A stretch of DNA of 64,000 nt from Octopus sinensis (GCF_006345805.1 NC_042999.1:19096001-19160000); one strand, 5' to 3'. Positions 1 through 64,000 are shown, counted from the first letter of the stretch. Numbers and translations: made by a program. Notes: generated by a model not told the origin, from the letters alone.

Positions 1-319
1 CTATGCAGACATTTATTTAGCCCTCGTTTGTCGTTCGTTCTAAATAATAAAAACAGTCCCTTTGCTAAGTCTCAAGTTTTCTGGTGGTTGAACAGAAAAC
101 TTAGAACGTGTATCATTTACGATGCAAGGGCCCCAGGAAAACAGGTCCAGTGTATCACATGTGGTGCATAATTTAGCCAAAGAATTAAGAGGGCAAAGTG
201 TCATTTCGAAACTTTTTATTGTTAACCCTGCACTTGAAAAAACACATGGAAACTCTCTCATTTCGCTGCCACGATACCAAGTTTTCGAGATGATGAATTT
301 TTTCTCAGATATAGGCGAA

Positions 320-720
320 GGTGTGGGTGTATGATAAGAAGATTGCTTTCCAGTCACATAGTTCTGGGTTCAATCTCACTGCGTAGCAAATGTCTTCTTC
401 GAGTCGATCAAAGCCTTATGAGTGATGTCATAGACGGAAACTCTAAGAAAGCCGTCGTATATATATATATATAGGTGCGTGTCTGTATGTTTGTGTATGT
501 ATGTGCATTTTTGTGTCTTTGTGTCTGTGTTTCTCTATTTCCACCGGTTGAAATCTGTGTTAGTTGTTTCCGACCCGATAACTTATCGGTTGCGCAAGGG
601 AGACTAACATAATAGGTATCTGACTTAAAATACAAATAAGTACCGAGGTTGAATCACTCGACAGGAACTTCTTTAAGTTGGTACCCCTGCATGGCCGCTG
701 TCGTCATTTCTTGTACAAGC
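320..720 (+). mobile_element. Diverged tRNA-derived SINE (head, internal microsatellite, tail)
   Basis: Degenerate match to the better-preserved copies at 2905, 31508 and 57423 (gacggaaact...gccgtcgtat; ccgata...aagtacc...catggccgc). Confidence 0.55.
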
Positions 721-1000
721 ACGCAGCACATTTCTGAGGAAGGCATTTCAGTTATAAATAAGCTTGTTTTACGCTGACACAGTGTAGCTAAGAGTACACA
801 AGATGTTTCCTTTAAATATAGAACAGATTTAACCATTACGAACATGCCCAGCAGATCGTCAGTGCGATGATAGTAAGTGCGAATACGCGACGACCGCTGG
901 TACAGCTAAAGAAGATAATGATATGATAGAAGAGAACGTGCGGTGCAGGATTATTAGGAAATGTAGGGGAGAGATGCAGCGTAGCTAACTGAAATGTATA

Positions 1001-1536
1001 CAGGGTGTCCCCAAAAAATGTGTACACACCTTGAATAATTGTAAATTTGGGGTTTATTATAATTCGAATAATTTTCAACATGTAAAAGAATTTACAAATA
1101 TCATTCTATTGTCTTGTTATCGCATGTTCTCAAACTGATGTCCGTTCTGCTGCAGACACTGCTGACAACGCAAAGCGATGGAATGGCACACATCATGGAA
1201 CAATTCCCTTGGGATATTCGTACATTCATGTTCAATGGTTGCCCTCAATTGAACGACTGTTGCAGGTTTCTGTGCGTAGACTTTGTCCTGTAGGTATCCC
1301 CATAAAAAGAAGTCTAGTGGTGTGAGGTCTGGTGAACGTGGAGGGTATTCGACAAAACCACTCCGTCCAATCCACCTGTTTGGCAAGATCCCATCAAGAA
1401 AGGATCTAACATCGCGATGGTATTGTGGAGGTCCCCCATCTTGCTGGAAATAAAACTCTTCCTGTTCAAAGTCCTCTCTAATGCTTGGCATGACAGACTG
1501 TTGCAGCAAGTGTATACATTTTTTTGGGACACCCTG
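1001..1536 (-). mobile_element. Internally deleted Tc1/mariner-superfamily DNA transposon, DD41D (rosa-type)
   Basis: ~27-bp TIRs (cagggtgtccccaaaaaatgtgtacac versus the reverse complement cagggtgtcccaaaaaaatgtatacac). TA flanks at 999-1000 and 1537-1538. The ORF has QQDG...PPRSPDLTPLDFFLWG with 41 residues between the 2nd and 3rd catalytic D. Confidence 0.92.
1117..1509 (-). pseudogene. C-terminal fragment of a DD41D transposase (no DNA-binding domain, no first D)
   Basis: ORF FQQDGGPPQY...RWIGR...YPPRSPDLTPLDFFLWGYLQDKVY, fused directly to the TIR. Confidence 0.88.
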
Positions 1537-1865
1537 TATATTTGTTGCTATGGTTATTTAGGATGTTAATGCGGCAACTATAGGTTCTATTTGCTACTTT
1601 TAATACCAAAACTGATGTTGGATATTCTCTGCTAATATTATTACAACTGTTTCCGATTGTATTAATGTTTTATTCGACATTGTTGCTGCTGTTGAGTTGC
1701 GCTGCCGGTGTTGTTTCTTTTCCTGGGGAGGTTGGATGTGGGGATGATGATATTAATGATGCAGGTACTAGTAAAGATGATGGTGATGGTGTTTGATTTT
1801 CGTGGTGTCAAATCATGGTGATGCTGGAGATATTGTCAGATGAAGGTAATGCAGCTTCTCCTACT

Positions 1866-1867
1866 AT

Positions 1868-1914
<47 letters not shown>

Positions 1915-1915
1915 A

Positions 1916-1950
<35 letters not shown>

Positions 1951-1974
1951 GTAGTAATAGTAGTAGTAGTAGTG

Positions 1975-2005
<31 letters not shown>
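1866..2005. repeat. (AGT)n microsatellite, followed by degenerate (GGT)n to ~2250
   Basis: Seen directly; it explains the poly-Ser ORF 1815..2102. Confidence 0.97.
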
Positions 2006-2007
<2 letters not shown>

Positions 2008-2699
2008 TAGGTGGTGGTGGGGTGGGGGTGTTACCAATGGTTGTGACACTAGTAATGGTTCTAATGTTGTCGGTTTTGTTGCTGGTGGTAGTAATGGTGT
2101 AAGGATTGTTGTTGTAGTTGTTTGGCGGAGGCGGTGGTGGTTATGGTGGTGGTGATTGTGTTAGTGATGATTGTGGTGGTAGTGTTTATGGTGGTGGTGG
2201 TGATTATGGTGGTGGTACTGGTGGTACTGGCTATGTTGGTGAAATGGTGTTAATAACATGAATGTTTATAATGGTAGAATTATCAGCGTGATACTTTTGT
2301 AGGCAGTGGTTGTAAGAGTGGTGGGGGTGTCTATACTAATAACATGTTTCATAGTGTTGCTGGAGGTATTAGTCGTGTTTATATTGTATGGGGACGTTGC
2401 AATGATGGCTCCCGGTAAACAATACACGGCAGTTTTTGCACAGAGATTATTATCGGTGCTTTTAATATATTAGTGAAATACAATGTTCATTATTTCATTG
2501 TAATTTTGCAGAATTGACAGCATATTTGCCCTACATTTAACATTAAACAATCATCCAATCTTGCAAGTTGTAAGTGAGAACGATCTTTATTTTCAATTCA
2601 ATACTCATTAGTATATCCAAATCGTAGTAAAAATTACTATCAACAATAAAATGTTCACAAATTATCAAAAATTGTGCGTATCGAGGGCGATTTAATCCT

Positions 2700-2855
2700 T
2701 GGACTTTTCCTTTTTTCTATATTTCTAACGAAGAACTCCGCTCGAAACCTTGAATCCTCCTTCTTTCTTTCCTTTCCTCAGCGTCCAATAACACTATACA
2801 TATTCAACGTCCTCACGCTGTTGTGTTTTATCTTTTGCTCATGTTTGGATTAACT
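2700..2855 (+). mobile_element. Penelope-like terminal-repeat remnant with a decayed hammerhead-like motif
   Basis: CTAACGA-A-gaac..gctc-GAAAC motif. The downstream cctgagcgtccaata...gttgtgtttt block recurs at 46080-46157 and in part at 11695-11720. It ends at (TA)n. Confidence 0.45.
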
Positions 2856-2904
2856 ATATATATATACATATATATATATTTATATATATATATATATATA
2901 TATA

Positions 2905-3205
2905 GGCATAGGAGTGGTTGTATGGTAAGTAGCTTGCTTACCAACCACATGGTTCCGGGTTCAGTCACACTGCGTGACACATTCCAGTGTCTACTACTAT
3001 AGCCTCGGGTCGACCACAGACTTGTGAGTGGATTTGGTAGACGGAAACTGAAAGAAGCCGGTTGTATATATGTATATGTCTCTATATATATGTGTGTCTG
3101 TGTTTGCTCCACCCCCCAACATAGGTAGACAATGATGCTGGTGTGTTTACGTCCCCGTAACTTAGCGGTTCGGCAAAAATCTCTCGATAGAATAAGTAAT
3201 AGGCT
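2905..3205 (+). mobile_element. tRNA-derived SINE whose tail is interrupted by the Penelope element
   Basis: A/B-box-like head (gtatggtaagtag...gggttcagtc), body ...gacggaaactgaaagaagc, internal microsatellite, then a tail that stops abruptly at the RT coding sequence. Confidence 0.85.
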
Positions 3206-3246
3206 CCTGTGAAACACACCGCCTGAGTAATTTCCTAGACATCCTT

Positions 3247-3948
3247 TTGAAACCTTTCCTTACCCACATCAAAAGTTTCATTAGGGATGATCTGGACATG
3301 CTCAAACACCTCCCGAAAACAGTTAACGAGGAGGCGCTCCTGGTATCCTTTGATGTCATCAACCTCTACACCAACATCCCACATGAGTATGGTATAGAGG
3401 CAATTGACTTCTGGCTAGAAAAACACCCAGAGACATTCCCTGACCGCATTAACAAGACTTTTATTACAGAATCTCTCAAGTTCATTCTGACCAACAATTT
3501 TTTTCTCTTCGACGACACACACTACCGTCAAAAATGTGGTATTGCGATGGGTACCAAGGCTGCACCAGTCCTTGCGAACCTCATAATGGGTTTCTTCGAA
3601 CTATCACTCTATGAAATATCACGCCAGAAATTTGGACATGTTTTCGACACCTACCTAAAGGAAAACTGGAAAAGGTATTTGGATGATTGTTTCATCATAT
3701 GGAAAGAACCTTATGAAAAACTCCTGGAATTCAAAACCATACTAAACAACATACATCCCAACATCCAATTCACTATGGAATTAAGCAAACATCATCTACC
3801 ATTCCTTGATCTCCTAATTATAAAAACACCTAAGAACCAAATCATAACAGACATCTACCACAAACCCACAGACTCACAACAATACCTCCTCTTTAGTTCA
3901 TGCCAACCCAAAACACACCAAGACAAATATCCCTTTCAATTTGGCTAA
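3247..3948 (+). pseudogene. Penelope reverse transcriptase, C-terminal part (frameshift near 3905)
   Basis: Canonical PLE RT motifs. After a 1-nt shift the frame continues KHTKTNIPFNLAKRVRTIVSD. Confidence 0.92.
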
Positions 3949-4220
3949 AAGGGTACGCACCATTGTCTCGGATCCAAAAACACGAGAAAAACGCCTTCAA
4001 GACCTCAAAAAAAACTATTACAACGCCAATATCCCTCCACCCTTATAGAGTATGGAATAAAACGCGCCAAAGAACTAGATAACATTACACTGAAAACTCC
4101 AACCTAACACCACACACAACCTCAAAAACACTTCCATACATTTCCACCCACAACCCCAAAAATATCGAAGCATACACCACAATCATACAAAACCTCAGTC
4201 TACTGTCAACAGACCCCAAA

Positions 4221-4745
4221 ATGAAAAACATTATAAATACACACAAAATCCTCAAATGTAAAAGGCAACACAAATCTTTAAAAAAACTCTTGACAAATGC
4301 CAAACTTCACACACCACATCCACCCCCAGCAGTAAAAAAATGTGCACGCCCAAACTGTGGGACATGCCCCCTCCTACTTGAAGGTTCTGAATTTACCTTC
4401 AAACAAGGTACGAAGTTTAAAATCAAGACTAACTTCTCCTGTTCCTCCGAGAACCTTATCTACGTTCTCACATGCGCTGGTTGCCAACATAATTATGTTG
4501 GACAAACGAGTCTCCCATTACGTAAACGAGTAGCGGTGCATAAAGAACAAATAAATCTCCCGGAATACCGACAAATTCCACTGAGTGGCCACATAGACTC
4601 ATGCGCTAAAGACTTAAACCCCAAATTCTATATATTCCCCTTCTACCAATGTAAAGACGGCATCACCACACTGGAGATAATTAACAAGGAGAATCTCTTT
4701 ATTGAAAAATTCCAAACACAACTTAACATACAAACTCCTCGTTGA
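4221..4745 (+). pseudogene. Penelope GIY-YIG endonuclease domain
   Basis: CxxxxCxxC linker and the NLIYVLTC-x2-C-x3-YVGQT GIY-YIG motif, followed by the typical His/Glu/Asn C-terminal motifs. Confidence 0.92.
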
Positions 4746-5756
4746 TCAAACTTCCCTTTTCTACCTCATTCTTCATGAAAGGACTCACACAAATATATAA
4801 GGATACCATAGATTCATCACTTCAAGCAAAACCTTATACTCTTTAAATATCATTTTTACTATTGTTGTTATTACCATCATCTTTATTATCTATGATATAA
4901 TAATCTGAAATGCAATTGTCTATGCAAATTTATATAATTAGAAAATAATATAAATAAAGTGTTAAAATCTGAAAGTTAAATTAACAAACAATTATATAAA
5001 AAAGATAATGCAAATGAAGCTAAAATGACAATTTTATAATTTGGGGTTTATCAGCAGCTTTTATTTAAGAACTCAAAAGAGTTGTCTCCCCTTATTCACG
5101 ACACAGGAACTGAAGAACCACAATTACTACTACTTCCTGTTTTGCCAACATCCTAAATTAAACCAATCAACACATGGCCTTAATCCCATTGGATTCTAAT
5201 ACGTCAAGGTAATTTTTTCATGAACAATCATTAAACTCAAGATACACAACGAACTCACAATGTATCGGAGTACTTATTTTTTTATTTTTTATTTTTATAC
5301 ATATTTACTACTATTAATTTTTATACATATTTACTACTATTATTCTTTTGCAAAAAACAATGCAACTTTTTTTCCCCTTCTCATTTTAAAAAAAAAACCT
5401 TTTCATCTAACTATTCTTGATAAGTAAACTATGACGAAAACGGTTTGAATAAATATATTTCTAATTTTTTCATTTTCTCAATTCATTAGAATTTTCTTTC
5501 AATCGAGCATTCTACATTTATACATTTTTCATTGCTTATCATTCTCCACATGCGGTCAACACAACCTCACCATTTATGATCTATATATATATATATATAT
5601 TATATATATATATAATATATAGATATATATTATATATATATATCAGCCGTATGTATGTATATATAGAGAGATAGATAGATATATAGATATATACATAGAT
5701 ACATACATACATACATATATATGTATACATATATATACCCAACTTATTTATGTATC

Positions 5757-5805
<49 letters not shown>

Positions 5806-5924
5806 AATATATCTATATATATCTATATAATATATAATTATATATATATATATATTATATATATATATATATAGTGAGGGAAGAAATGGAGCTGAACGAA
5901 GATTTTACAAAATTCGTTTTTATT

Positions 5925-6010
5925 ATTTTCTACATATGTTTCAAAGGCTGCAAAGTCCCTAATTCGGATTGAATAAGGAGTCCATTTTGCAGCTTTCTCT
6001 TCAGGAAAAT
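5925..6010 (-). ncRNA. Type I hammerhead ribozyme motif (family A), in a Penelope-like remnant spanning 5870-6200
   Basis: Minus strand: AUUUUC-CUGAAGA-GAAAGCUGCA..UGCAGCCUUU-GAAA-C AUAU G-UA-GAAAAU. Perfect 6-bp stem I, palindromic stem III ACAUAUGU, GUA cleavage triplet. Confidence 0.85.
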
Positions 6011-6267
6011 CCAGGAACTTAAATCTCCAACAAAATGCGCAGCAAGCTTTTCGACAAACGCTCTCTAGGAGCCCATGGTATGAATGGCACAAAACTGTCT
6101 CTCAATATGCGTTGACGTCGGGCTGGGTGAAAGCTACCCAGGTATCGGTTATAATTTGAATAATCCGTAACAAGATAATTCGTTTATCCATTTCAATAAA
6201 TATATATATATGTAAACATAATTAAATATATTATATATATATATATATATATTATATATAGATATAT

Positions 6268-6326
<59 letters not shown>

Positions 6327-6455
6327 CACTTATATAAATACATTTGTGTGTATTTCCGTTTATGCATATTTGTATGTGTGTATATAGCTGTAGATAAAAC
6401 ATGCGCATTTATATAGGTATGTATCCCCATAAGATTTATGACGTTTATATGTCCT

Positions 6456-6508
<53 letters not shown>

Positions 6509-7549
6509 CTAACTATGTGTATTTTTATGCTTACCTTAATATCCATGTGTATTTATATTTATATTTTGTGTGTACGTATGTATTTTGTATGTATTAAAAT
6601 ATGTGTAGGCTTCTATTTATGTGTGTGTACTGTTTTGTTTTACATACAGTTCGTTTAGCCAGAAAATAGTTTGATACCTCTTGACCTTTTAAACCTATTA
6701 GAAAATAACTACCGCTCGATACTATCTCTTACTTTAATCATTATATATCCAGCTGTCTGCTTCCTATCAAACACATTTATATATTATATTCTGTTTTTTT
6801 TTATTATTATTATTAAATGAAATTTTATATACTTTCAAACAATATCATTTTTAATATAATTATTTTACATCCGCTTTCATGCCGTCCTGTCTTTTTTAAA
6901 AAATTAAGTTTGGTCAATATAATGAAACTATATACTGTACTTTTGCTGATATGAAACAAAATATATATTAATAATAATCTTTTTTTAATGACCATATCAG
7001 GCTCATTTTATCTAGTAACGTTCGACCATATATTGTATATATAAAGAGTAAATTCTGTATGAAGAAGAATAGGTGTACGTATGATGTTTTAGTGATCTGA
7101 TGAAAAGAATTCTTTATCTGCACTGGTTAGGAGTTATACAAATTTATTGTATATTGAGCAGTATGCATATTAGTGCAATCTTGTAAAATAATTTATACAC
7201 TGCGATTATTAGGACATGATGAAATTTGCGAAAAGGCTACATGAATTTGTGTATGTGTGTATATGTGAGTATGTATGTATGTATGTATGTATTTGTACAT
7301 GATGGTGTGTATTCGTTCTTCGACAAAGAAATTTATTAACTTGATCAACTGAGTTGTCTACTCCTGAATTAAGCCATAATTGGCTCCGCATTCCACCAAC
7401 ACTTGTGCACTGAACTTAATTTTCGTCAGAATCAGCGTGATCTATAAAGTGAAAAGGTCGTACATTTTCTATGTCCCAATGTTCCCAAATGAATTCTAAG
7501 CAGAATCTTCTTATTCAATGACACAAGTCTATTCAGTGCGTGAACTGAC

Positions 7550-7646
7550 TCGATACTATCGGAAACGATAGTTCTCAAATACATCGTACGTTGGGCTCGA
7601 ACACGGGACGTCGTGTTTGTCATCTAAGTCTTTTCCCTTCAGACAT
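7550..7646 (-). other. Candidate terminal coding exon of an unidentified host gene
   Basis: Acceptor gtgtctgtag|G. Only the phase-1 frame stays open (TLCLKGKDLDDKHDVPCSSPTYDVFENYRFR*). No homology recognised. Confidence 0.2.
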
Positions 7647-7726
7647 AGAGTACCTACAGACACATACACACACAAATACCCAGGTACGCTCACGCATATA
7701 AGTAGGTATGTATGTATGTATGTATG

Positions 7727-7760
<34 letters not shown>

Positions 7761-7979
7761 TGTATGTATATATATATATTATATATATATATAGATATAT
7801 AAATAGATAGATATAGATATATATATATATGATAGATATAGATATATAGATAGATAGATAGATAGATAGATATATAGATATAGATATATATAGAGAGAGA
7901 TAGATAGATAGATAGATAGATTGATAGATATGTGTGTGTGTGTGCATGTTTGTGTGCATGTGTGTGTGAATGTTGTAGG

Positions 7980-8240
7980 TTGAAAAGGAACACACGAGTT
8001 GATATATATGGGAAACAAAGGTAACGTAGAAAATGCTAAAATAATTTTATAAAAAAACATTTTATCACCGGTTCCAGCCATTGAGACTTTTTCAACTGTA
8101 AGTATGGAAAACAACTAAATTTTGGAAAAATTGAAAGAAAAGTGTATTAAAAGAATGGGACATTTCCCTTGCTTCTGTCTATCTCTATCTCTCTTGTTTA
8201 TGCACGTTGGTTCGAGGTCGTTGTGAATTCATATATATAC
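7980..8240 (-). mobile_element. Decayed copy of the Penelope-like terminal repeat found at 26130-26540 (U3:A8 hammerhead family)
   Basis: Collinear similarity to 26130-26390. It retains UUGAAAA and stem II (agtc/ggct), but GAAA has become GGAA and GUA has become GUG. Confidence 0.7.
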
Positions 8241-8769
8241 GTATATATGTATATATGTAAATATATATATATTTTTATTTTTGTAGCTCACGTGGTAATT
8301 TTGGAGGGAGATAGGAATTCGCATGTCTGTATAAGTGTAGGAATGCTAGCAGTCCGTTAGATCGTTCGATGTCTCTGGTCGTGCTGGTGTAACGGGTGAG
8401 TTTTTCCCGTAGCATTTCTAGATTTATAGGAAATATATTGACAAGGAAATGAGCCTTCGGTTCTAATGGAGAAACGATTCGTCTATAATTAATCCATAGG
8501 CTGGGATTTCGTTATTCTCTTCGTTTTTTGCCATATACAGGTTACAAATTCTGATTGTTTCTGGAGACTTTTTATTAGTAGGAGAAATAGTGATCAATTT
8601 AGGTGCTATTTCTAATACTTTCGGTATGTGGTTTTGAGCAACTTGTTGCAATTAACCCTTAATTATAATTATTATAACCCTTACCAAATATGCTCTTTTC
8701 TATACCGATAAATCTACTAGGTGAAATTTATTAATTTTATTAAATTAATTATATTGCACACTTTTTTGC

Positions 8770-8818
<49 letters not shown>

Positions 8819-8973
8819 TATGTATGTATATATATATTGGCAAATACCACAAAATTCTTTATATATAAAACGACCAATAAATCTAACTTTAGACCAACGT
8901 TTGATAAATGCGATGACGGAAGAAATGAGTTAACAATACGTATATAAAATGTAAATAAAAAAATATACATATA

Positions 8974-9135
8974 GGTGCAGGAGTGGCTCTATGGTAAGTA
9001 GCTTGCTTACAACACATGGTTCCGGCTTCAATCCCACTGCTTGGCACCTTGGGCAAGTGTCTTCTACTATAGCCTCGGGCCGACCAAAGCCTTGTGAGTG
9101 GATTTGCTAGACGGAAACTGAAAGAATCCCGTCGT
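8974..9135 (+). mobile_element. tRNA-derived SINE, head and body
   Basis: ggtgcaggagtggct..ggtaagtagcttgc..ggcaccttgggcaagtgtc..gacggaaactgaaagaa, nearly identical to 57423 and to the reverse complement of 31833-31986. Confidence 0.9.
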
Positions 9136-10043
9136 ATATATATATATATATATATATATAAACACATAGACACTCAAAAACTATATATGTACATGCTCTT
9201 ATTTTTGCTCACATACATAAGTATACAATACGATATTATTAAAATAACTAATTAGCATAATTAAATTTTCATCACTGTGATTAAATGAATTTGGAAAGTT
9301 TGTGTCATTTTAGCCACTACTTTTGATTTGTGTCCGAGTATTTGTCCTTGAGACTGCAAAATGGAATTTTAAAAGCAATACACCATACTGTCACAATTAT
9401 ATATCCAAATTCATCTATTTCTTTTTGAATGTTATATTTTGAAAAATAGAAATATTATTATTTCTAAATCTCCCTAAAAGAGACTCTGGCAGTGGTACTG
9501 GATATTAACAGTTATCGCCTAGCTAACATGGGAGTCCATAAATATACGAATAGATTTTAAAGCTCCAGCCTAGAATTTTCTTTAGAAAAAAAGAGAGCCA
9601 AGTACAGGACAGGAAAAGCTGTTATTATAGAATTTCGGAATCTGGAGTCTTTTGCAAGGTCCATCAAGTGTGTGGTAAAAAGGTTTTAGCAATGGTTTGA
9701 GTATTTCGGTCGATTTCTTCGACAAAAGGTGGTGCCTCCAGCATAGCCACAGTCAAATGACTGAAACAAGTAAAATAATATATATATATATATATATACA
9801 CTTAGTAAATCGAAAAAAGCAAACGAACGCCAAACACGAAAAGACAACAACGCAAGGACGTGGAAAGAATGGTGGTTTTACACACTAAAGCATGTATGTG
9901 TATACAATGTGTTAATGTGTGTTTATCTGTGTGAGAGATGGTAAGTTGAAGAAGTATAGTGACAAAAGGAAAACTTTTATATGTTTACATGCGCATACCT
10001 ATATGTATGCATTATACTTGGATGTGTGACTATAAAAAGAAAT

Positions 10044-10089
<46 letters not shown>

Positions 10090-10120
10090 GATATATATAT
10101 ATAATGTGTGGTGTGTGTTG

Positions 10121-10157
<37 letters not shown>

Positions 10158-11043
10158 ATATGTGCGGTTAGAGAGAGAGAGAGAAGGATAGGCAAGCAGA
10201 CAGAGTGGCAGTTAGTTTAAAGAGATACTGGTAGAGACATGCCGAGTAGTAATTGTGAAATATAGATGGTGGAAATATATAGAGATGAATAGACACCTTG
10301 ACAGATATGTATTGAATACCAAGTACCATTGAACATCTGCGAAAGAACCTTTGATAACAAAAGCGTTGAACTGATCATCTCAGTACGTATTCTTTCACAA
10401 TTCTACCGCTATTCAATAAGAGCCCGAGGCTAACCTAATGTATTGAAATATCGACAATAGTCAACGTATATCTGACCATATCAGCTCTCACATTTTCAAT
10501 TTTAGAAGTTTTGTCACTAATCCAGATATCCTAGTGTTCGTTGTATTATTTTTTTTTCTGTTCCTATTAAAAAAAATATTAATACAATTTCTAAATACGA
10601 TAATGAACTGTTAGGTGAAAATGGCTTTGTATTTAGATATGCGTCAGTTTTTTTTTTGTTTTTTTTTTATAAAACTGCGTATTGTTGCAGTTGCTAGGAA
10701 TAGATAGATGTTATCTATCAGAGACTCACTTTTAACATATTCAAACGATTATCATAATTTACATACGAAGTTGAGAATAGAAATAGTATGTGAAAGATAA
10801 CTTCTTTCTAAACTCTTTCAACTACCTAATCCAAGTTCACTACCTATATAGTTAACATTGTTATGCAAGAACCGTTTATAATTTTCTCCAAATCAATAAA
10901 TATTAGTATCTTACATAGAGATAAAAAAATATAGAAATCATTTCATATTTACATAAATATAATATATATATATCTATATATATATATAATATATATATGA
11001 TATATATATATATATATATATATATCCATTTCTATTAATATAA

Positions 11044-11335
11044 AATCATAATTAGCTAGTAAATGGTGATTGTTTTATGTTTATGAGTTGAATTAAAAGA
11101 AAATGTTAAACATAATATTTACTAACTGTGGAAAAAAAACTGTATTATTTTCGCGTATATATCAGGAGTTAATAAGATATATTAAAAAGTAAATCATAAT
11201 TAGCTAGTAAATGGTGATTTTTTTTAATGAGCTGAATTAAAATAAAATGTTAGACATAATATTTAATAACTGTGGAAAAAGACTTTATTAAATTAGCAAC
11301 ATATATCAGGAGTCAAAAAGATATATTAAAAAGTA
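11044..11335. repeat. Tandem duplication of ~148 bp, two diverged copies
   Basis: aatcataattagctagtaaatggtgat...gatatattaaaaagta begins at 11044 and again at 11192. Confidence 0.9.
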
Positions 11336-11503
11336 ATGAAAGGGAGGTAATCGAGATGAACCAAGTAATTTCCCTAGATATATAGAATTATTTTCCATCC
11401 AATATAGGAGAGTATAAAAAACATTTTAATTTCAATATATTCAGATTTATATATGTAAGAAAATGGTCTTTATATACATATAGATATGTATATAAATCTT
11501 ATA

Positions 11504-11542
<39 letters not shown>

Positions 11543-11557
11543 TAATATATTATATAA

Positions 11558-11595
<38 letters not shown>

Positions 11596-11619
11596 AGTCA
11601 TGATAGATAGTTACTCACT

Positions 11620-11780
11620 ACACACATTTTTTCTCTCCTGTTTCTGTGTTCCTTTCTGTAGAAGAGCGTAGGCTCGAAACGTAAAAGACTTTTTCTATTC
11701 CTGAGCGTTAAATTAATACATATGTTTGTTTGTACACCACCTGTCTTCGTCTTTTGTTTTTTTCATAAATTCTCCCGAAT
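11620..11780 (+). mobile_element. Penelope-like terminal repeat with a variant hammerhead-like motif at 11652-11687
   Basis: CUUU-CUGUAGA-A-GAGC gtag GCUC-GAAA-C GUA-AAAG. Stems I and II are perfect, but the core deviates (A6U plus an extra A). Flanked by (TA)n. Confidence 0.5.
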
Positions 11781-11791
11781 ATATATATATA

Positions 11792-11844
<53 letters not shown>

Positions 11845-12229
11845 ATATATATCTATATATCTATATATATAATATATTCTTAAGAATGGAATCGACCTCT
11901 CTTGTCTATATATTTACCCTCTTTAAAATGTTGGCAAATGAAAAATAGAGGTAACAACGGGCATTGTCCGTTTGAGTGGAAAATTTATAAGTGCTGAAGA
12001 TTGCTCGACATTTTAAAACTGATGTAATACTTACAGTGTTTAATAAAATGAGGTAGCATGAAACAATTGTACTACTCTACCTCGGCTATACTTGTTGCTT
12101 ATTTTCATTATAATCACTCAATTTGATTTATATGGATTATACCATACAAAATTTTGGTGCCTTTGACTTAAGTACTATATTCATCTGAATCTAAATTTTG
12201 CTGATCTTATATATATATATATATACACA

Positions 12230-12370
12230 TGTGTCTGTGTTTGTCCTCCCACCATCGCTTCACGACCGATGTACATGTGATTACGTTCCCGTAACTCAGT
12301 GGTTTAGCAAATGTGACTGATAGAGAAAGTACTAGGCTTACAAAGAATAGGTCTTGGGGTCGATTTCTTA
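12230..12370 (+). mobile_element. SINE tail segment
   Basis: gtgtctgtgtttgtcc...cccgtaact..gatagagaaagtactaggcttacaaagaatag matches the tail at 31510-31720. Confidence 0.75.
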
Positions 12371-12437
12371 TATATGTATGCATAAGAAATTTGAGAAAGG
12401 AAAATGCACGCACTTTACATAGTTTTAATACAATTTT

Positions 12438-12645
12438 TAATAACTCTTATATTGTGTTTGTCGACCGGTTTCACCTTCGCTAATCATGACATTAGAATTT
12501 ATTTACATACATATTTTTTTTAAATATATATTTTTTCTAGCCATGTTGCGAGTGGAGTTTATGAATGAATACGTATTTAAATAAATTTTAATGACATGAA
12601 TAGCGATAACGAAACCGGTCGACAAACACAATATAAGAGTTATTA
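12438..12645. repeat. Imperfect inverted repeat (~75-bp arms) with decayed hammerhead-like GAAACCGGTC motifs
   Basis: taactcttatattgtgtttgtcgaccggtttc pairs with gaaaccggtcgacaaacacaatataagagtta. Confidence 0.8.
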
Positions 12646-12664
12646 CATATTATATTAAAACTAT

Positions 12665-13035
12665 ATAAAAGTTCTTGCTGGAAGTGGAATGCCTGAAATT
12701 TTGTTGGGGAGACCTATGTGCGCAAGCGGTACTTATATTATTGACCTCGAAAAGATGAAAGGCAATGTCAAACTTGGTGGAATTTGAACTCAAAATATAA
12801 AGACGGATGAAATACCGCTAAATTTATCAGGCGTGCTAAAGATTCTACTTTATTAATGCATTGTATTATAGGAACAATTTTGTTGGAGGAACAAGTGGAT
12901 TACATCAACTCCTGTGCTCATCTTGTACTAATTCTTTCGACACTGAAATGATGAATGGCAAAATCGACGTCAGCGGAATTTGAACTCAGAACGTAAAGTC
13001 AAGCCAAATACCGCTAAAGCCTTATTTCTAACTCG
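12665..13035 (-). mobile_element. Two adjacent diverged SINEs of the ggcggcgagc family
   Basis: The reverse complement carries gagttcaaattcc..gcctttcatc..gtcga, as in the copy at 40028. Confidence 0.75.
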
Positions 13036-13289
13036 TTAACGATCCTCCCAGCTCGATGCCTTGATTTTATGGTATTCATTAGTGTAAAATATATGTGATG
13101 TAGGAAAAGTTTATGTTAGACATTCTTCAAAATTTGAAGTATTCTGCATTCTACGTAATCGATGGTGCTTCACTGTATCTTTCACCAGTAAGCATTTTAC
13201 AGTAACACTTGGATACACCGTGTTCTATTGATCCAACCGTGTTAGTAATAAATGTTACTCAATCGCTACCACTAAATCGTTCGGGAAAT

Positions 13290-13560
13290 AGTCTGAATTG
13301 CTGAACTATACTTCTATACAAGCGCATACTAGCGTTGGAGTTATCTCAGATTTTCTTTTTTAATTCGAAATGTTTAATGTCATTAGTTTATGGATTAAGA
13401 CAAAAGTGCATCGCTGCTATTTCCAAAAGGCAAGATAAATTGTGTGAATTGAAATTTGCGGTTGATGCTGTGACGTACCTTCATGAGTTAAATCTTAGAT
13501 CCCAAGGTGATTTTAAGCTTATGTGAAATATATATTGTATTTAATGCCATAAAAGATGCA
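13290..13560 (+). pseudogene. Highly degenerate hAT transposase fragment (SPIN/GTF2IRD2-like)
   Basis: RW..LRF..IRN and LKFAVDAVTYLHELNLRSQGDFKL resemble the FLxDI..HLNELNLKLQG motif; there are in-frame stops. Confidence 0.5.
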
Positions 13561-14798
13561 GAGGCATATTAACGCTCAGCAATTTCAGCAGCGCATGCTA
13601 AGGTAAAAAGGTTTTAATGCACTATAGCATGTAATGTTTAAATCAGCTTTACATATAGGACACAGAGGGAATTTTCTGTGACGTTTCCTAAGTGAATCAT
13701 AGATGCCATCATATCCGATGTATTCTTATATTCTGCAGTAAAAGGCGCTCCCCGATGAATCCCTCTCTATTCCAGAAAAAGTAAACTGAGAGTGAATTCT
13801 GTATTTTCTTTGAAAAGGGCTCAACGCATTCCCTACAAACTGTCAACCTAGATGCATAACCTTGGTTTAATTCTTTATTCGAGCAACCGTGCAAGACATA
13901 ACACAACATTGCATATCGTGTGTAGTTACTTTAACAGAAGTATTTATTTCAATATCCATCAAGTCAACGAGAATGAAAGGAATTAAGAAAGTATTCGAAA
14001 GCCACTTGAATTATTGATATACTGGACAGCATGTGGTTTTATGAAACTTCAACAAGCGATACGCATCGTTGTGGTAGTATAGTGATTGCCAAAACAGAAG
14101 AGAGCACTAAGTTAGTAAACATTTAACATTATAAGCATCAAGGATGAGTGGTTAATAATCAATAGAACATACAAGGAGTTAGGAGCTACAATAGCTGAGA
14201 AATTTTATAGCTTTACAGTTGACTTAAGCGTCAAAAATTGACATTTGCGGCGGAGTATTTCCGAGTCACTTTAGAGGGGGGAAAACTGTTCTAACACATT
14301 GTTTGGAAATAGAAAAAAAAAATTATTATTTATTTTACTTGTTTCAATTATTAGACTGCTGCAATGTTGTGGCAACACCAGGAGAAAGTTTTAATTCGAT
14401 GAATCGAGTTCAGTAATATTTTTAAAGCATAGTACATATTCAATCAATGCCTTTTGTTGAAGAGCTAAGTTAAATATGGTCATACAGATCTGCACGCATA
14501 AATGCATACATAGACAACGGATTTCTTTCCGTTTCCATCTACCTATTCCACTGACAAGGCATAGGCCAGGAGCCAGTAGGAGACTCTTGCCCAGCTGTAA
14601 AAGTCTTCAATTTAATTTTAAATAAGCAAATGTAAACATATTGTACAATATATATGGCATATATACGTATATCTATCTCTCTCTATATATGTGTGTGTTA
14701 TTGTGTGTGTATGTGTGAGGGATTGTGTATGTGATTGTGAGTGATTGTGAGTGTATGTGTGTATGTATATATATGAATATATATGTTCTATATACGGC

Positions 14799-14829
<31 letters not shown>

Positions 14830-15000
14830 AATATATATGTTCTGGCGTTTGCTAAGTTTTCTTGAGAACATTCCGTTCTTAGTGGTAAGAACATAGCGGA
14901 ATCTACTTCTAGTATAATGAATGTCCACGTAACGGTCATCCCTCTACATCCATATTATATATGTGTGTATATACATACATATATATATATATATATGAGG

Positions 15001-15051
<51 letters not shown>

Positions 15052-15605
15052 ATATATAGGAGAAGAATATATACACATATATAAGTATATATATATATAT
15101 ATATTTATAAGTATCTTATAAAATAAGGGCAAATCTATAAATAAATAAATATTTATAAATTTAACCCTTAAAGGTATTTTTTAATATGCTGGCCATTGAT
15201 AAATTTTTTTGGAATAAATTTTATCCTACATTAGATGTATATTTATAAGTAGATATATATATATATATATATTTAATCACATACATATATGTATATAGTG
15301 AGGGCCAATTACGCGACAGCCTGTCATATTCGTTTCGTTAGAGCATCTTAAAGGTGAAACATTATAAAAATAGCAGTAGTACTCACACACACATTTCCAA
15401 TCTGGCCAGCCCCAAAGAAAAACTAAGCTAAGGGCATTAGATTACTTGAAAGAAAGCAGCAAATGTATACAAAACAAGGACGGTAAAAGACGGATAAGTT
15501 TACACAAATAAAATTAAAATAATAACAGCACATAACAACAGGTGTCTTTCGACTACGGACGAATTAAATTAAGCTGGCGTGTGATATATATATATATAGA
15601 GGCTC

Positions 15606-15698
15606 CCTTTCACTCCTGATGAGAAGATTGCATAATGCACCCTTTATTCCTTTGGAATGAAAACATGCTGTCTTCGAAACGTGTGTCGAGACTAAAGG
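15606..15698 (+). ncRNA. Type I hammerhead ribozyme motif (family A')
   Basis: CCUUU ca CUC-CUGAUGA-GAAGAuUGCAU..AUGCuGUCUUC-GAAA-C GUGU G-UC-GAG acu AAAGG. Canonical core, bulged stem I, GUC triplet. Confidence 0.85.
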
Positions 15699-16148
15699 AA
15701 TTTTAACATCTTCGTTCGACTCCATTCTTTCATTTATTCATATACAACACACAAATTTCTACACATGAACCTGAGTTTCTACCCTTTACAGGTCGCTTCA
15801 ACCGTGTTTCGGACGTGAATTTGCTACCCAGGTTTCGGTTAAACGAATTTTCCATGCTGACGATAAACATAGGATAATTCATTCACCTACTTAAATATAT
15901 ATATATATATATATTTTTTTTTTTATTGAAGTAGATAATGAATTATCTTATTACGGATAATTCAAATGATAACCGATACCTGGGTAGCAAAAATCACAAC
16001 AGAAAAAGCACGGTTGAAGTTACGACCATGGGGCATAAAAACCGTGCCTAGTGCGGAAATTTGAAGTTTTATATATTAAGTGTAGGGAAAGAAGAAGAAA
16101 AGAAATGGCTGAACTGAAAGATTTAACAAAAGTCCTTTATATTATTTT

Positions 16149-16222
16149 TACATATGTTTCGAAGGCTGCAAAGTCCCTAATTAGGATTGAATAAGGAGTC
16201 CATTTTGCAGCTTTCTCTTCAG
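16149..16222 (-). ncRNA. Hammerhead core (family A) whose stem I 5' arm has been replaced by a fold-back inversion
   Basis: CUGAAGA-GAAAGCUGCA..UGCAGCCUUC-GAAACAUAUGUA is intact. Inverted repeat 16184-16212 / 16221-16250. Confidence 0.75.
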
Positions 16223-16836
16223 CTGCAAAAATGGACTCCTTATTCGATCCTTAATATAATATATATATATAATATATATATATATATGATGGCCGTTTAC
16301 ACGATATTCTATTTGTCATATACGTTTCGTTAGAGCACTCTAAAGATATAAAGTTATAAAAAAGCGGAGGTAACTTACCACACGTCTTCTAAATTATTAT
16401 CCGAAACGTCTTGTAGGAATATTTGAAATCTTAACTTTTGAAATATACCCTTTTAATATTCATAGTGTCATTTTCTCGGCATAAATATTGATATAAATTT
16501 AAACAGCTTGCCATTGAAAACAATATTACGACTACTTATGTATTTGTGTTTGAATGACTAAGAATTTGTCTGATATTCTCATATAATAGGTGATATGGTA
16601 GTACTGTTGGTTCATATCAATATTTATACAAAGCTAGTAATACAGAGAATGTATTCACATGTTGGTATAGGAAAATCAGAGGCCTTATATAAGCCAGGTG
16701 TATAGTTATAACAACAGCCGGAACATTGTCCTAGATTCTACCTTAAAAGGTTTTATCCGACTAAAATCCATAATCGTAGCATCCCATGTGGTACGCTACA
16801 TCTCTGTGCATATGCATGTTATTATATGTATGTATG

Positions 16837-16869
<33 letters not shown>

Positions 16870-17292
16870 TATATATATTATATATATATATAATAAAAGA
16901 GTAAAAATTATCAACTTAATTAATTAATTAATCTATCAATAAATTAGTAATCTCTAAAATTGTAAAAAAATTTTATAATTATAAAAATAATTACAATTAG
17001 GATTCAGCTATTTGCTTCACCACATACCGAATTTAGAAATAGGAGTTAAAATTCCTTTTCTACTACTATAAGGATCTCCATGACGGTATCATACTTTATT
17101 ACGAAGGCAAAAAGAAAAACAATGAATCAACACGACCAGAATTAACTATATACGCGTTTAAGGTGTTTCAAAATTCACTTACTTCTCTCTTCGATATAGT
17201 ATTTCCAATTATAAAATTTGAAAGTGCTAGGTTTAACTATGCACACGATCGAGTGACATCATGTAACAGATATCCAACCAAAAGTTAACCCT

Positions 17293-17323
<31 letters not shown>

Positions 17324-17418
17324 CATACATACATACATACATACAATGCATATATATACTTGAATTATTTACGATACATTTTTCGTAATGCATCTATACA
17401 TTCCTCTTTCTTATACAT

Positions 17419-17575
17419 ATCTATATATATATATATATAGATAAATTTTTTCAAGACTTATATACGGCCTGATACCGTCGGTATCTACATATCAAATTTG
17501 AGCGCAATTGGATGGAGGATGCCCGAGATCCTAGAAGCCACACACACACAGACAGATTTTATAATGTAAACGGAT
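17419..17575 (+). mobile_element. Possible short non-autonomous Helitron-like (Lep1-type) element
   Basis: tcaaatttgagcgcaattgg...cacacacagacagattttataatg resembles the 3' architecture of the element at 58295. Confidence 0.35.
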
Positions 17576-19248
17576 TTTATATTACATGAATATATATGTA
17601 TGTTTATATGTATATACAGATGTGTTTATTTCTGTGCGCATTATTTGTCTGTGCGCATAATTATATACAAATATGTGTGCGTGCTTCCGAACGCACTCAT
17701 ACAAACATATGCATTTATTGGTGGATATATGTGATTATATATATTCGTATTTACATAGCAAGATAACAGAGATATCAATTATCCATCCTCTTCCAGCTTT
17801 ACATGATTATATTGCATTCAACGCTAAGGATTACAGCGAACATTAGACGGTGGTGAAGCTCTACACGCACCGTCATTCACACACCTGCGAACATTGTCTT
17901 GCGATGTTTGTGCATATGTTTGTACGCGTATGCTAATTCCTGACATGGATTCAATTTATATTATGATCAACATCGAGGTTCCGAGGTCTCTCTGACCTTG
18001 CCACGTTCTCTTAATAGTATTTATTCATCATCTTCAATTCAGATAAAGCCAAAATTCTTCTGCGCCGATGCATGTAATAATTGCCATTATTGGCGAGGCA
18101 TTCATCGAAACAAATTAACTAAATTGTTGACCAGGAATATTAGACAGCATAACTATATCCCACATATTGAGGTTCCACTCACATCATCTTAACCAATGAC
18201 ATTATTATTCATTTAAATGATTACGTTTGCAAATATTGCTAATAAATCCCCACTAGAATGTCTTGGTTTGCGCTATGGTTTCTATGTGCAACTGCCAAAA
18301 TGCACACATATACCCATGCATACATATATACATATATACAATCATACATATATATGAATACATATAGACTCTATAGATACATAGGAGATAATATATATAT
18401 ATATATATATATAATATATATATCTACATATACATATGTAGTTATATATATATAATATATATATATTATATATATATTATATATATATATAATATTATAT
18501 ATATGTATAGTATATATATATATAACGTATGCCATACGGAAAGCGCGAAATTACAGTCATGCATTTATTGTTGTAGTTTGTGGTAGGTCAGTGTTGTTTA
18601 ATCTAAAGGACAATTATATGACATCACAGCATTACTAGCTGATCTTCCATGGAGATTTCAATTCTATTCGTTATCAGAATTGTAAATTGCACATGAAACC
18701 TTATTTACATAGCTTCACTGAGACAGCACGTTTTAATGTTCATGAAGAGAAAAACTGATTTGTGAAGAGTGCTTAAAATTATCAGCAATGCATACACAAT
18801 TTAAAGGTTACCAATAGCGTTGTCATGTACAACGGAATCAATTCTTAGTATTTATCGTCTCGAACATATTGTTTTCAAAAATTATTTGAAATAAAATAAC
18901 GAATACATTTAAGAATAAAGTAAAAGTCTTAGTAAATTTTAAGTCGAGATTATTGGCTTTTGGTGTTATTTCATGTATGTATTTCTCACACATTTACCAT
19001 TTTACATTAAGATACAACTTAATCTAAGATTAATCTTTTCTATTTATTATGGATTATTTATTATTCAAAAATGCAAATATGTCGATTTCCCAATGACTAA
19101 GGCAACCACAGCTGATACAAATTGATGTGCTGTTATTAAGAAATGGATTTTTTGAATAATTGTATGTGCTGCACATTGTATAGCTCTGTGCAGGAATTAA
19201 CTTTTAACATTTTCTAGTAGTCGCTGTTGTTATTATTATTATCGTTCA

Positions 19249-19400
19249 TGGCAGAATTGTTAGCACGCTGGGCAAAGTACTTAGTGGCATTTCGTCTGCC
19301 ATAACGCTTTGAGTTCAAATTACGCCGTGGTAAACTTTGCCTTTCATTCTTTCGTGGTCGATGCAATTAGTACCAGTTACGCACTGGGGTCGATGTAAGC
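19249..19400 (+). mobile_element. SINE, ggcggcgagc family
   Basis: ggcagaattgttagcacgctgggc..gagttcaaatt..gcctttcattctttcgtggtcgat..accagtt..ggggtcgatgt. Confidence 0.85.
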
Positions 19401-19814
19401 TCAAAGGGACCATGAATAAGTGTTTTTTAAGGACAATGAACGAAACACCCATCTTTCCCCGAGATGAATTATTCAAACTCTAAATAATACCTATCAACAC
19501 ATCGTTATGATGCTCCCCCACTGCTCCTGCTTGTGATCAGGGATGCATATATCGTCAGCAACTAATGGACAAACTCAACAATTGAAATGGAAGGCCAAAG
19601 AAGGCCATATTAGTTGCTGCAACCCGTAGCATTTGTTCGTCAACATCGCAAAAGATGTAAATTTGAAACATATTAATGTTTTCTAATGTAACTTGTCAAT
19701 AGTGTTTGTGTAGCCCAAGACAAAGCGTGTACATGTTAAGACTTCTAATCAGTTAAGATCAGAGGCCATGAGTGCCAGTGCCTGGTATTGCATCAGGTTT
19801 TCTTATTATTATTA

Positions 19815-19945
19815 TTGGCAAATTGGCAGAATCGTTAGCAAGCTAAAGAAATGCTTAGCGGGATTTCGCCTGCTGCTATGTTCTGAGTTCAAATTCCGCC
19901 GTGGTGGACGTTGCCTTTCATCATTTCGGGGGTCAATAATGTTCC
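19815..19945 (+). mobile_element. SINE, ggcggcgagc family (3'-truncated)
   Basis: Same head and core as 40028. Confidence 0.8.
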
Positions 19946-19950
19946 CAAGA

Positions 19951-20043
19951 ACCCATCATCAGACGGGTAGTCATGATGGGTAAACTGGGCTTCGTATATT
20001 TTACCCCAGCGTCACTTTGATGGCATGCACTGCTCTCTTACTC
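19951..20043 (+). mobile_element. 3' tail of an R4/Dong-like non-LTR element ending in (AAT)n
   Basis: Near-identical to the reverse complement of 63836-63925; both copies abut (AAT)n. Confidence 0.6.
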
Positions 20044-20102
<59 letters not shown>

Positions 20103-20154
20103 CAACACAACATCAACAGTAACATGAACTACAACAACAACAATAATAATAGTT

Positions 20155-20228
20155 TTAAGTACGAAATAGCCCGGCTATGGAAAATGAAGGTGAAAATAAT
20201 GCCAATTATTGTTGGGTCCGTGGGATTT
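20155..20228 (+). pseudogene. Fragment of an R4/Dong-type restriction-like-endonuclease C-terminus
   Basis: Translates KYEIARLWKMKVKIMPIIVGSVG, matching the typical xxEIxRLWxMKVxVIPIVxGALG motif. Confidence 0.65.
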
Positions 20229-21147
20229 TTATTGACCCCCGATATACTGGAACTTAATAAGTTCCAGTAAATCACTGGGATCGATGTAATCGACCAATTC
20301 CCTCCCACCCGGTTTCAGGCTTTGTGCAAGTCTGAAAGAAGGCGTTAGTGAGTTGGATAATGTATTTTTGCACGTTTCTATATTAGCGAGAATATTTTTC
20401 TCGCTTCTAGATGGCATTGAAATTGCTTTTAGTAGTTAAAATAATTAAAATAAAATAACACAGAGTTTGTTTAAACATCATATATAAAAGAAGACGTAAT
20501 TAACTGTTTATCAGGCCTGGCCTATTCTAGCAGTTTACTTTCACTTATCGACATAAGCTGAATATATTGTGTTTACCATAGATTCCTGCAGTGACCATGC
20601 CCTTACTATTTCCCTTAATAGTATTTACACCTGTTTTCCAATTGATACAGAGTCAACTGTTTGGTGAAATGATGCATTTCAAAGCGGATATGACTGACGA
20701 AGCAGCATATATCGAAGCAAATTAAGTAAACTGTTGACAAGCTGCATTAGTATAGATTACTGTAATACAAATATTACATTTTCTGCGTGCGATGTTGACT
20801 AACAGATGATATTAATAATATTCGTTCACGTGATTCCATTTGCAAATACCAAGGTTAGCAACAAATCAGAAAAACTTAGACTAGGCTTTTACATGCATAT
20901 GTATATGTGTATATGTATGTGGGTGTGATTCCTCAGCGGAGTTTATCCATCAATCTATCTAGAAAAAAAACAGCCAACCACTGAAGGGTCGTTTCATTTT
21001 TTTTGTTACTTGTCTTGTTTTCCATTTGTTTCTTTCGTTGTTCACAATAAAAATTTCGTATTCCATGTTTTCGTATTTCGTATTTCATGTTATTTTCGTA
21101 TTTCATGTCGTTTACGTTCTGTGGTGTTCTGTGCCCATATATGCATG

Positions 21148-21213
<66 letters not shown>

Positions 21214-21226
21214 ATATATATTATAT

Positions 21227-21260
<34 letters not shown>

Positions 21261-21436
21261 ATAAATATTAGGGAATAAATCCAAATTTACAGGGAAAAAA
21301 ATCAGATTTAGGATTAAATCCTATTTTATAGTAAAATATTATAAAATATTATTAGAGACAAAACCACTATTTTGCAAAACAAACAAGGAAAGACTTAATC
21401 AATACATAAAATTTTAATAAATAGTCAAAAAAACCG

Positions 21437-21479
21437 CCACTACAATCGTTTCTTGTCTTGATCGACAATCTTCAGGTGG
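21437..21479 (-). ncRNA. Minimal type I hammerhead ribozyme motif (family C)
   Basis: Exact reverse complement of the motif at 21522-21564. Confidence 0.88.
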
Positions 21480-21521
21480 AGTTCCAATAAGTCAGTAATT
21501 TGAAACTGACTTATTGGAAGT

Positions 21522-21564
21522 CCACCTGAAGATTGTCGATCAAGACAAGAAACGATTGTAGTGG
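21522..21564 (+). ncRNA. Minimal type I hammerhead ribozyme motif (family C)
   Basis: CCAC-CUGAAGA-UUGUC gaucaa GACAA-GAAA-C gauu G-UA-GUGG; all stems are perfect. Confidence 0.88.
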
Positions 21565-21677
21565 CGGTTTTTTTGACTATTTATTAAAATTTTATGTATT
21601 GATTAAGTCTTTCCTTGTTTGTTTTGCAAAATAGTGGTTTTGTCTCTAATAATATTTTATATATATATATATATATG

Positions 21678-21830
21678 TGATGGCGTTAGGAAGGGCATCC
21701 AGCTGTAGAAACATTGCCAGATTAGACTGGAGCCTGGTGCAGCCTTCTGGCTTCCCAGAACCCCGGTCGAACCGTCCAACCCATGCTAGCATGGAGAACG
21801 GACGTTAAACGATGATGATGATGATGATGA
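21678..21830 (+). mobile_element. 3' end of a LINE or SINE with a (GAT)n tail (probably RTE-related)
   Basis: tggcgttaggaagggcatccagctgtag...aacggacgttaaacgatgatgatgatg; a diverged relative lies at ~45640-45780. Confidence 0.6.
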
Positions 21831-22099
21831 TATATGTATGTAAGCATATATATTTATTATTTATACTAGTATATATATATACATTTATTTCATGTTCTTT
21901 ACATGCACATGTATATGTGTATATATATGTGGGTGTGATTCCTCAGCGACAAGCACCCTTCTTTAAATGCCCTACCTCATACAGCAGAAACAGTTGTAAA
22001 TTAATGAATGTGATGATGTGGCCCCTTTATTTTTGTCAGGCATTAATTGATATTACACTCTGTACTTACCCTAAGTTTTAATATAAAGTATACATATAT

Positions 22100-22680
22100 T
22101 AATAGTTATCGCCAATCTAACATGGCAGTCCAGAAAAAATAAGACGAATGCTGCCGTTGATTAGCTCAAAGAGGCCATCGCCTCTAGCTAGCTATGGGAC
22201 ACACGAACCTGTGTGCATTATAAACTTCGAACAGGGGAGGTCAGCCACTTCCCCTAGCTGGTCTGGCATCTACAGACTAGGTTCAGGGTCTTTGTCCTTT
22301 ATCAATATATACACCCAAGTCTGTTCCCTATTTTTAGGAAGGGGTAGCCACAAGACACACACCAGGCATTCCATTCATTTCCCAACTCAAAGAGGGGAGC
22401 CCGTTCTATACTCGGATCAATGCATAGAACGCAACCCCCAATATCAGCAACGGGGCCCGACCGCATATGCTGGCTCACCACTGCCGCATTATGCTGGTTC
22501 CATACACCTTTGAGCAACATCAATTCACTCATGCATCCACAAATACTCTCCAATCTTTCCTATCATTTATAAACTCTTTTTCTTCTCTCACTCCAGTAGC
22601 ACTAACTACCAAAGCTTTCTTCATAGCAAAGTTTATCATTCATTCCCCGCCTATTCATCTGGATAAATTCGTGCTTTTCA
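22100..22680 (-). mobile_element. 3' region of an RTE-like LINE
   Basis: The minus strand encodes the remnant ...EFINDRKDWRVFV, followed by a GC-richer 3' UTR. Its terminus (agttatcgcc..ctaacatgg) is shared with ~9510-9540. Confidence 0.45.
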
Positions 22681-23428
22681 TAGGCAAGATCATATATTTT
22701 TCATGAATTATTTGTAACAACACCGAAAATACTTAAAGGAAAATAAATGAATTTAAGAGGCTTACTACGGAAAATTATCTACTTGTGTTATTTTTATTCC
22801 GTATGTAAATTTCTCAGAGGTTGTTCTTCGTGGTGAAACAACTCTGTGTTGAAAATAGATGCTTAGTAAAAGACAAAAAGATATTAATCTTTCGTATTTA
22901 CCATGGATTATTTCTTATATAATAAATGTAAATCTATAGTTATTCCGATAACTGCAGAAACTAAAGCTAACATACTTGGCATGTTATTGATGAAAAATTG
23001 ATTTTACAAGATAGCAGCGTCTACTTTATCAAGAAATTGTAACTAACAATACTCTCTAGATATTTTGGTTTTATTTAAGAATGGAATCCACAGTTTATCT
23101 TCAGGATTATAATCAAGTTAATTGAGAAGTATATCTGGACACACGTTGGTCAGTAAAAAGTCATATTTCTTCTCAACTCTGGTTCAATACGTAAATTTAT
23201 TTCATAGAAAATCATTAGAATTTCATCAAAGACTTTTTTTACCTGTTTCAAATCTATCTTTCCTCATTTGTGTGCGCGCGTGTGTGTATGTGTGTGTGCA
23301 TGTGTGTGTGCGTGTGTATACATACATACATACATACATACACGCATACATACATACATACATACATACATACATACATACATACATACATACATACATA
23401 CACACACACATATATAATATATATATAT

Positions 23429-23470
<42 letters not shown>

Positions 23471-23532
23471 TAAAAACGGTAAGATAACAAGAGAAAGTAA
23501 GAGACCTCGATATTATGTAAATAGAGAAATTT

Positions 23533-23702
23533 ATCTGTAAATGTAATATGTGACAATTATTCGGTAGCCAATATAAAACTGAGTTTCGGATGCCTATGTG
23601 GAAATCCACGCCACCATCTCTTCAAGTATCCGGCCATCGTCATCTGAAACTCAGAGTTTTATATTGGCCACCGAATAATTGTCACATATTACATTACAGA
23701 TT
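23533..23702. repeat. Inverted repeat (~60-bp arms, ~48-bp spacer); Penelope-like terminus with a decayed hammerhead-like motif
   Basis: tctgtaaatgtaatatgtgacaattattcggt..gagtttcggatg pairs with catctgaaactc..accgaataattgtcacatattacattacaga; flanked by microsatellites. Confidence 0.8.
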
Positions 23703-23802
<100 letters not shown>

Positions 23803-23804
23803 AT

Positions 23805-24135
23805 GATCTCTGTGGGAGAACAAATCTTGTATATAAATGTACCATGCACAGAAGGAGAGGGCCGTTTGTTTACACTATGCGAACGGCTGATTCATTTAAG
23901 AATTGTTATCGTAACCATGTCGCCAGCTTTAAGACAATCAATAAGAGACGTTCAACATCTATGACCGATTTCGTATGGCAACTGAAGGAGGATAAAATGA
24001 AGTGCAGCATATCTTGGTCCATAGTAAGGCACGCGAAACCATACAATATAAGATCGAGGAGATGCCGTCACTGCTCCGAGGAAACCCTGTCTCTTCTGTG
24101 GACTAATGAGAAGATCATTAATAGAATTTCTGAAA
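23805..24135 (+). pseudogene. Degenerate GIY-YIG endonuclease of a second Penelope-like family
   Basis: CGRTNLVYKC...FKNCYRNHVASF...FVWQLKED...WSIVRHAKPY...RCRHCSEE matches the PLE endonuclease pattern. Confidence 0.8.
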
Positions 24136-24373
24136 GGCTCTCGAGATTTCAGTTCTTTTCCAGTGTTTGCAGGTTCTTCTTTTTCTCCGTAGTTGTAAGG
24201 TTCTATGACTTCTTTTTAGTATTTGTCAGCTTCCTTAAACACAGAAAACAGTTTTTTCTTTATCTTGTTCATGTTTTTTGGCTAATTGTATTAGTTTCCT
24301 TGCTTTTAAAGTAGGTATTTCTGTAGTCCCATGGTGTTTATTTTGCAATAATTTTCAAGCAGTATAAGGCCTC

Positions 24374-24637
24374 ATGTGGAGGCGCGTGGCTTAGTGGTTA
24401 GGGTGTCAGCATCATGATCGTAAGATTGTTTTTCGATTCCTGAACCGGGCGACGCGTTGTGTTCTTGAGCAAAACACTTAATTTCACGTTGCTCCAGTCC
24501 ACTCAGCTGGCAAAAATTAGTAACGCTGGGATGGACTGGCGTCCCGTCCAGCTGGGGAACACATACACAATTGAAACCGGGAAACCGGGCCCATGAGCCT
24601 GTCTGGCTTTAAAAGGGCGCATTTATTTATTTATTTT
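24374..24637 (+). mobile_element. Full-length tRNA-derived SINE with a 13-bp target-site duplication
   Basis: A box tggcttagtggtt, B box ttcgattcc, (TTTA)n tail. TSD agtataaggcctc at 24361-24373 and 24638-24650. Confidence 0.93.
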
Positions 24638-24699
24638 AGTATAAGGCCTCTACCACCTTCGATAAGTTATATATAGTGCCTTTCTGTGCCAGATTTTCG

Positions 24700-24722
24700 T
24701 ATTATAATTATTATTAATAGTC

Positions 24723-24801
<79 letters not shown>

Positions 24802-24820
24802 TATTATTTTTATGAATAGT

Positions 24821-24867
<47 letters not shown>

Positions 24868-24870
24868 TAT
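24700..24870. repeat. Compound (ATT)n/(ATC)n/(AAT)n microsatellite
   Basis: Seen directly; it explains the poly-I/M/N ORFs. Confidence 0.97.
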
Positions 24871-25996
24871 CATAATCATCAACTTCATCTTCTCTTCTTC
24901 ATCATCCTTAATATTACACAGTAATATTTTAGTATTAGTCACCTTATCTTTTTGTGGTTACAAGTTTCTCTTGCTGAAAACCTCTAGACATTTTTTTTTT
25001 CTGATACATGTCCCCTTTGATAACCTTCTTGGATTCAACCACTGAAAATATCACTGAAAATGACTAAAAGTTATCAATTAAGCTTCATTTACATAGCTTC
25101 TTCTAAGGCCTATGTGTCTCAGGTGTCTAATAATATTATGAAAGGCAGAGGAATGCTAATTTCTGTGAAGTTCTTGCAACTACTAAGATATCAATGAATT
25201 CTTCACAATTCCATGGTGGTCATTAGCTTTGTCTGTTATCACGACCAAACGTACAACTTAATCAGCTCCGTTGCTATTTGTTTCGTTCATATGCTTTTCA
25301 AAAACATGTGTAATGAAACAAAACTGATAATACATTTTAGAAGATCGAACAATTCCTGTAGGCTACCAGGCCTGATTATCTTCTTGTAGTAATTTTGAAT
25401 GTGTTAATTTCTCAATCACTACAACATATTGTAAAAAGAAAAGCTCGTATAAAAAAAATAATAATTTAATTCTCAACCATTTATTTACTTATTTATTCAT
25501 TTATTTTGCCATAGAGTTAAAATCCAAATACATTTGTGTTTCAATTTCTACGGCAGTTACCGCACATCTTCATGAAAAGTTGACGATGAGAAATTGGTTT
25601 TAGAAGACACGGATAGTTGGTATATTATATTACACATATCCTGAATCCACAAATCTGCTTTATCGTAGCAATTCTAACACCTTATTCTTTAAAGATGTCA
25701 TTCTCGCTAATTCATCGTCGAATACTGTTCTTTGCCGAAATGTATCTTTAAGGTTTTGATAATGAGATATGCAAACACGTTGGGTGCGAACAAATTTTCG
25801 TAAATATGATGAAATTTCTTAGGAGGTCTATATTTGAATAGTTGACGTGTTATGTTTCAAAGCTATGATCATAATTTGCCAACGTTTACACATCTTTTTA
25901 CCATTAGAGAGAAATTTTTCTCTACGGCAGTTGAGGTGAATTTGCCTTGAGGAGTTGAAATACGTGACAAACATATTTAAACTAACCTAATTCGCT

Positions 25997-26036
<40 letters not shown>

Positions 26037-26052
26037 ACACACACACACACAC

Positions 26053-26114
<62 letters not shown>

Positions 26115-26209
26115 CATATATGTATAAGGGTGGAAAGGAACACACGAGTTGATATATATGAAAAAACAAGTCAAAAATAGAAAATGCTAAGATGATTTTA
26201 TAGTGAATC

Positions 26210-26253
26210 TTTCAGTACCGGTTTCGGTCATTTTGAGACCTTTTCAACTGTAA
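26210..26253 (-). ncRNA. Minimal type I hammerhead motif with a U3:A8 core variant
   Basis: CAG-UUGAAAA-GGUC ucaaaau GACC-GAAA-C CG G-UA-CUG; palindromic stem III ACCGGU. Confidence 0.75.
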
Positions 26254-26437
26254 CGATTAAATAATTAAATTTAGAAAAATTAGAAGAAAATTTTTTTAAA
26301 AGAATATTTCTGTAGTAGTGTTCAGATATAAGTAGCATTCTGCCTTTCTCTGACTCCCTGTTTGCACTTGTGTGTTCGAGGTCGTTTTTAAAAAAAAAAC
26401 TTTTCTTCTAATTTTTCTAAATTTAATTATTTACTCG

Positions 26438-26481
26438 TTACAGTTGAAAAGGTCTCAAAATGACCGAAACCGGTACTGAAA
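26438..26481 (+). ncRNA. Minimal type I hammerhead motif with a U3:A8 core variant
   Basis: Identical motif on the + strand. Confidence 0.75.
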
Positions 26482-26531
26482 GATTCACTATAAAATCATC
26501 TTAGCATTTTCTATTTTTGACTTGTTTTTTC

Positions 26532-26645
<114 letters not shown>

Positions 26646-27082
26646 CATACATGTATATTAATATATACATACATATATATATATATACATATATATTAAT
26701 ATATACACAAACACACACACACACACACATATATATGTATGTATGTATATATATATGTGTGTGTGCGCGTGTGTGTGTGTATGTGAGTGTGTGTCTGTGT
26801 GTGTGTAAGTATGTATTATGTATGTCTCCAGTGAGGAGGGAGCCAGTTTCCAACAAAGATACAAGGTTCAATCTTTGGGATGCAGTTAATACAGACAAAT
26901 TCACATTTGGAACTTGAGAAAAGTCTTGCATATTTTTATTGGTCCTCTCACAAATTGCACTTGTAATGTACGAATTGATTTCTATTTCTGAAAATCTCAG
27001 TTTATTCAGATTTTCCTTCAAGCATTTACTAACAAAACCTTAGTGCTCAAATTACTCCGAGTAAAATGAGAAGAGTACTTAC

Positions 27083-27309
27083 ATATCCTTAAATGACGTA
27101 CTGATGAAGTAGTTCTGTTTCCATCGGTGGTGACGTTGTTAGTTTTATCTGTTGTGGTGTTGGTTTCGGCCATAATGTGCTAGCGAGATCTCACGTGGGG
27201 TAGATGTAAATTTTAAATATCTGTTCAGGATAACGCTACGTTGGTGAGTAAAAGGTGTTTCTCTCATTGGAGAAATGAACCGATTTAGGCTGGAGTAGTC
27301 GGCATATAC
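27083..27309 (-). other. Candidate host-gene exon
   Basis: Acceptor ttttgaacgccttcctctag|G and donor T|GTAAGT. ATG at 27173 opens MAETNTTTDKTNNVTTDGNRTTSSVRHLRI (three N-x-T sequons). An alternative phase-0 frame and an internal donor CAC|GTGAGA also exist. Confidence 0.35.
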
Positions 27310-27384
27310 CTAGAGGAAGGCGTTCAAAACGGATTTATTAAACGGTCCTTTACATCTGCACGTCTGATACTGAGGGTGCCGTTA

Positions 27385-27575
27385 TTATGTATGTATGTAT
27401 GTATGTATGTATGTATGTATGTATGTATGTATGTATGTATGTATGCATGCATGTTTGCTTGTGTGTACGTACGTATGTATGCCTGTTTATTTGTTTGTGT
27501 GTATGTATGTATGTATGTATGTATGTATTATGTATGTATGTATGTATGTATGTATGTCTGTATGTCTGTCTGTAT
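27385..27575. repeat. (GTAT)n microsatellite
   Basis: Seen directly. Confidence 0.97.
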
Positions 27576-27580
27576 GCATG

Positions 27581-27900
27581 GTTGGGTCGTCAGCGACTAA
27601 ACTGGCAACCCCACCAAACTTGCGCGGTGAGGAGGGTGTTTGTTGGACACCCTGCCGGATGAAAAACAAAACCCGTCAAAGGGCGGAGGAACTCTTGAGA
27701 GTCAACGGCCATCCAATAAATCTCTTAAGGCTGTATCATGCGCGTAGACATAGAAATAATCGGACTGAATACCCGATCGCGCGGTTAAACCATTGGGAGT
27801 GAAGGGCTCCTAGCCTTTGTTAGGGCGTCCTTCTCGGAGAAGGTAACTCAGGTAACTGGGATAACTCCGACATAAAACCTGCAGCTCAGTGGTTACCGAT
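27581..27900 (+). mobile_element. GC-rich segment resembling the 5' UTR of an RTE-type LINE
   Basis: Contains tagcctttgttagggc..ggagaaggtaactc..aaaacc, recalled as similar to RTE 5' UTRs. It shares cggtgaggaggg with 42643-42654. Not database-verified. Confidence 0.3.
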
Positions 27901-28117
27901 GATCTTGACTTGTTCTTCTTTTCGGATTATGGCTGCTGTTGCTTAGTGAGTGGGATTGACTCAGTGCACAGCCTTTCCTCACTTTTAAAAAATCTTCTTG
28001 CACAGGCATTGCACGATAACAACATTGATTAAGCTTCGTGCAATGGCCATACTCGATAACGAGGGGGCAGCCACCATGTATGTATGTATGTATGTTTGTG
28101 TGTATGTACGTATGTAT

Positions 28118-28420
28118 GTATGTGTTCTTTGTTCCTTCTCGAGCCATGCCTGGAACATAAGGGCCGGTTTCTCGGTTTCATTGGCGCGTAGGTTCCCCTA
28201 CCTGGACGGGACGTCGGTCCGTCGTAGATGAGCTGCTAGGTGCAGGAGGAAAAAGTGAGAGAAAGTTGGATCGAAACATTCAGCAGAGATTCGCCATTAC
28301 CTTCAGCCGGAACTGCGTGGAGCTTAGGTGCTTCGCTCATAAACACACACACCGCCCGGTCTGAGATTCGAATCCGCAATCCTTCGACCGTGAGCTCCGT
28401 TGCTCTAACCACTAGGCCAT
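28118..28420 (-). mobile_element. tRNA-derived SINE
   Basis: The reverse complement begins ggaggcacatggcctagtggttagagc..gattcgaatc; same family as 33138-33420. Confidence 0.88.
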
Positions 28421-28597
28421 GTGCCTCCACACATATGTACGTATGTACATTTATATATTCACCCTACAACGAGAATTTTTTCTGCGACAAAGTGCAATGA
28501 ATGGCTTTCTAGAATATTCGAACATGCCTCTAGCATATTTGAACAATTAACAAGTTTGTGTGTGCAAGCAATGATAGCATTTAAAACGACACACACA

Positions 28598-28662
<65 letters not shown>

Positions 28663-28937
28663 CTCTTTCTTCTCGTTGTACATCATTTCTCCATTTTCAG
28701 AGCGTGGAATGTCATAAAACCAGTTTTTGCAACTTGTGTTTCAATACCTTCTCTTTTGAAATTAGCAATACAGTTTCTGTGCAACATTTCTTTTACTCAG
28801 ATTACATAGACGTCTTCTGCGAAAAAAGAGTTAACTTTGCTTTCAGTAAATTAACGAAAATGTCAACCATGTCTCCGAAGAAAGAGTTTTCTTTACGTTA
28901 ATGCATGCGCTATCCAGCTCCAGTGTCTTCGACTTAC

Positions 28938-29006
28938 CTGTATCTTACTGGCATGTTGTAAATATGGAAGAATGTCTTTGAATTCCGTTATGTCTCTAAG
29001 ACATTT
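28938..29006 (-). other. Candidate host-gene exon (3' boundary well supported, 5' boundary uncertain)
   Basis: Perfect donor CAG|GTAAGT at 28938. The phase-0 frame KCLRDITEFKDILPYLQHASKIQ follows a moderate acceptor. Confidence 0.22.
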
Positions 29007-29542
29007 CTATATGAATTATATGCGCGTCGATGCTTTTAACAGCACCAAGTAGATGATAGCAGTTTCCACCAGGATTATCTACAACATATAAACGAAACCC
29101 AATCAACCACACTCAATATAATGACTTCCCATGAGATATGCATTCATTCATATTATCAGGAAACGCCTATCAACATCAATATGATATCATTGTTTGCTTC
29201 GTTAATACAATGATACAATATCTACATGTATCAATGAAGTGTATTTCAACAGAACAATAGGCAACACAAAACTGCAAAGCCTCTTTAATGATAGCACTCA
29301 TATTATCTTGTGGTCTCTTATTGTTTCTTCAGATATATAACGCATACAAATCTGTAGGCCATTTCCAGAAACAACTCAGCGCAAACATCATTAAAATCAC
29401 CAACAGATTTGTTGTAAGGCGTAGGTTTTATAGCATAGGATGCGTTGACTGATTAAGTGTGTTTTTTGTTCGTCCATTATCATGTAAGCAGAAGTAAGAC
29501 TGCCTTTGTGTACAGTACGTGTGTATGCTTATATATATAAGC

Positions 29543-29800
29543 GTGAAGGCGCAATGGCCCAGTGGTTAGGGCAGCGGACTCGTTGGTGTAGGATCGCGGC
29601 TTCGATTCCCAGATCGCGCATTGTGTGTGTTTATTGAACGAAAACACCTAAAGCTCCACGAAGCTCCAGCAGGGGGTGGTGGAGACCCCTGTTGTACTCT
29701 TTCGCTCCAACTTTCTCTCACTCTCTCTTCCTGCTTCTTGAGTAAAGCTGCGATAGACTGGCGTCCCGCTACAGGAACCGGGAAACCGTGCCCATAAATA
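29543..29800 (+). mobile_element. tRNA-derived SINE
   Basis: ggcgcaatggcccagtggttagggcagcggactcg..gcttcgattccc; related to 45168. Confidence 0.88.
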
Positions 29801-29879
29801 AATATATATATATGTGAGCAAAATCAACTCACATAACCCTTGCCAATATGCGTCCAGGGTCGTTACAATATACATACGC

Positions 29880-30790
29880 TTCGTAACTTAGAATCGTTTA
29901 ATTTTTAAATTTAAATCTTTAAATTTTGAATTTTGAATTTTAATTTTCAATTTCAGTTTTTAATTTTTTATTTCTATTTTTAATTCCTTAATTCGTATAA
30001 TTTATCCTATATATACTCGTTTAAGTTAGGCATCAATTTTTGCTCTCCCTATTGACCACTGAATTAAATATTCTCTATGACCACACCCAGTCTAGAATTC
30101 ATCTGTTTAATTAATGGACATGAATAATTTTCTCCTCCACTATACCAAAACATTAGCGCCTGACCTCTCACCCGGAACCGACACTCCAGAAGGATAATAC
30201 TGGCATCTTATCGCTATCTTTATTTTTTATAATTGATTCTGACTTCTCATTATTTCTTTGCCACTCCTTTCGTTCCTCACGCTCCTCTCTCTTCTATCCA
30301 ATCTCTCATAATCCATTCCTGTCTATCTCGGTGTATGTCTTTATATACTCATGTTGACCATTTACATACTAGGTAATTACTTCAACATGAAATCATCATT
30401 CAAAATACTAACAAAATATTGCCTTGATTTGTCTGGTATAATATCTCAGGACCTTTACCTGCACGAAAGTACGGACCAACTTCCAACCCCTTTGGGAAAA
30501 GATGAGCTGTGAACTTTCTTCTCCTGCCTGTATACTTGTATCTACTTTACTCTTTATTATTCTATTCTTTTCTTTATAAATTGTGAAATTCCCTGCTTAG
30601 ATCTTTCATACATACTCAGCTTGTCTCTGATGACGGAATACCTAGTGTACGAGCATGCTAACCTATCACTTGGGATATCCCATAAATAGCTGTTTAACTT
30701 CAAATTTACCCTAATTTCATTATTCTATACGACTTTAGATACTCGTCCTGCTTGGCTTTTGTTGTCCTTTTCCCTCTAATATAATATAAA
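29880..30790 (+). mobile_element. Probable Penelope-like 3' UTR and terminal repeat with a decayed hammerhead (30621-30697)
   Basis: C-rich, G-poor strand. CTGATGA-cggaata...tatccc-ataaaTAGCTGTT is a relic core with a palindromic AGCT stem III. Confidence 0.4.
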
Positions 30791-30927
30791 CCTGCAAACA
30801 CAGAAGCCTAATTCGGATCCCAACCTCAGCCTGAGGTTCAAACTTCGAACATAGTGGATGACAAATTATAGCACTTACTCAGCGTACCTATTCATTTAAA
30901 CCACCAATGAACTAAACTCCTCATATT

Positions 30928-30966
<39 letters not shown>

Positions 30967-31406
30967 ATCTCTATCTCTCTCTTTATATATATATAGTATA
31001 CCTACGTTTACATATTATATATACACGCGTGTGTTTGCACATATGTATATACGTACAAACGCAGAGATACAGCGTATATAAGTATATGTATATGAACATA
31101 TACATGAAGCTTGCCATATCATCTGTCTAATAGGATTATTATAAACGTAAATCACATTAGTTTTGTGAGGTCCAGAACGTTTCATATACAGTCTCTGTTC
31201 ATTACATAGGAGTTGATGAAAGTACGATTTTTCGACTAGGAATGGGAATGTAATAATTTCGGAGAGAATGATGCCTCAGTAGAATAGGATCCGAGATAGA
31301 TATTGCAAAGCAATTTGAATCCCTGTCCTGGATATTTACTTCATTTATCGTCACAACGTTTGTTTGTTAGAGGTTTAATTCATTTAACAGCGTTTTATAA
31401 TGTGTA

Positions 31407-31739
31407 ATTTTCCATATTGTTTTAGACTTCAGCCTATTCTTCACACGGGACGAGGATAATTATTCTCTTTATATCGATCATCCAATTGTATAAGAGATAA
31501 GATTTCCATTTACTCTTTTACTCTTTTACTTGTTTCAGTCATTTGACTGCGGCCATGCTGGAGCACCGCCTTTAGTCGATCAAATCGACCCCGGGACTTA
31601 TTCTTTGTAAGCCCAGTACTTATTCTATCGGTCTCTTTTGCCGAACCGCTAAGTTACGGGGACGTAAACACACCAGCATCGGTTGTCAAGTAATGCTAGG
31701 GGGACAAACACAGACACACAAACCCACACACACCCACAC

Positions 31740-31832
<93 letters not shown>

Positions 31833-32225
31833 TACGACAGTTTCCGTCTACCAAATTCACTCACAAGGCATTGGTCGGCCCGGGGCTATAGCAGAAGACA
31901 CTTGCCCAAGGTGCCACGCAGTGGGACTGAACCCGGAGCCATGTGGTTGGTTAGCAAGCTACTTACCACACAGCCACTCCTGCGTCTATGCTTCTTTGCT
32001 TCCTCTCAAAAATTACTATCTTACCCAAAGGAAGAAAGATTGTTTCTATAACATTTCTTCAGTGCCTTCGTAACTAGTGGCATAAAGAGAAGTGTTTATT
32101 CTCAGGTTAAGGCTCATGTGTAAGTTAATATGGGGATACGCAGGCTCCACTAATATGGGGATTAATGTGAGGCATATAAAGTCAACAGCACAATCCGGGT
32201 ATACAATGTTAACTACCCGAGGTCA
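31407..32225. repeat. Unclassified ~330-bp dispersed repeat, copy 1 (interrupted by a SINE)
   Basis: Collinear with 42012-42716 once the insertions are removed. Flanked by a ~29-bp direct repeat (aattcatttaacaRcgttttataatgtgt). Confidence 0.8.
31508..31986 (-). mobile_element. Full-length young SINE (head, microsatellite, tail)
   Basis: The reverse complement runs gacgcaggagtggctgtg...gaccgatagaataagtact...gactgaaacaagtaaaagagtaaaagag. The empty site is visible in the paralogous repeat at 42110-42130. Confidence 0.93.
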
Positions 32226-32913
32226 AATTCATTTAACAACGTTTTATAATGTGTGTTCACTGATGTCTTAAACTGAAACGTAATTCTGGTATAACGAAAG
32301 ATTTTAAGACGTGACTTTATTCTACTTGTAGAATCAACCATCAACCATCAACAATCCAGTTCTTATTCGATTATTATTTTGTCTGATTGACACCAGCCTC
32401 GGGTGAGTTGATTAATATAACGTATGTCTATGTTCGAATGAATATACGCTAAAACGAGTACCATATAAGAAGCTATTTCAGTTACGCGCCGCTTAATTAA
32501 GAAGCATTTCCATTAAACAAAAAAAAAATGCATGCGAATAACAAATAAATTAGTTTTCATTAGAGATAATGAGGAATTACTACAAAGAAACTAATTTATA
32601 ATAATCAACATATTTTATATAATCTTAATTATCTAGAGTGAATAATTACTTAATAGATCGGAATTAGTTTTTGTTTACTTATGAAATTATCTATTATTCT
32701 TAATAATAATGTGTTTATAAAAGCTTTCGTCATTAATGAACAATCGTTGTATATCCATGTTAACACTCCTCTGGAGCTAGAAGTTTTGATATCACTGATA
32801 GGACGTTGAATTTCTTTTAGACAAAAGGAAAAATTCGTAAAGCAATTGTTGCAGTCAGCTGTAGGGGATCGATTATATTATAATTTCCTTTTGTGAGCAA
32901 GAGTTAGATCTCG

Positions 32914-32988
<75 letters not shown>

Positions 32989-33137
32989 CATATATATATA
33001 TATACACGTACAAACAAACACACACGAACACATATACATCTAGAGGTGTGCATATAAATATATATTCATATTTCTGTGTCTGTGTATTTATATTCGCGTG
33101 CATACATACATAGATTAGTGTATATATGTAATGTGTT

Positions 33138-33420
33138 GTTTGTTCCTTCTCGAGCTATGCCTGGTTCATTAGAGCCGTATAGGTTCCCCACCTGGACGGG
33201 ACACAGGTCTGTCGCAGGTGAGCTGCAAGATGTAGGAGGAAAGAGTGAGAGAAAGTTGTGGCGAAAGAGTCAGACAAAGGTCGCCCTTACCTTCTGCCGG
33301 AGCCGCTTGGAACTTAGGTGTTTCGCTCATAAACACGTACAGCGCCCGTTCTGAGATTCGAACCCGCGATCCCTCGACCGCAAGTCCGCTGCTCTAACCA
33401 CTAGGCCATGTGCCACCACA
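33138..33420 (-). mobile_element. tRNA-derived SINE
   Basis: Same family as 28118-28420; a partial copy also lies at 34200-34325. Confidence 0.88.
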
Positions 33421-33764
33421 TATATATGTGTACACTTGTTAATAAAATTATGTATTGTATTTCTGTTCCCATTCTTTATAAATGAATATATGCATACGTT
33501 CTATATCAGCCCACTTTAGTATATATCTAGAACATAATTTGAAAAATTCTTATAAACAAACACTAAACAAAGTCTACCTCCAAAAAGGGAAAGTATAATC
33601 ACAGTATACTAAAAAAAATGCTTATAGAACAATAAAGATCTAGAGAGAAACAAATAGCCATACCAATGTTGCGTGGATGCCCCCAGATGATGAAGTAGGC
33701 TAGCCCAATACGTGGGTATAGATAGAGAATTCTAGATGTCGTGGAGTTGAGTGCGACATAACAA

Positions 33765-33848
33765 TGGCGACGAGAATGAGATTCGAACTCACGTGGGGAC
33801 TGTGTAGCATTGCGACATAGCAACCAACTTTACTCAAATACCGTTTTG
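33765..33848 (-). pseudogene. Degenerate tRNA-Ser(GCU) retrocopy or SINE head with encoded CCA
   Basis: ...tGCTa anticodon...cgtgagTTCGAATctcattctcgtcgCCA matches the eukaryotic tRNA-Ser(GCU) 3' end; the 5' half is decayed. Confidence 0.65.
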
Positions 33849-34489
33849 AACATCAGAGCACAGAAGAAACAATTTTCTATACCAACAAAGCAATAACATG
33901 CCTAATTAATAATCCCAGCCTTACAAATGAAAAGAAAGAAGACCCTCAATAACAACTACGGCGAGTAAAGAAATGGCCAACCTAAACTCACCACATTACC
34001 TCTTTCTATTGTGGAAAAGAAGTTGACAGACCTAATTACTAAGGGATCAATCACTGGACATTGTGCTTTTGACTTTAATTGTCAAAGCAGAAAGATTAAA
34101 TCGACATCAAACAGAATAAAGATCCCGTCACTACTTGTGCTTACCTAACGAATGATAAATATATACAGGCGTGTTTACAAAGTTCTACAAGCATGAATAG
34201 AGTTGTGGCGAAAGAGTCAGAAGAAGTTCGCCATTTCCTTTTGCCGGACCTGCGTTGAGCTTAGGTGTTTCTCTCATAAACACACACACATCGCCCAGTC
34301 TGAGATTCGAACACGCGAATCCTCAAAAACCATGAAAATCCTAATTACCACCCCACTCAAAACCAAACACCCAGAGATGATTTTAGCCCAACTGACTCTA
34401 AAGGGAAACGAACTTTAATGCATCGCAGTCTGACGATGGGTTACATGGCTGAAAGTTCGATATCACTGTCATCAAAATTCTTGGTCAAG

Positions 34490-34538
<49 letters not shown>

Positions 34539-34541
<3 letters not shown>

Positions 34542-34753
34542 ACCAATTAAGGACTGAACACGAAAAGTGGACAGTCAACATGCTAGATATAGACGTCAAA
34601 TCGCCATTCTCCACAAAGATTATGTTCTCAAATCAAACTCAATTCAAACTGAGTTTGATTTGAGAACATAATCTTTTGTGGAGAATGGCGATTTGACGTC
34701 TATATCTAGGATGTTGACTGTCCACTTTTCGTGTTCAGTCCTTAATTGGTATA
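34539..34753. repeat. Near-perfect palindrome (~103-bp arms, 8-nt spacer) in a repeat remnant that extends to ~34850 between TA-rich tracts
   Basis: Arms 34539-34641 / 34650-34753 differ by one substitution and one indel. Confidence 0.93.
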
Positions 34754-36300
34754 TATAAATATTTTAATCTTCGGATTCTTTTTTAATATGCAAACCACTG
34801 GTTTTAATTGATAAATATCAATTTCTGCCCTTAATTAATTATATATATATATAACTTTAGTTACAACAAAGAAAATTCGTTATCGACGACATGCCGATGT
34901 ATCGATATCCATCTGTCTATCTGTCGGTCTATCTATCTATCTATCCATCTATTTCTCTACGTATGTATCTTCTATCTTTGTGTCTTTGTCACTCTCCTCA
35001 CTTTCATTTATACTTGTAAGCACGTCGGCGCGCGCAACGCGTGTATGTTTGTGTACGCATGCATATATATATCTATATATACACATATATAGGAACACAA
35101 ATATATAATTTATATACATATGTGTACGTACGTACACACGCATATACGTAGATAGATAGATAGATATATAGAAAAATAGATAGGTGCATACATACGTTGT
35201 TATGCCTTTTACGCGCGCGTATGTTTCTGTATGTGTATTTATTTTAGTATGTGTGTTCGCGCGTATGTGTGTGTTCTTTTAATTTATTCTAGACATGTTG
35301 ATAAGAAACCCAATTGGAATATTCATTTCTTAAAAAAAAAAGCATTTAAATTACTACAAATATCTCCTGAGTGCTACAGTATCCTACGATAATATATATT
35401 ACATAAACATTATTCTTTTCATCATAACTATTCTCCATTATTATATAACGCTGGAAGCTTTTTGTCCTTATTTATTAATCAATCTATATATTCCAATTTC
35501 CATTATCTCGATAAGAATTGCCAGATAAAGAAATGTTTTTATTCGAAAAGCTATTTTTATTCTTTATTATTTTTTTTTATCCTATTGGAATTAATAAATT
35601 GGATATGCAATTTCAAGTGTTACCAATAATATTGAGATTTATTATTCTTCTAGCTATAATTCAACAATAAATCTTTAGAAAATTGTTTTACGAAATTTTC
35701 GGTAAAAATGTTTAATCTTTTGTTATCAATGTTAACAAGATAATGTCTGAAAATTAATCAAACAGTTAGCCTTAAGCGAGCAGAACCTCATCAGCAGAAG
35801 CTGCTAATATAAATATTATCTCCGCTGAAAGGATATCGATGTGAAATAATGGTTGCGCGTATTTTAATAAAGTTTTATTTCTGGTATAAAATAACAGTTT
35901 TAAGAATACATCAGGAATCACACCTAGCGTCTATTCTAATTTAATTGATACACTTTTAATATCGAAGTAATAGTAGAGCACGTAGTTTTAAAATTACAAT
36001 CTCAAATTTACAGTAGAACATGGTAATTTATATTGCAATTTAATAGCTTTTCCTGAAATGAGAATTTTTAGTACTTTTACTTTCACAAAATTATAATCTT
36101 CGCGTATATTCAGAGGCTGATGTGAAATTAATGATTCAGAAATATAATTAATTTCTCATATTTGAAGGTGGATACGATATCCTAACGTTTTATTAAACCT
36201 GCGTGGTTATGCGTTTTGACTATATATACGAGAGTGTTAGCGAATATATACACACATGCACACACACACACACACACACACACATTATATATATATATAT

Positions 36301-36480
36301 ATTTCAGTCATATGATTGCGGCCATGCTGGAGCACCGTCTTTAGTCGAGCAAATCGATCCCAAGACTTATTCTTTGCAAACCTAGTACTTATTCTATCGG
36401 TCTTTGTTTCCCGAACCGCTAAGTTAAAGGGCCATAAACACACCAGCATCGATGTCAAGCGATGTTGGGGCAAATACAAA
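36301..36480 (-). mobile_element. SINE tail segment
   Basis: Same as 31530-31720. Confidence 0.85.
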
Positions 36481-36521
36481 TACAAACACACACACACACA
36501 ACACACACACACACACACACA

Positions 36522-36554
<33 letters not shown>

Positions 36555-36569
36555 AAGACTCCCCCCTTA

Positions 36570-36886
36570 GTACATGAATAACCATGGGATTGCACCTAGA
36601 ATCTTACCCCGCGAGGCCGAAGTCCGAGCATGATTGTTCGTGGAAGACCAGCAGCCGCACATGCATAAAACTCCACTCTCCGCGTCAATAATGTTGTCCA
36701 ACACAGCATAGAACAAAGCCAATGAAGAAAGAAACGAGTGTCTTCGCAACTCACTTCTACAGCTTAGTGAATTGGAGAAAATTGAAATACAATGCTCAAG
36801 AGCACAACACAACCCGGTCCGGGAATTGAACTTAATTCCTTGTAATTGTAAGCTCGACGCTCTAACCACTGAGCCTTTCCCTTCAC
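36570..36886 (-). mobile_element. tRNA-derived SINE (diverged)
   Basis: The reverse complement begins gtgaaggg..ggctcagtggttagagcgtcgagct..gttcaattccc. Confidence 0.8.
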
Positions 36887-37499
36887 AGATACACATATAC
36901 ACATATATTTTTTAGCAATAGCTTAAGTATGTGCAGTAATCAGTTTAGTGAAAGGAGAAAGAAAATGTATGAACATAATTGCCATTTTTTTCATAATTAT
37001 AGTAAGAGACACACCTTATATATATATATATATAAGGTGTGTTGATGTTAAATTATTTATAAAATATTAAACCCTGCATAGGATCGCTTCTGATGGCAAC
37101 ACAGAAATTTAAGGAACATGGAAAAAATTAAACTAATTATAATTATAAGTGAATTAATTTAATTACATATTACCATTCTCTTCAATACAAAAAGAAGAAT
37201 AGATCAGAAAGATAGTATCAGAAGAATATTATGTTGTTTCAGAAGACTCTACGGAGTCTGTGTCACATAACCCATTCGGATATTCATAAAATGATTATGG
37301 AGGATGAAATATAATAACATGCTTCGGTAGTGTTGAGTCTAGTTGTGTTAGAACTAAAGCTGTTTGAATTGGCCTAGGCACTTACCGGCATAGATTTAAA
37401 ATACCGACGAATTAAAGGATTAAACAGCAAAATGTTTATAAACACTTATAGGGATTATATTTAAAAATGTTGCTTAAATTATAAGCATGAACACTTATC

Positions 37500-37985
37500 A
37501 AAATCCCTCTTTCAATAAAGAACAAAATAAGAATTGTTAACACTAACGTAAAAGTGGTGTTATTGTATGGGGCTGAGACATGGCGAACAACAGTTAAGTC
37601 AAATAAGCAAATAAAATCATTCATCAACAGATGCTTCTGTAGTATACTTAAAATTAGATGGGCCGAACACATAAGCAATATGGAGCTAAGGCAAAGAACA
37701 AATCAAGTATCGATTAGGGAGCAAATATTTAAGAAAAAGTGGAAGTGGATTGGTAGCACAATTAGAAAAGACACACCAAATGTAGCGAAAACTACTTGAC
37801 AGTGGAAACCGGATGGATATAGAAAGAAAGGTAGGCCTAAGAATTCGTGGCGTAGATCAACATAAAAGTAAATAGAGAAAGGAGGACATGCATGCCAGAG
37901 TATAAGTACAGAAGCGAAAACTTATCCGTCATAGAATTCAGTTATAAGTGGCCTATACTCCCCGTTGGAGGGTTAAAGGCAGAAA
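37500..37985 (+). mobile_element. 3' fragment of an RTE-clade LINE
   Basis: VLLYGAETWRTT...FINRC..ILKIRW..HISN.EL..RTNQ...WKWIG, continuing WKPDGYRKKGRPKNSWRR after a frameshift, then a short 3' UTR. Confidence 0.9.
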
Positions 37986-39159
37986 AAAATAAAAAAATTA
38001 CTCTTTAACAACAACATGCAAGCATATTTGGCCTCTTCAAAATTCTCTCTGAGGCTTTCTTTGTATTCAAAATATATCTATGTTGGTGATTTCTATATCT
38101 AGCACTGAAAGTTGAAGGTATTTGTTCAGCATAGCAAAAAAAGGCCTTCAGATCCTACACTCTGTTTCGTCATATTTAAAGAGTTTCTAGTATATGGCAA
38201 ATCACGATATATATCTGATGCTATTCGTGGAGCAATCATTTCATTTCATTTATCCCCCACTCAAAACTATGTTGTTATTTTAACTTTAAAAGCAATTACT
38301 AGCTTACGTACGAAACTGCAGAAAAATCCAAATTAGTGAATGTGGCGAGTATGTACATATCATGAATTTATTCCAACGGAAAACGACATGCTGCAAACAG
38401 TTCAACAGGATCTTATCACTTCTCGTTTGAACTAACACCCTTTTTCATAAATAAGCCTGCAGGTTTTGACAAACATAGCTGAGATTTTCGCCTAGGGATA
38501 AAACGTAACACCTCCAAAGAATGGAAACTGCAAAATCAGTCAGTTGAAATCGGGAATGCAGGATTATTATCTATTCTGAATAATTGTTCATAATAATTAT
38601 ATTCTACGGCTGTCAAAACGCCTTTCTATAATATTTCGCATACACTGATAGACATAAAAGCGTTTATATTGCTAAATATATACGCACGGGTATACACTGG
38701 AAACAAGCAATAACCAATTATGTATCTCTATTACATCTCGGAAAGCTTTCACTTCGAAAGGCAGCAGACAGAATTAATCAAATGAAGATACATTTGAGAT
38801 TTAAAATGCGTGTGATAATGGCATGGGATAAATATATATCATACGACTAGTTTAATCAATTATGACAAATGAGGAGCCCTTCTTAACATCACTGAAATCA
38901 ACTTCGTACATGTGCGGAATAATGAAAACCGCGACGCATTCATAAACATCCGCGCACCCACAGACGCGATCGTGCACACACACACACTTACACACACACA
39001 CACACACACACACTTACACACACACACACACATACTTACACACACACACACACACACACTTACACACACACACACACACAACAGAAAGCATATATACTGT
39101 AAGATATATAGATATGCTTATGCATTCATGTATAATATTTATTTGCATTTATAACTATA

Positions 39160-39194
39160 TATTATTATTATCATTATCATTATTATTATTATTA

Positions 39195-39237
<43 letters not shown>

Positions 39238-39240
39238 CAT
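39160..39240. repeat. (ATT)n microsatellite
   Basis: Seen directly. Confidence 0.95.
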
Positions 39241-39398
39241 TTGTTTGCATTTTCATCTATAATATAAACAATTTCACATTAATCTAGAGGTTTAGTCCAT
39301 ACTTTTGTAGAGGACAAATTTACTATTCTTTACAAAGAACAGTATTAAGAGTGACTGCGAACTTTCGGCCAGTTAAGCCATCATCAATATATATATAC

Positions 39399-39436
<38 letters not shown>

Positions 39437-40027
39437 ATTTGTGAGTGTGTGTGTGTGTGTGTGCTGGTGAACATAGATACATACACACGCACACACAAAT
39501 ATGCCTGAAGAATTTCGTTTGCGTAATGATACTTTGAGTCATGTGCAGTTGGAGCGTAATCCGCTCTGATTTCCATTCCTGATAAGTTCTCCTTATATCG
39601 TTGTTGCCTTCTGGAAAGGCATGAAGTTAACAACTGCCATCAGCCATGCCATCGTCTTATCTAAACACAATTTAGCAACCTATTTATTCAGTAATAAATA
39701 TCGTTACCAAGTAAAGCAAATATTGTGTGAAGAAGGCTTGGTAACATTTCTCATTCACATTTCAAAAGGTCTGTTTTAGACACACTTCACGAGACAGTAC
39801 TCTTTCGTTTATGTATCCATTAATCCTGAATAAATTCGAATAACATTCTAATTGTCTAGAATCAATTTTCTCTTCCAAATGATGCATATTTAAACATTGT
39901 TGATGGCTGTCGTGCTTTGTTGTTATTGCCCTTGCATAGCTTCGCCACTGCGATGAACCTTAGATTTTCAAAAACGATCATTGTGCCAGTTTGGGCGCAT
40001 GTAGGGCGCATTATGTGATGTCTATAA

Positions 40028-40260
40028 GGCGGCGAGCTGGCAGAAACGTTAGCACGCAGGGCGAGGTGCTTAGCGGTATTTCCTCTGCCGTTACGTTCTG
40101 AGTCCAAATTCCGCCGAGGTCAACTTTGCCTTTCATCCTTTCGGGGTCGATAAAATAAGTACCAGTTGCGCACTGGGTTCGATGTAATCGACTCAATTCC
40201 TTTGTGTGTCTTTGTTTGTCTCCTCTATGTATAGCGCCTTGTGGGCAATAAAGAATAAAA
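40028..40260 (+). mobile_element. Full-length SINE (ggcggcgagc family) with a 3' tail homologous to the ORF1-only element
   Basis: tRNA-like head, core gcctttcatcctttcggggtcgataaaataagtaccag, tail tgtctttgtttgtctcctctatgtatagcgccttgtgggcaataaagaat. Confidence 0.9.
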
Positions 40261-41213
40261 TTACGTGATGTCTATTCCTTTCAGAAAGGGATAGGGTGTG
40301 GTTTGGTTCTGTTTTCTAGCAGATAACTTTACCATGTACTTTTATGTTTTTGTGTCCTTGAGGTGTTAATGGTTGTTTTTACTCGTTGGTTTTTTTCTAT
40401 GTTCATTCTGAAGCTGAACGAGAAAAGCTTTGATGAAGGGCTATGCTAGACATAACCATACCGTCTTCTTAAAGTTATTGAGAACTATACATATTCTAAT
40501 ATATCAGTCACTGTTTAAAGAGATGCGGTTTAACTTTTGACGGAAATGACTGATGTTCTTAGCAAGAGGCTTCCTCGTCTTTAGTTGTCGCAGTTTTTAG
40601 GTACAAAGAAGATTTTATGAGAATAATGCGTGACATTTCATCTACTCTTGCTTATGCAAGTCTTATTTTTTCCATATAATTGATCGGTCGAAACAAAGTT
40701 CTGAGTAAATTTCCATTTTCTCAATTGCTTTGGTGGAGAAATACTGCGCTGTGTAAGAACTACTATATCGATTATAAATTGTTCAGTTTTTCCCTTTCAT
40801 AAAACACCACTATGTTATGTTTCTCTATTACATCTCCCGATTTCTTTGACTGGTGAAATCGCATGATTTTCTTTACTACTCTGCTCACCAGTACATTGCA
40901 AAGAATTAAAATTGATGTTGTTGGGTGAATATTGTTTATACACACTTTGGTCTTTCCTTCTAAGCATGAATATTTTGCAGTTTTCTGCTTGTAGTTCTCT
41001 ACCTGTACTTTAGTAATCTGTGTCGCATCCATTTTATGATTCTCCGAAACTTCCTGTTTTAGAATCATCCTAGTCAAACGAATAAATATACACACATGCT
41101 CACACACACACACAAATACACACACACACACACACACACACACTCCCACATACATATACGTATATATAACAAAGTGGAGTTATATTTATATATTCGATTA
41201 ACAGTTTATTTTG

Positions 41214-41269
<56 letters not shown>

Positions 41270-42011
41270 GATTAACACTTTATTTTGCTATATATACATA
41301 CATACGTATATATATATTCGATGAACACTTTATTTTGCTACGGCTTTCGCTTTAAATTTAGCTTGTTGCTGATGTGTAAGTTTGAGTGGAAATCATTGAA
41401 CATCTTCTTTAGTTTTGATGATTGTAGTTCGGTGAAAGACAGCACGAAATATAGAAGCAAGGCAACGAGAATAAATGTTTCAAATTAGGTCTCTGAAATA
41501 ACGTAAATTTGACGGCAGATCTACAATCGAGCGAATGAGCATTTTCTTGGGAATTCAGACTTTTTTAAATGATGGAGCCGGTGTTAACAATGATAAAAGA
41601 AGCAATGAAAAGGAATTACCTAGCAATATTTCTTTTGTATAGTAGAATTTATGGCTTTTAGTGATACGCTTCTTATTCATTTATTTATTTTATTTTATTT
41701 TTCTCATTAGAACATTCACTTTCTTAATGAACTATTTAATCGCTTTTGCTATTTTATACATTTCGATTGATCATCAGATTTGCGCAGGCATTGCGATATC
41801 ATAGACAGTTTTTGTAATCAATTCAGGCCGAAGCTCTATTCATTTTTCTGTCTGCATGCTTGTAATGTTGTGTTATTCATCAATAACTAATTTTTACACC
41901 AGCTACATGAAACATGTCTGGAATAATTACGCTCTTCTATTAGTCGCTGATTTATATATTCGTCTTTCTGTTCTTACTTTAAATACCTTAATTTTATAGA
42001 AGGTAGGGAAA

Positions 42012-42716
42012 AGTGTAATTTTCCATATTGTTTTAGAATTCAGCCTATTCTTCACACGTGACGGGGATAATTATTTTCTTTATATCGATCATTCAATTGT
42101 ACATAAGATAAGATTTCCCTACGTTTCTTTGCTTCCTCTGAAAAAATTACTATCTTACCCAAAGGAAGAAAGACTGCTTCTAAAACATTTCTTCGTAACT
42201 AGTGGCATAAAGAGAAGAGTTTATTCTCAGGTTAAGGCTCTGGTGTAAGCATTTGCAAATATGTAGGCTCCACTAATATGGGAATTAATGTGGGGCATAT
42301 AAAGTCAACTTACTAGTACTTGTGGCGACATTTACCCTGGCCGGGTTGAGTCGGCTTCTTCCTTGGAAGAAGTTTCGTGGGAATATGTGGATTTCACAAG
42401 CGGTCCCCAACAATCCCGCATGTAGAGACATCCTGTTTGCCGCAGATTGTCCGCAGACCCAGGGACAGAACGACCGAGGAGCCGCCGGTTGCCCAAACAG
42501 ACACTCCGAGGATTTTCCCAGACCGAGCGTTGTGGCCCTAATACTACTCGGTGTCAGACCAATCCGCCTTGGGTGGCCCTACCAGGAACCGAAGTTCCCG
42601 ACGGCATAGCTCTGACACTACTCTTTGCCAGCGTCCTCACCACGGTGAGGAGGGGATGGATTTGGGGACGCAAAATCAACTATAACAATCCGGGTATATA
42701 ATGTTAACTACCCGAG
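42012..42716. repeat. Unclassified ~330-bp dispersed repeat, copy 2 (interrupted by a GC-rich insertion)
   Basis: Collinear with 31407-32225; ends in a cgggta..tacccg hairpin. Confidence 0.8.
42311..42675. mobile_element. GC-rich ~365-bp insertion with a 6-bp TSD, resembling a structured RTE 5' UTR
   Basis: Absent from paralogous copy 1 and flanked by tcaact/tcaact. Stems: gtgtcaga/tctgacac, ggaac/gttcc, tcctcacc/ggtgagga. Confidence 0.55.
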
Positions 42717-44320
42717 AACGAAAACTCTCCAGCGGATTCCACGCAGTTTCTCACAAATAATTATATTCACACATCTTTCTTAGAGCATTGGCTACAGTAA
42801 AAGCAATTGTTTCAAGTATACTGCTGTGGTATTGGACATAAATTTGCTTAACTTCCATATAAACTTGACAAAGACACACTGTAAGTTATGTAGATGTTAG
42901 ATTTGAGAATTGAGCAATATACCAGCCACATTTATTTTTTTTCTTTCGTTATTGCTATCGTGACTGTTATTTTATCTTCGGTTATTATATCCGTCCATTT
43001 CCTCTGAAGCACATGGATCGTATTTCCTTTATCTTCGGTGGATTATTTCATTTCTTTTATGAAGCAATAGTTTTTTCTTTGTCTACTTTTATTTCAATAT
43101 TTCTTTAAAAGAATCTTGCTCTCTTTCTTATACCTGTCCATTGCAATTGTTGCACATGGTTCGTAAAACGCTTTTGTTACGTGGATTATTTAATGTTTTA
43201 TATAGATTTTTTTACTTCCTACAATTGTTTCCTAAAAAGCTTGTATACTTTAAATTAAGGTTGTTCTCTCTTTATAGTGTCCTTGTCCAATTTCCTTTAA
43301 ATATTTGTTTCTATCTCTCAGAATATTTCTAATTTATTTAATTCACTTGCCCCTGTCGTTTTTCAAACCCACGTATTCTCCGCAATTGGATTTTCCCAAT
43401 TTAATTAGTCTTACGTTTTTGTTTCATTCGCTTCTCTTTTGTTGATCCTTAATTCAGAACTTCTGCACAGTATTGCATTTTTACCGTTGTTATTTCGACG
43501 TTTTTGTTTCAAAGATCCTTCGTGTTATTTTTATTTATTTTCTCGTTCACTTGATATCGTTTGAAGAATTTTTTTCCTGGCTGTTTCGATTGCATTTTCT
43601 TATTTTCTCTGAAATAATTATTGTTTTTCTATTGTTGTTATTTCCGTAGCTTTATTTTCATTGCATGCTTTAGCTGCACAATCAAGCGCAGCTCTTCGGC
43701 TGCATGTGCTTTGATTACATGCAGTTGTATCATTCTCTTCACTATTATTTTTTTTATTTCCTATTATTACCTTTACATATATTGTGATCGTGGTATACCT
43801 TGTTATATATATTTTTCTCTGTTATTGTTTTCCCTACTCTTGCTTCTAAATAACAATTTCCTTTTTATTAACATGAAAACTGAGTGCCTATCAAAAATAT
43901 TCCACAGAAAAAATCCATATGTTCCCTTCTGGATAAGAATCGTCAGAACCCATCCATCACAATTTACTTAATTCGCATTACTCTACAGAAAACGAGAATA
44001 TATTTCCATATTTTCGAAACGCAACTCAAAGTGACGGTATTCTGGAGCAGCTTATATTGCTATCAAACGTAATAATATTAACAATAGCACATATATATAT
44101 ATATATTATATATATATATATTATATATATATATATATATTTATGTACATCAATGCATATACGCGTATATACCTATGTACTATGATTACGGAAATGTACC
44201 TCGATAGCTTTTAGGGTCAACTAATACATATGTGTATATACATTTTAACCTAAAGTTATACACAGCATAACAGCAGCGCGTGCATATAACTGAATAAGAG
44301 TGCATGATAATTATAAATAC

Positions 44321-44366
<46 letters not shown>

Positions 44367-44401
44367 GTATGTCTGTCTCTCTATCTATCTATCTATCTAT
44401 C

Positions 44402-44443
<42 letters not shown>

Positions 44444-44499
44444 TGTATGCATGTATGTATGTATGTATATACCAGAGTAAGCACATAAATGTGAAACAA

Positions 44500-44625
44500 G
44501 GTGGAAAAAAGAGTACTCAAATATCAGAGATAGAGTAATATGCTTTATTTAACAGCAGCAGAAATATAACAAAACCTGTTACTCAGAGTTTCACGTTACC
44601 GTTTGTCGGACAGTTTTGTCTAAAA
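44500..44625 (-). mobile_element. Penelope-like terminus with a variant hammerhead-like motif (44576-44613)
   Basis: CUGU-CCGACAA-ACG guaa CGU-GAAA-CUC u GAG-UA-ACAG. All three stems are intact, but the core is non-canonical. Flanked by TA-rich tracts. Confidence 0.5.
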
Positions 44626-45167
44626 AAATTATATATATATATTTTTATATATATTTTTATATATAATAAAATATATATAATTTTATATATAATTTATATA
44701 AATATATCTGTCTAGCTATCTATCTACCCATTTATCTATCTATCTATCTAATCTATCTATATCTATCTATCTACTTATCTATCTGTCTGTCTTTCAATCT
44801 GTTTATCTATATGTGTGTTATGTGTGCGTGTGTGACTGTGTTTATGAGTGTGTGTGTGTGTGTGTGCATGTAGGTGTGTGTCTGTGTCTTATCATGCGCT
44901 CTGCAAATACTTATCTCTTATTCCCCAGTCCTGTCCTCATACTCCTGCTCACTGCACCATTGCAATCTTGATTTCCCCCAACCTCTCTATTAGCCCAATT
45001 TTACCAGTCACTGCATTCCCCACTCCCACACACATTGATATTTTTTGGTGAAGTCTCTACTCCTTGCTCATGCCCCTTGGCAATACCCTACCATTTATAC
45101 TCTGACTCCGTATCTGAAAATGTGCCCCTCTACAGAAATACACCTGTTTCTCTCTCTTTTCGTAAAG

Positions 45168-45515
45168 ACGCAACGGCTAAGTGGTTACGGCAGTGGACAG
45201 GTGGTCGTAGGATCACGGTTTCGATTCCAAGACCGGGCGTTGTGAGTGTTTATTGAGCGAAAACAACTAAAGTAGTAGCGAACTCTGCTGTACTCTTTCA
45301 CCACAACTTTCTCTCACTCTTCTTGTTCTTGTTGTACCTGTATTTCAAAGGGCCAGCCTTGTCACATTCTGTGTCACGCTGAATCTCCCCGAGAACTATG
45401 TAAAGGGCACACGTATGTGAGCAGTGCTCGGCCACTTACACATTAATTTCAGGAGCAGGCTGTTCCGTTAATCGGATCAGCTGGAATCATCGTCGTCATA
45501 ACCGACGGAGTGCCA
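45168..45515 (+). mobile_element. tRNA-derived SINE
   Basis: gcaacggctaagtggttacggcagtgg..gtttcgattcc..; the tail ..accgacggagtgcc resembles that of the copy at 57936. Confidence 0.8.
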
Positions 45516-45780
45516 CGATATTCTGTCGTCTTACATCATCTGGCACAAGGTCACCTCCTCCAATGCCTCATTCCATCTCAAAAGATCTTTGTCTTGCAAG
45601 TTTCTTGGGGATCCTGCTAGTGCTGGTACAGATAAATAACACTCAGTTTGCATTGCGCAGTATTTGATGTCACGAGGGGTGTCCAACCGTACAAATCATG
45701 CCAAAACAGACTGAGAAACATGAGGCAGTCTTCTGCCTAGCCAGTTCCTGTCAAACCGTCCAACCTGTGCCAGCGTGGGT

Positions 45781-45970
45781 TACGAAAGGATGCTGCAAAA
45801 TGTTCCTGGTTTTTGTTAAATGCAAATACAGAAGGATCTGAAAATTATGATTTTATTCAACATATCCTCCGCTCAGATTCACCTAGCTATTGCAGCGTGC
45901 CTTCCGTTTTTATAAGCCCTGTAAAAAGAAAATCCGGGATGAAGCTAGGAAATTTCCAGTATTCCTCGTA
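45781..45970 (-). mobile_element. Old internally deleted mariner derivative
   Basis: Imperfect TIRs tacga..ggatgctg..ttcctggttt / tacgaggaatactg..ttcctagctt. The minus strand retains FFLQGL*..RCNS*VNLSGGYVE*, a mariner C-terminus. Confidence 0.6.
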
Positions 45971-45997
45971 TTATATAATATAAATATATATATAATA

Positions 45998-46037
<40 letters not shown>

Positions 46038-46313
46038 CCCACTCTGTCTTTTTCCTCTGTCTTCCGTTCTCTGGATCTTTCCTTCTTTCCTGAGCGTCCA
46101 ATAATACTATATTTGTTCCACGTCCTCTCATTGTTGTGTTTTTTTAATGCTTTCTTGTTGGTGATTCTTTATTACCCACTAGGGGCGACACAGAGGGGGA
46201 CACCAAAAGACATGGGGACATAGAACATTATAATTAAAATTTATGAAAAATGAATTGTTAAGTGAAAGAAAATGATATTATGAAAGCGATACCAACGGCC
46301 CCATCCGTCAGCA

Positions 46314-47731
46314 TCACTTACCTGTCCTTTGTTTTTCATAGTCACTTGAATGTTCTTTGCCAATACGAATAAATTCCATATCCATTCTTACTCCGAAATA
46401 CTCATCCATATTTTCCACGAATTCATCGCTCATTCTTATATCTTTCACCTCCCAATTCTCCCTTTCACACCTCACCATAAACTCACCTATGTTCTTCTTT
46501 TCAATCACAGCATACCTAGTCTCACCAACATCATACCATTTATACTCTTCCATTAGACTTTTAACTTCTTTCTGTTCAGTCATAGTACAAATGTACGGCC
46601 TGATATCGATTTCAATCTCTTGTGTGTGTATTCTTTTTTTCTTTTGTTTTCTTGTTGGGGGGGAGCGGGTGGGTTCAATGTCTGCATGGATAGGGTGGGA
46701 CTCAGAGGGTTGGGTGGTTTTGGGGTGGATTGGAATTCCATATTATTTTCTTTTCCACGTATTCTTCTCTTCCTCTTATTTCCAGCTACCTTCCATTTCT
46801 GTGTATTCTCTTCCTCTTCTACTGTCTCCTTCTCCTCTGGTTTCTGCTTCTCTCTCTGTGGTTCGAAATCCATTTCTTTCCCTGGGGGAGGGCAGAAGGC
46901 TCTTATGTGACCCCTCAGGCCACACTTGTAACAACGTGGAGCTCTGCCCTCTACCCACACTCTCATGATCACGTCTCCCAATCTGATGCTTTCCGTCAGG
47001 TCCACCAGTACCTCGGTCTCTGCCTGTACGTTCAGCTCCACTGTTACGCCTCTCCAGCCCTCGGACTTAGCCGAGGCATGGAGAATATCTACTTCCTCCT
47101 CGTGGCCGCTGATCACAGCCGCCACAATCCACTCTGCCTCCACGTTTGGTGGCACTCCCTCCACCCTTATTCGTGTAATCCTTCTGTTTAAATACGTAGG
47201 TAACAGTGTTACCTTTTCTGACTTCACCGCCTTCGCCGCCATCTTCCTCGCTGCAGATTCACTTTCAAAATGTACCACTACGGTTCCGTACTTGGATCCT
47301 CGAGTCAGAAAATTAATTTCCTCCTCAGTTCTTCGCAGGGCTTCCTCTATCCACTGCATGGTTACAACTTCTACCCTCTTCCTTTCGTTTGCGAACACCC
47401 TGTAAATAATGGTCCTCCTATCATACCATTCCTTTCTCCTGGGTGTCGGTGCCAGTTCCACCTCACCGCTTTCCATTTTCATGTATTTCTGGTAACTTGG
47501 CAACTTGGCCAAGTCGACCCCTTTCTCTTCCGCCTTCTTGGTTACACCGGCATAGGTATAACTCAGCTTCTCTTCCAATTTCCTTGCTGCCATTTCTAGC
47601 TCCTTCTCAGACGTAGACAAGTCTGATAAAGACTCGAAAACTCCAGGCTTTTCTTCCATCAGCTTCATTGTAATTGCCTGTTCCAGTTCCTCATCTGTCG
47701 TGGACAAGTCTGTTAGAGACTCATAGTCCAT
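46314..47731 (-). CDS. ORF1/gag-like protein, copy 1 (472 aa if the -1 frameshift near 46710 is repaired; 383 aa as given)
   Basis: Acidic N-terminal duplicated motif, RRM-like region (TVVVHFESE..; TRIRVEGVPP..), single CCHC knuckle GRAPRCYKCGLRGHIRAFCP, basic and Pro-rich linker. The architecture matches Tx1/L1-type ORF1. Confidence 0.8.
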
Positions 47732-48066
47732 TTCCTTCTGTCTGACAGACCGAAAACGGCCGCCAAAACAGAAAAAGTGTAACGCGCCGAACCAGCGAAA
47801 CGCGAAACCGCGTCAACGCCGTTCAGAATTTCCACAACAACAACAACGCTTTTTCTTCTTTTTTACCGAATTTTACGAGCGTAAAAAAACACAACCGACC
47901 AAATGGGTAGGATTTGGTGATTCTTTATTACCCACTAGGGGCGACACAGAGGGGGACACCAAGAGACATGGGGACATAGAACATTATAATTAAAATTTAT
48001 GAAAATGAATTGTTAAACGAAAAAATGATAAAATGAAAGCGATACCAACGGCCCCGTCCGTCAGCA

Positions 48067-48598
48067 TCACTTACCTGTCCTTTGTTTTTCATAGTCACTT
48101 GAATGTTCTTTGCCAATACGAATAAATTCCATATCCATTCTTACTCCGAAATACTCATCCATATTTTCCACGAATTCATCGCTCATTCTTATATCTTTCA
48201 CCTGCCAATTCTCCCTTTCACACCTCACCATAAACTCACCTATGTTCTTCTTTTCAATCACAGCATACCTAGTCTCACCAACATCATACCATTTATACTC
48301 TTCCATTAGACTTTTAACTTCTTTCTGTTCAGTCATAGTACAAATGTACGGCCTGATATCGATTTCAATCTCTTGGTGTGTGTATTCTTTTTTTTCTTTT
48401 GTTTTCTTGTTGGGGGGGAGCGGGGGGGTGGGTTCAATGTCTGCATGGATAGGGGGGACTCAGAGGGCGTGGGTGGTTTTGGGGTGGATTGGAGTTCCAT
48501 ATTATTTTCTTTTCCACGTATTCTTCTCTTCCTCTTACTTCCAGCTTCCTTCCATTTCTGTGTATTCTCTTCCTCTGTTTCCTTCTCCTCTGGTTTCT
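48067..48598 (-). pseudogene. ORF1 copy 2, C-terminal part only
   Basis: Homologous to copy 1; truncated just downstream of the knuckle. Confidence 0.85.
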
Positions 48599-48747
48599 TA
48601 TTTCTTTATTACCCACTAGGGGCGACACAGAAAGGGACACTAAGAAACATGGGGACATATAACATTATAATTAAACTTTATGAACATGAATTGTTAAACG
48701 AAAAAATGATTAAATGAAAGCGATACCAACGGCCCCGTCCGTCAGCA

Positions 48748-50159
48748 TCACTTACCTGTCCTTTGTTTTTCATAGTCACTTGAATGTTCCTTGCCAATAC
48801 GAACAAATTCCATATCCATTCTTACTCCGAAATACTCATCCATATTTTCCACGAATTCATCGCTCATTCTTATATCTTTCACCTCCCAATTCTCGCATTC
48901 ACACATCACCATAAAGTCACCTATGTTCTTCTTTTCAATCACAGCATACCTAGTCTCACCAACATCATACCATTTATACTCTTCCATTAGACTTTTAACT
49001 TCTTTCTGTTCAGTCATAGTACAAATGTACGGCCTGATATCGATTTCAATCTCTTGTGTGTGTGTATTCTTTTTTTTCTTTTGTTTTCTTGTTGGGGGGG
49101 AGCGGGTGGGTTCAATGTCTGCATGGATAGGGTGGGACTCAGAGGGCGTGGGTGGTTTTGGGGTGGATTGCAGTTCCATATTATTTTCTTTTCCACGTAT
49201 TCTTCTCTTCCTCTTACTTCCAGCTTCCTTCCATTTCTGTGTATTCTCTTCCTCTGTTTCTTCTCCTCTGGTTTGCTTCTCTCTCTCTGGTTCGGAATCC
49301 ATTTCTTTCCCTGGGGGAGGGCAGAAGGCTCTTATGTGACCCCTCAGGCCACACTTGTAACAACGTGGAGCACTGCCCTCCACCCACACTCTCATGATCA
49401 CGTCTCCCAGTCTGATGCTTTCCGTCAGGTCCACCAGTACCTCGGTCTCTGCCTGTACGTTCAGCTCCACTGTTACGCCTCTCCAGCCTCGGACTTAACC
49501 GAGGCATGGAGAATATCCACTTCGTCCTCGTGGCCGCTGATCACAGCCGCCACAATCCATTCTGCCTCCACGTTTGGTGGCACTCCCTCCACCCTTATTC
49601 GTGTAATCCTCCTGTTTAAATACGTAGGTAACAGTGTTAACTTTTCCGACTTCACCGCCTTTGCCGCCATCTTCCTCGCTGCAGATTCACTTTTAAAGTG
49701 CACAACTACGGTCCCATACTTGGATCCTCGAGTCAGAAAATTTATTTCCTCCTCAGTTCGTCGCAGGGCTTCCTCTATCCACTGCATGGTTACAACTTCT
49801 ACCCTCTTCCTTTCGTTTGCGAACACCCTGTAAATAATGGTCCTCCTATCATACCATTCCTTTCTCCTGGGTGTCGGTGATAGTTCCACCTCACCGCTTT
49901 CCTTTTTCATGTATTTCTGGTAACTTGGCAACTTGGCCATGTCGACCCCTTTCTCTTCCGCCTTCTTGGTTACACCGGCATAGGTATAACTCAGCTTCTC
50001 TTCCAAATTCCTCGCTGCCATTTCTAGCTCCTTCTCAGACGTAGGCAAGTCTGATAAAGACTCGAAAACTCCAGCCTTTTCTTCCATCAGCTTCATTGCA
50101 ATTGCCTGTTCCAGTTCCTCATCTGTCGTGGACAAGTCTGTTAAAGACTCATAGTCCAT
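48748..50159 (-). pseudogene. ORF1 copy 3 (1-nt deletion near 49487)
   Basis: ORFs 49473..50159 and 48748..49470 together give the whole protein, with the C-terminus in frame. Confidence 0.85.
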
Positions 50160-50503
50160 TTCCTTCTGTCTGACAGACCGAAAACGGCCGCCAAAACAGA
50201 AAAAAGTTTAACGCGCCGAACGAGCGAAACGCGAAACCGCGTCAACGCCGTTCAGAATTTCCACAACAACAACAACGCTTTTTGTTCTTTTTTACCGAAT
50301 TTTCAGGAGCCGAAAAAAAACACCGACCAAATGGTTCAGATTTGGTGATTCATTCTACCATAGGGGACGACCCATAGGGGGACAGAGGGGGACCCAAAGA
50401 CATGGGGACATAGAACATTATAATTAAAATTTATGAAAAATGAATTGTTAAGTGAAAGAAAATGATATTATGAAAGCGATACTAACGGCCCCGTCCGTTA
50501 GCA

Positions 50504-51925
50504 TCACTTACCTGTCCTTTGTTTTTCATCGTCACTTGAATGTTCTTGCCAATACGAATAAATTCCATATCCATTCTTACTCCGAAATACTCATCCATAT
50601 TTTCAACGATTCATCGCTCATTCTTATATCTTTCACCTCCCAATTCTCCCTTTCACACCTCACCATAAACTCATCTATGTTCTTCTTTTCAATCACAGCA
50701 TACCTAGTCTCACCAACTTCATACCATTTATACTCTTCCATTAGACTTTTAACTTCTTTCTGTTCAGTCATAGTACAAATGTACGGCCTGATATCGAATT
50801 CAATCTCTTGTGTGTGTGTGTATTATTTTTTTTCTTTTGTTTTCTTGTTGGGGGGGAGCGGGTGGGTTCACTGTCTGCAGGAATAGGGTGGGACTCAGAG
50901 GGTGTGGGTGGTTTTGGGGTAGATTGGTGTTCCATGTTATTTCCTTTTCCTCGTATTCTTCTCTTCCTCTTATTTCCAACTTCCTTCCATTTCTGTGTAT
51001 TCTCTTCCTCTTCTACTGTCTCCTTCTCCTCTGGTTTCTGCTTCTCTCTGTGTGGTTCGGAATCCATTTCTTTCCCTGGGGGAGGGCAGAAGGCTCTTAT
51101 GTGACCCCTCAGGCCACACTTGTAACAACGTGGAGCTCTGCCCTCCACCCACACTCTCATGATCACGTCTCCCAATCTGATGCTTTCCGCCAGGTCCACC
51201 AGTACCTCGTTCTCCGCCTGCACGTTCAGCTCCACTGTTACGCCTCTCCAGCCCTCGGACTTAACCGAGGCATGGAGAATATCCACTTCCTCCTCGTGGC
51301 CGCTGATCACAGCCGCCACAATCCACTCTGCCTCTACGTTTGGTGGCACTCCCTCCACCCTTATTCGTGTAATCCTTCTGTTTAAGTACGTAGGTAAAAG
51401 TGTTACCTTTTCTGACTTCACCGCCTTCGCCGCCATCTTCCTCGCTGCAGACTCACTTTTAAAATGCACAACTACGGTACCGTACTTGGATCCTCGAGTC
51501 AGAAAATTAATTTCCTCCTCAGTTCTTCGCAGGGCCTCCTCTATCCACTCCATGTTTACAACTTCTACCCTCTTCCTTTCGTTTGCGAACACCCTGTAAA
51601 TAATGGTCCTCTTATCATACCATTCTTTTCTCCTGGGTGTCGGTGATAGTTCCACCTCACCGCTTTCCTTTTTCATGTATTTCTGGTAACTTGGTAGCTT
51701 GGCCAAGTCGACCCCTTTCTCTTCCGCCTTCTTGGTTACACCGGCATAGGTATATCCCAGCTTCTCGTCCAATTTCCTCGCTGCCATTTCTAGCTCCTTC
51801 TCAGACGTAGACAAGTCTGATAAAGACTCGAAAACTCCAGGCTTTTCTTCCATCAGCTTCATTGTAATTGCCTATTCCAGTTCCTCATCTGTCGTGGACA
51901 AGTCTGTTAGAGACTCATAGTCCAT
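50504..51925 (-). pseudogene. ORF1 copy 4 (nonsense TAG at codon 18; C-terminal indels)
   Basis: ATG at 51925 reads MDYESLTDLSTTDEELE*. ORF 50768..51862 carries the knuckle. Confidence 0.85.
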
Positions 51926-53134
51926 TTCCTTCTGTCTGACAGACCGAAAACGGCCGCCAAAACAGAAAAAAGTTTAACGCGCCGAACCAGCGAAACGCGA
52001 AACCGCATCAACGCCGTATTTATTGACCCTTTTCTTTCCTTTGAAAATCGACACGAACTTTCCGGACAACCCAATATAAAATGGCTGAGAACTACTGGTA
52101 TAGATACTTGCTATTTCGGCTGCTGCTGCTAACATAACTACTGTTCGTAAGGACGTTGCCACTACTGCTTGCCAATGTTGCTCTTCTGGCGTTTCTACAC
52201 CTTCCGAGATTTGTATCTGAATATTGTAAGACTTTAGTCTTGCTTTCATGGGAGTGAATGTCGCTCCTGTATCGGATGCTTTTTAAAATACTGTCTGTAA
52301 TCGTTATGTCGATGCTGATAGATTAGGTAGAGCCGTTTAGACATAGGGCTTGTAATAATCTAGGCGTGGTCTTTCCGATCACTTATAAAACTCTTTATCG
52401 GTTTGCTTCACTCTTCCTCCCTGTGGGTTTCATATATCAGAGAGAAGCAGACAGGCACCGGGAACGATTTAGCATTACTATAAAATACTATAGACGTGAA
52501 TTTAAATAGAATACGAATAGAATTCGAGAGTAAGACAGACGTAGATTAGACACAAACATCCGCAAAAATGCTCTTTGCAGAGAGCATATCTCTTCGTGAG
52601 ATATGAATGCAGCAGACCACTAGGGCATTATACACGCGCGCGGTAACACACACACACACACACACGTACACACATGTATATATGATTATATATAACCATG
52701 CATATGAATATTGATATGAACATTTTAAATATGCATGTATGTGTATGTGTGTGTTTATATATGAATATATAGTTATATAGATTTAAATATACACGCGTTG
52801 GTTTGCTACGTGGAAATAGTTTTTAGTTCCATTTATTATATTTCTCCATTCATACTATGAATGACGTTTACTTTCTATGGCGCGTATTCTTTTTACATTA
52901 GTTATTTCCATGGTAACGTAATTTTGTTTGGTTTTTAACGGCTAATAATCTAATTTCACTTCATAATTTGTAACTGAATTGTAAGTATGTATTTGATTTA
53001 TCCTTATGTCATAATGTTATTTTTGATATTCTGGTTAATTACGATGTATTTATTGTGTTTTCATAAGAGTGTTTATGTATATGAGATTGGTTGTGAGTTT
53101 TTATTGTATAATTAATTTATTTATCTGTATGAGT

Positions 53135-54172
53135 GTGGGTGTAAATATTGTTGTATATATCGAGTTTTAGTGAGTATGTATATGCGTATATGTGAGGGAG
53201 CATATGTATCTGTTGTGTGTGTGTTTTGAGTGTGTGTGTGTTTGTGTGTGAATGTGTATTTGGGTTTGTTATTTAGGATTTGGGATGTATGTGTTATTTT
53301 GTCTGTCTGGGGAGGGAGTGGTTTTTGGTGTATATTGAGGTTTATAAGTTAGTATAGGTTTGTGTATAAGTCTTGGGTCTGTGGTTTACGTGTGGGTTTT
53401 TTGTGTGTGAATGTTTAGGTTAGGGGGATTGCTATATAAGTTTGTTATAGGTTTTTAAAGGGAGATTTTATCGTTATATACTTTTATGAGTTTTGGTTTA
53501 TCATGGTTTTCTTAGGTAATTCGTGGTATTTTGTCTATTTTAGGTGTTGGTTATTTTTTTACATTGTTTCATTCATAATTTTTGAGTGGTGTTCGTTTTG
53601 CCACGTGAATAACCGGGTGGTGGGGACTAGCGTTACTTGGAATGTGAATGGAATAGTGTAGTAGTGAGGTAGGCATAGAGAATGGGATTGGTTACTGCAA
53701 GTTGTTTGTTAGAGATGCTAAGGTGAGTTAAAGCTCATAAATGTATAAAATGTATATAATGTTTTGTGGGTGTGTAAGTATTGTTGTATATGTCGAATTT
53801 AGTGAGTATGTATAGGTGTATATGTGAGGGAGTATAGTATCTTTTGTGTGTGAGTGTTTTGCGTGTGAGTGTGTGTTTTGTGTGTGAATGTGTATATGGG
53901 TTGTATTTAGGTTTGGGATGTATGTGTTAATTTGTCTGTGTGGGGAGGGAGTGGGTTTGGTGTATATTGAGGTTTATAAGTTAGTATAGGTATGTGTATA
54001 AGTCGTGAGTCTGTGGTTTACGTGTGTGTATTGTGTGTGAATGTTTAGGTTAGGGGGTTTACTTTATAGGTTTGATAGAGTTTAGCAAAGGGAGATTTTA
54101 TCGTTATATGTTTTAAGAGTTTTGTTTTATCATGGTTTTTTTTAGGGAATTCGTGGTAATTAGTCTATTTTC
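53135..54172. repeat. Two diverged ~405-bp direct repeats (53135-53540, 53765-54172) in an extremely G/T-skewed tract
   Basis: Shared blocks agtgagtatgtata..gagggag..gggagattttatcgttatat..aattcgtggta; C is almost absent from the + strand. Confidence 0.85.
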
Positions 54173-54282
54173 GATATGGATTATATATAGGTTATATATG
54201 GATTATATACTTATATTTTTTTCATTTATACTTTAATTATTTAAAAGTATTATTTTTATATTTTAAAATTTTGATTTTTTAG

Positions 54283-54505
54283 ATTGGAAGTCCACCTGAA
54301 GATTGTCGATCAAGACAAGAAACGATTGTAGTGGCGGTTTTTTTTGACTATTTATTAATTTTATGTATTGATTAAGTCTTCCTTGTTTGTTTTGCAAAAT
54401 AGTGGTTTTGTCTCAAATAATATTTTATAATATTTTACTATAAAATTGGATTTAATCCTAAATCTGATTTTTTTCCCTGTAAATTTGGATATATCCCTAA
54501 TATTA
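54283..54505 (+). mobile_element. Penelope-like terminal repeat (family C)
   Basis: Near-identical to 21514-21660 and to the reverse complement of 21263-21488. Confidence 0.9.
54292..54334 (+). ncRNA. Minimal type I hammerhead ribozyme motif (family C)
   Basis: Identical to 21522-21564. Confidence 0.88.
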
Positions 54506-55592
54506 TTATTATATTTATATATATATATATAAATGTATGCTTATATATGTGTGTCTTCATGCGTGTGTGTGTGTGTATGTTGTGTGTGTACTCATTTCTA
54601 AATGCGATCGTATATGTTAGTGTGTAAATATATGTGTTTGGGCTTGCAACATCAATTTCCCATTTGATGTGTTGTCAGTTTTGAAGTAAACAATGTATAT
54701 AACATTATTTACCGAATATCATATGTCTGCTAGATATGTATTCCCATGTCAGAATCTGGTTCAGTCAAAGTTATACAGCGCGAAACAGATGCAGAATGAT
54801 TGAGAGAGAGAGAGAGAGAGAGACAGAGAGTGAGAGAGTGAGAGAGAGAGATAATAGTCAACGAAAGAAATAGCGAATAAAATGATATATATATTATTAA
54901 TGTTTCTATTGAATGTGATAATAACGAATGACTGCGATAATCGTGATATAAAGTATAAACTTACGGCCATGATGATGAAGATGATGACGACTGTGATAAT
55001 GATGGTTATGCTAATGTGTAAAATATTTATGTCTGCTATGGTTTGGTTATTTATAGTGATGGTGCTGGTCTTGGTGATGCAGTAGGAATCGTTTGTTATG
55101 GTAATGAAGACTGAAGAAAAATATAAATAAAAAACAAAAGTAAGTGAAAAAAAAAAATATATATATATATATTTGAAATGTTATATGTATTTTATAGATT
55201 CGGGTTATTTCGAATATTGATAACTATGAAATATTATAGTCGTTTACATATATATATATTATATATATATAATATATATATATATATATTATATATATAT
55301 ATATATATATGACGATACAACTGTTATACACTCACACAAACATATGTGTGTGTTTTGTGTGTTCGTTTGTGTGTGGTGTGTGCAATGGTCGTGTCATTAT
55401 GTTTATAATTTTAGGCACCTATTATATTTTCATAGTCATCAAATAATATTCGAAATATTCGAGATTATATACATATGTATATATATATATACGGTGTATG
55501 TGTGTACATATATGTATATATACATGTATGTATATATATACAAAGATATATACATAAGTATATATACACGCACATACACACACATAAACACA

Positions 55593-55628
<36 letters not shown>

Positions 55629-57422
55629 TATATATATATATATATATATATACATATCAGTAAAGCTACCGATCAGGCAATTCTCCTACTTCTCTCTATT
55701 TCTTTGAGAAACGAAAAGAGAAATGTTTATAATAAGCTGTGGTAAGCACACCAAAACACATGTGGCAAGTGTGACGAAAATCCAATTGAATTTAGTATAG
55801 CTTATCCGCTCGGTAATCCTTTAAAAAAAGGGCACCACAGAGGCAAGAAGACCAAAACTACAAAGCTGGCCACAGTATCAGAAGCTATTTCGTATGTGAA
55901 TTACGGGAAATTAGCACTTTTATAGATCTTTTAGCACTTTTGCGCTCTTTTGTGATCGCTACATGGACACTAAGTTGACATTGGTAAAATTCTTCTGACT
56001 TGAGTGTACAAGCTTTTTTACACTTGAAAGTTCGAAATATCCAGTGCCCACGGCTGATGTGTTCAAGTGAATCACCAGTTGACATAAATAAAAGAATGTA
56101 AAATTGACAAGTGTATTGTGTTGATACAGTCAAGAATTCTACTAAGTTGCTCCGTGATCATTACGTTCAATTTTCATTCATATTTAAAATGCTATTTCTT
56201 TGAATAAATTGACACCATCTTGGCCTTTGGGTTGTACTCAAATTTACTGGAATAAATCATAGAATCGGGTAAGATTGCTTTTTGCCCCTGCTATATTTTT
56301 TAGTATGTTAAGGATTTCATTATTAACAGCGTATTCAGTATATTGTTCTGTCTTTGATTAATATATTGCACCTCCTAAAAATCTATATCTATCTTCCTAT
56401 AATTTTCACCAATAGGACATGATATGTGATTTAATGAAACGTGACGCTTGCAGATGTAGACACAATGCAAACTGCCGAATCACCTCTGGGAGATTTTGTC
56501 TCTTTTCACAAATAAGCATATTGAATGTGATATCCAAATTTATATATTCATATAGAATGATGCTGTGTTACTGATTTAGCTATTAATGCTCAGTCATAAA
56601 TTAGCGTCATCTAGTGAAGAGGGTTTCGATTTCCGAACACCTATTATATTGTAAAACTATTTACAGAATATCATATGTCTACTAGATATGTATTCCCATA
56701 ATGGAGCGTCACCTAGTGATTAGTGTTTTGATTTCCGTACAGGTCAATGCATTGTGATCTTGCGTAAAATACTTCTTTGCTCCATCCACCCAGCTGCAAA
56801 CGAATAACGCTGCGACGGACAGGCTTCTCGTTCAGCGGAACTGTTGTGATCTCGGACACTTATACGGCTTGGAAAAAGCGGTTATATGAGTCACAGGACT
56901 CATACCTCTAGTAATCGGAGGTGGAGATGATGATGATGATGATGATGATGACGACGACGACGACGATGATGATCCTTGCACACATATTTTAATACCGTTG
57001 TACATGTCATAATTTTCTTTATAGATTCACAAATAGTTTCTCTACTTCTTAATTTCAACAGCATAGAAGGCATGGTGAGCGCTCACTGATGACTTTTTAC
57101 TGAATAATAATATATTATGATCTAAAACATGTGCCACAGTTTTTATATTACTTACTTTAGTTCGTCAGCAATCAAGCACATTGTTTTCTCATACGAACTC
57201 TAATGATATCATTGTTAATGATGTCGTATGTGATGATATCTTTGTAGGCATGTAATATTTCTACTGTGACTAGGCGTATCTATGAGTACTTTTATGTGCG
57301 TGTGCATAGATACGTACATACAACTAAAAATACAAACGTTCATACGTATATGTAAGAAAGAATATTTCATTTCCCAAGGAGGACAAATACATATTATTCA
57401 CCTCTTTCATATTGTTATAAAA

Positions 57423-57593
57423 GGTGCAGGAGTGGCTGTGTGGTAAGTAGGTTGCTTACCAGCCACAGGCTTCCAGGTTCAGTCCCACTGCTTGGTACCT
57501 TGGGCAAGTGTCTTCTACTATAGCTTCGGGCCGACCAAAGCCTAGTGAGTGGATTTGTTAGACTGAAACTGAAAGAAGCCCGTCGTATATATG

Positions 57594-57658
<65 letters not shown>

Positions 57659-57795
57659 TTGTGTGTCTGTGTTTGCCCCCCGCCCCATCTAACATCACTT
57701 GACAACCGATGACGGTGTGTTTGCTTCCCCGTTACTTAATGGTTCAGCAAAAGAGACGGATAGAATACGTACTAGGCTTCCAAAGAATAAGTCCT
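57423..57795 (+). mobile_element. tRNA-derived SINE with internal (TG)n, 3'-truncated
   Basis: Same family as 31508-31986. Confidence 0.9.
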
Positions 57796-57935
57796 GAAAA
57801 GAAAATAGACACACACATACACAAACACACAAACACACACACACACACAAACGCACAAACACACAAACACACACACACACACAAACGCACAAACACACAA
57901 ACACACGCACATACGCACACACGCACACAAACACA

Positions 57936-58205
57936 GGCGCGGGGCTTAGTGGTTAGAGCATTCAGCTTACGATCGTAAGTTCGTGAGTTCAATTCCCAGG
58001 TGACGCGTTGTGTCCTTGAGCAAGACGCTTTATTTCACGTTGCTCCAGTTCACTCACCTGGCAAAATTGACTGGTTCCTGTATTGCAAAGGGGCCAGCGT
58101 GTCTGTGGAGTGTTCAACCACTCTCACGCTAATTTCTCGAGCAAGCTATTACGTTGATCGTATCAGCTGGGACGCTCTCGTCGGCGTAACCAACGAAGTG
58201 CTCCT
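57936..58205 (+). mobile_element. tRNA-derived SINE
   Basis: ggcgcggggcttagtggttagagc..gagttcaattccc..gtgtccttgagcaagac. Confidence 0.85.
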
Positions 58206-58264
58206 TCCTTCTTTATATATGTGTGTGTATGTGTGAGTGTGTGTATACATATATATATGTATAT

Positions 58265-58294
<30 letters not shown>

Positions 58295-58295
<1 letters not shown>

Positions 58296-58796
58296 CTAGC
58301 AGTATCGCCCGGCGTTGCTCGGGTTTGTGAGGGAAATAACTGTATATGCATTTTTAGAGAGTTACTTCCCTTATAGATGCCAATTCGGGCTTTCTTAGCC
58401 ATTTCTGTTTTGGTGTCTTCAAGCCATGAAGTCGTTGTTCTAAAAGAACGCTGGTCTCCTTGACAACGCATTACGACGTTGATTTCCTTAAACTCCCTTC
58501 CCCACAGCTTCACGAGGGAGGGAAGAAGGGGGAGAAGCAAACACAGGTGCAGGTGTTTGAGCGTGGACGCCAACTCCGCCGCCATCGACACACGAAAAAT
58601 TATGCATTAAAATGGAATAAAAAATGATGTTAAATTATTTTTAAAATCATAGACTCATCATAGACGCGCGCTAATAGCCAGACGGGCTCGATATTAATCA
58701 CGACTATACGATACCCGAATTTGGTTAAACTGCACCGCAAAATGTGGGAGGAGTTAGGAATCTAAATCGTAGGAGACAGACACTCACACAACTACA

Positions 58797-58810
<14 letters not shown>
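58295..58810 (+). mobile_element. Non-autonomous Helitron-like element (Lep1-type architecture) in (TA)n
   Basis: Starts ACTAG with the subterminal hairpin cccggcgttgctcggg. Ends cccgaatttggttaaa...ggaggagttagg..acagacactcacaca..ttttatatatata. Confidence 0.7.
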
Positions 58811-58836
<26 letters not shown>

Positions 58837-58853
58837 CACACCCTTACACCCAC

Positions 58854-58893
<40 letters not shown>

Positions 58894-58949
58894 CTTATCT
58901 AAGCAATTATTGTTAAGCTGTGCCGATTTTACACTTCTATAAGTAATAA

Positions 58950-59185
58950 TGATATTTGATAAGCTTAAAGCTTATAAGCGATACCAGTGCATTTACTATG
59001 GTTAGATAGTCTAATATTGGTACATATATGCCTCTGACGGCACAAATCTGGGTTTTCCATAAGCATTGGCACCCATGCGTTCGCCAAACCGACGTCAAAA
59101 CATTTTTCCGTAGAGGTCTTATATGCCTCAATATTAGACTATTCGCCTTAGTCAATGCACTGTGTTCGCTTATAGGCTGTAAGGT
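58950..59185. repeat. Old imperfect fold-back (MITE-like) element
   Basis: Nested complementary blocks: cttataagcg/cgcttatagg, agtgcatt/aatgcact, atagtctaatatt/aatattagactat, cctct..acgg/ccgt..agagg. Confidence 0.7.
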
Positions 59186-59196
59186 TATAAAACATT

Positions 59197-59286
<90 letters not shown>

Positions 59287-59948
59287 TGTCATGCATATAT
59301 ATATAGACACACATATGTCTACAAATATTTAGGTATGAACACATCTATGCAAGCATATGTTTTGCATACAATGTATTTAAATCCATTTTAGTTGCGACTC
59401 CCATAAACAAAATTCTTTTTTTTTTCTTTGGCAAATCCTAGCGTTAGGCACTTTTATTCAGTCATTGTTATAATATATTCTTTATGTTTCGAATACAGTT
59501 TAGAATTCGCTAAGTTATATGTAGTTGAAAATCCCTATAAAAATCTAAATAGAAAATAATAAAATGATAATGTAGTGAGTCATGTGATGTAAAGAACTTG
59601 CGTATTTGTAATGACAATATATTTCGCAAACCAAGCAGAAATACAAATCAATGTTTGTTACCTTCGCCCACAGGACAAAATGGTAATATAATTTTTATCC
59701 AGAGTAGGCATAATAGTCCTATAAACCTGAAAATGTTTTCAAATGTAAGCCACGTATGTATGCAAATAACTGCAGCGAATTTTACAAACCTGGTATATCT
59801 TTTTACTTGTTTCTTGCAAAAGTACAAAATACGTTTAAGAAGAATAACACAATACAACATTAAATAAAGGACAAGCGTTACAATCCTTGCTAAAATTTTT
59901 TTAAATAGGCTTGGTTACATTGCTAAATTTCGACTCGGTATATTCATG

Positions 59949-60195
59949 ATGTGGAGGCGTGTGGATTAATGATTAGGGTGTCAGTATCATGATCGTGAGA
60001 TTGTGGTTTTGATTCATGGACCGGGCGACGCGCTGTGTTCTTGAGCAAAACACTTCATTTCATGTTGCTCCAGTCCACTCAGTTGGCAAAAATGAGTAAC
60101 GCTGCGATGGACTGGCGTCCCGTCCAGCTGCGGAATACATACGCCATTGAAACCGGGGAACCGGACGCAAGAGTCTGGCTAGGCTTTAAAAGAGC
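59949..60195 (+). mobile_element. tRNA-derived SINE
   Basis: Collinear with 24374-24637. Confidence 0.9.
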
Positions 60196-60929
60196 TCAAA
60201 AATATATATTTCATGTTAATATTTTAACTAATTCCATGTTTAAACTAGTTCATCTTTCGAAGAGAGGATTAGTTCCCATAGAAAATTTATTTTCATTTTT
60301 ATTAATTAATAATTAAACTAGCCAGCGATTCACCGTTATAGAATAGCAGTACGTCGGAAATCGAGTGTTTTAATAGTTCAGATTGTAAGCGTTAAGTTGA
60401 TAGTACACGTTTGAATTCTTTCATAGCATCTTTTCTTATGATGATTAGAAATTTACTACTTTGTAATTCATTTAGTAACATTAATAATTTATAAAGTTAT
60501 AATGAATCTGCAAAATAGAAATTATTCTGCACAATGGCGACTGACCTTACAATGAGGTCACTCGAAGTTGCATAATCCAGAGTCCGAAAATAAGTAAATA
60601 TTATTTGCTAGAGATTTCAGAGAGATAACATTGCCTCTCTGAAATGATCTCATCGGAGAAAGATTCAAGAAGTGGGTATACTTTATATTGTTTAAAACTT
60701 ATAGTCAACAGCAGAGGAAAATTGTCAATTTCCAGGCCATGAGACAAAACTTAATAGCAATATCTTCCTTATAGAAGCAACAATGCTCGTAAATATAAAT
60801 AAACTTTCCAATCTTGTTAACTTAGTAACAATTGATTATTTTTAGTGAAACCGAAAATTTTATTAGAAAGAAATACATATATTATTCAGTACAAGCTGGT
60901 ACTGAAAAGTTCTTTGTTTTATGTACACA

Positions 60930-61060
60930 AAAATAATGGGGCACCAGTTTATTATGATTTTATTCAGCATATTCCCCTCTCAGCTTCACCCATTTATTGC
61001 AAAGGTCCTTCATATTTTAATCCCTGTAAAAGAACTCGGAAGTTTGAGCCTCTAAGGAGG
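60930..61060 (-). pseudogene. Mariner transposase C-terminal relic
   Basis: FYRD*NMKDLCNKWVKLRGEYAE*; DNA similarity to 45845-45925. Confidence 0.55.
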
Positions 61061-61870
61061 CCATTCGCAAGAGCCTTAAAGCCAGAACCTTTTTACCAAC
61101 CTCTCGTATCCTTTACCAGAGAATAGTTTCAATGGATGTTACTGCAATGATTACAATAACGTATAGATACGCATACAATATAAACACAAGCAAAGACTAA
61201 TTACTAAATATGTTAATGATAAACAATTGATTATTAATGAATTTGATGAGATTTTGAAATATAAAGTATTATTCCATATTCTTGTGGTTTCTGGATTCGT
61301 GGTCAAGTTAAGTTTTGAAGGAACAGTCTTTAGGTCTACGTATCTCCGAGTAGCTATTTAACAATGGTGTCGTTAGCATTACATGTAATGCTCTATATAT
61401 GCTATACATGTATGTAATGCTACATATATATATATATATCTTAGGTTTTTAAAGAATTCTTCACTCTATGTTAAAATACGTTACATATTTCAAGTTCAAA
61501 ATATATCCAGAATAGCAATTTTTCAATTGATTTGCTAATATATGTATGTGTGATTGATAGGATGTAATTTAAAAGCGGTAAATGTTAGGCCTATATAATT
61601 GAAAAAGAAATTATAAGTTTCCAAGTAATATTTATGGATGACAATGTATGGGATTGTTTTAGAGAGGATGCAATTGCGGTTTGTATATTAATTTTGGGAT
61701 ACCTTAAAACTCACACAAATATCATTTATCCCTCAGTATTTAGCTACAATTTATGTTTTTTAACAAAGAATATGAACCTATACTGGCATCAAATGCCATT
61801 ATATACCTTGTTTGCATTTGTTCAAAAATTGCCGTCGCCTCATTCTCTTACCTCATCTCTCTCCCTCCCC

Positions 61871-61904
<34 letters not shown>

Positions 61905-62163
61905 AGGAAGGTTTAATGCTTTCATTTTCGCTTAAACACGTAAAATAACTTCCAATATATTCCTGCAGTCGAGAATGAGAAAGGTATCCAGTGGGTAATT
62001 CTGTGTCGGAGAAAGAAATTGTCCTATATACTTTCTCCATAAAAACACTTCTAGTCGAAATTCACTTCGACGTGATTTCATCAACCCAACTGTGGACATT
62101 GCTTCCTTCATTACAAGCTTGCCCGAAACCTGTGTTCCTGTAAAGAAAACAGAAACTAATATT

Positions 62164-62207
<44 letters not shown>

Positions 62208-62284
62208 GGTATATACTGAAGCTTACCAAGCTGTAGCGAGTGCCTTTTATTTCCAACGTTCAAAATTCTTTATAAATAACGTAG

Positions 62285-62333
<49 letters not shown>

Positions 62334-62337
<4 letters not shown>

Positions 62338-63350
62338 GATGGAACAATTAAGAAATAGCAAAGCCGAGAATAATCAAGGAATCCTAAGAATTCATATCTT
62401 AGAAACAGTTGGCTAAGAAACGAGAAAATTAAGAGAACATTTATTTTCTTTAAATATATTTTAATTAATGTGTTAAACAGTGCAGTACTGTACTCCATAG
62501 AGTCTTAGCTAACTTAGCCAACACATATATACTCACGCACAGGTACAAATATATATATATATATTGGGTTGGTGCATAGTTATTGCGGCTTTTTTCAACA
62601 AATTTTAATGAGCAAAAGCAATAACAATATTCAATAAAAACATCTTTAAATGATGGTCTGACTGTCTGCCAAGCAAACGGGAAGCAGTAACAGAAGTAGA
62701 TGGTGAATATGCTCCGGAATAATCATTTAAAGATAGTTTTTGTTGCATGTTGTTATTGTTTGGGTTGAATAAACTTTGTTGGAAAAAAAACCGCAATAAT
62801 TATGGACCAACCTAATATATACATATATTTGTACTTGTGCGTGAATGTGTATGTATGTGTAATTTTGAAAATGCGTGTGAATACTTATGCGTATAAATAC
62901 ATACATACATGTATACATACATACATACATACATACATACATACATACATACATACATACAATAATTATTCGTGATATCGCGGTCCACCAATAACGCACT
63001 TAATACATAGCGGTTCACCTATCGCGCGCACAGTACTTCGCGGATTCTTCTGGCTAATATATGTAAATTTGTATATCGCCGCTTTCTGTGGCCGATAGGT
63101 ATTTATATTTTTTTAGATTTTAATTACTTCTGTGATAAAATAAACATTTTCACACCTAAAAATGAAAAAAATCAATAGCTAAATATAGAGTACAGTAGTG
63201 CACTGTATAACACATTAATTAAAATATATTTAAAGAAAATACATTTTCTTTTAATTTTCCCGTTTCTTGGCCAATTTTAACTAAGATATGAATTCTTAGA
63301 ATTTCTCCATTATTTCTCAGCTTTGCTATTTCTTAATTGTTCCATCATTA
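62334..63350. repeat. ~180-bp imperfect inverted repeats (62334-62512 / 63176-63350); possible long-TIR non-autonomous element
   Basis: taatgatggaacaattaagaaatagcaaagc...gtactgtactc matches its reverse complement closely; both outer ends sit in TA-rich sequence. Confidence 0.75.
62564..62815. mobile_element. Mariner-derived MITE (252 bp)
   Basis: TIRs ttgggttggtgcatagttattgcggc / ttaggttggtccataattattgcggt (Hsmar1/MADE1-like), TA flanks, and extra internal inverted blocks. Confidence 0.85.
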
Positions 63351-63835
63351 TTATATATTTAGAAACTTTAACTACTTTTCTCAAATTACTCTCAAAATAT
63401 ATATTCTAAAGAGCTGTTCTAATTATGTTTGCCTCATACTTTAATAAAAAGAATCAACTTAATTTCCTTGAGCTTCAAAATTAACCATTAAATATTTACA
63501 AACCTTATATAGCTTCATTTGCATATGTTTCAATGTTTAGCTCCCAATAATCTACTTAATTTACCTTAAAATATTCACACACCAATATATAGAAACAGGT
63601 ATTTTCACATTTATTTTTATTTAGCTTAGCACTTCATATACACAAACCTTTACTTATATCCGGGAATTTAGAAATATGAGTTCTAAAAGTGGGTTAAATA
63701 TAAAACATAATTTTCCCTCTAGCTGAATAAATTAAGTTACGAACACTAATTTACCAAACAAAATATCTAACACACTACGAATACTTTTGTTTAGTATCAT
63801 CATCATCATCATTATTATTATTATTATTATTATCA

Positions 63836-64000
63836 TTGAGTGAGAGAGCAGTGCATGCCATCAAAGTGACACTGGGGTAAAATATACGAAGCCCAATATA
63901 CTCATCATGACTACCCGTCTGATAAGGGTACACCAGGCACATGCATCACAACCATATGTACGTGACATGGTGATCTCATAACAAGATAAACAGCACAATA
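63836..64000 (-). mobile_element. 3' tail of an R4/Dong-like element abutting (ATT)n
   Basis: Reverse complement of 19951-20043. Confidence 0.6.

What the first reader, a model, noticed from the sequence alone, without database searches (positions are those of the whole stretch)
46158..52017. Head-to-tail array of a gag/ORF1-only retroelement with no reverse transcriptase
Seen: four same-orientation units, each 5' UTR, ~470-aa ORF1 (RRM-like region plus one CCHC knuckle), short 3' UTR and AATAAA. Only ~155 bp lies between the stop codon and the unit end, so ORF2 is absent. There are no poly(A) tracts and no TSD, and two units are 5'-truncated. Known: ORF1-only HAL1 elements exist in vertebrates, and gag-only HeT-A forms head-to-tail arrays at Drosophila telomeres. 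Inference: an invertebrate Tx1/L1-derived half-LINE that is mobilised in trans and lands as multimers at an interstitial site. I know of no description of this in cephalopods.
Basis: partly seen in the sequence, partly recalled or inferred. Interest (0 to 1): 0.9.

Follow-up and report, generated by a model that had tools for sequence, protein, structure and literature searches.

The report
Octopus ORF1-only LINE derivative in arrays
This is a real head-to-tail cluster of four decayed copies of a 1.75-kb octopus retroelement that keeps only the RNA-binding ORF1 of a LINE and borrows the 3' tail of an L1-like LINE and an abundant SINE; it is an invertebrate counterpart of mammalian HAL1, and it shows that this LINE/SINE system habitually stacks its copies tail-to-head inside chromosomes.

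Summary
Window 46158-52017 (minus strand) carries four same-orientation units about 95% alike. Two are full length (~1.75 kb) and two are 5'-truncated, all with the same 3' end. There is no ORF2, no poly(A) and no visible TSD. None of the four has an intact ORF.

The ORF encodes two RRM-like domains plus one CCHC knuckle. Its homologues elsewhere sit directly upstream of APE and RT genes, so it is a LINE ORF1. The ORF1-only build is family-wide: 29 copies at five octopus loci, plus two older ORF1-only lineages. One of those is a solitary copy with a 19-bp TSD. ORF1 evolved under purifying selection (pN/pS 0.44).

The last ~45 nt match the tail of an autonomous octopus LINE whose ORF2 resembles L1 ORF2p, and the tail of a common SINE. 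That LINE, its deletion derivatives and the SINEs also lie head-to-tail, sometimes in mixed arrays.

The window's units are not each other's closest relatives, so recent local duplication is unlikely. Other arrays did expand that way.

Verdict: a HAL1-like, trans-mobilised half-LINE. How the array was built is unresolved. No description was found in the literature searched. Moderate interest.

The parts
50342..52017 (-). Unit D. First unit in the reading direction. 5'-truncated at unit position ~104. ORF1 is interrupted by TAG at 51872-51874 and by later frameshifts. The poly(A) signal is mutated.
48602..50351 (-). Unit C. Full length. ORF1 is broken by frameshifts, the first a 1-nt deletion near 49485. 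Its tail variant ends ...AATAAAGAAATA.
47914..48598 (-). Unit B. 5'-truncated at unit position ~1081. It keeps only the ORF1 C-terminal part and the 3' UTR, and abuts the tail of C directly.
46158..47925 (-). Unit A. Full length, the last unit of the array. Made of 5' UTR, ORF1 and 3' UTR.
47732..47925 (-). 5' UTR of unit A. CpG-rich, with a T-run plus CGGCTCC/ACGCTCG motif near the 5' end.
46580..47731 (-). ORF1 of unit A as it now reads (383 aa). It leaves the ancestral frame after about codon 340.
46946..47419 (-). Two RRM-like domains, about residues 105-262 of ORF1.
   Evidence: AlphaFold2 model with pLDDT 80-93 over this stretch. The Foldseek top hits are tandem-RRM proteins such as IMP3 RRM12, Sxl, hnRNP A1 and HuR.
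46892..46933 (-). Single CCHC zinc knuckle, CYKCGLRGHIRAFC (residues 267-280).
   Evidence: Weak Pfam zf-CCHC hit. C267, C270, H275 and C280 are invariant in the homologue alignment.
46314..46583 (-). 89-aa segment (MTEQKEV...RTGK). It is the C-terminal part of the ancestral 468-472-aa ORF1. In A it is a separate frame overlapping the ORF1 stop (ATGA). It ends at CAG|GTAAGT, which gene predictors use as a splice donor.
46158..46313 (-). 3' UTR of unit A (156 nt).
46158..46225 (-). 3' tail box, ...TGTCCCC..TCTGTGT.GCCCCTAGTGGGTAATAAAGAA(TCACCAA), with AATAAA at 46168-46173. It is shared with the autonomous LINE and the SINE.
40026..40257 (+). Solitary SINE copy with the same 3' tail box. It is flanked by a ~16-bp TSD (ATTAYGTGATGTCTAT). 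This shows the same tail being used by a conventional insertion in this window.

Best explanation
The array consists of four dead copies of a non-autonomous, ORF1-only derivative of an L1/Tx1-type LINE of Octopus.

Shown: each unit is 5' UTR + ORF1 (two RRM-like domains, one CCHC knuckle and a C-terminal extension; ancestrally 468-472 aa) + a 156-nt 3' UTR. The 3' UTR ends in a ~45-nt tail box that an autonomous octopus LINE and an abundant SINE also carry. The element has no endonuclease or reverse transcriptase of its own.

Inferred: its RNA is coated by its own ORF1 protein. It is reverse-transcribed into nicked chromosomal DNA by the ORF2 protein of a tail-sharing LINE, which recognises the tail box. 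This would explain the constant 3' ends, variable 5' truncations, absence of poly(A) and TSDs of 14-19 bp around solitary copies.

The head-to-tail array in the window was most probably built during retrotransposition from several different source RNAs. Two modes are possible and cannot be told apart here. In one, the reverse transcriptase jumps from one template to the 3' tail of the next within a single event. In the other, repeated insertions land next to an existing tail. Recent local DNA duplication is not the likely origin here, although other arrays of the family clearly grew afterwards by unequal exchange.
For: ORF1 identity:
- 342 remote homologues.
- In L003 and L004 the homologue is followed within about 6-650 nt by Exo_endo_phos and RVT_1 genes.
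- In O. vulgaris L005 and O. sinensis L006 a 476-aa homologue (33% identity, E 4e-39) precedes a 1132-aa APE+RT+zf-RVT ORF2. That ORF2 aligns to human L1 ORF2p over residues 3-868 (E 2e-71).
- Fold: tandem RRM plus CCHC.

ORF2-less state is family-wide:
- 29 copies at the window, L001, L002, L007 and L008 all have the same ORF1-to-3'UTR structure.
- A 75%-identical second lineage (L002 20839-22506) and a third lineage (L009; 52% aa identity to P0006) have the same build. Their ORF-end/3'UTR junction is homologous to the window unit's.

Retrotransposition hallmarks:
- Common 3' ends with 5' truncations at unit positions 104, 383, 968, 1081, 1252, 1437 and 1480.
- A 19-bp TSD around the solitary L009 copy inside a SINE.

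Selection: pN/pS 0.44 between the intact L008 and L002 ORFs, Fisher p 1e-6.

Shared tail.

Array origin:
- Window units differ by 4.2-5.8%. A and B are closer to L001 units (3.1% and 1.6%), and C is closer to L002/L007 units (3.0%), than to their window neighbours.
- Tail variants differ between neighbours.
- Mixed arrays occur: unit / 5'-truncated LINE / LINE / unit in L001, and three ORF1 families in a row in L002.
- SINE-SINE tail-to-internal dimers occur.
Against: - No autonomous LINE with a near-identical ORF1 or 5' UTR (the direct parent or driver) was found. The tail-sharing LINE sampled has only 33-35% ORF1 identity.
- Trans-mobilisation by that LINE is inference from the tail alone. 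No RNA structure or covariation supports the tail as a recognition element.
- No TSD flanks the window array, and no empty site was available.
- Loci other than the window were reached through gene models that favour arrays, so the frequency of arrays is not measured.
- L002 (3-unit higher-order repeat, 0-0.1% divergence) and L006 (99.3-99.5%) show that DNA-level duplication does make such arrays. An old duplication followed by gene conversion from elsewhere cannot be fully excluded for the window.
- Clade assignment rests on PDB and Pfam matches, not on a phylogeny.
Confidence: 0.72

Rival explanations
1. Dead-DNA duplication. A single ORF1-only copy inserted once. The four units then arose by tandem duplication and unequal crossing-over, and internal deletions produced the two 'truncated' units.
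For: There is no TSD and no filler at the junctions of the window array. L002 contains a 3-unit higher-order repeat with 0-0.1% divergence, and L006 has 99.3-99.5% identical deleted-LINE units. So the process operates in this family.
Against: - The window units are not monophyletic. A, B and C each have closer relatives at other loci than inside the array.
- Both short units keep a complete 3' end and lose only 5' sequence, the signature of incomplete reverse transcription.
- Neighbours carry different tail variants.
- Arrays elsewhere mix unrelated families.
Confidence: 0.12
2. Multimer landing. Read-through transcription of an existing array gives a multi-unit RNA, which is reverse-transcribed in one piece at a new site.
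For: The two full-length junctions in the window (D to C and B to A) carry similar sequence between AATAAAGAA and the 5' UTR: TCACCAAATCTGAACCATTTGG versus TCACCAAATCCTACCCATTTGG. L001 has a related stretch. This is as expected if junctions are inherited. The internal junctions have longer post-AATAAA extensions than the terminal unit.
Against: - It does not explain the C to B junction, where a tail is fused to ORF position 1081.
- It does not explain the different phylogenetic affinities of A, B, C and D.
- The shared stretch can equally be the true 5' end or a long 3' extension of the element.
Confidence: 0.1
3. Host gene family. The units are tandemly duplicated copies of a domesticated gag-like gene rather than a mobile element.
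For: ORF1 is under purifying selection. The O. vulgaris annotation contains gene models that use the 89-aa segment as an exon.
Against: - All four window copies are disrupted.
- Copies are dispersed on at least five chromosomes with 5' truncations.
- A relative has a TSD inside a SINE.
- The 3' tail is shared with a LINE and a SINE.
- The gene models are chimeras with unrelated genes such as HAUS1 and a HYDIN/CFAP65-like protein.
Confidence: 0.03

Closest known systems
HAL1 (half-L1) of mammals
   Same: A non-autonomous LINE derivative that keeps 5' UTR, ORF1 and 3' end but lacks ORF2. It is presumed to be mobilised in trans by the ORF2p of an autonomous relative while its own ORF1 is kept under selection. 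HAL1 is from my own knowledge; it is mentioned in papers listed, e.g. PMC5753468.
   Different: - Different host phylum and LINE lineage.
- No poly(A) tail; a specific ~45-nt tail box is shared with a SINE instead.
- ORF1 is of the RRM+RRM+CCHC type, not the coiled-coil/RRM/CTD type.
- At least three deeply diverged ORF1-only lineages exist.
- Copies are habitually head-to-tail.
- No near-identical autonomous parent has been found yet.
HeT-A (with TART/TAHRE) of Drosophila telomeres
   Same: A gag-only non-LTR element that depends on RT supplied in trans. It occurs in head-to-tail arrays with variably 5'-truncated members, mixed with its autonomous relatives.
   Different: - HeT-A arrays are at chromosome ends, built by addition to the terminus, and have oligo(A) junctions.
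- Here all sampled loci lie tens of Mb inside chromosomes.
- The window has no telomeric repeats and normal sequence on both sides.
- Junctions lack A-runs.
- HeT-A belongs to the Jockey clade.
Tandem and tail-to-internal dimers of non-LTR elements formed by double insertion and later expanded by unequal exchange (R1 array; McGurk and Barbash 2018, PMC5932611)
   Same: [quoted passage not shown] Distinct truncation points serve as evidence of independent events. Later expansion into higher-order arrays matches L002 and L006 here.
   Different: In that model a copy of the target-site duplication sits in each junction. Most junctions here have the tail running straight into the next 5' end with no room for a 14-19-bp TSD. 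A possible exception is the 16-20-nt ATAGAAATCTACCCAC(GTGT) repeated after three L001 tails.
LINE/SINE pairs with a shared specific 3' tail (stringent-type recognition, e.g. eel UnaL2/UnaSINE1; own knowledge)
   Same: A LINE, a SINE and here an ORF1-only element end in the same conserved tail without poly(A).
   Different: The third, protein-coding partner is unusual. No conserved stem-loop could be demonstrated: only a 3-bp hairpin with no covariation.
L1-Tx1 LINEs annotated in Octopus vulgaris (PMC13282606)
   Same: That annotation lists 13 recently active L1-Tx1 families. The autonomous tail-sharing LINE found here (APE+RT+zf-RVT, L1 ORF2p-like) fits that class.
   Different: The paper has no occurrence of 'ORF1' or 'non-autonomous', and its only uses of 'tandem' refer to Tandem Repeats Finder. 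Unlike classical Tx1-clade members, insertion is not strictly site-specific: the SINE and L009 insertions lie in unrelated sequences.

Membership tests
LINE (non-LTR) ORF1, RRM + CCHC type | Sequence homology to ORF1 proteins encoded directly upstream of APE-RT ORF2 | tested here: met
   BLASTP to the L006 ORF1 gives E 4e-39.
LINE (non-LTR) ORF1, RRM + CCHC type | RRM fold(s) followed by a CCHC zinc knuckle | tested here: met
   The AF2 model shows two beta-alpha-beta-beta-alpha-beta domains, pLDDT 80-93. Foldseek hits tandem-RRM proteins with probability 1.00. The CCHC residues are invariant. Pfam zf-CCHC is only sub-threshold.
ORF1-only non-autonomous LINE derivative (HAL1-like) | ORF2 (APE/RT) absent in the family as a whole, not only at one locus | tested here: met
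   29 copies at five loci plus two older lineages all go from the ORF1 stop to the tail in ~155 nt. There is no ORF2 by tblastn in the window. A whole-genome census was not possible.
ORF1-only non-autonomous LINE derivative (HAL1-like) | 3' end shared with an autonomous LINE that can supply ORF2p | tested here: met
   The ~45-nt tail box is conserved between the unit, L005/L006/L001 LINE copies and SINEs.
ORF1-only non-autonomous LINE derivative (HAL1-like) | Insertion hallmarks of target-primed reverse transcription (5' truncation, TSD) | tested here: met
   5' truncations with constant 3' ends. A 19-bp TSD flanks the solitary L009 relative. There is no TSD around the window array itself.
ORF1-only non-autonomous LINE derivative (HAL1-like) | Identifiable autonomous parent with near-identical 5' UTR and ORF1 | tested here: not met
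   No DNA similarity was found between the unit and the L005-type LINE outside the tail. ORF1 identity is only 33-35%. Only ~200 kb of octopus DNA could be sampled, so the parent may exist unsampled or be extinct.
ORF1-only non-autonomous LINE derivative (HAL1-like) | Actual mobilisation in trans by a LINE ORF2p | not testable with these tools
   Needs a retrotransposition assay or polymorphic insertions.
L1/Tx1 group of LINEs (for the tail-sharing autonomous partner) | APE + RT ORF2 that groups with L1/Tx1 in an RT phylogeny | tested here: inconclusive
   There is a contiguous match to human L1 ORF2p over residues 3-868 (E 2e-71), against E 1e-24 for R2. Pfam gives Exo_endo_phos + RVT_1 + zf-RVT. 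No reference set of other APE clades (CR1, Jockey, RTE, I) was available, so no tree was made.
Tx1 clade sensu stricto | Sequence-specific insertion into one repeated target | tested here: not met
   SINE copies and the L009 element sit in unrelated target sequences with different TSDs.
HeT-A-type telomeric retrotransposon array | Location at chromosome ends; arrays extend the terminus; oligo(A) junctions | tested here: not met
   Loci lie at 9.5-135 Mb inside chromosomes of 30-182 Mb. The window has 46 kb and 12 kb of ordinary flanks and no TTAGGG repeats. There are no A-runs at the junctions.
Penelope-like elements / retrozymes (tandem units with hammerhead ribozymes) | Hammerhead or other self-cleaving ribozyme in each unit | tested here: not met
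   Rfam at E <= 1 over 45500-52600 gave only one chance lncRNA hit.
Satellite / tandem segmental duplication | Units of one array are each other's closest relatives and share one period | tested here: not met
   Not met for the window: unit lengths are 1676, 1750, 685 and 1768 nt, and the nearest relatives are at other loci. Met for parts of L002 and L006.

The most novel reading that the evidence does not exclude
Octopus harbours an old, diversified gag-only LINE lineage, with at least three sublineages down to 52% ORF1 identity. It has persisted without its own RT. Together with its L1/Tx1-like driver and the partner SINE, it uses a tail-directed joining step that systematically builds mixed head-to-tail arrays at interstitial sites. 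That step would be either serial template jumping onto any RNA bearing the tail box, or preferential nicking next to an existing tail. In effect this is HeT-A/TART-style array building away from telomeres, and a source of new satellites.
Probability: 0.25. Interest if true: 0.7.

Novelty: new variant of a known kind. Interest (0 to 1): 0.5.

Why it matters
ORF1-only LINE derivatives are well known only from mammals (HAL1) and, in a special telomeric form, from Drosophila (HeT-A).

An independent invertebrate case has three useful properties. It uses a sequence-specific tail instead of poly(A). It has a selected ORF1. It has several old sublineages. Together these give a natural test of what ORF1 protein contributes in cis when ORF2 protein comes in trans.

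The regular tail-to-head stacking of LINE, half-LINE and SINE copies offers a tractable system for two questions: how reverse transcriptases join templates in vivo, and how transposon dimers seed satellite arrays.

Practically, these arrays and the strong splice-donor-like site at the ORF end generate chimeric gene models in current octopus annotations. They should be masked.

Tried and rejected
- Pfam on the window ORFs gave only sub-threshold zf-CCHC and spurious DUF4833/Ephrin hits.
- The first word-indexed protein search found only O. vulgaris gene models built on the 89-aa segment and nothing for the 383-aa part. The exhaustive HMMER search was needed.
- Hammerhead ribozymes, Penelope-like elements and retrozymes: no Rfam hit.
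- tRNA-like head in the SINE: ARAGORN found none, so the head origin is left open.
- Homology of the 89-aa C-terminal segment to the C-termini of related ORF1s (P0012, P0015) looked plausible by eye but is not significant by BLASTP (E > 3). It is not claimed. Selection on this segment alone is also not significant (p 0.32).
- RNA structure in the shared tail: only a 3-bp hairpin with no covariation.
- TSD for the window array and for the solitary L008 copy: none convincing.
- Identifying the window's own record through exact look-up of two of its 89-aa ORFs: not on record. The species is therefore inferred only as Octopus of the vulgaris/sinensis group, from 97-99% protein identity.
- Programmed frameshift or reinitiation at the ATGA overlap was considered. 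The frameshifts sit at different positions, mostly in C- and A-homopolymer runs at codons ~356 and ~364. They are therefore independent slips or assembly errors, and the single long ORF is ancestral.
- The upstream flank (52018-52300), which ends in GGGTCAATAAATAC, was examined as a possible older tail. There is no similarity to any element sampled.

Full report
**1. Observation.**
BLASTN of the first unit against the whole window returns exactly four same-strand matches and nothing else. All are on the minus strand.
- A: 46158-47925, full length, 1768 nt.
- B: 47914-48598, starts at unit position 1081.
- C: 48602-50351, full length.
- D: 50342-52017, starts at unit position 104.

The region stands out in composition, at 44-45% G+C against about 35% around it. 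Reading the minus strand, each full unit has three parts: a ~190-nt CpG-rich leader, a long ORF, and 156 nt of 3' UTR that ends ...GCCCCTAGTGGGTAATAAAGAA(TCACCAA). There is no poly(A) and no telomeric repeat. A tblastn search with a related LINE ORF2 finds nothing in the 64 kb.

Two corrections apply. First, the units are on the minus strand. Second, none of the four has an intact ~470-aa ORF.
- A is split 383 + 89 aa by a 1-nt deletion near codon 340.
- C has three frameshifts.
- D has an in-frame TAG (51872-51874) and later frameshifts, and has lost its AATAAA.
- B lacks most of the ORF.

**2. What the ORF is.**
Pfam gives only a sub-threshold zinc knuckle. An exhaustive HMMER search finds 342 relatives, many from Octopus sinensis, O. 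vulgaris and O. bimaculoides. In two contigs of an ENA assembly the homologue is followed by Exo_endo_phos and RVT_1 genes.

In O. vulgaris (L005) and O. sinensis (L006), a 476-aa homologue lies just upstream of a 1132-aa ORF2 with Exo_endo_phos, RVT_1 and zf-RVT domains. That homologue is 33% identical to an intact ORF1 of the unit family (E 4e-39). The ORF2 aligns to human L1 ORF2p continuously over residues 3-868 (E 2e-71, against 1e-24 for R2).

An AlphaFold2 model of the window ORF is confident (pLDDT 80-93) over residues ~100-270. It shows two beta-alpha-beta-beta-alpha-beta domains followed by the CCHC knuckle. Foldseek's best PDB matches are tandem-RRM proteins.

So the ORF is a LINE ORF1 of the RRM/CCHC type. 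The clade of its relatives is most probably L1/Tx1. That assignment rests on the domain set and the PDB match, not on a phylogeny.

**3. The ORF1-only state belongs to the family.**
Gene models of the O. vulgaris assembly that use the 89-aa segment as an exon led to four further loci on four chromosomes. Together with the window they hold 29 copies. All run from the ORF1 stop to the same tail in ~155 nt.
- An uninterrupted 472-aa ORF survives in L002 17345-19073 and L007 1400-3132.
- A 468-aa ORF survives in the solitary, 10%-diverged copy in L008.
- Frameshifts in the other copies fall at different places, mostly in C- and A-runs at codons ~356 and ~364. The single long ORF is therefore ancestral.
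- Between the L008 and L002 ORFs, pS is 0.185 and pN is 0.081. The ratio is 0.44 (Fisher p 1e-6). ORF1 was therefore under purifying selection while the family diversified.

Two older lineages have the same build. One is a 75%-identical copy at L002 20839-22506. The other is a 1.6-kb element in O. sinensis (L009). Its ORF1 contains P0006, which is 52% identical to the window's. Its ORF-end/3'UTR junction (GGACAGGTAAGCGATG...) is homologous to the window's.

The L009 copy is solitary. It sits inside a SINE and is flanked by a 19-bp duplication of SINE positions 16-34, CAGAAAYGTTAGCACGCCG. This is direct evidence that ORF1-only elements of this group insert by a TSD-generating, LINE-type mechanism.

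**4. Who moves it (inference).**
The last ~45 nt of the unit align with two other element types. One is the 3' end of the autonomous L005/L006/L001 LINE copies. The other is the 3' end of an abundant ~230-nt SINE. The shared consensus is TTGT.TTGTCCCC.TCT.TGT..GCCCCTTGTGGGTAATAA.

Solitary SINEs have 14- and ~16-bp TSDs. One of them lies in this window at 40026-40257.

A LINE, a SINE and a half-LINE sharing one specific, non-poly(A) tail is the pattern known for LINE/SINE pairs in which the RT recognises the 3' tail. I infer that a tail-sharing LINE supplies ORF2p. This is not shown:
- No covariation supports a tail structure.
- The sampled LINE is not the direct parent. It has no DNA similarity to the unit outside the tail.

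**5. The arrays.**
Head-to-tail arrangement is general in this system.
- L002 has nine units and L007 at least ten.
- The autonomous LINE itself is arrayed in L005, with a 5.28-kb period and units 99-100% identical to the reference unit.
- An internally deleted LINE is arrayed in L006. Its units are 99.3-99.5% identical to one another.
- L001 carries a mixed run on one strand: unit, then 5'-truncated LINE, then LINE, then unit. Three differently truncated units lie on the other strand.
- The L002 array continues into a second and then a third ORF1 family.
- SINE-SINE tail-to-internal dimers occur in the window (12718-13062), in L007 and in L009.

Two processes are visible. DNA-level duplication is certain for L002, which has a three-unit higher-order repeat with 0-0.1% divergence, and for L006.

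For the window array, the data point elsewhere.
- The units differ by 4.2-5.8%.
- A and B are closer to L001 units (3.1% and 1.6%) than to their neighbours, and C is closer to L002/L007 units (3.0%).
- Neighbouring units carry different tail variants...AAGAAATA versus ...AAGAATCACCAA.
- Both short units lack only 5' sequence.

This fits several independent source RNAs joined tail-to-head. It does not fit recent local duplication or an assembly artefact.

**6. How the joining happens is unresolved.**
In most junctions the tail, with 6-20 nt following AATAAA, runs directly into the next 5' end or truncation point. There is no room for a 14-19-bp TSD. This favours template jumping by the RT from one RNA onto the 3' end of another within one insertion event. 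Jumping of this kind is known in vitro for non-LTR RTs (papers listed).

In L001, however, the 16-20-nt stretch ATAGAAATCTACCCAC(GTGT) follows three successive tails, and the last occurrence precedes unrelated flank. That looks like a TSD regenerated by serial insertion beside an existing tail. This is the double-insertion route described for Drosophila non-LTR elements (PMC5932611). It could also be a long 3' extension of that subfamily, because a related stretch occurs at the window's full-length junctions.

It would not explain the C-B junction or the scattered affinities of the units.

**7. Comparison with known systems.**
Functionally the element is the counterpart of mammalian HAL1: ORF1-only and trans-mobilised. 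In array form it recalls HeT-A/TART. It fails the defining HeT-A features of terminal location and oligo(A) junctions. It is not Tx1-like in the strict, site-specific sense either.

Penelope-like elements and retrozymes are excluded by the absence of ribozymes. A domesticated gene family is unlikely given dispersed, truncated and disrupted copies and the shared transposon tail.

**8. Novelty.**
A 2026 repeat annotation of O. vulgaris lists 13 recently active L1-Tx1 families (PMC13282606). It has no occurrence of 'ORF1' or 'non-autonomous', and its only uses of 'tandem' refer to Tandem Repeats Finder. The 2022 octopus LINE paper (PMC9115989) describes only RTE and Dong elements and never mentions Tx1 or tandem copies. 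Within the literature I could search, the element and the stacking behaviour are undescribed.

Each ingredient has precedents: half-LINEs, shared LINE/SINE tails, and tail-to-internal tandems that seed arrays. I therefore rate this a new variant of a known kind, of moderate interest. It would rise if a dedicated tail-directed joining mechanism were demonstrated.

Noticed in passing
window 12718-13062 (-); L007 22400-22640 (-); L009 18014-18414 (+): SINE copies lie directly behind the tail of another SINE, and the second copy is often 5'-truncated (starting near SINE position 17-55). The tail-to-head stacking is therefore not peculiar to the ORF1-only element.
   Followed up: partly
window 46314-46316 region and equivalents; proteins P0001-P0005: The ORF ends ...ACAGGTAAGTGA, a perfect CAG|GTAAGT donor. 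O. vulgaris gene models splice the 89-aa segment to the next unit (P0001 and P0002, three repeats). They also splice it to unrelated genes: HAUS1 in P0005 (L008), a HYDIN/CFAP65-like protein in P0003, and an APE fragment in P0004. These are probably annotation chimeras, or possibly real exonisation.
   Followed up: partly
L006 9770-20482: An internally deleted derivative of the autonomous LINE (ORF1 plus the 3' half of ORF2, LINE positions 70-1696 joined to 3366-5279). It is repeated at least three times with a 3.57-kb period at 99.3-99.5% identity.
   Followed up: partly
L002 22507-23008 and L007 15655-16128: Two arrays on different O. vulgaris chromosomes end against the same ~500-bp fragment of a third ORF1 family, starting at the same base (ATGGAGGAAAGCACC...). 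The arrays may be paralogous (segmental duplication), or this may be a composite element.
   Followed up: no
window 3247-3948 (+): A 233-aa ORF with an RVT_1 match (E 6.5e-8). It is a remnant of another retroelement 42 kb from the array and is not detectably related to the L005-type ORF2 by tblastn.
   Followed up: partly
window 53133-53554 and 53766-54184: Two ~420-bp direct copies, 86% identical and about 630 bp apart, lie just upstream of the array. Their nature is unknown.
   Followed up: no
L002 17345-19073: One of the two 'intact' 472-aa copies has the last Cys of the CCHC knuckle replaced by Phe (HIRAFFPPP). An open frame alone does not mean a functional master copy.
   Followed up: no
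L003, L004 (ENA ERZ21867824 contigs): A large family of full-length LINEs (ORF1 homologue + APE + RT) sits in long contigs of an ENA assembly of unknown host. There were 44 ORF1 relatives from that source in one search.
   Followed up: no
L002/L007 units, codons ~356 and ~364 of ORF1: Most frame-breaking indels in the young copies are +/-1 changes in a C-run and an A-run. They could be real slippage or homopolymer errors of the long-read assembly.
   Followed up: partly
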